Made by a program: the position numbers and the translations under genes. DNA of 64,000 nt, taken from contig OZ024740.1 of NCBI GenBank assembly GCA_964016885.1, forward strand, positions 366,234,001-366,298,000. Reading direction: 5' to 3'. Shown piece after piece: positions 1-64,000 of the stretch. Below the pieces are notes generated by a model. The model made no database searches, had not been told where the DNA came from, and saw nothing but the letters and a program-made list of their open reading frames with translations. Numbering within the stretch: position 1 is the first letter of the stretch; every line of letters starts with the position of its first letter. Origin of the DNA: Eledone cirrhosa. Its lineage: Eukaryota.

Positions 1-71
1 TGCTAAAAGCCACTTATCGAAGGTCCTGTGCAATTTTAAGTTTCATACATTTAAACACACACACACTCACA

Positions 72-146
<75 letters not shown>

Positions 147-149
147 GTA

Positions 150-323
150 TGAGGGTCGACTGAAAAGTTCATATGCTGACCAAATGAGATTTCTTTTTCA
201 ACAGTCTCTGGAAAGAAATAATGTAGTTATTAATAAGAAAACATGAAATTAATGCATGCAAGATTCTACAGCTCTAGCATCACGCCTTCATAGTCAGCCT
301 ATAAACTTTTCCGACAACCCTCA
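150..323. mobile_element. mariner-type MITE with TIRs and TA target duplication
   Basis: TA|tgagggtcgactgaaaagttcata ... tataaacttttccgacaaccctca|TA imperfect terminal inverted repeats; a related copy lies at about 5501-5693. Confidence 0.7.
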
Positions 324-899
324 TATATACCAACATACAGATACATTCTGGTTTTTTTTTGGGGGGGGGGGGGGGGGGGTAAATACAGTCTGTTTGCTTT
401 TTACGCGAAGATGCGTTCGTGAACGCAGCGCGTAAAACAAATTCGCGTAATTCAAGTCTAAATTTTTGATAAAAAACTTTAAAAACCATACACATTATAG
501 TGCGTTATTAGTGTTTTTGTATAACTAACAGTAGTGCAATTTGTTTTAGCTAAAACAAGAAAATGCCTGTCTGTTGGACCATTTGAATCTATGAAATAAG
601 GATGGCAAAGAGCGCCACAACCAATTAACCCTTTACCAGTTCATGTACTACTTAGCATAGAATTCATTCGAATTTGCAGGCCAAATTACGCTAAATTATA
701 ATTTTTGATGCTGAAACAGAGGAAATGAAGGAATTATCCCGATAATAGATTAATTTCCTGCATGTTAGCTAAAAATACCAGAGCTTTTGGAACAAGTTAC
801 AACACAGATAACTTGTGATAGACACTCTAAAAATTAACTTAAACAATCTTTAAGCATATAGTATTGAGTGTCTTACGCATACATATTTGTACCCCACCT

Positions 900-1250
<351 letters not shown>

Positions 1251-4197
1251 GTGCTTGTATTTCAATGGTCACAGTTAATTATTGCAGATGTTTTTGTGTC
1301 GAAATCTTACAATTTAAAATCAGATTTATGAAGTCGAATTGAAGTTTCAAACACTTCTACATATTCTAAACTCCTGATAAATAAGAGTATATACAAAATA
1401 GAAGCCCAGCATAAATACAGAAGTGACGGAACTAACTTTCCAACACAAAAGAGGAAACTACGTAAACAGGTGCGCTATATACAAACCCTATATCATTCTT
1501 AAGAACCAGAAGCCCAATTGCTGCTCCAGTTCCAAATGCATGGTAATTCAACCGCTCTAAAAGTGTATGGGTAATTGTTAGCAAGCGCATTTTGGACGTA
1601 ATGAACCTGAAATTGATTAACACCACGAGACTAAAACAATGGAGCTGCAGCGCCACCACTACTGCGTGGCTTCATGGTATCAAACCATCCTAGTAATTTA
1701 CTAAATTTTATATAGTGAACTTTATCCATCTATCTCCAAAATCCCTTCTGAAAGCCCTGGAGAACGAGAGAAAATTTACATGCTTAGAGCCAGAATATAC
1801 TTCCGCCCCAAACAACAACCAATGCCCTACAAAGTTCAAGCGACCTACACTGAAATACTAATTCTACAATTGGAAAGTTTTCTCACATATAAAACCCCCA
1901 AATAATCCGGCTGTTTGACAAGAGCTTTGTTACGAATACTCTCCAACGTCTAACACGGAGCCGTTGTCTCTATACCCTGTCTTATCTACCACCATTACAA
2001 CAGTCTATGCTTACTCAAATATAGATAGTTGCATACAATTTCTATTTAATACACTGGTCTCTTCTCATCTCGTCATCTATACTGTGTTTCGATCTAACAC
2101 CAACAACTATGCTCACCATCATCATTCTCATTTAGTGAGGCCAGTCAAGACAACTCACAAATCCTCTCAAGAGTTCACGATCCTGCATTACCACTCCAAG
2201 GTTTCCACTTCATAGGCATAAATCTCTAGCGATGGTATAATTAAATTTATGGTATTTTATGATAGAAAAATTAAGGCAATGAGGAGTCCAATCTGTTGGT
2301 CATTGCTTAAGAGAAAAGATGAGCTAACTTCATCATTTGTCTTTCGGAGACCTCGACTAACTGATAGAAAGGCCACAACCATGCATGGTTCTTTCTATCC
2401 AGAACGTAAACCCTCTGTAATCCCCTTCTCATCCATGATTTTCTCTGGCAGGTATCGGTTTCCAGCTGTTCAAGCGAAACATCAACCGCATCAGTCTCGG
2501 AAGAAGTACGAAGGTTCTTGGCGCAGTCTCCTTTACTCAACCGAAACGATAAAAAGACCCAATGCTGCCTCCCATTTATAAGATGATGGTAAGGTGTTAT
2601 ATGAAGATTATTTGACTGCTATTTCTAGCATGTTGAGTGACAAAGTTGTGCCCCTCTCCCCAGATGAATTGGAAGGCTTTTATAACCTTTGGAGGTAGCA
2701 AATTCATATGGGATTTTGATTGAAGACGAAGACTTTCTGTGCTAGTGCCCTTTCTGTAATAAATCTTAAGTAAATCCGTTTTTCTTTCATTCTAAATTGA
2801 AACCGCTTTTGTAAATCCCAGGGACCCACATCATCTCCTTTGTATTCCTTTGAATTTTCTACCACTGTTTTTTCACTGCATAGCTTTTAGCTGTTGAACA
2901 CTGTGGTGAGATTAGCGTTTAATTAATTATATCTGCTCCGATAGAAGTAATGTTGACTGAACATACTTAACGTAAAGATTTCAGATCACTTGGCATTGAT
3001 TTGAATAGTTCTTGGCAGTAGTATCACTTGGAGTTAGAATTGATTCTCTGGTACATTGGCTTTATTTTGGAATTTATGTCTTTGGCATACAATAAGCATA
3101 ATATTGATTGTATGTTTTCTTTTAAGTACGCAGAAAAGTCAAGTATTTTTGGAAAATGAAGAAAGAAAGCAAATTGTGGCGTTTATGCCTTTCCCTAAAT
3201 CTTTGTTAGCATAAAAAAAGGTGGCGAATGGAATGCCTTACAATATTTGCCGTTGGGGCGTCGGAGAATGCCTTGAGAGTTTGTATTGACTCTCTATGCA
3301 CTGAATTCAAATCTCACCGAATTCAACTTTGCCCTTCATTATTTTGGGTTCGATAAGGGCGATGGAGTGGCAGTATCGATAGAGAGTCGGACAAAATGAT
3401 TCGTAGCATAGATTTACGGTTTTTTATGTTCTGGGTTCTAATCCCGCTGAGGTCAGCTTTGCCTTTCATTCTTACGGGGTCGATAAAATGAAGCACCAGT
3501 AATGAACTGGGCTCGATTTGATCGACTTTTCCCCTCTCCTGGGATTGTTGGCCTTGTGCCTAAATCAGAAACCTTTATTTTGTGTTCGATAAATAAAATA
3601 CCAGTCAAGAGCGATGGATTGCTGGAATTGGTAGAACGTCAGATAAGATAACTAGCGGTATCTGGTCCTACTTTTTGAGTTCTGAATTTATATTCTACAT
3701 TTATCACTGACATTATCATGGCGAGATGGCGAGAAACTCCGATAAAGGCGATATGCTTCTCATGTCAGATAGACTAATATGTCGATTGTAACAGCATCCA
3801 CTGACGAGCTATAACTGTAATATGAATTCTTCACATAGCGAAACATAATTCTATTTTGAACATGGATGTCTATAATTATAATGGTCGGTTTGTACATTTT
3901 GATTTATTCTTTTAATTAATTTGTATCCACCGTTCCATCAGTAGTTAATATGTACATCACCCTGGTGGTTTTATATCCCCTATAAAATATATATATTTAT
4001 GTGTATTTCTCTCCTTACTGTTTTATAAAGAGCTCGGAATTTGTTCCTTGAATGTAGGGGATTATGGAGTGTTTTTAACTCCACATTTTGATATATATCT
4101 ATCTATCTAGGGCGGGTCAATTCCCGAGATCCATGGACGAGTTCTCTCCAGCGGTCTCTGTCCCTTATTATCGCTGCCATGTCCTGCGTCTCCAACA

Positions 4198-4255
<58 letters not shown>

Positions 4256-4552
4256 AAAAAGGGTGGGGTGGAGACGTCTGAGCTAGTGGCTAGAGCGTTT
4301 GATTCTTGAGGTTGCATGTTTGATTCCTGGATCGGGTGATACGTTGTGTTCTTGAGCAAGACACTATATTTCACGTTATCCAGTTTACCCAGCTACATAA
4401 ATGCGTTGCGATGTCTCTGGTACTATTTCCTTTGCCTTGGACAACATCGTTGGCTTAGAGAGGAGAGACTGGTATGCATGGGCAGACTTGTGCTTCGGAG
4501 GGGAACTTTCTAGGTGGTAAACACTTAGTCATTCGTGATCGAATATATATAA

Positions 4553-4703
<151 letters not shown>

Positions 4704-5059
4704 TATATATATATATAGAAGAAAGAGGGGCTGTGTAGTTGGTGGATAAGGTGTATTTATGAATAAGAGGAAAACACGAACGGGAGATAATTTTCCTTCA
4801 TCAGTTGTCTGCTGGGGATCATGGATATTTCTACGCATTAAAGGCAAGATATCTAGCCCCAGTGCGTCAATAACTAAGGGAAGTTATTGGGGAAAAGGGA
4901 GAGAGAGAAAAAATAAGGAAAAAGGGAAGAAAAAGGAAAAAAAACAGCGAAAGAAAGGAAAACAATATACCGAAGAGGGAAACCCGAAAGCACATGTGTG
5001 TGAGCAACTCGAATATATGCATGTATATACATGTATACATACACAAATAAACGCGCGCG

Positions 5060-5165
<106 letters not shown>

Positions 5166-5500
5166 TATATATAGAATGAAGAAAATCCTTGGTGCAGTAA
5201 AATACATTTGAAACAATGATAAGAATGACTTTCCTGGTGGCTGTTATTCTTTAATGATCTAAGAATAATGATTAAAAAATAATGACCACCAGAAAAATAA
5301 TTTATCATTTGAGTTTATGTAAATAAGTGTGTTTGTTTGTGTGTGTGCGTGTGTATGTGTGTGTTACTTAGAATTGGTTATAATGGATAAAAAGCAGTCA
5401 ACTGGAAACCACCAGAAAAATTCCACTTGTCATGGAATTCACTCTGGCCTGACACATTTGTCTGTTACTCAAGATCACAATTTGAAAAGGAAAGGTATAG

Positions 5501-5693
5501 ACGATGGTCAGTTGAAAAGTTCATAGGCTGGCAGGTACACCCATGGAATGACAAAATGAGTTTTTTTTTCAACATAGTCTCTGGAAAGAATCAATAAAAT
5601 TATTTAATAAGAAGAGTTGAAATTAATGCAAGCAAGATTTCACAGCTCTAGCATCCCTCCTTCATAGTCAGCCTATGAATGTTTTAGTCGATT
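5501..5693. mobile_element. second, more decayed copy of the mariner-type MITE
   Basis: Shares gaaaagttcata, tctctggaaagaa, gaaattaatgca and cagctctagcatc..ccttcatagtcagcctat with 150-323. Confidence 0.65.
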
Positions 5694-7674
5694 GGTTGAA
5701 TTGATATGTAAATGACCAATACTTTGCTTATTGACTCTCGAGAATTGAAAGTTAAATCAACTCTGATTGGAGTTGAACTTGGAATCTGGAAGATGACACA
5801 AACTCATGCAATGAATTCAGTCCGGTGCTCTACAAACTCTGTAATTCCTCATGTTAATATTGATCTCTAATTGAAGCGCAGGGTCAGCAAATTTGGGGAA
5901 AGGACAAAATTGATTAAATCAATCGCTGCAATTGACTGGCAGTTTATTATATCAGCTCCAGAAGGATAAAAGGCAACGTTGACCTTGGCGAGATTTGAAC
6001 TCTGTATGTAAAGAGCCAGAATTAATACGTTCAATGGCATTTTATCCGACGCCCTACAAGTTCAGCCAATCCATCAACCTTCTCCTCGTTAATATTAATA
6101 AATAATTTTATATAAACACAAAGCCTCAAATTTAAGTGATTGGCATAGTCAATTATCGACTCCATGTAATTATTTTACCGAGCTCAGAAGGATAAATTGT
6201 ATCTTACCGGAATTTGAACTCAGAACTTAAAGTATCGTTACTAAATCCTGCCCTATGAGTATACTCTTTGTTGTATTTTAATTGACAGGACTCAGTGCAG
6301 GGCTTTTTTTTTTAGTACCAAAACATATCTTTTTAAACTGCAAGGATTTCAAAGATTCTCACAATGACACAAATTTATCGAGAAAAAGTAAGTATAGTGG
6401 ATTAAATTGATCAAAATATGACTGGTACCTATTTTATCGATCGAAGAAGAACGAAACGTTAAGTCAACCCGTATGAAATTTGAACTCAGATGTTGTGGAG
6501 TGAAATCTACTACTTGATATTTATTGTACTTCAGTGAAATTGAAATTCGAGCTCAAATTATAATATAGATTTTATCTGATTAACCATACTTATGTATCTT
6601 AAAGGGGAATTGCGATTGTTGTTCTAATTTCAGATCCCCACTCAGATTTGGGTTTATGAAAATATCTATAACTTATTAATTAGAAATGTCAAACAGAAAA
6701 AAAAATAAAAATAAAAATTAAACTATATAAACTCTGAAAATTTTCAACCAAGATTTCTATTTTATTTTTGTAACATTCTCGCGAAAGAAAGTTGCCTTTA
6801 ATTAAAGAACATCCGATAGAATGCCTTGTGCTATTCGTTGCAGCTCCTTACGCTCTGTGTTCAAACACCGTGGTAGTCAACTTTTCCGTTCATCTTTTCA
6901 GGGTCGATAAAAGAAGTACCAGTCCAGCACTGGAGTCGATTCTTCCTCTATCTCTCTTTCCAGTCTCCTCTGGAAGAAATCAGCCTTGGTCAGACCTAGA
7001 GAGGGATGGGCTCTCCACAAGGTTTAGAATACCGAAGACATGTCATATGTTACTACGGCGCCCCTAAGACTCAACCAGGAGTTAAGGGTTCCTACATACG
7101 TACAATAAAAGGTCAATCGGCTCAAGATCCTTTTTACCTTTCTTCTTCAAACAGATTTTTAAGGTTTCTTTTTTTTTAACTAGAAGATAAATAAATGTAC
7201 ATGTAAATAAAAATACAGTATACTGCTAAGTAAATATATACATACTATGCCCCAGTTCTTTGATTGTAACTACAGACATAAAAGTGTTATTAAATTAGCG
7301 TAATTGCGCCTAAGAAAATGTTAATATCTTGGTACTTATTCACCTTTGTAATCCTTGTATTTATCTAGGTTCTTTTAAGAATCTACTCGCCATCCTTGCC
7401 ATATCAACAAGCAAGACGATTCTAATTACTGATAGTTGTTTTAGACTGTTTTTTTCTTCTTCTTCGTCTTTACCTAAAGATTTCTTGATTAGGGAACACG
7501 TATTAGAAATGTTATCAAGATTATTTGATTCAAAGACGAGAACATTCACGTACACTTGTTAACCTTTGTATCATTTTTTATTCATTATGTATCTACCGTA
7601 GTTACTTCTTTTACTTTTGATATGATTTACTACAGTGATTCAGAACTCAATGCACATGCCACACAGGAGAGTAA

Positions 7675-8152
7675 TTTGAATATTTGGGAATGAAAAATTT
7701 CCTAAATCGTTTTAACACCAAACATATATTTATCGTGAGTTGAGTCATCATTTTGTCGTGATGGAGCATGAAATAAAACAGGCTAAGAACCACTGATCTA
7801 CTAGCAACGTCTATCACAGTAGCGAAGCTGAGCGGTTCAGTCCACTCCGGGCAACCCTTTTATGAGGGCGGCACTTTAAAAAAGAGTTACTGGGCAATAT
7901 TTGGTATTTTTTGTAAAGGGCGGAGTGGCGGCAAACTCAATGGCTGCACCGAGTGCCGCCTTCATAAAAGGGTTGCCCGGAGTGGACTGAACCGCTCAGC
8001 TTCGCTACTGTGATAGACGTTGCTAGTAGATCAGTGGTTCTTAGCCTGTTTTATTTCATGCTCCATCACGACAAAATGATGACTCAACTCACGATAAATA
8101 TATGTTTGGTGTTAAAACGATTTAGGAAATTTTTCATTCCCAAATATTCAAA
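7675..8152. repeat. near-perfect inverted duplication (arms about 7675-7875 and 7952-8152, 76 bp spacer)
   Basis: tttgaatatttgggaatg...tatgagggcggcact is the reverse complement of agtgccgccttcata...cattcccaaatattcaaa; one mismatch noticed. Confidence 0.95.
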
Positions 8153-8277
8153 ATGATCTGAGTTCAAATCCCGCCGAGGTTAACTTTGCCTTTCATCCTT
8201 ACGGGGTCGATAAAATAAAGTACCAGTAATGCACTGGGATAATTGCTGGCCTTGTGCCAAAAGTAGAAATAATTATT
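8153..8277 (+). mobile_element. 5'-truncated tRNA-derived SINE (family 1)
   Basis: gatctgagttcaaatcccgccgagg...tcatccttacggggtcgataaaataaagtaccag...agtagaaataattat matches the 3' two-thirds of full copies. Confidence 0.9.
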
Positions 8278-8297
8278 TTTGTTTTAATAATATAATA

Positions 8298-8800
8298 TAC
8301 TAGCAGTGGTACCCGGCGTTGCACGGGATAAGGTATTGTGAAATATATAACCGCCTTAGCTAAGCTTAGTATTGCCACAACCACGGCTGGCAAAGAAGTA
8401 AGGGTCTGGTGGTACGTAGGTAAGCAACACTGTGGCTTAAAACGTGAGGAAGAAGTTGTGTGCACTTACCAACTGTTTGGGGAATGAGTGTGAGATTTGT
8501 CTTGAGCAAGGGTGGTAGAATAACCGGAGGTAGCAGACAGCCAGACATACAGACAGATATTAAAAGGGCGCGACGTTATATGTATGTATCTATCTAAAAA
8601 GAGAAAGACTAAGAATTATAGAGAGAGATCGCTAAATCGCCTAATGCGGTCCCTAGGGCATTGAAAATTTGAAATTGTTTTTGCTCAGAACAGTCCCTGA
8701 AACATAAGTATTACATGTGTAAAGTTGGAAAACAGTCGGTTGGGTGCTTCTCGAATTCACACACACACAGACAGACATCTTCAGTTTTATATATATAAAT
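8298..8800. mobile_element. possible non-autonomous Helitron/Helentron-associated (DINE-1/HINE-like) element
   Basis: Starts tactagcagtggtacccggcgttgcacggg (short hairpin) and ends acagacagac...ttttatatatata, the typical layout of such elements. Confidence 0.5.
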
Positions 8801-8849
8801 AATGTCATTAATTATAATACATAATAATAATAGTATAATTTTCTATTTC

Positions 8850-9062
8850 AGAGCTCCTACAGTTTGGAAGAGAGGCTGCTTGCAAGTGTATGGACACATG
8901 GTCGTGTGCATTCTAGCAAGAGCATGGAGGATGTGCAACATGACTTCACTGCAAGATTCGGCAAACCAGCTCCTCCGAAGTGGACGATACTGCGATGGGA
9001 ACATAAATTGTTTCTCATTACTTTTTGGTAGGGGGTGACAAGACTTTCGGACCACCCTTACA
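8850..9062 (+). pseudogene. Tc1/mariner-superfamily transposase N-terminal fragment followed by a TIR-like end
   Basis: Translates SYSLEERLLASVW...EDVQHDFTARFGKPAPPKWTILRWEHKLF (HTH region, DUF4817-like); ends gactttcggaccaccct. Confidence 0.55.
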
Positions 9063-9164
9063 ACGAGTAGGACTGTGTATCTAAATCAGTGATTTTCAAA
9101 CAATATTTGTACACCCGGCGGCGCACTAGCATAATTCTTTCTGGGAAGTAATTTGTGGGTATTT

Positions 9165-10250
9165 TATTTTATCGACCTCGGAAGGAGGGAAGAAAAATTT
9201 GATTTCGAAAGGATTTGAACTCAGAAAATCGTAACTAAATACCACTAAACATTTCGTCCGACGCACCACCAATTCTGCCCATCCACCACCGTGAGCACAA
9301 GTATAATGGTTTTTGATTTAGGCACAAAGCCAATCATTTTTTTTTTGAGGTGGGGAGTCGAATATATCGACCCAGTACATTATTGGTGCTTTATTTTTAT
9401 CCTGTAAGGATGAAAGGCAAAGCTAACCTCGACGGGATTTGAAATCAGAACGTAAGCGGACATAACTATATGCTTCAAAGCATGGCGTCTGATGCTCTAA
9501 CAATACTGCTAATCCACCACCCTCTTGCGCCCCAGTATAAATATTTCTGATTTAGGCACAAGGCCAACAATTTTGGGGAGGAGAAAGTTGATTAAATGAC
9601 CCCAGTGTGTTAGTGGTACTTTATTTTATCGACCCCGTAAGGATGAAAGGCAAAGCTAACCCCAGCGGGATTTGAAATTAGAACGTAAAGGGCCGTAACT
9701 CTATGTTACAAAGCATGTTGTCCGACGCTTTATAAATACTGCCAATTCACTGCCCTTGCGCCCAAGTTTAATGGAAATATTTTGGCGCAATTTGGGCATA
9801 TACTTTAGTTTATCAATATAATTTAATCAACAGAAAATTATTAAGAACTTCTTTATTTAATAAACTGGTTATAACACAAATTTTCATATTTGGGAATATT
9901 ATTTTCTGTGAATTGGCAATATCGGTAGAGGGTTGGACGCCATGCTTTCTAGCATAGTTACGTCCCTTTACAGTCTGAGTTCAAATCCCGCCGAGGTTAA
10001 CTTTGCCTTTCATCCTTACGGGGTCGATAAAATAAAGTACCAGTAATGTACTGGGTAATTGCTGGCCTTGTGCCTAAAGTAGAAACAATTATGTTCTTAT
10101 AATTACAACATAGTAACGTCCCTTTACGGTATGAGTTCAAATCCCGTCGAGGTTAACTTTGTCTTTCATCCTTACGGAGTCGATAAAATAAAGTACCAGT
10201 AAGGCACTGGGTAATTGCTGGCCTCGTGCCAAAAGTAGAAACAATTATTT
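9165..10250. mobile_element. cluster of about five family-1 SINE copies (three on - at 9165-9756, two on + at 9910-10250)
   Basis: Repeated B-box gagttcaaatccc and core gcctttcatccttacggggtcgataaaataaagtaccag in both orientations. Confidence 0.9.
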
Positions 10251-10944
10251 TCTTATAATTACATTTAATACCCTATTTTAGAAAACAACAGATAACATGA
10301 AAATCTTATAAATGTTATACATATTTCATTGTATAATTTGAGATTAGTTGTAATAAGTTGCATAAGAAAATTAATAAGGTTTTTGTATTTTTCAACAAAT
10401 TTGTCATTCGGCCAAAATTTTTGACCACGGCGAAATACATTTTGATCGAACATGTGCTTAATTCACACACATGTGCGTACAAACATATATGCTTGCGCGC
10501 GCGCGTGTGTGTGTGTGTGCGTGTGTGTGTGTGTGTGTATATATATATACTTCTTGGACAGTCAGCTTCCTGATGATTTCTCATGAATGAAACAGTTCTA
10601 GTCCTGTAGAAGCTTTTCTATATTAAAAAGAAAAAAAAATATATATATGGGATAACAAATTATCGTTATAGGTAATCCAGTTAGAGGTTGTGAGTACTCT
10701 GTATTGTGGATAGTTTTAACGTATATATATATATATATAGAGAGAGAGATAATATAAAACGCAGATTTACAGTCTTGCTGATTACTAATATAAATGTTTC
10801 TACTTTTGGCACAAGGCCAGCAATTACCTAATGCATTACTGGTAACTCTATAGTGCAAAGCATGGTGTCTGATCCTCTAGCGATACTGCCAAATAATAAA
10901 TTCTTTTAATGATATTGTTTTTAACTCTATAATATAATGTGACA

Positions 10945-11580
10945 TCAGTATGATGATAATGATCATGCTTATTGAGAGGGTCGTCGGGGCAGAGTCCTTA
11001 AACACTCCTACTAGCGGGTCCTGTCAGAATCAATCGTCTCCAACTGATCCGGCTGGATCCCCAAGCGAGACCAGCCAAGCTCATGGATGTTATCCAACCA
11101 TCTTGCACGGGGTCTACTCTACTATTAGTTTTGCCCGTAAAATCTGCCCGTAAAATCTGCCCAGCGATTCTTTCCTGAGACATTCTATCCACATGCCCAT
11201 AATATCAGAGCTGTGATCTCTCGATTAGGAAAAGTAGCAGCTCTACCTAGTGTGACTCTCTGATCATCGAGCTACGCAATCTATCGAGTAAGTTTATTCC
11301 AAAGACTCTTCGAAGGAACCCCATTTCGGCCACTTGTTTTTGCAATCGCATTCTTTCAGTCATTACCCAAGATTCATGACCATAGGTAAGGGTTGGCATG
11401 AATACCAAATTAACAATAGTGAGTTTTGCTTTATACCTACCCCCCTTCTGATTACTGAATGCTGAGACATGTAGAGTGCATAGCGCAGGCTTCCTTGAGA
11501 GGACGAGTGTCTCAGTTTTCGCAACACTGATTTTCATACCAGCCATGCAGCATAATGATACTTTAATCAAAACTTTTGTG
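10945..11580 (-). pseudogene. RTE-clade LINE 3' fragment
   Basis: ORF 11247-11570 has MKISVAKTETL and PTLTYGHESWVMT...AEMGFLRRV, typical RTE RT C-terminal motifs. Confidence 0.8.
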
Positions 11581-11699
11581 CTGTTATTCTTTGTGTAAGT
11601 ATATAAGCCCTACCCCCAAAATAAGCCATAGTGCTTTTTTTTAAATGAAATATAATAAGCCTTGTCTTGTAATAGGGGAAATACGATATATATATAGCC

Positions 11700-12205
11700 G
11701 TGGTCATGTCTAACGTAATATTACCACCCAGCGAAGTCTTTCAAATCATGCTTCACACCGCATTCATGTTTCAGATACTCTGGCCCACTTAAGTAAAAAG
11801 TTATTGTTGCCAGAGAGGCACAGACATATTCGGGTGTAGGCATGAGGAGGGGAGGGAGGGTGGGTGGTGGTATCCAGAATTTTGGGGGGAATTTGTACAG
11901 GTACCCTTTGAAATGTATGGGATCTTTTTCACTCATGTTGTATTTTGGTATGGCATTAATGAGAGCAGGATCATTTGAGGTGAAATAGTTTTGTCGTAAC
12001 ATTATGTAATATGATTTTTGTAGGGCTGTTAGCACGTGAACCAAGTCTTGGGTGGATTTCCACGTTGGACAATGTTGATGGAATATTTTCCACATGATAT
12101 AAATGATCAGTGTTAATGGTTTTCTTGGCGATTCCAATATTCAAGGCCTGTCATGCCGTCTATCGTTTTAGTAATTGATCTCTGGAGTGATTCAGTGTTC
12201 ATAAA
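11700..12205 (-). pseudogene. CR1/L2-like LINE 3' fragment, related to 54008-56597
   Basis: Shares gcgaagtctttcaaatcatg, tggcccact, cgggtgtagg and ttttccacat blocks with 54050-54540. Confidence 0.7.
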
Positions 12206-12259
12206 ACAGTAGAACCTCGGTTCACGAACTTAACTTGTTCCTGAAGACCGTTCGCCATA

Positions 12260-12472
12260 CGAAACACATGGTGTAAGACAAAACAAAGGAAAGACACAAA
12301 ATAACAAATTAGTCACTGAGGAGGTCACAGAATATGTGACGAAAGAGCTTTGACAATAAACAACCATCCAGTTATTAAATAAAAAAATTGGAAATTTGTA
12401 ATGAATTGAAATGAAAACCAACAGGTGCGTGTGTTTTTATTGGCAACATGACCCCCCCCCCCTATATATATA
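12260..12472 (+). mobile_element. solo PLE 3' end (pLTR) related to the element at 26868-29825
   Basis: agtcactgaggaggtcacagaatatgtgacgaaag and ggtgcgtgtgtttttattggcaacatgacc match 29615-29650 and 29775-29805; followed by (TA)n. Confidence 0.85.
12311..12354 (+). ncRNA. type I minimal hammerhead ribozyme motif
   Basis: gtca-CUGAGGA-g-gucaca[gaaua]ugugac-GAAA-gagc-UU-ugac. Confidence 0.75.
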
Positions 12473-12664
12473 TATAATATATATAATATTATTCAAAATA
12501 TTAATAAATGAGAAATATTATCATAACCAAAGTATATATTTTATCATACATATTTCAAAGGTACAATGGTGTTTCAGTACGTTTTCATCAGATAAAATAT
12601 ATAAGAGATTGGTTATACGACATACCACTAAGGTCTTGAATCTTCAATTCCTGTAACGCATAAA

Positions 12665-12850
12665 ATAATTGTTTCTACTTTAGGCACAAGGCCAGCAATT
12701 ATCCAGTACATTACTGGTACTTTATTTTATCGACCCTTAAGGATGAAAGGCAAAGTCAACCTCGGCGGGATTTGAACTCAGATCGTAAAGGGACGTAACT
12801 ATGCTGGAAAGCATGGCGTCCGACCCTCTACCGATACTGCCAATCCACCG
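12665..12850 (-). mobile_element. full-length family-1 tRNA-derived SINE with target-site duplication
   Basis: A-box-like tggcagtatcgg and B-box gttcaaatccc on the - strand; flanked by the direct repeat cataaaataat. Confidence 0.92.
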
Positions 12851-13457
12851 CATAAAATAATATTGTGTTTACAGAAAGAAACCTCCCTTAAGTACTTAAA
12901 TTGACAGTCTCACAATACCTAAGTCTACGCGAACGCTTGCACGTAGACACACGAATGTGTGCAATAAAAAGAATAAAATAAAACAAAATAACAAGATAAA
13001 AAACCAGAACGTAATTGTTTCTTATTTCTCTTTTTGTTTTTGAAATTCTGTCTGAAGCAGCAAATAATCTACAAACTGGTTATTTAACGGAATGTCTGAA
13101 CAAAATAGAATATTCTGATAAGACTGCAATCAGCCAACTCGGTTACAAAACAATAGCAGAACATCTTAGTAAGTGGATTAGAACATAATGAACGTAGCTA
13201 AATGAAGGTGTAAAACTTGATTTAAGGAAAAAAATGAAAAAAAACGAAATAGGAGAGAAAGCTTTATATAAACGGAGCTGTTTTAACAGATATTTTTTTA
13301 ACAAATAAACAGCTTTTGAGTTCAGCCACCTTTACCTTACATTTCTGATGACGGGTTTCTTGAATCTATTTCTTGATTTATTTACGGATGGGATTCCGAT
13401 TCCATCATTCTCTCTCTCTCATTCTCTGTAATCATACCTATATTACATTTACCTTAG

Positions 13458-13513
<56 letters not shown>

Positions 13514-13690
13514 TATATATATATATAATTACATGTATATGTATATATATATATATGTATATGTATATATATATATATGTATATGTATATATATATGTTC
13601 AGCGCATCGGTAGAGGTTCTCCTACATGGATATAAAGTAGTGGCCGTACTCGAAAACGAGTTGGCAGCCACCATATATATATATATATAT

Positions 13691-13800
13691 TCGAAGTGGA
13701 GAAGGTACATATTTATTTCATATAGAAATCATTTCTACAGGACTAGAACTGTTCATTCGCTTGAAATCATCGACAATGATACAGTTCTAGTCATGTAGAA
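13691..13800. mobile_element. miniature palindromic PLE footprint in a (TA)n tract
   Basis: Arms ttctacaggactagaactgt / acagttctagtcatgtagaa; left arm has about 42 bp extra; same family as 10570-10625 (ctgatgatttctcatgaatgaaacagttctagtcctgtagaa) and 25531-25586. Confidence 0.65.
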
Positions 13801-13865
13801 GTTATATATAGTATTAATATATAAGAGAAAAAAGAATCAGTGTTGCATCATGTACATATTTAATT

Positions 13866-13957
13866 ACATATTACATATGTTTCACTGTCGATCAGCTCGA
13901 GGAATGATCTATTAGTGATCGAACCTGACTCTGGAATCGGAAGCTCCTCAGATATGT
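13866..13957 (-). ncRNA. type I hammerhead ribozyme motif with an extended stem II
   Basis: Minus strand: acauau-CUGAGGA-gcu..(about 55 nt)..agu-GAAA-cauau-GUA-auaugu; 6-bp stem I and palindromic stem III ACAUAUGU. Confidence 0.75.
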
Positions 13958-15402
13958 TTTAACATATATAATTATTATTGTTATTATTTATTATTATTAT
14001 GTTATTTATTTATGTTCATACAAGGAACAAAGGTGTTACCCAAGTCCAAATTTGACCAAACCTTTATTCTCTCCAACGTCGCCGTGAGCGCTACATTATT
14101 TGCATGATGTGGAAAATATTCCATCAGCTTTGCCCAAATGATATTTGTTTCAGTTGCTGAATACAATCAGGGGTCGCTGCTTCTCCTGAAGGTCAATAGT
14201 TCTCTTCTAACTCGAGCGGAAGCGCTTTTTCATTGTCAATTTGCATTGACCATCTGCAAAGCCGCATTGTTCTCAGAACCACTACACCAGTCTTTCGGTG
14301 CATGCAGCTGGAACTACTGCCACCCATTGATTTGGCAGGATTTTTTTTTGTTTCTTTTTTTAGATGGCCGTTGACTCTTATGAGTTCTTCCGCCCTTTGT
14401 CATGTTTTGTTTTTTGTCCTGCAGGGTGTCCAAAATCACCCTCCTCTACAAGTAAATTTGGTGGGGTTGCTGGTTTAGTTGCCGATGACCTGACCATGCA
14501 ACAGTTTGTACTGGGTTACATGCTGGGTTACCAGTAGCATGCGAGAGTGACTTGACATAATGTGTGTGTAAGTAGAGGAAAATATGTTTATATATGTGCA
14601 TGTTTCCACATACAGAAGGTTGTTAGATGCAAACTATTTTTTACAACTTGCAGTGTTTGGGACATTTTGAAGAGCTGTGCCACAAACAAAGAGATTCTTG
14701 TCACTGTTGGTGACTCACCTTACTGATATATCAGGTAATGTTCATGAAGGTGCTTGGTCATTCCAGCATCTTAACTGTTATCACCTGCTTGCTTAAAAAA
14801 TTGTGAGAAATTCCAGCATGCCTTGTTGTTGCTTGTAATTAAGTGTGACTTCTACCTACTTTGTTTTGTTTTTTTTGTTTTTTTTCTGTCTCTGATTATT
14901 TTCTTATGGAACGTTCTTAATCTTTTGATAATTCATGTAAATAAGATGCTTGACCAATTAAAAGAAAATGATGCCCATCAAAGTTTTTTATAATGGAACA
15001 ACTTAGTGTTTTGCTATTTATAAAGACTGTAGCCAAAAATATTTAATCTTAGTTTGTGTAATGTTTTGGCATAAAACTCTAGATCCATGAGTAACTACTC
15101 AGCTAACAAAATTAGCAATCAAACATATATACACTCTACTCTATGTAATGAGATATGTTTATCCCAATCTATGTCTCACTCTTTTTCTCTTTTTCACTCT
15201 CTATATAGTAATTGGATAAGCTATTGACTTCCAATCTATTAAAGATAACTGGGGGAAAATGTTTTGTGCACATGAGTGTATAATAGAAATTCAATACATC
15301 TCTAATCACTTTTCAAAATAAAAATCTAAAAAATGGAATTACTGAAAAGATGATCATATAAAAAATGTCAAGTGTAAAACTTTGAAATGATACAGAATAC
15401 AA

Positions 15403-15745
15403 TCATCATCATCATCATCATCATCATCAACGTTTAACGTCCGTGTTCCACGCTTGCATGGGTTTGGACGGGGGTTTTCCCACTTGAGGCAAGAGTGATT
15501 ATCTTGCTCGCATAGGACTGTCTGGCGGGTCTTCTACAGCTGGATGCCCTTCCTAACACCAACCACATTTACAGTGTGGGGCTGGGAGGTTTTTACCGTG
15601 TTGCCTACACGGCCACATTACAGTGTGGACTGTCTGGCAGGTTTTCTACAGCTGGATGCCCTTCCTAACACCAACCACATTTACAGTGTGGGGCTGGGAG
15701 GTTTTTACCGTGTTGCCTACACGACCACATTACAGCGTGGACTGT
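15403..15745 (-). mobile_element. (GAT)n-tailed SINE-like family 2 with internal duplication
   Basis: (cat)n-tttaacgtccgtgttccacgcttgcatgggtt tail and ctacagctggatgcccttcctaacaccaacc core; related copies at about 16606-16860, 17820-18290, 32040-32620, 36190-36435, 39730-40130, 41520-41860, 45826-46222 and 48040-48830. Confidence 0.8.
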
Positions 15746-18700
15746 GTCTACACATTGTGTTGAGAATATATTTTTCAAATTCCACATATTATTAGACAGG
15801 TATTCTCTCCAAGCAGTAGTATAGATTATGGGTGAGGAAGATAAATCCATCTCAGGTGACACTGTTGGGTCTATTTTATAAACTGTATTATCTGTGGGGA
15901 GTAGGGCAGCAGCAAACTCAAGTGCTGCCCCAGGTGGCACACACTCTAGCAACACTAATGTATCCAAGCAGAGATTTATTTTGATATAAGCAAATTGAAG
16001 TCAAGCACATGCTATTACTAATGCTTTGGAGTTTTCGAGACATTTTATTGGATCAAAATTCACTTAAGATTTTAAACATGGCACTTTCAAATTAAATCAT
16101 CTCATCCTATTACAAGAACTCTCCAATTTTCTTTTAGTTTCATCCCACAAATACTAAGTTTCTGTATTCTTCCTGAGAGGAAAAAGAGAAAAGAAAAAAA
16201 GGAAAAGAAAAATAACCATAAATGCTTTTACTTCATCCAGCACAGAATAACCTAACATGACCTGCATATACAATGAGGGGAACAAATATTGATCTGCCAG
16301 AAAATAACATGAAAAATAGACATGGTAGCTTACAATTTGGTTATTGGATACCAAAGTCATTTGATTTGTAACCTAAAAATAAGAACTTAAGGCCACAGGT
16401 AAATAACTAACACTTAAGTGTTATTAAGACTTAAGGAAGTTTAACAGAAAAAGAATATAAATGAAAGGAATATGTTGGTATATTTGTAAGGAAGATGCAG
16501 GCCCTTGGCCCATCTATGAAGTCAGTGGCGCTGATAAAGTGCTGACTTAGTCTGTGATGACCTGTCTAATTCTTGCTTGCAGGGAAAGTGGATATTAGAT
16601 CATGATAGTCATCATCATTATCATCGTTTAACGTCCACTTTCCACGCTAGCATGGGTTAGATGGGTTGTCCCATTTAAGGCAAGTTGGATCAGGTGACCG
16701 TGTCTTGCTCATATAAAACTGTTTCAGGCAAGATTTCTACAGCTGGATGCCCTTCCTAATGCTAACCACATTTGCAGTGTGGGCTGAGTGCTTTTTGTCA
16801 TGAAACCTACACGATCACCTTACATTGTGGGCTGGGTGATTTTTGTTGTGACACCTACACAATAATAATCATGAGAGTCAGAAGTTAATGTTTTCTTTTT
16901 TTAATATTTAATTAGAGGAAGAAAGTTGTCACTTTGGTATTTACAGGTCCTCCCATAATCTTTAAATCGGTGCAGTTGAAGTGCAGCTTGAGATTCTGTA
17001 TGTTGGTGCTTACAGGGAAAAACAAGGAAAAGTTAAGCCTCTACAACCAGTTGGAAATAATTGCCAAAGTTTTTCAAATACACCCCCATAGATACATTGA
17101 TCAATGTAGTCCCTGATCTACTAAAAAATGGGACGGTCACAGCTAGAACACCTTTTATAATAATCAGGGCTGCTCAGGTGTTAAATAACAATTTTTGTTT
17201 ACATTTTACTTGTCTCTATTTACCATTGGAAGGGAGTGAAATGACATTTGTTAGAATGTCAAATAGAATGCTTTGCAGTGTTTGTTCTAGCTCCCCACTC
17301 TCTGAGATTAAATCTTGCTTTGTTTTTCATGTTTTTGAGGTAGATAAAAACAAGTACCAGTCCAGTACTAGGATCGTTTCTCCCTCTATACTTCTTCCTC
17401 CCTTCCTCTCTATCACTCTCTCTCCTCATTCAGAAATTGACTATGTTCAGACCTGTAGAAGGATGAGAATCACCAGGTTAAAACGCCCAGAATATACCTT
17501 GTCACATTGGTGCCCCTATGACTCCATCAAGAGTTAAGAGTATATACATACATTTACCACTGACCACTTTCTCTTTTCACCGAATAGAGAAGAAATAAAC
17601 ATTGTATATTTCTTTTGTCCAATTTGTACCATTGCTGGGAACATCCAACCTCAAAATAATTAGAGATTTGCTGCTTTATATTAAGGCTATAAACATAGAG
17701 TAAGTTCATTGTTGTTTTTGTTGTTTAACACCTAACTAGGCATGATTTTAGAAGGACTATTATCAAAGAGCACATCAGTTGCGACTGCCCCACCTTTTAT
17801 TCAAACTTAGTGTATCAAAATCATTATCATTAATGTCTATTTTTCATACTTGCATGGGTTAGAAGGCTTTCACATCATGAAGGTAGACTGGTCAGGTGAC
17901 CAGATCTTGCTCATATGATACATTTTTGGCTTGGTTTTCTATGACTGGATGCCTTCTCTTAATGCCAACCACATTTCAGCATGCATTGGGAGCACATTTT
18001 GTAGCACCTGCACTACTACCTTTCAGGATGGACTGGGTGCCTTTTGTTGTTGCACCAGTACAAACACCATATATGGTGGACTCATTGCTTTTTTGTTGTG
18101 GCACCAATATGACCACCTCACAGGTGGACTCTGTGCTTTTTGTCATGGTAGCAGCACAACCACCTTAGAGGGTGGACTGAGTACTTTTTGTCATGGCACT
18201 GTATGACAACCTTACAAGATGGAAATGGGTGCTTTTTGAATTAGCACCTATACAACTATCTTACAGAGTGGACTGGGTGCTTTTTGCTACATATCTTGAA
18301 CTAAATTATCCTTTTATATAGTAACTATACATCTTTTTAAAAACTGTAAGATTTGGCTGTTATCTCTAGCCAATTAAGGAATCACATAGAAGCTATGTTT
18401 GTCTTTATTCATTATTATTATTATTTTTAAATTAAACACCAATCAATCACTAAATAAATAAGATACTTTTCTGATGTTTTTCTTGAGACACATCACAAAG
18501 ATCATTAGATAATTAAGAAAGTATTCAGTGTGTAGTAATTACTAATCAGGAAATTCACAAAGCAACAACAAAACCATATTGTTTTGCAAGAAAACAAACT
18601 ATTTTTGTTTGGAAATCAATTAATGTTACAAATATAAACTAAATGTATAACAAAGTTTTCACATCAAACTTGAAGATTTTTATTTCTTTTTTTGTTTATT

Positions 18701-19249
18701 TTTTCTTTTTAATGTTGGGAGGAAAGGCAAGCCAAGGACAAGATGAGGGGGAAAATACAGATAATAGGGCAAAATAGTAAAGTTTGTCATGGGGTATTCT
18801 AAGCTAACCCCTGTTTTAGCAGGGAAAATGGCCTTAAAATGCTTGTGCTATTGTTTAGCTAAAAGACTTCAGTGAGAGATAGATGGTTGAAATGATACAC
18901 CTTTTTTTAATGACTTAATTAGAGTGAAAAATCACACAGGGACACATGCTGCATGAAAAAAAAAATTGCAAAGTAAACACTAACTTACTGAAATATTAAT
19001 TAATTATACACTTCTAGTGAGGAGAGAATAAAATAAATCATTTCTTTAATGAGTAACTTTGGTCAAGAAAGGCAAAGGAGTGCCACTATATTTCCCCTTG
19101 AAAGCCATCACACTTTTGTATGTTTACTGTGCTTACAACATCATAAAAAATGTGTAGATTTGAGAGCTGGAGACAGCTTTGTTCTACGTACTGTATTCCT
19201 ATAAATCATATAGTACACATTCTTTAACAACAGGCTAGGTATTTGTATG

Positions 19250-19678
19250 TATGTACTCTTATGATCAGTGTATTCTGTTGACTGTCACTTATGGATTAAA
19301 AACCTGCAACCTAATGAAAGGGCAAACTCTAAAGCTATGGACAATGCAAAGAGCCCACAAAAGGATCACGCTAAACATCACAGGGCTAGATCAAAAAGAC
19401 ACTAAATGGATCTGAGAAGAAACAAAAGTTCACAACAAAATGAAAGTGGGCAGAACACATTGCCAGATCAACTGAGAACTGATGAACCACTTGTGTCAAC
19501 TTCTGAACCTCATGAGGACATACAAAAAACCAAGGCCGGTAGACCCCAGGTGGCGAGATGACCTTAAGAAAATTAAAAAGTTTTTAGCCATGAATGGCTC
19601 AGGATTGGCAAAGATGGCACAACTCGGGAGGACCAATGTTCAACAAAGGACTTTCCATGGCTGAAGATAAAGATGAAC
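19250..19678 (+). pseudogene. decayed RTE LINE 3' end
   Basis: Remnants of Y.QC.L...TYG, TMQRA, KWA.HIAR and RP..RWRDDL motifs; degenerate (GAT)-like tail. Confidence 0.65.
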
Positions 19679-19997
19679 TTTTAACACCTGGTGGAGTCAT
19701 ATTAGAGCCATCATGACTTACAACATGTCATAGGCATTTTAAACCTGGTAGAGCCCATCCCCTCTTTAGGTCTGAATATGGCCACTTTCTTTCAGAGAAG
19801 GATAGAGAGATGAAGTGAGAAAGAAATATAGAGGAATAATCGACCCCCAGTACTGGAATAGCACTTTATTTATTAACCTAAAAAAAAAGAAAGGTAAAGT
19901 TAACCTTGGTGTAATTTGAACTTAGAGAGCCAGAACAAATACCACAAAACATTCAATCCAATATTCTAATGACTCTGCCAATTCACTGCTTTTTATA

Positions 19998-20850
19998 GCA
20001 CTTGACACTCTTGCAAATAAACCAGATCCACAACCTAGCATTGCTGGAGTTCCCATCAGTCATGCAACCAACTATTATGTTTCAGGAAAGACATCCTTTT
20101 GCAAAGAAACTATATACAACTTCATATATGTCTTCTCATCTTGTTCTGATCTCTACAGACTGACAAACAAAAAAATATTCTTTAAAATTTGAATCCTTTA
20201 CATATTTTATGTATAGAATCAGTTAGGTATCTGGCACTTGTCTGGGCTCATCAAATTGGATAAAAAGTACCCTCTTTGATTTTCAAAATTCCTTTATATT
20301 TTATATCATCTGGCATGTTAGGTATTCTTTGATAAACACTATCATTTGAATGGCAAAATATTCTGTGTGTTTGCAGCAATTTCTCCCAACACGCAGTCAA
20401 CAATATCTTTGCGGCATGGCAAGATCAGCATGTCAGCAATTGTGTAAGGGTCTTAGCAATTCTTAAGTAGCACATATGCTCACTTTATTTTGTTGATACA
20501 TATGCCCACACTGATCAAGCTGCATATATATCAGATTAAATTCCTTCTGCATGAAATACAATTCTTCTTTGCTGGATCACAATGATTAGTTGAAAAATGT
20601 TGATTCAGAAAGCATGATTTTATTGAATGGTTTGATAGAACTTTATGCTACACAACACATTGTAGGGAATATTTCCATTCCTTTTTACATTAACGAAGTC
20701 AAATTTGATGCCTGAGTCACTATATAATTTGATTTTATAAGATGTTATAAATAATTGACGTGAAAAAGAAAATATTTTAGTAGATAGTTGGCTGAATACA
20801 CAAATAGTTACTTCAAACTGACCAAGGTGTATTAAAATGATATACTTCAT
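19998..20850 (-). pseudogene. hAT (Charlie/Buster-like) transposase fragment
   Basis: Minus strand, across frameshifts: PYTIADMLILPCRKDIVDCVLGE, NDSVYQRI, FIQFDE, EDIYEVV, TDG.PAMLG. Confidence 0.75.
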
Positions 20851-21399
20851 TAAACTTTTTAAAAAGTGTTGCTTTCAATCAATTCAATGCAATTTTCAAT
20901 AAAATACGCATAAGAGTTTGAAAGTACTTACGAAAAATGTAAATTTTCTAGGTGCACAAAATTTGTTGGCATCTGATGCGAAAAATAAATTGGCAGAGGA
21001 AGTTATCAATAAGAAAAATAACTATGAGTGAATCAATTTATAGTATAATGTTTAGCGATGATGCTTGCTAACTGTATGCCAGGTTTTAAAGATATGAGTT
21101 GCAGTTAGTTGGTTCTGATGATTACTACAAAATTCCAGTGTTCTTACAAACTTTGGAATTTCTCTAATGAATACATGTAACCTAATTTGAGAATTCTTGA
21201 CTTAAAACTTTCAATTACCAAAATCCAAATACAATATAACTGAAGTCATTATGAACTACATATATTCATTTGCTACATTTCTTAATCCCATGGGAATTCA
21301 ATGCTTTCTCTTAATTTACTGGTTCATCACCATTTAACATCCATTTTCCATGCTAGTAAGAGTTGAACACAAATTTATATACATACATGTCCTTGTTTG

Positions 21400-22325
21400 G
21401 TACCATTAGTCACCATCAGAGTTTATAGATGCTTCCATTCTATAATGGAAGGATAGTATGATGTCAAGCATTTTCTTCGGTATACCAAGTTTTTGAAGGA
21501 TGATCCACAATTATCAAATGCCTTAGTGAGGTAAACAAAGGTAACAAAGAGTTACTTTCCATATCTATAGATTTCTTTTGCAGTTATCTCAAACTAAATA
21601 CCATATCAACAGTACCTCATCCTGATCTAAAACCCCACTGTGACTCAGGTAGCACAGATTTTTTGCCAAAGAAATGTTTAGGCAGTTCAAGATAACCTGA
21701 GCAAGTATGTTTCTTGCAACAGACAAGAGATATTTCCCTATGGTTATCACATACATATCTGTTACCCTTGTTTTTGTAAAGGTGTTCAATTTAGACATCT
21801 TTAAACTGCTGTGGTACAGAACCTCTCTCGCATTCGCATGTAAAGAACTCAGAGTTTTGTTACCAAAATTTGATCCCAATACTCATATACTTCAGCTGCC
21901 ACACCACCATCACCTGATGGGAGTTTTAATTGATATGTATTGCAATACAGGCTGCTGGGAAAGATTGTTAATAATATCCATATTAACATTTAAGTCTCTA
22001 TGCAGAACACTTGATAAGTGTTCAGCTCACCTTTTGGTTATGTCATGCTTGTCGGTTAATAATTAGTGATGAGACATAGATATTAAAAATGAACAATACC
22101 ATTGTTTTCCTATTTTCATGCAAAGGTCATAAGCCTATCATTGATACCTATAGGAAGTGATTCAAGTTGTTTTACTAAATCACTTCTAATAACAAATCCA
22201 ACACCAGATTCCCTTTTTACATCAGGCAATTTACCTATCCAGTAAACGGTATAACTTCCTTCTATCTCTTTTAATTGGCCACTTCCTACAAATTTAGTTT
22301 CTGAAAGAGCAGAGATGAGCATCTA
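21400..22325 (-). pseudogene. RTE/BovB-like LINE fragments (AP endonuclease and RT)
   Basis: ALSET...GVGFVIRSDLVKQLESLPIGINDRLMT (22116-22322); VLPESQWGFRSG*GTVDMVF and FVYLTKAFD (21520-21660). Confidence 0.8.
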
Positions 22326-22441
22326 GGTGCAAGGCAGACTTTCTTTAAACAGCGTGAATAGAAACCTAGCATGGGTAATGCCTTAGAAGCATATACCATC
22401 TCTCTCTTCCTCTCTATGCTAACCACCAGATTGACCATTCT

Positions 22442-22700
22442 TTAGCCATCATCGGAATTTTCCACTTCTATATCTTCCAGCAGGTTATCAATGTGGTTTC
22501 TTTTCCTTCGTCCCCTGTTTGTGTACCCATCTGATGGTTCCCATAGAACAAGATCACTTACTATCTCCCTATAATGACGAACACGGTGACCTGCAAGTGT
22601 CATTCTTTTCTGCCTTATCTTTTCCGTTAATTGTGGAAACTGCTGATATAATTCTTTGTGCATAATTGTGTATAATCTTGTGACTAATTCCCCCAGTGGA
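22442..22700 (-). pseudogene. RTE/RTEX-like LINE C-terminal fragment
   Basis: KELYQQFPQLTEKIRQKRMTLAGHRVRH...LVLWEP...RGR...IDNLLED. Confidence 0.7.
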
Positions 22701-23929
22701 GAGGATTTCAAAGGAAACACTTAAGGCATCCAACTGGGCTATTTTATTGGAATAAAGGTAGCGATTAGTGGCGACCTTAGAGTTATTGTTTCCTCCCCCA
22801 ACAACCAAACCCCAACCTAGACTCTACTCACCACCTCATGCTATCACAAAAACCACATATCTTGTTCTTCTCTGAAACATCAATCTGTCACCTCTTATTT
22901 ATGGCCCATTTCTGCTAGCTAGTCCCCATCTCTGCTCTATAGGCAACACTCCTTGTCAAACATTAGTGTCTCTCCATGTAGATTCCAATCTTCTTGTCAT
23001 TTACTTACCCAGTAAGAGTTCCTAGATATCAACAACAAAGACTTCCACCAGTTATGGCTGAATGTTTTGCTTCCACATGTTTTCAAATATATCTTCTTTG
23101 AACACCTCCTGCCACCACAACCCTTCAATGATATCTCATCATCATTTATCTCCTCTTTGAAGTAGTAGATCTCATTCTCATCTCACATCCGATACTGATA
23201 CTATTGGTGCAAAAACTTAATCATTTATAATCGCTACCTCTCTCCAATATTTAGTTTCATCCTCTACACACGTCTATAACCCCCACATAGACACACTAAA
23301 CACCATTGATCTCTCTTATATCAAACCTCATCCTTTACAAAGTCATTACCATCTCTGCATTTAACAGATTGTCAGATTAATGCTTTATCAATGCTGCACA
23401 ATACAAATTCAGATATTGCATAAATATTGTCTCTACTTCAGTCACAAGGCCAGCCATTTTAGGGAGGGGAAAGTCGATTAAATTGACCACAGTGCATTAC
23501 TGGAGCTTTATTTTATCGATCCCATAAGGATGAAAGACAAAGCTAACTGTGGCTGGATGGAACTCAGAACATAAAGAGCCATAACTCTCTGCCACAAAGC
23601 AGGGTGTCTGATGCTCTACTAATTCTGCCAATGCACTGCCCTCAATATTAACAACATATCCTGGAACTTATGGCAGTTCAAGCCAGTTAACTTGGTCAGT
23701 GATCTGCTAACAATCAATGGCAGTGAATGTGCTTTACCTCTGATCAAGCTAAACAGGAGATTACAATGTCTGGGAATAAAAAAAAACCACTCTTATCAAA
23801 TAGATGGACTTAACCCATCATCCAGGGTACTGGATGGCACTGCCCCTCTACTTTTCAGTGGTGTATTATCAGATTTAGAAAAAAATAGTGATATGCTTAT
23901 TCTGAAACTCCATCTAAGAATTATTGCAA

Positions 23930-24123
23930 ATTAGAGTGCTCAACAAGTCTACCATTAGAGTACTCAACAAGTCTACCATTAGAGGGCTAAACAAGTCTAC
24001 CATTAGAGTGCACAACAAGTCTACCATTAGAGTGCACAACAAGTGTACCATTAGAGGGCTCAACAAGTCTACCATTAGCGGGCTCAACAAGTCTACCATT
24101 AAAGTGCACAACAAGTCTACCAT
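23930..24123. repeat. 24-bp minisatellite, about 8 copies
   Basis: Unit attagagtgctcaacaagtctacc repeated head-to-tail with few substitutions and no unique spacers. Confidence 0.95.
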
Positions 24124-24988
24124 CACCACAACTGCTGCAAAACCTTCATTTGAAATTCAAAAGATGACATCATGCATTGCACACACAATAAGCTTCTTTG
24201 CTTCCTAAACTACAGCTAGTCCTTCTGCTCCTTATCAGAACAATTTATTTCCAGCTTTCTGGTATCTTTATACTGTCAAATTCTTATTCAAGATACTCAT
24301 GTAAGCAGTACTTCAACAAAGAAAGACTATGTTTACTACCAGCTTTCCATAGCAGTGAAGACTTGAATATAAAGAACTGAAGAAAGGAAAAAGATGAATT
24401 AAAGAATTTAAAAATTGAAGGATTTATGAATTGAAGGATTGAAGAATTTAAGAATTATGGAAGAAGATTGGAAGAATAAGACAAATCAAAGAATTGAAGG
24501 ATAAGAAAGCTTGAAGAAAAATTAATGTATTGAAATAGAAATGGAAAGAAGTGAAGAAAATGAACAATTGAAGAAGAAAAAAAAATGGAGGAAATTGTTC
24601 TTGCTTGTGTGCAGTGTCATATGATTAATATAGCCTATTTTTGAATAGAAAACATATTCATAGCTCTTCAGGTTATCAAGCATGTTGAGTATGGTACTTT
24701 TAGGAAAGGCACGAGCGTTTTTAGTTTGACATATTCAATCTGCATCCTTTCTTAACAGAATGCCTCTAATCATTCTGATTTACTGCTAGCTCTTCCTAAT
24801 AACTCACATTTATCTCTTTTGTGTGTGTTGGTAGGTAGGTGGGTTATGCAATCCTTATCTTCTTTTTAGTTTTGTTTCTGTAGAAGTTTTCCAATTTCTA
24901 GTTCACCATAGAAAAGTTGTTTTGGGAGTCATCATTCATTGTTCATTTTCACAACATACCCTCCCCAAGGTGTCTGCCATATGATATA

Positions 24989-24989
<1 letters not shown>

Positions 24990-25019
<30 letters not shown>

Positions 25020-25115
25020 TGTATGTATGTATGTATGTATGGATGGATGGATGGATGGATGGATGGATGGATGGATGTATCTATGTATGTATGTATGGAT
25101 GGATGGATGCATGCA
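24990..25115. repeat. (TATG)n/(GATG)n tetranucleotide microsatellite
   Basis: Direct inspection. Confidence 0.95.
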
Positions 25116-25618
25116 TGAATGTTCTTTTGGCTTTATTATTTTAAAAAAGGGGTGGTGGATTGGCTGTATTGGTAGAGCGTTGGACAGTATGCTTTGCAGC
25201 ATCGAATTATGGCCCTTTACATTTAAATCTCGTCGAGGTTGGTTTTACCTTTCATCCTTACGGGAATGTACTGGAATTGATTTAATCGACTTTCCCCTCC
25301 GCCCTAAAATTTACTGGCCTTGAGCCTAAATCAGAAACCATTATTCTAAAAAAATTTCACCAATAAAGAGAAAGCCAATTTCTAATGCAGAAACAATACT
25401 CTTTCATTAGAATTTAGACAACATCAACTAGATAATTATGTTTGTATGCGTTTCTGTGTGTGCAAATAGATGTTAATGCATGTGTGGATCAGTATATTTT
25501 GAGTTATATGTGCATATATAACTCATTAGGATGATTTTAAATGAACGAAACAGTTCTAGATCTGTAGAAGTCATTTCTATGTAAAATACATACACACACA
25601 TGCATACCCACACATATA

Positions 25619-26798
25619 TTGGGTTGGACAGAAGGTTCCCACTGATTTTCAAAAGGGGTTATTTTAGTAGTTTTCCCGAAATGTTGAAGGTTGTGCATGC
25701 ACACATATATAGGATGAGATGTTGGTATGTACTAATTTTCAGTTACGCTGTCAAAGGGAAAGCAGCATTATTTATGGCTTGAAATCTGGCCTAAGTGCAG
25801 CAGCATTGAGTCGTCACATTAACAAGGCATTTGGGTCAAACACCATGTCTGAACGCCGTGCCAGAGACTGGTTCACATGCTTCCATTCTAGTGATTACAG
25901 CCTTGAAGATTGACCTCATGCAGGACATCCATCTGACTTCAATGACGAGCAACTGCATGAGCTGGTAGAAGCGGACCCATGCCAGACCTCATGTCAACTC
26001 TCCAAGTGTTTGGAGCATTGGAAACAATCATACTCTTTGCATGCAATAGTGAAGGTGTCCAAGGTGGACCAATGGATGCCTCACAATTTGACTGACTATA
26101 ATCATGAATGTCAAATGGCAGCTGTGACTTCTCTGCTCTCCTACCATCTCACAACCAGCTGGTTATGTTCCATTGCCACTGGTAATGACAAATAGTGTCT
26201 CTACATTAATGTCAAGCACAAGCAATCATGGATTGATAAAAAGAGTGTGCCATAATGACAAGCAAAGGCTGGCCTTCACCCTCATAAGGTCTGACCAAGT
26301 GTCTTGTGAGACTGGAAAGGTGTCATTCACTAAGAGCTGCTCCTACTGAACACCAGCATAACCTCTGACATCTATTGCCAACAACTTGACAGATTAGCTG
26401 CAAAAACCACTCTGGTTTTGTTTGATTCATCATCATAATGGTCAGCTGCATACATCAAGGATAAACTATGAGAAACAGCTGCTGGAGCTAGGTTGGGAGG
26501 TTCTGCCCCACCTGCCATATTCACTCAACCTCAAGCCTACAGACTATCCCCCTTTTTCTCTCAATGAGCAATGCAATAAAAGATTGTTAATGAAGACCAG
26601 TTAAATCAGCAACTGACAAAATTATTTGCATTGAAGCCAGGAGAGTTCTACAGGGATGGAATCACATGCCTTCTTAAAAGATGGTTCTCAGTAATTGCAA
26701 ATGCCGGTGATTATTTTGAATTGTAAAATTTTCCTAGTGTTAAAAAATGCCACAGTAATTAAAAATTTGAAAAATGGCAAGAACTTTCTGTCCAACCT

Positions 26799-26800
<2 letters not shown>
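25619..26800 (+). mobile_element. near full-length decayed mariner transposon
   Basis: TIRs TA|ttgggttggacagaaggttc ... gaactttctgtccaacctaa|TA; broken transposase motifs DWFTCFHSSDYSLED, WMPHNLT, IATGNDK, HHHNG, WEVLPHLPYSLNLKPTDY. Confidence 0.92.
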
Positions 26801-26869
<69 letters not shown>

Positions 26870-27089
26870 CGTTTCTGAATTTGTTTAGCAAGATTCTTTA
26901 TCTGAAATCGTGTGTTGAAACCGATATTGTTATACTTTGGGAAGGTCATGTTGCCAATAAGAAACACACGCACCAGTTGCTTTCACTTCAATTTATTATA
27001 TATTTATAAATTTATAAATTTACAAATCTACAAACTTATAAATTTCTGGTTGGTTGGTTGGTTCCACAACCAGATAGTTGTTTATATAT

Positions 27090-27134
27090 AGTCATAGTCC
27101 TTTCGTCACACACTCTGTGACCTCTTCAGTGACT
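27090..27134 (-). ncRNA. type I minimal hammerhead motif (left arm)
   Basis: Reverse complement of 29615-29659. Confidence 0.8.
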
Positions 27135-27631
27135 GGGGATTCCTTTCTTTGTTTCTGTGCCTTTCCTTTCTTCTGTCCTACGCCATTTTGTTTCTGTGTG
27201 TGTGTTGTGTGCTCAGTTTGCGCATGCGCCACATCCGGGTGTCTGTGTGTGTTTGTGTTCATTTATCTATTTGTTTATTTATTTACATGTTGTTGGTTGG
27301 TTGTTTGTTCTATGTGTGTGTGTGTTTTCATTTTGTCCTTAATTGTAAGTTGTGATGTTGCTGTTCCACTCATATTTTCTATTTCATTTTGGTTGTAATT
27401 CTTTTATGCTTACTGCCTCTGTAATTTGCCTAAACATTGCATCTTTTCTGTGTGTGGATTCTATTTTTATTTCTATGTTCTCTAATTTACCCTTGTGTTC
27501 TATCTTAGCATGTTGGTAGAGTACAGATGATTCTTTATTATCTTGAAGGTCTCGCCAGTGTTCATTTATCCATTCCCCTATACTACGAGCTGTCTCACCT
27601 ATGTACACTATATTTTTGTTTCTACATTGTC

Positions 27632-29365
27632 ATATTGATCATACGCCCCATCATTGAGATGTCCCCAGATGTATGTGACAGCACGGAGGACCTCCTCAGC
27701 AGAATCGGCGTGAGTAACCGATCTGGGGACCTAACAAACTGCATAATAGGCAGTATGGATGTTGTGTCCCTGTATCCATCTATTGACGTGGATTTTGCTG
27801 TGGAGAAATGCGTAGAAATGATCAGCGAGAGCAAGGTTGAGTTCCGTGGGATTGATACCAGTGAGCTGGGACTTCTACTTAAGCTTACCCATAGTAATAG
27901 TTACCTAGACACTTATGACCTTAGCAACCTGTGCCCTACAAGACCAGCAAGAGGCAGACCACCTACCATTACCTCAATGGCCAAGAAAACCCACACAGAT
28001 AGATGGAACGGGTGGACCAGAGCCATACGGACACCCGAAAACCACGATGAACTGAAGAAAATGATTGCACATGCGGTAGGGGCCAGCATAAAATTAACCC
28101 TTAAGGAACATATGTTCAAATTTAATGGAAAAAGATATGCCCAAGAGGAAGGAGCAGCCATTGGTGTTAGCATTGCAGGTGACATAGCTAACTTATTCAT
28201 AGTATGGTGGGACAGTAGACTTAAACTTAAACTTAAAGAACAATTAGAAGACAGCTTAACCCTGATAATGTACTGCCGCTACGTAGATGATATAAACATC
28301 GTAGTTAAGACACCCCCACTAGAGAACAGTCAGGAACTAGAGAAAAACACAATGGAAAGCATCCAGCAAATAGCAAACTCCATCCACCAGAGCATTAGAG
28401 TTACTATAGACTACCCAAGTAGACACCCCAACCATCGATTACCTGTACTAGACACAGAGCTCTGGTTAGATACCATTAACAACCAAAAACAAATCCTCCA
28501 TTCCCATTATGCCAAACCCATGACTTCCAAACATCTGATCCACCGAAACTCGGCCATTTCGGACCATACCAAAATCAACATACTGATTGCGGATTTGGTA
28601 TGGGTGATGAGAAATGTGTCCCGCATGTGCAACCCCGAAGAACTAGAGAGACACATACAGCACTTCATCCACCGTATGCAGTTCTCTGGCTACAATCAGA
28701 GAGATAGAATCAGAGTGTATAGAGGAGCCAGAACCAAATGGGAAAAAATGGTAAATAATGACATAAATGGGACCTGCCCCTTGTATAGGAGCAAATTTTG
28801 GAATAGAATAGAAAGAACTAGGAACAAGGCCAATAGAATAAACTCATGGTATGATAGCAATAAATACCAGAGTGTAATGTTCATCAATACAACCCCTAGA
28901 GGCGAACTAGCCTACAAATTTAGAAGGGCCCTAAATAAACATAAACTCAATATTAAGATAGTAGAAAGACCAGGTACCTCCGTAAAAACACTTATTAGCA
29001 AGACATACCCGTTCCAAAGACCCTCATGTATAGATAAGAAATGTATAACCTGTAAAATAAGCCCCCATATTAACTGTAAAACTAGAAATGTAGTGTATAG
29101 CATAAGATGTACTGAAGGACAATGTAGAAACAAAAATATAGTGTACATAGGTGAGACAGCTCGTAGTATAGGGGAATGGATAAATGAACAATGGCGAGAC
29201 CTTCAAGATAATAAAGAATCATCTGTACTCTACCAACATGCTAAGATAGAACACAAGGGTAAATTAGAGAACATAGAAATAAAAATAGAATCCACACACA
29301 GAAAAGATGCAATGTTTAGGCAAATTACAGAGGCAGTAAGCATAAAAGAATTACAACCAAAATGA
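27632..29365 (+). CDS. 5'-truncated PLE polyprotein: reverse transcriptase plus C-terminal GIY-YIG endonuclease
   Basis: SMDVVSLYPSI, QEEGAAIG, YCRYVDDI, LPVLD; Cys linker CIDKKCITC..C; NVVYSIRC..C...YIGETARS. The first 35 aa of the called ORF (27527-27631) come from the inverted arm and are not real. Confidence 0.92.
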   Translation: MLIIRPIIEMSPDVCDSTEDLLSRIGVSNRSGDLTNCIIGSMDVVSLYPSIDVDFAVEKCVEMISESKVEFRGIDTSELGLLLKLTHSNSYLDTYDLSNLCPTRPARGRPPTITSMAKKTHTDRWNGWTRAIRTPENHDELKKMIAHAVGASIKLTLKEHMFKFNGKRYAQEEGAAIGVSIAGDIANLFIVWWDSRLKLKLKEQLEDSLTLIMYCRYVDDINIVVKTPPLENSQELEKNTMESIQQIANSIHQSIRVTIDYPSRHPNHRLPVLDTELWLDTINNQKQILHSHYAKPMTSKHLIHRNSAISDHTKINILIADLVWVMRNVSRMCNPEELERHIQHFIHRMQFSGYNQRDRIRVYRGARTKWEKMVNNDINGTCPLYRSKFWNRIERTRNKANRINSWYDSNKYQSVMFINTTPRGELAYKFRRALNKHKLNIKIVERPGTSVKTLISKTYPFQRPSCIDKKCITCKISPHINCKTRNVVYSIRCTEGQCRNKNIVYIGETARSIGEWINEQWRDLQDNKESSVLYQHAKIEHKGKLENIEIKIESTHRKDAMFRQITEAVSIKELQPK

Positions 29366-29614
29366 AATAGAAAATATGAGTGGAACAGCAACATCACAAC
29401 TTACGATTAAGGACAAAATGAAAACACACACACACATAGAACAAACAACCAACCAACAACATGTAAATAAATAAACAAATAGATAAATGAACACAAACAC
29501 ACACAAACACCCGGATGTGGCGCATGCGCAAACTGAGCACACAACACACACACAGAAACAAAATGGCGTAGGACAGAAGAAAGGAAAGGCACAGAAACAA
29601 AGAAAGGAATCCCC

Positions 29615-29659
29615 AGTCACTGAAGAGGTCACAGAGTGTGTGACGAAAGGACTATGACT
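29615..29659 (+). ncRNA. type I minimal hammerhead motif (right arm)
   Basis: aguca-CUGAAGA-g-gucaca[gagug]ugugac-GAAA-ggac-UA-ugacu. Confidence 0.8.
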
Positions 29660-29817
29660 ATATATAAACAACTATCTGGTTGTGGAACCAACCAACCAAC
29701 CAGAAATTTATAAGTTTGTAGATTTGTAAATTTATAAATTTATAAATATATAATAAATTGAAGTGAAAGCAACTGGTGCGTGTGTTTCTTATTGGCAACA
29801 TGACCTTCCCAAAGTAT

Positions 29818-29894
<77 letters not shown>

Positions 29895-30522
29895 GAGTCT
29901 AACCCATGCTAGCATGGTAAAACGGTGATGATGATGATGATGATGATGCCTAAACATGCAAACATACATGTATGTTCTCATTCACCCACTCAATCATATT
30001 TATAATAAGAAATATTTGAAAGAAAGTGTAGATTTTTTTTCTTCTGCTGACTGATACAGTTGATAACTATTGGTTCTAAAGATATGACATAATATATTAA
30101 GCAAAGCTAAAGAGGAAAAAACAAAAACAAATGGCAGACAGTATGTAAGTAAATTACAATAAAGAGAAAGGATGAGAAAAAATTAGTAATCAAAAAATGT
30201 CTTTTCTTATTATAAATTAGAAGAAAACAAACAATGAAATACAAACTGACAAGCAGACAAATTGTTATATTTTTCAGCAAAGGTTCAACCAAGGAAGGGC
30301 TGGACAGGTTGGATAAAAAAACAAACTTATTTTAGTCTAGAAGTATTTGTTCTGGCTCTTTGTTCTTAGTTCAAATCATACTTAGATCAACTTTACCTTT
30401 CACCCTTCTGTGCCCAATAAAATATAGTACCAGTCAAGTTTGAGGATGATATAATCAGCTCCCAACCACACTGAAAATTGCTGGTCTTGTGTCAAAATGG
30501 GAGCCATTATTTATATTTTTAT

Positions 30523-30713
30523 TTATGAGGGCGGTGGATTGGCAGTATCGGTAGAGAGTCGGACACCATGCTTTCCAGCATAGTTACGTCCCTTTACGGT
30601 CTGAGTTCAAATCCTGCCGAGGTTTACTTTGCCTTTCATCCTTACGGGGTCGATAAAATAAAGTACCAGTAATACACTGGGTAATTGCTGGCCTTGTGCC
30701 TAAAGTAGAAACA
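30523..30713 (+). mobile_element. full-length family-1 SINE with 17-bp TSD
   Basis: Flanked by attatttatatttttat at 30506-30522 and 30714-30730. Confidence 0.93.
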
Positions 30714-31199
30714 ATTATTTATATTTTTATCATGTTTTAGTGTCATATACATACAGTTGAAGTTGCTATTTGACAGAGTGTGCCTGTATTGTTTGTTTTA
30801 ACTCACTGCACTCTGAATTCAAATTCCAATGAAATCACTTCTGGAGGATCTCTCTTCTGTGAGGGAAGGAGGAGGAGGTATCCTTAATCTGAAGACCTGG
30901 TATGAATGCTTCCATCTGAGTAGAGTCTGCTAAAAACACCCAAAGAGCCAGGTAGTGCTATGGAGTATGAAGTCTCATTCTAGTAGATTACACTGGGATT
31001 TGAACTTAGAACACAAACATCTCATTTAAATATTGCAAAGCACCATATCCTATACTCTAGAACGTCTGCATTTTAGATTGGTATTTTATTTTATCAACCT
31101 CAAAAGAATGAAATGCAAAAGGAGACCTCGGCAGAATTTGAACTTAGAGCACAAGAACTGAAATAAATAACAAGGCATTTTGTCTGATGTTCTAACAAC

Positions 31200-31650
31200 C
31201 CTATCAATTTGTTGTCATAAATGGACTGACTAGTTTTTCTTCAAAGTCCCATTGCATTTTTCTGTTCCTCTGGAATCAGTAGAGGAATTGTTTGAATTAT
31301 TTTTTTGTCACTGAAGTTCATGATATCCGATATTATGGACACTGGATCCAAAATTGGGGATTCCCTAACATCCTGATCATTTCCAGTTTTAGCAAGTGGT
31401 TAACTAATTTTGTATGATGCAACAAGTTTCTTTTCTAATTTCTATGACATTTAAGTAAAAAAATTATTTCAGTGTTGTCTTTCTCTTGGAATTATCTGGT
31501 GGAAGGTTCTTTTTTTTTTATTTTTTTATTTTTTTTATAGAAAATCTCTAGCTTATCTTTCTTCTCTAGATGCAGAAGTATCTAAATGATTAAAAAAATA
31601 CACTTGACCTCTTGCTTTCATTAGATAATATAGTCAACCATATCAAACAC
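31200..31650 (-). pseudogene. hAT (Charlie/Buster-like) transposase fragment
   Basis: Minus strand LVASYKIS*PLAKTG...ESPIL...KIIQTIPL resembles the ASY.IS..IAK.GK...GE.LI...IPLS motif. Confidence 0.55.
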
Positions 31651-33884
31651 ATATGCAGAGACATGGTTCATGAAAATGTAATGAGCCCATACAAAGTGTT
31701 ACTCTGAATAACATTCTTACCCAGGTACACAGAGATAAAATTATTTCTAAAAATAATTAAAATTGTATTAAGGCATTTCTACCTGGAAAATAATGAACAT
31801 ATACTGGGTAGAATCAACAAAATACACCTCTTTAGTAAAGTATTCAAAATAAGATAAATGGTTATTTCCATCCAAAAAGGAGTAAAAAAATCTTGAAGCT
31901 GAAGGAGAAGCTAAAAATATGACTATCTCTAAAATTCTGTGAGAAATTCAAAAGTCCATCATTATTATATCATCGTCATCATCATCACGATCATCATCAT
32001 CATGATCATGATGATGATCATCATCATCACCCTCATCATCACCGTCATCCTCTAATGCTCTTTCTTTTCCATACTACCATAGGTTGGATGGCTCATCACA
32101 AACCAATCAGATGGGATCCAGAGCCATGCCTTGCTTACACATGTTCCCACACCTTACAGAGTGTACTGGGTTACATTTTATTGTGACACTAACACTAAAG
32201 AGGTTGTCATGCCATTGACACAACTGATGATGATGATAATGATGATGAAGAGTCATCTCAACCCTATGTTTTTCAGGTTTTTTTAATGGCTGGCTCCTCT
32301 TCCTAACACTGACTTTATAGAGAATACTGTGTTTTACAATAACATCAACACTAGAGAGGTTGTTGTGCCCTAGGCACACGTGGAAAGTCCTCACAACCAT
32401 TTGCTTGGTAAGTTTTCTACAGCTGGATGCCCTCCCTATTACCAGCCACACAGTGTACCAGGTGCATTTTTCATGGAATCAGTACTAAAGAGCTTGTCAT
32501 ATGAGTAACATGACTGAAGATTCCTCTCAACCATTTTGGTATAGTTTCTATGGTGGGGTGCTTTTCCAACACTTTACAGAGTATACTGGGTGCCTTTTAT
32601 CATGGCACCAGCCCCAATCGATTAGAGAGCCCTATCTACCCTATGAGCTTAGTCTCAAAAGAGCATTTGTAGGGAGTGAGGACAAGGATAGAATGCTGTC
32701 AAGTATGTAGTCAAAGGTATGACAATAGGTGGGGCTGTTAAGGAAGATTGACAAGTATGATGTCAAGTAGCATTTTAACTAAAAGAAGACGGCTTTATAG
32801 AAATCAAAGGTTTAGTATATAATTTTCAAATTCATTTAAAGTTTTAGAATGTCCCTAAAAGTCTCAATAATAAAAAAAAACAGTAACATACAGCAGACAA
32901 GAGAATAAAGTATATAATTTAATTATGCTGCAAGAAAGGAACAGTAGAGAATTGAATGTTTCAGACATTAGACCTTCATCAAAATAAAAAGACAAAAAGG
33001 AATAAATGAAGGAAAGGAGACGAGTTATTTGAAAACCAGTGTTAATATTTCAAAGTATGCATAGTGAGTGAGGAAATGGTAGCATATATAATTATATACT
33101 ATCAAATGAGTGATATCAAGGAGAGATAAATAGGAGAACAAAGATAGGTTGTCAGTCCTAAGTGTGAGGGTAAAAGTGTGTATGTATGTGTGAAATTATC
33201 AATGTGTTTGTTTATTAAAGGGGAAGTTAGTGACAATGCAAGAAGGCAGTGCAATAATTACTCCCAGCTGGGTAGTGTTGTGTTAAGACAGGAAGTTTGT
33301 TATTGTTCACGCTTCAAATGAAAAGAGATTAGTACTGTACACTATCCAATATTTTGAATTCTTTGTTCCTTCCTAATTGTGTAATTATATACTTCATATT
33401 CTTGGTCATTGTTGTTTTGGGTTGTTCTCAAGACTTTTTAGAGATTCCTTTACCAGCATGTTAATGCTAAATTTTGGATTATCATCGGATTTGTATTTTA
33501 AGTTTTATGATGTATTTTTCTATATTCAAATAAATACTTGCTTACTGTTAAATAGTGTAGGATCTGTTGGGTAACCAATGAGAACTTGACAGGCTTTCAG
33601 GTTAGAACCAAATTTTTCCTCCAATATTAACAGTAGCCTAAATATAAAAATGTTGCTCGAATATTTTATCAGTTCATTTGTTAGGGCCTCATAAACCCGT
33701 TGTATTTCCTTTCTCAGACATGCCCTCTTCAAATGCATGACTACTCCCACTCATTTTCACAATCATTTGTCTGTGGTCTTCTTCAAATGTGCCAACCACA
33801 CATACATGTGTGTATATGTGTATGGCAAGGGGTACACACAGTCTCAGTTGAGAGTAATTTAGGGATACATCACTGTTATAATTA

Positions 33885-34280
33885 CAACCATTATTACCAC
33901 TGCTGCCTCTAACACCATTACCACCACCACCACCACCAACAACAACAACAACTTTGTCATTGCTTCCACCACTGTCACCACCAACAATAACAACAATTTC
34001 CACTAACATCGCCTACCATTTCCACTAATACTAGCCTCAAACACCACTATCACTATCACCACAATTAACATTACAACCACCAGCCGCCTCATTGCCAAAA
34101 CCACATAACACTACCACCTCAATCACTTATATCATCACCACCACCATCTCTATCACCACCACCCTCATCTCTATCACCACCACCCTCATCTCTACCACCA
34201 CTACCACCATAACCACCACCACCAACACCACTACCACCATTACACTACCACTACCAACAGCAACACCAACAACACCAATG
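33885..34280. repeat. degenerate (ACC/AAC)n low-complexity tract
   Basis: Direct inspection. Confidence 0.9.
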
Positions 34281-34677
34281 TGCTGTTGCTACTCAATAGT
34301 CACTTCTAAATATGGTACACTAATATAAAGAACATAGCCTCAAAATAACAAAAGACAACAACTACAACAAAACAAGTAGTTAATAAAACATCTGAGCCAT
34401 TAATTACATTATAAATACATCCCTAGCAATTAAAAAGACATCTAGCTTTATTGATTCCTTGTTATTATGTAATTACATATGAAACTTTTCCCTCAGCTCT
34501 GGCTCTGCTTTCTTCCACTCTTAAATCTATTCTTCTCTAGTGATGACGTCATTATATCATTTGTTTGTTTGTTTCTTTCTTTATTTGTTGAGTATCACTT
34601 GTCATTATTTGCTTGTTTTTATGGTTGTTGTTATGTTTGTTATGTTCGCCGCCGTCCATGTAACAAAACCAATAGTT

Positions 34678-35316
34678 TGGAAGATAGACATTAAACGATG
34701 ATGATGATGATGATATATATATATATATATATATATACATTTATGTGTTTTCATACATACATACACTCACTAGACCACTAATTAAAAGAGGTTGGATAAT
34801 GTCCAGAAACTGTTAAAATCCTGATTCAAATGTTTACAATAGAATAGACTCTACAGAAAGCACCTCAAGTGATGGTGTTAATCAACCAAGTGATGATTAA
34901 GTCTACCATACAATAGGAACTGTAGATTCCTTGCCAGATTCCACGATTTCTATCTACCAAATTCCAATAGTTTTGTTCATGGAAAGAGCTGAATCTGTGG
35001 CACACACTTTATCTATGCTACTGGAATAGGAATTTGGTAGATAGAAATCGTGGAAGTCTGGCAAGGAATCTACAGTTCCTATTGTATGGTAGACTTAATC
35101 GTCACTTGGTTGATTAACACCATCACTTGAGGTGCTTTCTGTAGAGTCTATTCTATTGTAAACATTTGAATCAGGATTTTAACAGTTTCTGGACATTATC
35201 CAACCTCTTTTGATTAGTGGTCTAGTGAGTGTATGTATGTATGAAAACACATAAATGTATATATATATATATATATATCAACATCATCATCATCATCATT
35301 TAACGTCTATCTTCCA
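34678..35316. repeat. inverted duplication (arms about 34678-34965 and 35029-35316, 63 bp spacer)
   Basis: tggaagatagac...ctaccaaattcc is mirrored by ggaatttggtag...gtctatcttcca with a handful of mismatches. Confidence 0.95.
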
Positions 35317-35329
35317 CGCTAGCATGGGT

Positions 35330-35375
<46 letters not shown>

Positions 35376-35410
35376 CATATGTGTGTGTGTGTATGTATAT
35401 ATATATATAT

Positions 35411-35458
<48 letters not shown>

Positions 35459-35459
35459 T

Positions 35460-35667
35460 TTGAAGACTAAAATCCAAAGAGGGCTCGATAAGGATAAATA
35501 TATATCAAATATATAAGAACCGTAGATTAAATATTTATTAAAACAACAGATTAAAGTTTAAGCAAAGAATTGCTGCTTTCACCCTTAACGGGATCTTCAG
35601 AAGATCCCGTTAAGGGTGAAAGCAGCGATTCTTTGCTTAAACTTTAATCTCTTATTTTAATAAATAT
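35460..35667. mobile_element. miniature palindromic PLE footprint inverted inside a hammerhead core
   Basis: Arms 35531-35598 / 35600-35667 with a 1-nt spacer; minus strand reads CUGAAGA-uccc[guuaa]gggu-GAAA; left extension of about 70 bp to (AAT)n; right end at (TA)n. Confidence 0.8.
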
Positions 35668-38479
35668 ATATATATATATATATATATACAAATATATATG
35701 TATATGTGTGTGCCACTTGCAGTAGCTTTGAGCTTGCTGGCCTCCCTTTTTCCACCATCTTAGCTTAAATACATGTCATAGTTTAAGTTACTTGAAATTG
35801 ATTCTTCAACTGTGAGTAGTGTCTCAACATTAAAACCACCTTTATTTCAATACAGCCTATACAACAAACATAAATTGAAACTCTCATAAAAGTATTACCT
35901 AGGGCAGACCACCCACACTCTATCATTCAACTCTTGTTATGTTTCTGTCTTCAACTAAACCATAGCATAAAAATAAAAAAAATAAAATATATTCATGACA
36001 TCACTGTTGCTCTTTAGAAAGGCAGGAATGTTATGTTCGACCTGATAACTTATGTAGGAGACTGGAAATAGGTACCTTGTGTTTGATGGTCTGTTTTGTT
36101 GCTGAGTTATTTGTTGGGTTTAATGTTGCTGTTATTGTTCCTTAGCCCTAAGTCAGCCATGATCAAACAAATCCATGGTCAAATGGTCATCATCATTGTT
36201 TAATATCAGTTTTTCCATGTTGGTATAGGCTGATCAGATCGTTATAGAACAAGTCATCACTTAATTTGAAGTACTATTCTCAAAGATAGGTTGTAGTAGT
36301 ATTGATGGTAGTGGTGGGTGAGGTACATCTCATATTCTGGTTTCGGCAAGTTTTCTGTGACTGGATGCCCTTCCTAATGTTAAACACTTTACAGTATGTT
36401 ATGGGTGCATTTTTCAAAGCAGCAACACTAGAGAGGAAACTGAGACAGTGATGTGATTGAAGATGTGTTTGGCTTACTGATTAGGGTGTTTGGCTCACGA
36501 TTGAAAAGTTATGAGCATGATTCCCAGACAGGACAGCATGTTGTGTGAACAAGACACTATTTTTTCATATTGCTCCAATTAACTCAACTGGTAAAAATGA
36601 GTTCTACCTTTAATTCAAGGAGCCAGCCTCCTTGTTACATATTGTGCCATGCTGAATCTCCATGATAACTATATCAAGGGTAAGAGTGCATGTATCTGTG
36701 GAATGCTCAGCCACTTAGATGTTAATTTAATGAATAGGCAGTTCTGTTGATTGACTGAAATGGGGCACTCATCAGAAACGATGGAGGTCCAACAACAATA
36801 CCCTTCTCCCCAACACATAAAATTTTGATATTCAAATTCACATGAACTTTTATTTTTATTTGCTGACCAACACTTGAACTCATATGACATCCACTCAAGA
36901 CATGAGTTAGTTAAGGAGTGTTGTATATCTATTCACCATGTTGTATCATCATTTGTTATTGTCAATATTTTCATTCCATCATTGGCAATTGAAGAATCCT
37001 GTGATCATTGCACTCAAAGTTTCAAAAATAATGGCTTTAATTGGCTGAATTAAATCATTGATATTTTATTTCTAATAATGAGTACTTTTCTTCCATTTAT
37101 ATTGAAATTAAATTAAACATATTTAAATTAAGTTAAATATTGTTTGTCTGTCACAAAGTACAGTTGCATCACTGGCCACAGGATATGGACTGCTGTCTCT
37201 TTGTCAATCTGAAAGACTTCTTTATGATATTCTATATTGTGTCTCCCTTTTCCTTTTCATCAAATACTGTGATAATTGGTATAGGTGTGATTCAATAAGT
37301 TAACCAATGGAGAGTGTGTATGGATGAGATACAAACAGAAAGTGAAAGCAGAGATTGGATATAAAACATTTGAATGGCTTGGAGTAAATCAGATAATAAT
37401 GTCCTTTCTTCCATTAGGTTCAAACTTGTGTAATCACAGAACTGATACGAAAAATGGTGTGAGAAGACGTGACATGACAACTTTTCTGAAAAGACGACAT
37501 TACTATATCTTATACACAGATGGACATCTCTCATTAATCAAATCTGCATCTGCATCCAGCTTTACTAACCAGCTCTTTCTGCACATTTTAGATGTTAACC
37601 TTATTGCTTCACTAACATGCTTCCATGGTAACAGAAAATACTAGATTTATTGTTATACTATGTACTGGAGAGGACAGTAAATTGACAGAGTTGTTAGAAT
37701 GTTTTGCAGTATTTGTCCTGGCTCTCTGCACTCAGTTCAAATCCCTTCAAGGTCAACTTCACCTTTCATGCTTTCAAGATCAATAGAAATAATACCAGTC
37801 TTGTACTGGAGTCAATTCTTCCTCTATATCTCTTTTTCACTTCTTCTATATCACTCTGTCTCTCTCCTTTTCTGGTAGCAATTGGCTGTGTTCAGACCTG
37901 GAGTGAGATAGGCTCAACCAGGCTTAAAATGCCCAAGAAATGCTGTATGTCACTACAACACCCCTATGACCAACTCTGTCAAGAGCTATGGGTCCTTACT
38001 TACACATGTACTGGTGAATGATGAATGGCAGAACTAGTGTTATTCAATTATGCATCTCTATGTTCAAATTCCATTTAGGTTGATATTATTTTACACTATT
38101 CCAGGATTGATAAAATAAGTACCAGTCAAAGACTGGGGCTGGTTGGCCATATGCTTAAGCCAAAAACATTATATTTTATATTTAATCATTATATTTTATA
38201 TCTATTTTCATTACCCCACTTGCTGCTGTCATCTTAGTTCAACCTAGAACATCAACAAATAATACTTCTGCCAAGCTAAGTGAGAGTGAAGATACTTGAA
38301 TTACATATGTATATTTAATTTTTATTCCAAAAATATATTGAAAAGATAACTGTGTTCTAATTTTAATATCAACATTTTCAACATATTTGTATGAGTTCCA
38401 TGCAGTTTGTTTGGGATAGAAAAGTTCTAAAATTCACTATCAATATTCTTAGAACTTTATATCATCATCATCGTTGTTT

Positions 38480-39090
38480 AACATCCATTTTTAAAAGGCC
38501 TGAGAGTAAACTTAGACAAAACTAAAGTGAAGTGAGTAGGGTAGAAGATAGGGCCCTGATTCCTTCAGGGAAGTGACCCTGCTCAATATGTAGAAGAGAG
38601 TAGGCATAAACTCCATGCAATGTACACAATGTAAATTTGGGGTACACAAGGGATGTAGTGGGATAACAGGTAGACTAACAGGAAGGGAATACATTGTTTG
38701 TAGAACTATGCACATGGGTAACCGAGGGGAAGAGAGCCAGTGACGTAAACATATCCCAGTCACAGGAAAGTCCTATAGATGTGGTTGATAGCTTCTGCTA
38801 TCTAAGTGATGTAATTAGCAATGGAAGAGGGTGCTCTGAGAGCATAATAGCTAGAATAAGGATAGGATGCATAAAATTCAGAAAGCTACTGCCATTGTTG
38901 ACCACAGAGGTTACTCCCTACATACAAAAGGACAACTGTATGATACCTGTGTGCAAAGTGCAATGCTGTGGTAGTGAAACATTGGCTGTGACTGCTGAGG
39001 ACATATGTAGACTGGAGAGAAATGAAGCAACCATGCTCCATTGGATTATGCAATGTAAATGTGAGAGAAAGTCAGAGCTTGGATAATTAT
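38480..39090 (+). pseudogene. RTE-like LINE fragment (RT C-terminal region with Cys insert)
   Basis: NSMQCTQCK..VHKGCSGITGRL; DVVDSFCYLSDVIS..RGCSESIIARIRIG..KFRKLLPLL; GSETLA..RLERNE. Confidence 0.8.
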
Positions 39091-42000
39091 GTAAATGTAA
39101 CTCTGTCCTAACACTATTTTGAAAATGGATACCTGTCATGTTTAATCACTGCCATAATACTGGAGATATACTACTGATGTGGAGTGCTTTTGGACTGCTT
39201 AAACTGGATTATTTTAAATTTTTATGGTGTTACAACATAACCTTGACAGATAAACATCCTAAGTATATGTGTATGTATGTATACATATGTGTATGTGTGT
39301 ACGAGAGAGAGAGAGAGGGAGAGAGAGAGAAGCTCATCAATTTCAGTTGCCAGGCATTGAACCTTGCTAATTTCAAGAAATTGGTCATGCCAGCAATAGC
39401 CAGAAATAGCCAGCAATCAAAATTAATGAATTTCTGCTCCCACTCATTATATTAATGACAAGATATTTTCCCAAAAGCAAGGCTCTACTGAAAAAAAAAA
39501 AATGCATAAATAAAGCAGCCATTTCTTGTCACTAAAGATGTCATTTCTGACACTAACGCTGCAAAAGACACATTCTTCAAATTGAGACATTATTCTGTGA
39601 CCTGTAGAAAATTTGACACTAGTTATTTGCATCTTTCTGGCTTCAGCAAAAAGCAATGGAATACTAATAACTTGAAACTATTGATGTACATTCATGGCTG
39701 TCAAGGTACTTTTTTTCTCTTAATCATAGGAAGTGTATCTAGCCATAAAAAACTTTCCAAACAAAGAGTCAGGAGGACATTTCAGCTGTATTATAGACAC
39801 AACAATCTCCCCAGTGTTTGTAATCTACATGATAAACACACCCTGTACACTCTGTAAAGTGATTGGTGATAGGAAGGGTATTGAGCCATTGAAAATTTGC
39901 CAAACATAGGGTTGGGAGGGCACTTCAGCTATGTAAAAAATATGACAACTTAGTGTTTGTGACCCACATGAACAATGATCAACCAGTATACTCTGTAAAG
40001 TGTTAGGTGATAGGAAGGGCATCCAGCCATTGAAAACCTGCCAAATAAAGAGTCAGGAAGACTCTTCAGGTATACCAAAAACACAACTTCCTTAGTGTTA
40101 GTGCCACAATAGAATGCACTCGGTAAAGTGCAGGATTGTATGTTGGGACCTTGACCCACCTGGAAGTCAGAGGCTCTTCTTGAGTATTAAACCTGTTTGT
40201 GATGATATATTCAACATTTACAAGAGACCCCCATCACCACCACCATTAAACAACAATGATGATGATTGTGATGATAGTAACTAAATTTGGCCAGTAAATT
40301 GTATTGGCAGCTCCACGTATTTGATTGACCTTTTTAATGACTGTTATAAAAGAGATGTATTTTGTGTGGGACTTTGAGAAACAATTCATATGCCTGAATC
40401 TTTATTGATAGATGCTTTTAGAAATTTATCTTTGCTCTCCTAAAAAGTATCATGCACACATACACACACACATACACACACACACATGAACGCACACACA
40501 CACTATTACGTGTTGATACAAGAACTACTATTTTATCAACATACATTATTATTCAGACTATATGAAACTGCTGTTACACAGTGTACTATAAAATGATACA
40601 ACTATACTTTACACAGATCAATTGTATATTACAGCTATTGCTTCCTGCAATTACTTACTATACACATATACAGACACACGTTACATCATAAAGATTCACA
40701 TGAATAAGAACTAACACACATTTATGACAATATTTTCTTTGAATAACCTGAATATTTTCTCCTGTGTGTAAATTCTCTGTTAAATTTCAAACAGAAAATC
40801 ATGAACTGTGTTAATTCTTTTTTGCTAAATGTTAACATGCATATTTTATTCTACAAATGAAGACACTTTTTTCAACTTAGTTTCCAAATACCCTATATTT
40901 GACTTGTATATAACTGCTATTTCTACTATGGTACTTATATGACTTTGATTAGCTGTAGCTGATTTATACTTTATTGGAGCATATTAAAAATAATGAATAT
41001 GTTTATGTCAATTTTATTTGTTTATCAATTTTGTTTTCTTCATCCACTCTTCACAAACTATATAATGATAATTGTTTCTACTTTTGGCACAAGGCCAGCA
41101 ATTACCTCCAGTGCATTACTGGTACTTTATTTTATTGACCCTGTAAGGATGAAAGACAAAGTTAACCTTGGCGGGATTTGAACTCAGACTGTAAAGGGCC
41201 ATAAGTCTATGCTGAAAAGCATGGCGTCCGACCCTCTAATGAAAGATAAACAGTAATTTTACATTCAAATAATGATAATATTTGCCATACATAATGTGTA
41301 TGTATTGCTCACCATTTAATATAAAAAACAATGAAAAGCAATACACATACCTTATGTTTAAAACAGTATCAAATTAAGAAAGGAGAAAACAACAAATGCA
41401 TTAGGATATTTTTTAATTTATACAGTTAACCCAAACTCTCTCATGTATCCACCCCAACTCCCAATTACTGTCTTTCCAGCCTGGCCAACGATGTAAGCTT
41501 CCTAATGCAAGCTTCCTGTGGTAGTATTGGTACCACAATAAAATGCACTCAGCACTTAGCCCACACTAGAAGGTGGAAGTGCTGGTGTTACAATAAAATG
41601 CACCCGGCCAACTCTGTAAAGTAATAGTGATATTGATAGTACAACAAAAAAGCACCAAATTCACCCTGACAAGTGGTAGTTGTGGTACCATGAGAAAACA
41701 AATCCTACACATGCTGTGAAGTGATTGGTGTCAGGAAGAGTATCCAGCCATAGAAACCATGCCAAAATGGAATATATGAGCATGACACAGTCATCTGACT
41801 TACCCGTCTGACCAATGCAAGTGTCGAAAATAGACATGAAATGCTAATGATAATGATGATGTTTTCTTAAGAAAGAAAAGGGCCATGTATCTGGGCACTC
41901 ATGCTTTAATATCATATAATTATGAATTTGAGTCTTTATGCAATTAAATAATTGTTTTTACTTAAGGCACAAGGCCAGCAATTTGAAGGGAGAGGGGACA

Positions 42001-42249
42001 GTCATGGGAAAGTCGATTAAATCAACCCCAGTGCGTTATTGTCACTTTATTTTATCGACCCCGTTGATGAAAGGAAAAGCTAATCTTAGTGAGATTTGAA
42101 ATCAGAATGTAAAGAGACATAATTCTATGCTGCAAACCATGGTGTCTGATGCTTAACCGATGCTGCCAATCCACCATCCTATGATGGTTTGATGATATGC
42201 ACTCTTATTTCATTATTTAATTAAATAATGAATTTAGAGCTCATATCAT

Positions 42250-43460
42250 CCAACTGTTCATCCTTTTTTAGAGCTCTACAGGTATTTCCATCTTTTCTGA
42301 TGTTTGTATTTTCCTTAAGTTCCTTATCACAAAATCACTTTCCTTATTATTGAACATTTGATTCAATGAAATTTCTGGTTTTAATGAAAGTTTCAAAGTC
42401 CAGATATCTAAAGCCTCTTTTTTGTATATTTTAACATATAGCAAATAATATAGGGCTCTGTTTTGTAAACATTCAGAGACTGATCTCAGAGTTTTGTACA
42501 CCTGCAATAGCCAAAAACATATCTGAACTAGTGTCAAAGACACGTCATTTTTCAAGAAGTGAATTGAATTCAGATGTGGCTTTAACATCAAATTTGAGAT
42601 TCAACAATCTGAAATGAGATAGTGATCAAAAGAGAGAACAATTCATGTTCATATGATACAATTATGGTTGAGTTTTGTGATTTTAGCTTACCACACACAC
42701 CCATCTTCTGAATTTTTGTTTAGCTGATCCAAGCATCTTCTTTTGAAGCATCTTTTGTTCAGATATTACCTCCCTTGTATGATTGCAAAAAGAAAGTCAT
42801 CGTTGACTATAGTGGTCCTATCAAAATTTTGACTGGTAGAATATGTTGCTGTCTAATTATGAACAAAAACATAGCACCAGATATAAATGAATTGTGGCGC
42901 TTCATTTCTTATCATACTTCTAGCAGCTCCATAAAATGTCACACCTGCAATCTTCTCCAATCTTAAACAATTACAATCCACCATAGTTAATATATATTTC
43001 AGAACTTCAGTGTATTCTATAATCTACTTTTGTCTTAAATTGTCAGATTCATTTACCAGCAAAGATTCTTTATAATTTTACCATTCAGTATTAAGAACTG
43101 CCAGGAAGGTTGCATCGTGTGATTTTACCACCTCATGTTCAGAAATGCTTTGATAAATATGGGAAAAGACTGTAAGGTTAGTTCAAATGTTTCTGTGTTG
43201 AAAAAAGTTGGATAAATCTTGCAAGAAACAGCCTGAACTTCATTATTTTCAAATTTCACTGCTAACCAATTTCAAGAAATGCTATCTTTAGTGATTCTGC
43301 ATTCATAAATTAATTTTCCACCAAACAACAATGATTTTTCATCTTTGACTGGTGACTATATAGCTCTAGAACCTGTTAGCTGTATTCTTCTGGAAAGATG
43401 TGCAATAACAAGCAAGGGACATCTTTTGGAAAAGTTCTTGATTTTCTTCTTTCTTTATTT
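42250..43460 (-). pseudogene. heavily decayed hAT-like transposase remnant
   Basis: Minus strand RLEKIAGVTFYGAA..MIRNEAPQFIYIWCY resembles the hAT DGAA..M...P.A.Y.HC motif; remaining frames are broken. Confidence 0.45.
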
Positions 43461-43593
43461 GTGAAACTCCATTTGTTGAGGTGGCAAATTGGCAAAGTTA
43501 TTAGAAAGTTGCATAGAATGTTTTGCAGTACTCATTCCTGCTCTCTGTGCTCTGAGTTCACATACCGCTGACGTCAACTCTGCCTTTCATCAT

Positions 43594-43820
43594 TTAACCC
43601 TTTATTATTTACATTACTCTATATATACTATAGTATTTTCATGATAAAGGCTTTACTTCACATAATTATTACACAAAATATCGAAGCTACGAGATTTTGA
43701 TATTATTTATTTTGAGAAAAATACCTAAACATAAGTATGTTCAGCTGGTTACAGCAGTTTGAACAGAAAGAGGTCAGAGAATTCTGGCTGGATACGGCCA
43801 GTTTAAGTGCTAAAGGTTTA
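43594..43820. mobile_element. possible piggyBac-like MITE inserted in a SINE
   Basis: ttaa-ccctttatta ... gtgctaaaggttta; interrupts a family-1-like SINE right after gcctttcatc. Confidence 0.45.
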
Positions 43821-45379
43821 CTGTTCTTTTTTTTTCTTTTAATAAAATCACTTACAGAATGCTATATTATGTATGTGCCAAAATTAAACCCAATTATGAC
43901 TATCCTTATTTATCTATGACTATATAGTGATTTCTAATTTAGGCATAAAACCAGCAATTTGGGTCAGGAGAAAGTTGATTAAATTGATCTCAATACTTTA
44001 CTGGTACTTTATTTTATGATTCCCAGAAAAATAAAAGATAAAGTTGACCTTGCTGGGATTTGAACTCAGAACATAAAGAGCCAGAACAAATATTGCTAAG
44101 TATTTGTGCGACACTTACAAACTCTTCCAATCTCCTGCCCTGTTTATGACTGCATAATGCAATACTTCCTTTCTTTCTCAAGACAGTAGGATGTAATTTG
44201 AAGGAGATCTGACTGCTATTTTTACCAAGTCAAACAATCACCTAGAACCTATTTTTTTTACTCCATGTTCTTGAAAGTATATAAGTATGTTTGGTATTAA
44301 AAATATATGACATAAAATTAAAAATATTTACCCATCTCCCTCACCCCAAAAGGTGTTTAATTAATAATCCCATGCAAAAATTAACAATATTAGGTAAAAA
44401 TTTAACACTATTCAACTCACTCGATTCCCTCCACCACCCCGCATCAGGGACATGTTTCCGACATTGAGAATCACAGGTTTAGAAGTTCCCTTGTTGGCAC
44501 ATAATGGTTTTGGTGAATGATTTTGTAAAAGTGTTTTATAATGAAGTTCACTGTTGGAATGTGATTAGGTTATTTGATGTTGTTATTGAAATTTTGCTAT
44601 GTAGAATAGTCATTCTTAGAATGATTGATGCTACTAATTTCTTTGTATAGTATTTTATTGCTAGTTTTGTGTTTTATTGTTGTATGTTTGCCAGCTTTTT
44701 TGTATGTGTTTGGTTTGTTTTCTTGTTATTGCCATTATTTAGTTGTTTGGTGTTCACTTTAAAAAAAAAAAAAAATTCTTTAAAAAATATAAAAAATGTC
44801 TTTTTAACTTTTTAAAAAAATATTTTAATTTGGCCTACAGCAAAACATCAAGTATCCACAATATCAACCCTCTAAACATTGCTTTCTGCATCCTACACTT
44901 AATTACCTCTGCCAAATGGCAAACGATTCTCCCGTAATCTTTCGACCGCCTGCTAATTATCACCTTCATAAACAACACTAACATCAATGGAGGAGTAAAT
45001 TACATTTTGCAGAATTTCTACAACTCTACAAGCACCATGAGTCGATGTGGGCACTTGATATTCTAGAAATATCAGTCAAATCATTTGCAAATGCCATATT
45101 AATACCATCATCAGAAAAATAATCATATTGTATAATGTAACTCAGGATATATTAAGCCTATTAGAAATTGATGGAATTGTCCTGACTAGAATGCCTTTGA
45201 TCATAACTAAGTCTACTTAATTAGAGATGGGTTAGTACTAAACAATAAGAATAACAACAACCACTATCACCATGATCACTACTAACATAAGTGAAAAGCT
45301 TTTAAAATGTCTTATAAGACATTAAAAAATACAACCTTAATTACACTACAGAAATATTGTCAAACTTTAAAATTTCCAA

Positions 45380-45822
45380 GTAAGGTTTCTCTCTATGAAT
45401 GAAAGGCTGGCTGTATGACACCTGTATGTAATGTGCGATGCTGCATGGTAGTGATACATGGATAATGTATTTAGAGGGTATGTGAAGGCTGGAGAGAAAT
45501 GAAGTGAGTATGCTTTGATGGATGTGCAATGTCAATGTGCTTGAATGATGAAGCAGGAATGAACTGAGAGAAAAACTGGATATATAAGGAATCAGATGTG
45601 ATGTCCAAGAGAGAAGACTGCTAGTATGGATGCATATAGATGGATGCACAAAAAATTGCAGTGGAAGAAAGCCAAAGTAGAAGACCAAGGATAACCTGTG
45701 TGGAGATAGGGAGATTGATCTCAAATCTCTAAAGCTCACAGAGGGGATGAAGAAGGAATGTAATGAATGGAGGGATGCTATACTGAAAAAGACCCATCCA
45801 ACCCATGCATGCATGGAAATCC
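45380..45822 (+). pseudogene. RTE-like LINE 3' end
   Basis: AMLHGSDTW...RLERNEVSML*WMCNV...ELREKLDI*GIRCDVQERRL; 3' UTR ends tccaacccatgcatgcatggaaa. Confidence 0.85.
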
Positions 45823-46004
45823 TCCTCATCATCATCATTTAACATCCACTTTCCATACTAGCATGGGTAGGACGAGCTGTCCTTTTGTGAGAGATCAGAG
45901 GACTGTGTTTCGCTCACACAGAACTGATTTCAGCTTAGTTTCTACAGCTGGATGCCCTTCCTAATGCCAACCACATTTACAGTGTATGCTGGGTGTCTTT
46001 TGAT

Positions 46005-46222
46005 GTGACACCAACACGACCACTTTATAGTGTGAGCTGGGCACTTTTTGTCATGACACCAACACGACCACTTTACAGTGTGAGCTGGGCACTTTTTTTT
46101 GTGACACCAACACGACCACTTTACAGTGTGAGCTGGGCACTTTTTGTCGTGACACCAACACGACCACTTTACAGTGTGAGCTGGGCATTTGTTTTTGTGA
46201 CACCAACACGATCACTTTACAG
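46005..46222. repeat. 48-bp minisatellite (about 4.5 copies) inside a family-2 element
   Basis: Unit gtgacaccaacacgaccactttacagtgtgagctgggcactttttgtc. Confidence 0.92.
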
Positions 46223-47479
46223 AGGATGTAAAATGATGATAATTATCACTAGTCATTTAGGCTTTCCTCCAATTATTTCCAAGGTAATTTATCAAGTTAA
46301 ATATTTTTGCTCACTTCTTTAAGTATATTAACACTCACTCAAATATATATTTTCTGCAGATGACATCTATAAATGATTTTTTTCAGTCATCATCATCATT
46401 GGTTTGATGTTCATTCCCTCTCCATGCTTGCATGGGTTGGATGAGATATTTTTGAGTTAGTATTGTATGGCAAGCCTAACTTGTAATTGTTCAATTGTTC
46501 AAAGTTAGTTGCATGTTGAACCACTGAACCAAAGGAACTTAGTTTTTGTAGTACATAAACACCCACCACTATTAGCTGAGTCAAATATGAAGAAACATTG
46601 ATGCACACACATATACACACACGTGTGTGTGTGTGTGTATATGTGTGTATGAGATGGGCTTCATATAGTTTCTACCTGCATCTACCAATTTCACACATAA
46701 AGTATTAGTCAGCTAAAATACTTCCATTAAAGAAATATTAATAAAATAAAAGTAAAAATTTGACATCAAATAAATAAAGGTAAAAAGGTAAAATATAATA
46801 ATAAATCTAAACTATAATAAAGGAAGGTCTGCGGGACTGCGTACGGTTTTTTTAATTTTTTATTCCGTTAGTAAAATAAGTTGAATAAATAATGAATGAA
46901 TATTACATAATTTATCTACTAAATTTCGTAAACAAAAATAATTTCATAAAAATAAATAATTTAAAATTGACTTCTTTTCAAAGTTGCTCTTCCGGTATAT
47001 CGTTGTCACCACCACCACCACTTCAACTACCATATATATAGAAAGAGAGAGTGTGTGATGTCAACACTTCCGGTAGCGATCACTTAAATAAACATGCTAA
47101 TTTTCTCCTAATGCAGTTTATATATATCGTCTTTTTTTAATGTATCATGGATTACGTTACTGATTACATTGTCAATTATGATTTTATTTGATGTATCATA
47201 TCTACATGTATATATACTTGTGTATAATATCAATATACACACTACACATGCTAGCAGAAAACCACCCGAAAGGTGGTTTTTCTGCTAGTTGGTTTTAATG
47301 TACATATTACTAAGAAGCTTCTTGTCAGTTCATTTCTTACATAGTTAAAATGGCTGCAATAAACAAAAATTTGAAAAAAAAAGAAAACAGATGCAAAAGA
47401 GAACACCAGAATCATCATCATCATCACCACCATCATCACCCATCATCATCAATATCACCATTAACATCATTATTTAATG

Positions 47480-47669
47480 ATGGGCAGTGGATTGGCAGTA
47501 TCGGTGGAGGGTTGGACGCCATGCTTTGACACATAGAGTTACGTCCCTTTATGATCTGAGTTCAAATCCCACCGAGGTTAACTTTGCCTTTCATCCTTAC
47601 GGGGTCGATAAAATAAAGTACCAGTAATTCACTGGGATAATTGCTGGCCTTGTGCCAAAAGTAGAAACA
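47480..47669 (+). mobile_element. full-length family-1 SINE with 11-bp TSD, nested in a family-2 tail
   Basis: Flanked by attatttaatg on both sides. Confidence 0.9.
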
Positions 47670-48206
47670 ATTATTTAATGTCTGTTTTCCCTGCTAGCAA
47701 GGTTTGGATGGGTTGACACAGACCAAGTTAGTATTGAAGCTGATCTCTCAGATGAGCTGGAGCCTGCAACTTGCTTACATATGTTCCCATACTCTATCAA
47801 GTTCTCAGACAGGCCAGGGACCTGCATTGCACTTACACACATCTTCCTGTTCTACCAAATACATTTTATTATGTACCCAGCACTAAGTGGGTTGTCATCC
47901 ATGTCTTTGACATAGTAAAAGAATCCTGCAGAATAAAGAAAAGAAAATGGAAAATTAAATTTAATAATTATTGATCAGTTGAGCTAACCCTAATCCTAGC
48001 CCTAACCATATACTCCTCACTCATAATATCTCCATAGAAACCATGCCTAAAAGGGTTGAGAGGACCCTTTAGCTGTGTCAAAAACACAACCTCTCAGGTG
48101 TTGGAGATCTACATGATAAATACATCCAGTACACACTGTAAAGTAGTTGGTAAGATGAAGGGCATCCAGCCATAGAAAGCTTGCCAAACAAAGGGTTGAA
48201 AGGACC

Positions 48207-48644
48207 TGTAGTGACCTACAATCCGCGGGCTCACATACATTCTCTGTGCGTGATTTGGCTCAGCTCAGCCAATCAGCGCCAGGAGAAGAGGATGTATCCC
48301 TACGCGTCCTGAGGGAGAAATAGCCTGCGAAGATTTGAGGAATCTAACTCTTGCAGCTCGACCGCGCTAAGGTAAACAACTACTTTTCTTTCGCCGTGAA
48401 ATCACTAGCCAATATGTAACACAACAATTTAACCACGGCCTGGCAACACTTAAACAGCCAGTAGACCGTGCCTTTCTGAAATCTTAATAGCGTTTGTTTT
48501 ATTTCTCTTGATATGCCAGCTCAAATTTTGTTAATAAATAATGTAAAACATGCTAAAGTCGTTGTCCATATTCCTATCATATCTTTCTACCAAAGGTGGT
48601 TCCTCGTGGCAACATTACCACTTCACAATACACTATCTGCTAAA
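48207..48644. mobile_element. probable solo LTR (gypsy-like), 438 bp
   Basis: GACC|tgtag...ctaaa|GACC 4-bp TSD; interrupts a family-2 unit whose intact form reads aggaccctttag (48061); internal AATAAA; CpG-rich; terminal CA apparently mutated. Confidence 0.65.
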
Positions 48645-50607
48645 GACCCTTTAATTATGTGAAGGATATAACACCTTCCCTAGTACTGGTGACCTACACA
48701 ATAAAACCACCCAGTACATGCTGTAAAGTGGTTGCTGTTAGGAAGGGCCTCCAACCATAGAAAGCTTGCCAAACAAGGGGTTAGGATGATCCTTCTATTT
48801 GTGTCAAAAGATACAACTTCTTCTATGTACTTAATAGTGGCTGTACATTAGTGGGATACAAACCTCCTTGGCCTGTCTGGGACAACAGTGGCTCCACTTC
48901 AGTACTGAACTGGTTTATGTAGATCTGTAGATCTGTCCAACCCTTGTTAGTAGAGAAAGCGGGCATTAAATAATCATGGTTATGATATTCTAGCTTAATA
49001 TCAAAAGACAAGAACTTTGTGAACAAAAATTTCTTCAGGATAGAGATGATTAAGATGGTCAGTGTTTTACTGTTATTGTTGTTGACTTTGTTGTTGTTTA
49101 GCCCCATGTTGTGAATGTTTAGCTCATGGTCATAAGGTTGTGGCTTAGATTCCAGGCAGCACATTGTTCTTTGTGCAAAAAGACACTTTATTTCATATTG
49201 CTCCAGTCTACTCAACTGGTAAAAAGGAGTTGTATCTTATAATTCAAAAGGCCACCTTTGTCATATATTGTGTCCTACTAAAGATCTGTGAGAACTATGT
49301 TATGGTTATATTCATCTGTGGAATGCTCAGCCACTTGCATGTTAATTTCACAAGCAGGATATTCTGTTGTTTGAACAATTGGAACACCTATTGTCGGAAC
49401 CAAAAGAGGTCTAACAACTTAGACCCAGGTCAGCCCCAACCAAGCAGATCTATGATCTAAGGCATTCCAGCTATGACTATTTCCTACTTTTTCTATCTAA
49501 GATTACATTATCTACATTTTTCAACATGTCCTCTTTAAGACCATAGAGTGATACTTGAGGGAGATTCGGTTGCTATGTTTAGCAGCTTATACAATCATGT
49601 ACAGGCTCTTTCATTTGCTTGATATTTCATAACTCACTGTTCTATGTTTAAATCTCACGGGGGATTGAATTTTTGTCTTTTGTCTCTTTAAGGTGGGACA
49701 GGTGTATGGGTGTGGGATAAATTGAGTGAAATAATTTATTGTAATGTGGCTGTGAAAAGACTTTCATAACCACACATCGATGCCTGTATTTCATTAGTTC
49801 TTATTTTATCAGGCCTGGAAGATTGAAAGGCAAAATATGAACTGAACTTATAATAGAGATGGAAGGAATTAAATATTTGTATGTAATATATTTTAGTCTT
49901 GCACTGTTCTGTTTCAAATACTGCATCACTCATATATTATGAAATCAATACTATGAATAAATATCAGACAGTTTAAGAAACATCCAAGATAAGTACTTTG
50001 TGAACTGATTCTGCTTTACAAACCAGTTATAAAAGAGAAAACAAAAATTCTATATGAAACTCTTTTAAAATAATGAAACTGTATCTTTGATGATAAGACA
50101 TTTTTAATGAAAATCGAAAAAAGAAAACAAACAAAAACAAATGTAAAATCATAAATAAAGCAAAAAAAAAAAAAAAAATTAGTAATTAAATAGAAATAAA
50201 AACATATTTATATTTTTGAAATTATATTTTTCAGTATTCTATTTTTGTGTAGCTAGCAAATTTAATTAGTATATTGCATTATGAAATTTTTAGAGTAGGT
50301 GTTTATTACAATTATTCTCAGAGAGGATGGCTCAAGTGAATGGGCCTACTCTGAGCATGCAGGCCTGTAGGCTAGGGTGTGCAGAGAGAAGGGGGGCACT
50401 TTCTTATGGTACTCTTGGCTTTCAGAGTGGTTCAGTATCTGTGGGGTTCCGAAATTACCCCTGGGAAGTGCTCCCCACTATTAGGGAATTATTTTGTTAG
50501 GAATTTTTCTTTGTTACTTTGCCACCTGTTTTCTTTTGACATACTTCTTTGTAAATCCTCACTGTTGCCCTCTATTGTATTGTCTATAATCATTATCATT
50601 ATCCATT

Positions 50608-50791
50608 GGCGGTGGATTGGCAGTATCGGTAGAGGGTCGGACGCCATGCTTTCTAGCATAGTTACGTCCCTTTACGATCTGAGTTCAAATCCTGCCGAGG
50701 TTGACTTTGCCTTTCATCCTTACGGGGTCGATAAAATAAAGTACCAGTAATGCACTGGGTATTTGCTGGCCTTGTGCCTAAAGTAGAAACA
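50608..50791 (+). mobile_element. full-length family-1 SINE with 16-bp TSD
   Basis: Flanked by attatcattatccatt at 50592-50607 and 50792-50807. Confidence 0.93.
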
Positions 50792-51321
50792 ATTATCATT
50801 ATCCATTAGGGTGATGTATTGCCAGTATTGGTAGAGCAATGGACCATATGCTTTACAGCATATAGTTACAGCCCATTACATTCTAAGTTTAAATCCTGCC
50901 CTTTCACCCTATTTTTTTCTATAAATCTAGTCTTTTCTGACTAGTTTGGAGGTCCTACTCTTTGATAACACACAGAAAAAAAAGTTGTAGGGAAATACTC
51001 TTAGGAGGGTGGACTATCAGTTCTCCGGGTAAAAAGTTGATTGCCAGATCCTGGAGGTTAGATTAGTTGATAGCACACAAAAAAAAGAGGAAAACATTTT
51101 TTTTCCCACTGAAATTGAGTGGGCTGTTCTTCTATATATTTATCATATATATATATATATATACATATGTATACATATATACATATATATATATGAATGT
51201 ATGTATAGTATATTTGTCAATATATCGTATGTTTAATTAAAAGCATTTTGAAGACCTTGCGCTATCATTTTAAAGTAGTGACTATGTCACTTACTTCATT
51301 TCTCGGCAAAGAAGGGAGAGA

Positions 51322-51363
51322 AGCTGACAGATTCTGTTTCACACTGTTGGTGTTCCTCAGAGC
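51322..51363 (-). ncRNA. type I hammerhead ribozyme motif
   Basis: Minus strand gcu-CUGAGGA-acac[caaca]gugu-GAAA-cagaaucu-GUC-agc; canonical GUC site, near-palindromic stem III, short stem I. Confidence 0.75.
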
Positions 51364-51489
51364 AACGTACACCCTGCCTATACCGAAAATTATAGAGGCT
51401 GGATTCTTATAGAATTCCAGTAATAATCAGGAACTGATTATACAGAGCGATTGCCGGTCCAGCAAAAATTAAAAATTATATATATATAT

Positions 51490-51648
51490 CCATATGTGTT
51501 TGATGGCTGAGAGAAAAGAGTAGTCAATACCGAAGTAGAGTTTGGTTATTCATTTTATTAAGTGTAAACAGTGAGTCTTGTTACTCTGGAGTTTTTCCTG
51601 TTTAGGCAAAACTTCAGAGTAACAATTTAGCCTTAATAAAATGAAAAA
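51490..51648. mobile_element. miniature palindromic unit between (TA)n tracts (probable PLE footprint)
   Basis: ttcattttattaag..ttgttactctggagtttttcct / aggcaaaacttcagagtaacaa..cttaataaaatgaa; left extension of about 60 bp. Confidence 0.6.
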
Positions 51649-51659
51649 ATATATATATA

Positions 51660-51925
51660 GTGTAGTTGAATTTCATAATAAATATCCAAGTAGGTAGAGC
51701 ACTCAATCTGGGAGATGAGTTGTGTTATATAAAATATTTTATTACATCAACTGTACATTATCTGAATACATGTGTTTCACTAGGAGGATCTAAGACTCTT
51801 TAGGTTCATCAGTTCGGCTATATTGAAATGAACTATTTCAATATGGCCGAACTAATGAACTGGGAGAGTTTTAGATCCTCTCAGTGAAACATGTGTATTG
51901 GGATAAAATATTGTTGATGTAATAA
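51660..51925. mobile_element. miniature palindromic PLE footprint with a hammerhead in each arm
   Basis: Arms about 51739-51829 / 51835-51925; left arm (-) ccgaa-CUGAUGA...GAAA-cacau-GUA-uucag; right arm core mutated to CUAAUGA; left extension of about 80 bp. Confidence 0.8.
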
Positions 51926-51940
51926 TATATATATATATAT

Positions 51941-52146
51941 AACAAAGAAAGTGTGGTAAGGAACCAGGTGGACCATAACACACCAGAGTTACATTGGGTA
52001 CATTGGGTAGTAGACTGGGTAATAGGAAAAGAGTCAGGACCCTGATGGCTGAGCTCTGGCCGTATCTACAGCAAGATCCGAACAGTTTGGATCTAGCTGT
52101 CGAAACAGCCAGAGCTCAGCCGTCGGAGTCCTGACTCTTTTCCTAT
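51941..52146. mobile_element. miniature palindromic unit between (TA)n tracts (probable PLE footprint)
   Basis: Arms ataggaaaagagtcaggac...agatccgaac / gtttggatct...gtcctgactcttttcctat (52022-52146); contains cGAAAc; left extension of about 80 bp. Confidence 0.65.
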
Positions 52147-52882
52147 ATATATATATATATGCTTCTGACAGTACCCACCTGAAGGCATGCTTGAGGACTC
52201 TGCCACCTTGATACTCTCAGGAATAAATGGGCAAAAAAGAAGAAAAGATATATATATATATACATATATATATTTACAAACACAGATGCACACACATATC
52301 AGATATGAACACATAATCTCACACATACATCAGTTATACTGTGAGTAGTTTACTATTCCTACCTGGCATAAGAAACAAACTAAGAGACAATAGATGTGAT
52401 TCCCTTTGGAAATCTTAACCACTACTGACTGACTAGCGAGCAAGACAAACAGACAGATGCATTAGCCTGGGAAAACAGCCTATCTAGATAGGTTTTCATT
52501 GGTTGGATTTTGGCAAGATGGCAACTTTTTGTTCTGGTTCATTAGTTTAATGTTTGGTTCACCGGATTTCACATCAAGTTCTTTACCATTTTACTTCAGG
52601 TTTTAAGATAATGTTATTGTCGAGAATAAAGATTATTAACTCTCTCATATTTTCCCTCTTCCTTCTGTTCTACACTTTTTCAGGATTTTAGGCTAAATTT
52701 GGTATTTTACCTGAAGTAGTGTCGGCTTCTAAAACTGTATGGCATATTTGTGAGAGTGGATGTGTTAATGAGTGAGAAAGAGAGAGCATGTGTATGTAAG
52801 TGAAACTTGAACGAGGGAAAGAAATTGTGAGTGAGAGGGTACTAGAAACAGATGAAGATAGAATGTGTGTATATGTGCATGC

Positions 52883-52920
<38 letters not shown>

Positions 52921-53289
52921 GAGACACAGACACAAGGAAGACAAAAAATACAGAAAGCATGAGGGAGTAAGTGTATGTGTGTAAGAAGATTGTGTGTACA
53001 TGCATTTATATGTCTTTTTGTATGTGGACACACACACATATATATATACGTGTATATGTATGAATATATCTAAAAGTGCTTGAATAAGTGACAGTGTGCA
53101 TGCATAACTGCTTGTCTGTGTATCATCTTGTGTATGCCACACTACTTGTATGTGAGTGTGTGTGACATTGCTTTGTCTGTTATTTAATTGTGCTAATATA
53201 TATGGAAACCTATGATTTGACTATCCTTTTAATAACAACTAATTTTATATCTTGATAAGTTACATGAAAGACAAAAGCATTAGATTCAA

Positions 53290-53690
53290 ATTATAAACAT
53301 TCTATTATTATCTTTGTTCATGGAACTACTGCAGGCTAGTGTGGAGAAGGTTATAGATGAATGAAGAGTTGTATAAGTGTAAATATAGCTATTTTTAAAT
53401 GTGATAGTTAGGGGGGCATTGATGTAGAAAAGGAAGAGTGTAGGAAACAAAACTGAATGCTGGAGCACAGCAGATTTGGTAGAGCAGGAGACAGAGAAAG
53501 CTCCACAATAACACAATCTGATTGGAAGTTACCAATCCAAGAGATGATGGACAAATGGAACCCATAAGCATGCAGTTTTGAAGACAGATTCCCATAACAA
53601 CATGGTCAGAAACTTTGCTAATGTCAAGGGCAACAGCATTGGTTTATTTTCAACAGATTTCCTTAAGGAAAAAGCTCATTGGTGAGCAAC
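53290..53690 (-). pseudogene. decayed LINE RT fragment
   Basis: Minus strand AVALDISKVSDHV and V.Q.SVL.PTLFLFYIN remnants. Confidence 0.6.
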
Positions 53691-54007
53691 ACATGAGAGT
53701 TAAATTCTTGCTTGCACATTTATCAATAAATATACCAGTAATTTACTGTAGATCTTTTATTCATTAACTATGTCATATTCTTTAACTATAAATTTGAGTG
53801 ACTTCCATCCGTCACACAATGTGTATGTGTTTGTGTCAATGTATGAGTGTGTAAAAGGAAGGAAGGGGATGGGGAAAAAACTATAATGAAACAGTGGCTG
53901 ATGTTCCATTTGTTACACTGTATGTATGTGTGTTTGTTTGTGTGAATGTATGTGTATTTGTGTGAATGTATGTATGTGAGTGTGTATTTTTGTAAGTGTG
54001 TCTGTGT

Positions 54008-56597
54008 TTAACTTTGATAACTTTGATAGGTTTCGGTCAGTATTGGCCCAGGCCATGTCTAACTTAATAGCACGACCTGGCGAAGTCTTTCAAATCATGA
54101 TTTGGACACCATGGCCCACTCAAGTAGAGAGTTATTGTTTATGGAGGCATATCCGGGTGTAGGAGGTTTATCCAGGATTTCTTGAAGGAATTTGTCCGAA
54201 GACTTCTTGAACTTGATGGGGTCTGTCTCTGCTTTGATGTGTTTTGTGTAATGTTAAAGAGAGTGGGGCCAATTGAGGTGAAATAATTGTGCCGTGTTGT
54301 TGTTATGAGATGCAAGTGAGATTTTTGTCGTGGGCGGATAGCACGGGCCCCAAGCCTTGGGTGTACCTTAAAGGTGATGCCAAAGTTGATGGATTATTTT
54401 CCACATCATGCAGATAATGTAGCACTCACGGTGACTTTGGAGAGAATAAAGGTTGAGCTTTTCTAATCGACTCCAATAGTCAAGGCTTGTCATGCCATCT
54501 ATCTTTTTTGTAATTGATCTTTGGGGTGCTTCAACTTTCATGATTCTTTGTTTCATGTGGGGAGACCACAGTGGACAACAGTATTCAAGGTGGGGTCAGG
54601 CAAAAGTGGAGAAGAGAAGGATAACAGTGTGGATATCTCTTGACTGGATGGTTCTGAGAATCCAGAACACATTCTGTGGGTCATGTCAACTTTGCTGTTT
54701 ATATGAGTGGCCCAGCTTATGTTGTTGTCCACAATTACTTCCAAGTCTCTGTTGGACGCCACAAGAGATTCACCTGATGCCACGAGAGTTTCACCTGAAG
54801 GACGAGAGTATGGGAATTTCAGAGCATCCTTTTTTCCAAAGTGGATTAACTCGAACTTATCCTCATTCAACAGCATATCTTTCTTTTCTGCCCATTGGAT
54901 AACAGCCAGTGGGTTTGACTGAAGACAAGTCTGGTCACCCACCTCATTAATGATCCTTTGGAGCCTGGAATCATCTGCGAAGATTCTTATGTTGCTGTGC
55001 TTGATGATGTCAGTAATGTCATTAATGTAGATGATGAAAAGAAGTAGGCCCAATACTGTGCCTTGTGGGACGCCACTGCTGACTTTGGCTGGGCTTGATT
55101 TTACTCCTTCGACTACAACATGTTGGGCTCTGTCTGTCAGGAAACACTTGATCCACTGTAGTAACTTTCCAGAGACACCAATATTGGATAGTTTTTTTCA
55201 ATAGAATCTTATGATCAACCCTGTCAAAGGCCTTGCTGAAATCAAGGTAGATGACATCAGTGTTGGAGTCCTCTCCCAAGCTCTCAAAACATCATCAAAG
55301 TGATGCAGGAGCTGCATTAGGCAGTCCCTTCCATTATGGAACCCATGTTGGTTCGAGAAAGTGGGTTATTCGTGATCTCAGCACCCTCTCAAATACCTTG
55401 ATGATATGAGAGGTGAGTGAGATTGGACGGTAGTTCACTGCAAGGGACTTATTTCTCTTTTTGAAAACTCAGACAACGGACTGGGACAGAAAGTTTTCGG
55501 GAATATAGCCAGTATCCAGTGAGTTCCTCCACAGATTAGCAAGAGGAGATGCAAGTTGGTGTCGACACACCTTCAAGACACAAGCAGGGAACCTATTGGG
55601 GCCTACTGCTGAATTGTGTTTAATTTTGTTTATTGCCGCTAAGACATCAGAGGCGCCAAACGTTATGTCCGATATAGTGTGTTGGGGATTAACATCACTG
55701 ATACAGCCCAGATCGGCCATATCAGGATTGCTGAAAACAGAGCAGTATTGTTTCTGCAGTATCTCACCTATGGTTTTGGCATTATCTTGGAGTGTGCCAT
55801 TTTCATCAACTAGGGGGCAAACAGTAGAGACAGTGACCTTGTGTTTTTTTACAAATGAAAAGAACACTTTGGGGTTGAGTTTGATTTTCTCAATGGCCCA
55901 CTTCTCTTCAGCTGTTCTTTGGTTATTGATGATGGTCTTCATGCGTTGCTGGAGATTATATTTATTTGATTCAAGCAGGGAAATAGCCGTTGAATGTGTG
56001 TGTTGCTGTTGGCAGTATTTTAGTGTGTTCATTTTTTTGTTTGTTCTTTTTATTTTTCTGATAATAGTTTTTCTGTTTTGGAGGATACTGCACTTAGTTT
56101 TGTTCACCGGTTTTGATGGGGTGTGTTTTGTACATATATTTGTGACAGTGTCTACAAAAATCTACCAAGATGTTTTGATGTTGGTGGAAATGAGTGTGTG
56201 TGTAAAAGACCAGTCAACATGTGATAGCTTGTTCATAATTGCATCCCAGTTGGCATTATAGAGATCCATGTTATCAAATGGGTGGGCTTGAAAGAGATCC
56301 CTAGGATTAGCTTTCGGCTGGTGGAATCACAAGTTACAAAGAACCATGTCATGGTCTGAGAGAAGGGTTTTTTCCACTGTAATATTATGTATAGTGTTAG
56401 TGTGGTTACTAAACACTAGATCCAGAATGTTCTTCTGATTCCTTGTTGATGCAAGGAACAGTTGGGACAAAAAAAACTCATTCATAAAGTCGAGAAGTGA
56501 CTCGACTGTTTCTTTGTCAGCGGTTGAGGTTGGAGTCTCTGGTTTCAAACTGTTTGTAGACCAATCAACACGGGGTAGATTAAAGTCTCCCATCAAA
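54008..56597 (-). mobile_element. CR1/L2-group LINE, 5'-truncated and frameshifted ORF2 (AP endonuclease plus RT)
   Basis: GDFNLPRVDW, TRNQKNILDLVF, SDH; YLDFSKAFDRVDH, LLFIIYIND, FADD; short tandem 3' tail (atcaaagtt)2. Confidence 0.92.
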
Positions 56598-56979
56598 AAT
56601 ATGTTACTTTTATATTTATATACTCATACATATAAATGTATGCATATGCACACACACACACACACACTCACACACACACACATACACATATACGCATATA
56701 TATATATCAGTGTGTTGAAAAAATTCTAGTACTCTAGAACTTCAGTCAAGAAGAGAAAATACACCAGCATATATATGAATTGTTAGCGGGCCCAAGTTTG
56801 TTGACCTCCTCAAGGTGGAACCTGGAAACTGATCAGTGATCTCTAATCTTGATCAGACAAATGACAATAACCTGAGACAGTAGCAGCAAATCAATAGTAT
56901 TCTCTCATACACAAGAAGATGACTTGTTAGCTATTCATTGAAAAATACACACTCACACATTCAGAAACACATACATATA

Positions 56980-57140
56980 TACACACACATAAAGCATTAA
57001 CACAATGTTCATTTGTACATGCATACATACACACACACATAAAGCCTTAGCACAATGTTCACTTGTATACACACACACACTTATACATACACACACAGAT
57101 AAAGCATTAGCACAATGTTCACTTATACATACATACTTAT
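56980..57140. repeat. 50-60 bp tandem repeat, 3 copies
   Basis: Unit core ataaagcattagcacaatgttcacttgtatac. Confidence 0.85.
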
Positions 57141-57367
57141 ACATACTCGCACACACAAATTCCAACATAAATACAAACATGCATACATTTACTCGTAGAT
57201 ATGCAAAAATATGCAAAATCTATGAGATATGATGGCTTTTATCCGAGTATGTTTTTTTCAATGAAAACGTAACGTCTTGAGATAATGCTTACATATTTCT
57301 TGTTGAAAAGCCATTTTCATCTTACACTAAGTTTTATCTTTGACATTTTATTGTTTTTATAGAGGGA

Positions 57368-57878
57368 GTGGTAATGATGGTGGTGTTAGTGGTATTGATG
57401 GTGTTGGTGGTGATGGTGATGATGGTGGTGTTGGTGGTGTTGATGGTGGTGATGGTGATGATGGTGGTGTTGGTAGTGTTGATGATGATGGCATTGACGG
57501 TGGTGATGGTGATGATGGTGGTGATGGTGATGCCAGTGATGATGGCATTGATGATATTGGTAGTGGTGGGGATGGTGGAGTTGGTGATGATGATGTTGGT
57601 GGTGTTGGTGGTGTTGGTGGTGATGGTGATGATGGTGATGATGGTGATGATGGCAGTGATGATATTGGTGGTGATGGTGGAATTGATGATGATGATGATG
57701 ATGGCAGTGCTGATGATGGTGTTGGTGGTGTTGGTGGTGTTGAAGGTGAGGGTGATGATGGCGGTGATGATATCGGTGGTGATGGTGATGGTGGTATTGG
57801 TGATGATGATGGCGGTGTTGATGATGGTGTTGGTGGTGTTGGTGATGATGGTGGTATTGATGGTGATGGTGATGATGG
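57368..57878. repeat. degenerate (GAT/GGT)n trinucleotide tract
   Basis: Direct inspection; produces Gly/Asp-, Val/Met- and Ser/Pro-rich ORFs in several frames. Confidence 0.95.
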
Positions 57879-60143
57879 CTTAGTGGTTAGAGAGTTGGAT
57901 TCACAATTGTGAGGTTGCGAGTTCAATTCTCAGACCAGGTGATACACTGTGTCCTTGAGCAAGACACTTTATTTCACATTGTAACTTCTGCCAAGAGTTG
58001 TGACTGGTAGATAGTAACAGCAAAAGTTTTCTTGGACCGATTTGACGAGGTCGATCCCACTTGGCAAGCAAATGAGGTCTGGGATCTTGTTGATCCATCA
58101 GAGTGATTAAGGTGGTGGTGGTAATATGGTGGGTGAGGTGGCATTGGTTATATGGTGCTGGTAGTATGTTGACAATGGCTGTGGTGGTGGTGATAATGGC
58201 CATATTGTTGTTGTTTTGATGGTGGGAGTGTTGTTGATGGTTGAAGTAGGGGAGATGCTGCTCATGATGACATTAGTAGAGATTTAATGGTAGTGACAAC
58301 AGTGGTAGTTATAGTAGTGGTGACTATGGCAGTGGTAGTGACAACAGTACTGGTGGTAGTTTGTCACAGTTATGGTAGTAGTAGAGCTGTTAGCAGTGAT
58401 GCAGCTTTCTTCACACTTTTCTCCACCCAACAACCTTTAATAAAAGCCAGTGGTAAGAAACTATTAGAAGAGCTGCAGAGGGTCAGAGAAGAAACTTCCA
58501 CCAAGCAAGTGTTTTGGCCTTAAAGAATGTTGAAGAAAGAACACCACCATATTGTCATATTATCCACTTTGCTTCTTCCTCCCTCCATCTTAGACATATA
58601 TGCCCTCTTTCTATTACTTTCTCTCTCTCTCACACATACACACTCTCTCTCTCACACATACACACTCTCTCCTCAGTTTTCTTTCTCTCTCTTACACACA
58701 TACTCTCTCTCTTCTCTTTCTTTTCGACATCTTTTTCTCATTTTATTTTTCCTTCTTATTCTTTGCCAGGAGACAAATATTTGGATAAAACTCACAAATG
58801 GTGTTCTCTGCGTGTTTCTTATACTTATTGTTGGCAGAAATAGTATTTGTGTATATATATACATATTGGCAGTTGGGAATACTTATATGTCTAAAAGTAC
58901 ATTTGAATTTATAGATGTATGTTTATGAAATATGTATTTATCTTTTTACTCTCTCATTTTCTTTTTAACTCTCTAAATACCCAATACAGAACAAGCTGGT
59001 CAAATAAATAAGTGAAGTGTGTATTTTCATTGTTTTACTTGCAGATTGAATTTACAGATTATGTGTCAAATGTTTTCTTGGGCAAGTATCTTCTACTATA
59101 GCCCTGGTCTGTTTTTTTGGTATTTAGAGATTTTTGGTTGTGAGTAAGGATTTGTAATCATAATCATATATTATTCTAACAGGAGTTTTGTTGAATATCT
59201 TATGATATGTAAAGTGATGACATACCATATTTCCTGGTGCCGAAGATGCTTCATCCTCGAGGATGCACCCTAATTTTGACTAACCAAAAATTTGAAAAAA
59301 AGAATAATAAACAACCTTCGGCCTCCAGGATGCATGGTAGATTTTTGAGACTTATTTTAGGAAAAAAGTAGCGTCTTTGAAATATTTGAAATCTGGCTTG
59401 AGTCATATGTAAAGTGTAGGCCCTATTTCCACTGGTAATAAGCTCGGGCCAAATATGAAATGTATAACCCAATTCAAACTGTTCACTAAGTATTTTAATA
59501 ATCAGTGCTAAATACTGATTTATTTATGTGTTATGGGTTTGTGATAGGTAGCAAATTGTTTTCTGCATCCAGAGTTCAAAACCTGTCGAGGTCATCTTTG
59601 CCTTTCATTCTTTTGAGATTGAGAAATAAAGTAGCAGTCCAGCACTGAGGTCAATTCTTCCTCTCTCCTCTCTCTCTCTCTCTCTCTTCTAGAAATTAGT
59701 TCTGTTCAGACATGGAGAGAGATGGGCTCTGCCAGATTTTTAAAATGTGCTAACATTATGGCACCCCTACCACTCTCTCAGGAGTTATGGGTCTATACAT
59801 ACTCATGGGTTTATACATGTACATGAAGTGTGCATGATGCACTTACAAATAACCGAACAGAATAAAAAAATACTACATCAATTTAAATAAACGGGGGATT
59901 TTTACCAAGAGATCCATCCCTTGCCTCTAGCATGGAGAATAGACCCCTTCAGGATTCTTGGCCAATACTTACTGACCATATGGCCCTCTGTTCTAGCCAG
60001 TATTCTGCTAATGAACAGGGCATTATAAAACTTGACATGTAAAATCAAACCAATATGCTTGTTCCCTACTAACATGTTAAATATAGTCACTCCTCCTCCT
60101 TAGAAAAAAAAATGTGTGTGTATGTATGTGTGTGTATGTATGC

Positions 60144-60182
<39 letters not shown>

Positions 60183-60238
60183 TATATAAAATAAAGTTAA
60201 ATAAAAAGTCAAATGATTAAAATTTAGCTTTGTTTATT

Positions 60239-60293
60239 ACTGCTATATATATTTCAGTGACAGCCATCTTTGGCTGTGACCTCTTCAGGCAGT
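60239..60293 (-). ncRNA. type I hammerhead motif (left arm)
   Basis: Reverse complement of 63527-63581. Confidence 0.85.
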
Positions 60294-60898
60294 TTGAATT
60301 AGTGTGGTATAGACAAGTACATATGTTGTTTAGGTGTATAATATTGTCAATACTCTGATATGCCCAGTTCCTGGTTGGGTTGTTATTTCACTGAGGAACT
60401 GGAATCATATGAATTCAAACAAACGAATTTCAGTGTCAAAGGTCCTCCTCTCATTGGTCAGTTATTAGAACATTCCTCATTCTAAGTGTTGTTATTGTTG
60501 GTGTTAGCTTAAAAAATTGATAAAATGGCAGAAGGGACAAGGTGTTAAAGGAACAAAATAACAAAAAAAGTGTCAAACTTCCCATTGGTCAGTTCTGAGA
60601 GCATTCCTCAGTCAGAAGTCTATAGAATTCTTTCTGGGGTGAGGCTCCCTGTAGTGTTTTTGTTTGCTATTGTTAAGTACATTTGACCTCTACTATTAGT
60701 TTGGTAGTGTTGTTGGTGTTGTGGTCAGCTTATATCTTGCTGCTGCTAACAATTTAGAAGTATCCAGTGTGTGTTTTTCTTCATCCCTCCTGCCACCATC
60801 TCTCATAGTGGTGGTGGTGGTGGGGGGGGGGGGTTTCTTCCTTGTATATGAAGAAATATAAGGCAATAAATGAAGAAAACAGAAAATAAATAAATAAT

Positions 60899-61084
60899 TG
60901 TTTCTACTTTAGGCACAAGGCCAGCAATTATCCAGTGCATTACTGGTACTTTATTTTATCGACCCCGTAAGGATGAAAGGCAAAGTTAACCTCGGCGGGA
61001 TTTGAACTCAGATCGTAAAGGGACGTAACTATGCTGGAAAGCATGGCGTCCGACCCTCTACCGATACTGCCAATCCACCGCCCT
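60899..61084 (-). mobile_element. full-length family-1 SINE with 18-bp TSD inside the PLE left arm
   Basis: agaaaataaataaataat at 60881-60898 and 61085-61102; the empty site is preserved in the right arm at about 62922-62939. Confidence 0.95.
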
Positions 61085-61702
61085 AGAAAATAAATAAATA
61101 ATATAAAATAATTAATATAATTTGTATAATTTGAAAATAAATAAATAAATAGAGAATAAAGAATAAAGAATAAATGAAAAATTGGTGAAAAAGTAATGAA
61201 AATGAATATGGAGAAGTGAAAAATAGTGTAGGATAAAGTGTGTGTGTGCTATAACCAATCTCAAGGTCAGAAATATGTTGGATAGATTGGTATGAGGACA
61301 AGATGTTAAGATAAGATAATCAAACTAAATGTGTTTGTGTTATAATCAATCTCAACTTAAAAATAAATATAAGGTGTTACAGTGAAGAGCGCAGAAAACA
61401 AATAACAAATTAATAAAGAGAAATCAAGATTTAAAATTGGAACTTGAAAATCAAAAATCTAGTAAATTAAAAAGTGTTTGTGTTATATAGATGTTGGCCA
61501 AATTATAATGGCTGTGTCCGATTCTATCTCTAGGCTATCATGGTGTCTGCTCAGCCTGGGTTGTTCCCTATGGCTTGAGGGGAGTTCACAACCTAGGGTG
61601 TTGTTACTGCCCATATAGCTTGAGGGAGGTCTGGCCGAGAGGTGTTTTCATGTTCTGTAGAAGTCCCTATAGCTTGAGGGGAGTTCACATCTTCTTGTGT
61701 TA

Positions 61703-62530
61703 CTACTGTCCATATATCTTGAGAAAGGTCCCGGCTCTAAGGTGTCTGCATGTCCCGAAGAAGTCGGTTCTGAGGTTTATCAGGCCGCTTCCACCTCTTA
61801 GTATCTCAAGGGTCTCGTTCAGGCATAGTTTGCATATGCAAGATCCCCCTTTATCGGGTGGTACTTTCCTGATTATGTACCAGGCCAGAGAGTATGGGGT
61901 CCTGTCCAGCTTAAGCTTCCAGATCAGGTCGGAGAGAGCTGTGCTTTTCCTTTTGGCCTCCTTCTTGAATGAATGGCGATGGTTGTACCAGCGGTCTTTA
62001 AAGCTCGTTGATGTGGCTCCTATGTAGAGGTGTTCGGAGTTGGGGGTTTTAACCCTACAACCATATACTAGGTTCTTCTTGAGGCATTCATTACCAAGGG
62101 GGCATGATTCAGGGTTTCTGCAGTTGCAGAGGGTGGTCGGCCTCTGCGTGCCTAGATTAGGGTTCCCGTTATGTGTTACATGTTGGTCTTCCCCCAGGCT
62201 CGGTGGGGTGTCCTCGGGTCTGTTTGGGTTTCTTGGGTGGGCTCTGGGTCCCCCCTTCCCTCCTTTCACATGGTTCTGCTGAGTGTTTGTATTGCCATCT
62301 TCTGGTTGTGTGTGGTTTTTAAGTCTACTTCTGTTGATGCTTGCTATGTGTTGGGCCAAATTTCTCATGGTGGAATACGAGAGCTTCACGGTGTGTCTGT
62401 TGAAGATCCTGTGGTATCTGTGGTCCCTCGGTAAGCATTTGTCAAGTGCTCCAAAGAATAATCGGGCCAAGCTTTTCTTTAGGGCCGCTGAGTAGGGCGG
62501 GTTGTACCACGTGATTTTCGGTGTCTTCTC
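61703..62530 (-). CDS. 5'-truncated Naiad-like PLE linker plus GIY-YIG endonuclease
   Basis: KITWYNPPYS, RIFNRHTVKLSYSTM, CNC....CPL..EC...NLVY, YIGATSTSFKDRWYNH, LS..IW.LK, CKLCLNE, LIN.R...TCRH; frame is open from 62530; RT is absent. Confidence 0.88.
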   Translation of the reverse strand, partial: EKTPKITWYNPPYSAALKKSLARLFFGALDKCLPRDHRYHRIFNRHTVKLSYSTMRNLAQHIASINRSRLKNHTQPEDGNTNTQQNHVKGGKGGPRAHPRNPNRPEDTPPSLGEDQHVTHNGNPNLGTQRPTTLCNCRNPESCPLGNECLKKNLVYGCRVKTPNSEHLYIGATSTSFKDRWYNHRHSFKKEAKRKSTALSDLIWKLKLDRTPYSLAWYIIRKVPPDKGGSCICKLCLNETLEILRGGSGLINLRTDFFGTCRHLRAGTFLKIYGQ

Positions 62531-63526
62531 CTATATGTGTGGGTCCGGGTCGTCGTGATTTGTTGGAGATTTGTTGGGTTGCTGGTGGTTTCCGCACTGT
62601 TGCTTCCCCTTTGGGCTCTATGCTTTTTGTTATCTTCCCTGTATCACCTTATATTTATTTTTAAGTTGAGATTGATTATAACACAAACACATTTAGTTTG
62701 ATTATCTTATCTTAACATCTTGTCCTCATACCAATCTATCCAACATATTTCTGACCTTGAGATTGGTTATAGCACACACACACTTTATCCTACACTATTT
62801 TTCACTTCTCCATATTCATTTTCATTACTTTTTCACCAATTTTTCATTTATTCTTTATTCTTTATTCTCTATTTATTTATTTATTTTCAAATTATACAAA
62901 TTATATTAATTATTTTATTATATTATTTATTTATTTTCTGTTTTCTTCATTTATTGCCTTATACTTCTTCATATACAAGGAAGAACCCCCCCACCACCAC
63001 CACCACTATGAGAGATGGTGGCAGGAGGGATGAAGAAAAAACACACACTGGATACTTCTAAATTGTTAGCAGCAGCAAGATATAAGCTGACCACAACACC
63101 AACAACACTACCAAAATAATGGTAGAGGTCAAATGTACTTAACAATAGCAAACAAAAACACTACAGGGAGCCTCACCCCAGAAAGAATTCTATAGACTTC
63201 TGACTGAGGAATGCTCTCAGAACTGACCAATGGGAAGTTTGACACTTTTTTTGTTATTTTGTTCCTTTAACACCTTGTCCCTTCTGCCATTTTATCAATT
63301 TTTTAAGCTAACTCCAACAATAACAACACTTAGAATGAGGAATGTTCTAATAACTGACCAATGAGGGGAGAAGAGGACCTTTGACACTGAAATTCGTTTG
63401 TTTGAATTCATATGATTCCAGTTCCTCAGTGAAATAACAACCCAACCAGGAACTGGGCATATCAGAGTATTGACAATATTATACACCTAAAAAACATATG
63501 TACTTGTCTATACCACACTAATTCAA

Positions 63527-63581
63527 ACTGCCTGAAGAGGTCACAGCCAAAGATGGCTGTCACTGAAATATATATAGCAGT
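63527..63581 (+). ncRNA. type I hammerhead motif (right arm)
   Basis: acugc-CUGAAGA-ggu.acagcca[aaga]uggcugu.acu-GAAA-uauaua-UA-gcagu; palindromic stem III. Confidence 0.85.
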
Positions 63582-63631
63582 AATAAACAAAGCTAAATTT
63601 TAATCATTTGACTTTTTATTTAACTTTATTT

Positions 63632-63663
<32 letters not shown>

Positions 63664-64000
63664 TGCATACATACACACACATGTGTACATGCATACTTAG
63701 TCTAACCCATGCTAGCGTGGAAGATAGATGTTGATCGATGATGATGATGATGGTGATGATGATGATACATACATAAATATATATACATACACACATGTAT
63801 ACATACATACCTATATACATATATACACACATGCATATATACATACATGCATATATACATACATACATGTGTACATGCATACATACATACACATACATAC
63901 ATAAATATATACATGTGTACATGCATACATACATATACATACACACATGCATATATACATACATACATACATACATACATACATACATACATACATACAT

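Follow-up and report, generated by a model that had tools for sequence, protein, structure and literature searches.

Near 51.2-52.3 kb of the window (the whole 64,000-nucleotide stretch of Eledone cirrhosa DNA that was analysed), short units are strung along a TA repeat, which raises the question of what these units are, how they came to share one repeat, and how the hairpins among them were formed. An earlier sequence-only reading had divided the locus into five units separated by (TA)n, and all five were found, with TA tracts between them, at the following positions.

51133..51194, no strand: TA/CA-rich microsatellite, left end of the train.
51194..51478, minus strand: U1, which covers ~285 bp of a unit that measures ~306-323 bp and is repeated in tandem, head to tail; its 3′ end is at the left.
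51323..51363, minus strand: minimal type I hammerhead of U1, with the predicted cut between 51326 and 51325.
51490..51648, minus strand: U2, a tail (51490-51545) followed by inverted arms.
51660..51925, minus strand: U3, with a tail (51660-51737), a left arm (to 51834), and a right arm (51835-51925).
51941..52146, minus strand: U4, with a tail (51942-52021), a left arm (52022-52083), and a right arm running from 52084 (the A of AGTT) to 52146.
52160..52247, plus strand: U5, the last 87 bp of a LINE, consisting of the final codons and a GAA tail.
51477-51489, 51649-51659, 51925-51941, 52146-52161, and 52248-52276, no strand: internal and right TA spacers.

Folding of the plus strand gave z-scores of -8.6 for U2, -16.6 for U3, and -11.8 for U4, identifying all three as hairpins far beyond chance, and of -0.7 for U1 and -0.3 for U5, neither of which folds unusually. 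The arms of U2, U3, and U4 are 79%, 81%, and 87% complementary, respectively, and the unpaired left-arm extensions described earlier for these three hairpins were confirmed (~57, ~78, and ~80 bp). Each of the five units was found to be a member of a dispersed repeat family; searches of the 3.0 Gb genome returned 2032 candidates for U1, 1459 for U2, 171 for U3, 5309 for U4, and 1811 for U5, of which 40 were scored for each unit. The units had been called unrelated, and they do belong to separate families, but a GYRCTC tail motif is common to the U1-U4 families, and U3 and U4 derive from the same type of Penelope-like element (PLE). The train is made of short broken ends from several common mobile elements lying in one TA repeat.

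U3 and U4 were identified as the 3′ ends of PLEs, longer copies of which encode RT plus, at the C-terminus, a GIY-YIG endonuclease. Long U4-family copies contain, in order, the RT, a Cys motif, a GIY-YIG-type endonuclease, ~840 bp of non-coding sequence, the hammerhead, and the tail; in their translations, a CNCPDRSSCPLNNRC-type Cys-rich, Zn-finger-like motif is located between the RT and the GIY-YIG domain. When tblastn probes for the RT and endonuclease, taken from a neighbouring PLE in locus L214, were applied to 20 loci picked by the U4-family endonuclease, the endonuclease probe matched 20/20 and the RT probes 9/20. In another locus (L212), an RT C-terminus and an endonuclease are followed by the U3 match. 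The Atlas returned two leads for the probes, GIY-YIG (0.95; 23% of members have PF01541) and RVT_1 (0.91; 19%); Pfam gave no significant hit for the PLE endonuclease and RT fragments, and a PDB sequence search returned one weak retron RT hit only (E=0.16). Extrapolated genome-wide, the U4 family accounts for ~93,000 tail ends (65,000-129,000).

U2 has the same anatomy as U3 and U4, and an inverted 5′-truncated copy with a tail at one end is present in all three families. Longer U2-family copies, fetched to ~480 bp, extend into a putative 3′ UTR and matched neither RT nor endonuclease; for U1, too, the search yielded no coding parent. The suggestion that the units are 3′ ends of PLEs held up in the genome-wide search for U3 and U4 through their RT/endonuclease parents, for U2 by its anatomy, and broadly for U1, but failed for U5, which is a LINE end. 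Type I hammerheads of the PLE pLTR type, together with the inverted 5′-truncated structure, were found in U3- and U4-family copies, as had been expected. On sequence grounds, the PLE reading appears to be right for U2-U4, and broadly so for U1.

Coding pieces were also observed elsewhere. A 275-aa frame at 61703-62530 of the window (minus strand) resembles the Cys motif and GIY-YIG endonuclease of the U3/U4 type of PLE. At L214:2923-5950 and L211:2809-5066 there are further multi-element trains, in which long stretches of RT/endonuclease from different PLE families follow one another, either across TA or with nothing between them. Frames at L211:6474-7314 (plus strand) resemble the N-terminal part of a Helitron protein.

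The U1 family consists of short, non-coding, head-to-tail units that each carry a type I hammerhead, and 13/16 start-motif spacings measure 310-323 bp. It is likely a non-autonomous PLE derivative of the non-LTR retrozyme-like kind. U1 is 92-95% identical to its closest copies and is, therefore, probably the youngest unit of the train. It was also observed that U1 (51194-51478) begins at its family's proximal start site and reaches the distal one of the following monomer, which amounts to one unit minus its ~35-bp tail. U5 has neither a hairpin nor a hammerhead; the GAA tail is present in 28/28 copies of its family, TA follows only 3/28, and the family is not TA-targeted. Its upstream frames contain FADD and a C-terminal RG-rich motif, and are putatively RTE-like; Pfam gave no RT hit for the piece scanned. 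Decayed LINE RT fragments are present in the window at 54553-56161 and 11247-11609 (both minus strand), and the piece at 11.2 kb resembles the U5-family upstream frame.

The GYRCTC motif was found at the distal ends of 21/29 U1-, 19/30 U2-, 8/16 U3-, and 106/135 U4-family copies, compared with 78/2966 unlabelled flanks (2.6%). Read in antisense within the first 85 nt from the distal end, it is present in 9 of the 20 families described below, U1-U4 included, and is nearly absent from the 11 others; on the sense strand it often lies inside TTGAGTRCTCT. It is a candidate protein-binding site.

U1 contains a complete minimal type I hammerhead core on the minus strand (CTGAGGA at 51360, GAAAC at 51340, and the GTC cut site at 51326), in which stem I (GCT/AGC) is followed by CTGAGGA, stem II (ACAC/GTGT), GAAAC, a short stem III, and GTC; this core is intact in 19/30 family copies. 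U3 has one core in each arm, CTGATGA at 51812 on the minus strand (core span 51812-51767) and a mutated CTAATGA at 51852 on the plus strand (51852-51897). Only the GAAAC half is retained in U2 and U4. The U2 fold lies inside hammerhead stem II, with loss of the CTGATGA half, and longer copies of its family have a complete core. In the parent of the U4 family, the hammerhead combines a long stem II with a core of the U3-A8 kind (TTGATAA). A further candidate core, CTGATGG at 52042, was rejected, as it is the decayed CCGACGG of a palindrome arm.

The two clear cores and two remnants claimed in the sequence-only reading stand on inspection of motifs and stems and on family copies, but an Rfam scan of the units gave no hammerhead match (miRNA hairpin models matched below threshold only), and 0 cores inside the train passed a strict descriptor with four-pair stems. 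The same descriptor passed 5/30 U3-family loci and 9/30 long U4-family loci, and gave 68 hits in 1.16 Mb versus 1 after shuffling. Because half of the core has been lost from most hairpins, the term "ribozyme hairpins" appears to overstate their activity. Elsewhere in the window (~13870-13955, minus strand), the strict descriptor is passed by a type I hammerhead that is complete and whose stem II is long.

In the U1-U4 families, the copies have a constant left end that adjoins TA: (TA)3+ directly precedes the tail end in 27/29 U2-, 17/26 U3-, 27/28 U4-, and 15/29 U1-family copies, against a background of 17%. The frequency of trains was estimated from an unselected sample of 116 stretches of 10 kb at round-number positions (1.16 Mb). 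TA-flanking sequence was clustered, and 20 families were defined by paired distal and proximal ends, with a hammerhead in only some of them and coding parents checked in few, so that "PLE-type" is presumptive for the rest. Window self-hits and near-duplicate loci (19 loci) were dropped, internal TA-like sites of two families were excluded, and 87/185 distal ends could be paired with a proximal end. Of 1660 TA tracts, 367 (22%) adjoin a PLE-type end on at least one side, and occupancy rises with tract length. The earlier idea of repeated hits in TA tracts by several PLE families is supported. Both sides were occupied in 39 tracts. The number expected is 24.9 on a global basis (p=0.004), 28.7 when tracts are binned by length (p=0.02), and 31.8 when the comparison is confined to the same 10 kb (p=0.07). 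The anticipated clustering is only 1.6-fold on the global scale and shrinks to 1.2-fold within 10-kb stretches; this slight excess over independence shows that some local preference exists. The sample contained 27 two-unit and 6 three-unit trains, and extrapolation to the genome gives ~480,000 tail ends for the 20 families and ~3,400 trains of at least four units. The train studied here is an upper-tail yet expected case, ordinary for this genome and not special.

The sequence-only reading had gone further and proposed a polarised array, built by co-oriented insertions that perhaps restore the TA tract, which might act as an integration trap or as a source of multi-family dsRNA/small RNA. In its favour are the shared orientation of U1-U4, the 1.6-fold global excess of double occupancy, the rise of occupancy with tract length, and the head-to-tail arrangement of 9/11 same-family neighbours (p=0.04). 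Neighbours of different families, however, are head-to-tail in 35/74 cases (0.50 expected, p=0.73), or in 8/21 when both units are fully resolved, so that polarity between families is not supported. These counts were made from pooled random and family-centred loci, leaving out the U1 family and treating tail- and arm-facing ends symmetrically. A first count (16 head-to-tail versus 32 opposed) was discarded, since tail-facing ends had been admitted more easily than arm-facing ones. Four co-oriented units are expected with a 1-in-8 chance, ~430 trains of at least four co-oriented units are extrapolated by chance, U5 points in the opposite direction, and the excess within 10-kb stretches is 1.2-fold only (p=0.07). 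A special trap is unneeded with so small an excess and so many trains, and the proposal is very improbable.

The same-family head-to-tail bias (L030, L097, L163, L178, L207, and L273) is a hint of multi-unit insertion or local duplication. In the window, a two-family pair shares a TA tract at 12462-12485, and a TA-flanked hairpin unit is found at 35505-35663. A search for empty sites matched 6/217 units, none at a true empty site, and the best candidate is a different repeat. PLE origin of the units, together with passive accumulation in TA tracts, can be held with high confidence.

The structure of the hairpins themselves provides clues as to how they were made. Their outer ends lie at two fixed places per family, 57-80 bp from each other, and the longer arm may be either of the two. 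The units span the ribozyme cut site, and the folds concentrate at the hammerhead. Among 36 unselected tail ends of the U4 family, 34 stop within 60 nt of the cut site; subfamily B diverges from the cut-site reference, and unit lengths of 131-209 bp in 21/23 agree with this count. The outer end of the inverted arm was fixed in 16/17 U4-family copies from the random sample and in 19/24 from a tail-only search.

Another reading is that the hairpins are MITEs of DNA transposons, or palindromic masters that propagate themselves and keep their junctions fixed, and the 40 best U4 matches do share nearly one junction. That set, however, was selected by similarity, and junctions vary among copies sampled at random or through the tail only; the hairpins are therefore not MITEs. 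The fixed terminal inverted repeats and fixed internal structure of a MITE were not found; the tail is asymmetric, being attached to one arm, the junctions vary, and the parents encode RT. This explanation is largely refuted.

In the U4 family, it is often the arm without a tail that is the longer, and the two arms are therefore best regarded as two separately primed cDNAs rather than a simple snap-back product. In vitro, a PLE protein was found to cut AT-rich DNA on both strands and to start reverse transcription at two internal RNA sites, the spacing of which equals the tail, and ribozyme cleavage was not required (PMC11167929). A tailed hairpin is probably two short cDNAs joined head to head.

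A stop motif was first noticed in the U4 family, in which it reads TTAGTT or TTAGTC (TTAGTC in the longer copies of subfamily B); at that time two U2-family arms had already been seen stopping at AGTT. Of 67 U4-family arms passing position 13, 47 end at positions 13-19, with the motif A at 18, and 15 run past position 22, reference copies included; 21/54 U4-family rows continue past the motif. For the U2 family, the TT that precedes AGTT comes from longer copies, which were retrieved once the AGTT stops had been noted and which read TTAGTT. Among 45 U2-family arms reaching the core, a sample selected for reaching about position 12-14, 29 reach position 14, of which 22 stop at 14-16 (the A is at 16) and 7 go further. 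Arm ends of the U3 family are widely spread, and a noisy automatic test for a shared stop motif in 17 other families found none; parents picked automatically, likewise a noisy procedure, gave no common motif either.

The next base is C in 7/10 U2 arms that stop at the motif A (p=0.004 at 0.25), with at least 4 of these 7 Cs also readable as the first base of the next joined segment. In three U4 hairpins (L066, L073, and L159), both arms reach the A and are separated by a single central C:G pair; a "free" C after the stop was seen in 6/19 U4 cases, which is not significant (p=0.16). Seven other U2 arms (L095, L105, L352, L353, L356, L363, and L368) end one base short of the motif A, and their next base is A, four of them with AC. 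We take TTAGT to resemble the initiator element consensus. PLE pLTRs are reported to carry promoters or initiator-like motifs (PMC2377424, PMC3846280), and an untemplated G has been read as a copy of the cap in L1 (PMC9341517). That a capped RNA 5′ end causes the arms to stop is quite conceivable, though we place it just short of an even call.

Two other causes of the stop have to be weighed. RT may stall within the structured ribozyme, after which self-priming or microhomology would join the ends; PLE origin and passive accumulation would be retained, and no special RNA 5′ end would be needed. Most U4 arms end in the 3′ strand or loop of the long stem II, with a spread of ~8 nt, and U2 folds are spread through the core, both as expected from stalling, and self-priming on an antisense template has been proposed for PLE junction palindromes (PMC3846280). 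Both arms belong to one subfamily in 61/63 hairpins (the two apparently mixed ones were unconvincing on inspection), and the arms share 20 minority variants, slightly above a shuffled mean of 11.9 (maximum 21), which likewise favours this reading. Against it, the U2 stop is sharp-edged and located outside stem II, upstream of the core; the longer arm may be either one, and the two arms of one copy (distance 0.126) differ nearly as much as separate copies do (0.137). Stalling is, on balance, unlikely, though a serious contender. The TTAG could instead represent an intron 3′ splice site, in which case the stop would be a processing boundary of spliced or partly spliced PLE RNA. In the D. virilis Penelope, the end of the intron was mapped to the 5′ terminus of helix I in the hammerhead (PMC4209133), which is the position of the U2-family TTAG, and CTAAT is found ~14 nt upstream in the U4 parent. 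The arms, however, usually continue 1-2 nt past the AG boundary and match the genomic sequence there, and no common upstream exon follows the boundary. We consider splicing improbable.

The capped-end reading can be expanded into a mechanism, which we put forward tentatively and regard as somewhat less probable than the capped stop itself. PLE RT would prime on both nicked strands near the cap, one at the distal RNA site and the other at the proximal site, and run off after 60-150 nt, copying the cap as C. Both cDNAs would be short and, in the U2 and U4 families, would often end at a fixed RNA 5′ end, namely the A of TTAGTY, where a capped transcript likely starts, either within the hammerhead or a little upstream of it. 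Joining of the two strong-stop cDNA ends, head to head, would then be done by the cell. Each insertion would split a TA tract into two targets, so that trains would build up passively as units entered the same tract one after another. The template required by this run-off model was not seen, because the 4/4 long U4-family copies that were extended are all 5′-truncated, and none has a 5′ pLTR, hammerhead, or tail. Taken as a whole, the train is reasonably likely to represent the 3′ ends of four TA-seeking PLE families and a LINE end, inserted sequentially, with tailed hairpins derived from joined cDNAs.

How PLE insertion is completed, and how head-to-head repeats with a one-sided tail originate, are stated as open questions in the literature (PMC8557442, PMC11167929). 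The testable lead offered here comes from the many tailed mini-palindromes and the site at which their arms stop, rather than from the 51.2-52.3 kb train itself. A single family provides ~10^5 natural junctions for studying PLE insertion, and the proposal makes base-level predictions for the start site, the cap-derived C, and the join between the two cDNAs. If true, run-off would be a general abortive route explaining head-to-head pLTRs and tails, and, in this genome, would have helped to place tailed mini-palindromes, hundreds of thousands of them, in about one-fifth of the TA microsatellites. These would resemble MITEs or miRNA hairpins, but would be retrotransposon by-products; the sub-threshold Rfam miRNA matches and lack of a hammerhead match mean that such units are easily misfiled as either.

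Several of the components are already published, including PLE hammerheads, tails, inverted copies, close pairs of opposite-strand hammerheads, and the microsatellite bias. A literature search, with most subscription papers, Repbase, and supplements outside its scope, found no description of run-off mini-hairpins. A repeat annotation of Octopus vulgaris lists Penelope families, and the word "hammerhead" is absent from its main text (PMC13282606); PMC12602865 contributed nothing further. The U1 family is like the non-LTR retrozymes (bioRxiv 10.64898/2026.07.22.740005) in its short, non-coding, head-to-tail units, type I hammerhead, and partial monomers; this likeness is drawn from sequence, and the circular RNA, self-cleavage, and mobilising PLE of retrozymes are putative features for U1.

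The hammerheads share with the minimal PLE hammerheads of Cervera and de la Pena (2014, PMC4209133) the type I topology, short helix I, long helix II, an additional base where stem II begins on its 5′ side, and the U3-A8 variant. In Schistosoma, opposite-strand hammerhead pairs are reported 100-700 bp apart (PMC4209133). Unlike the published ribozymes, most copies in the window lack half of the core and are known by sequence; that paper, as drawn on here, describes neither where arms end nor TA trains nor a site of run-off. The PAc Poseidon PLE studied in vitro by Frangieh et al. (2024, PMC11167929) similarly has an AT-rich target, cutting and extension of both strands, two positions inside the RNA at which RT starts and which set the tail, and an RNA template that is left uncut. 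Its two start sites lie 85-92 nt downstream of the cut and a tail length beyond that, whereas those of U2-U4 lie ~20-35 and 90-107 nt downstream; the main text of that paper holds no account of how the two cDNAs end or join.

Naiad PLEs, which have been reported in Octopus, also prefer (TA)n, but they have an N-terminal endonuclease and no hammerhead, the opposite of the U3 and U4 parents (PMC8557442). The putative layout of these parents fits the Neptune/Nematis type rather than Naiads, and does not separate Neptune from Nematis. Like the endonuclease-positive PLEs of that type (Craig et al. 2021, PMC8557442), they have an RT that precedes a GIY-YIG domain, which is C-terminal and has a Cys motif just upstream of it, and the families share with them heavy 5′ truncation, an inverted 5′-truncated copy, a tail at one end, a pLTR hammerhead, and the microsatellite bias. 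The tails differ, measuring 57-88 bp in many families here and 30-40 bp there (PMC8557442). Also unlike Neptune/Nematis, the main product here is a tailed palindrome of 130-300 bp without coding DNA, present in ~10^5 copies for one family.
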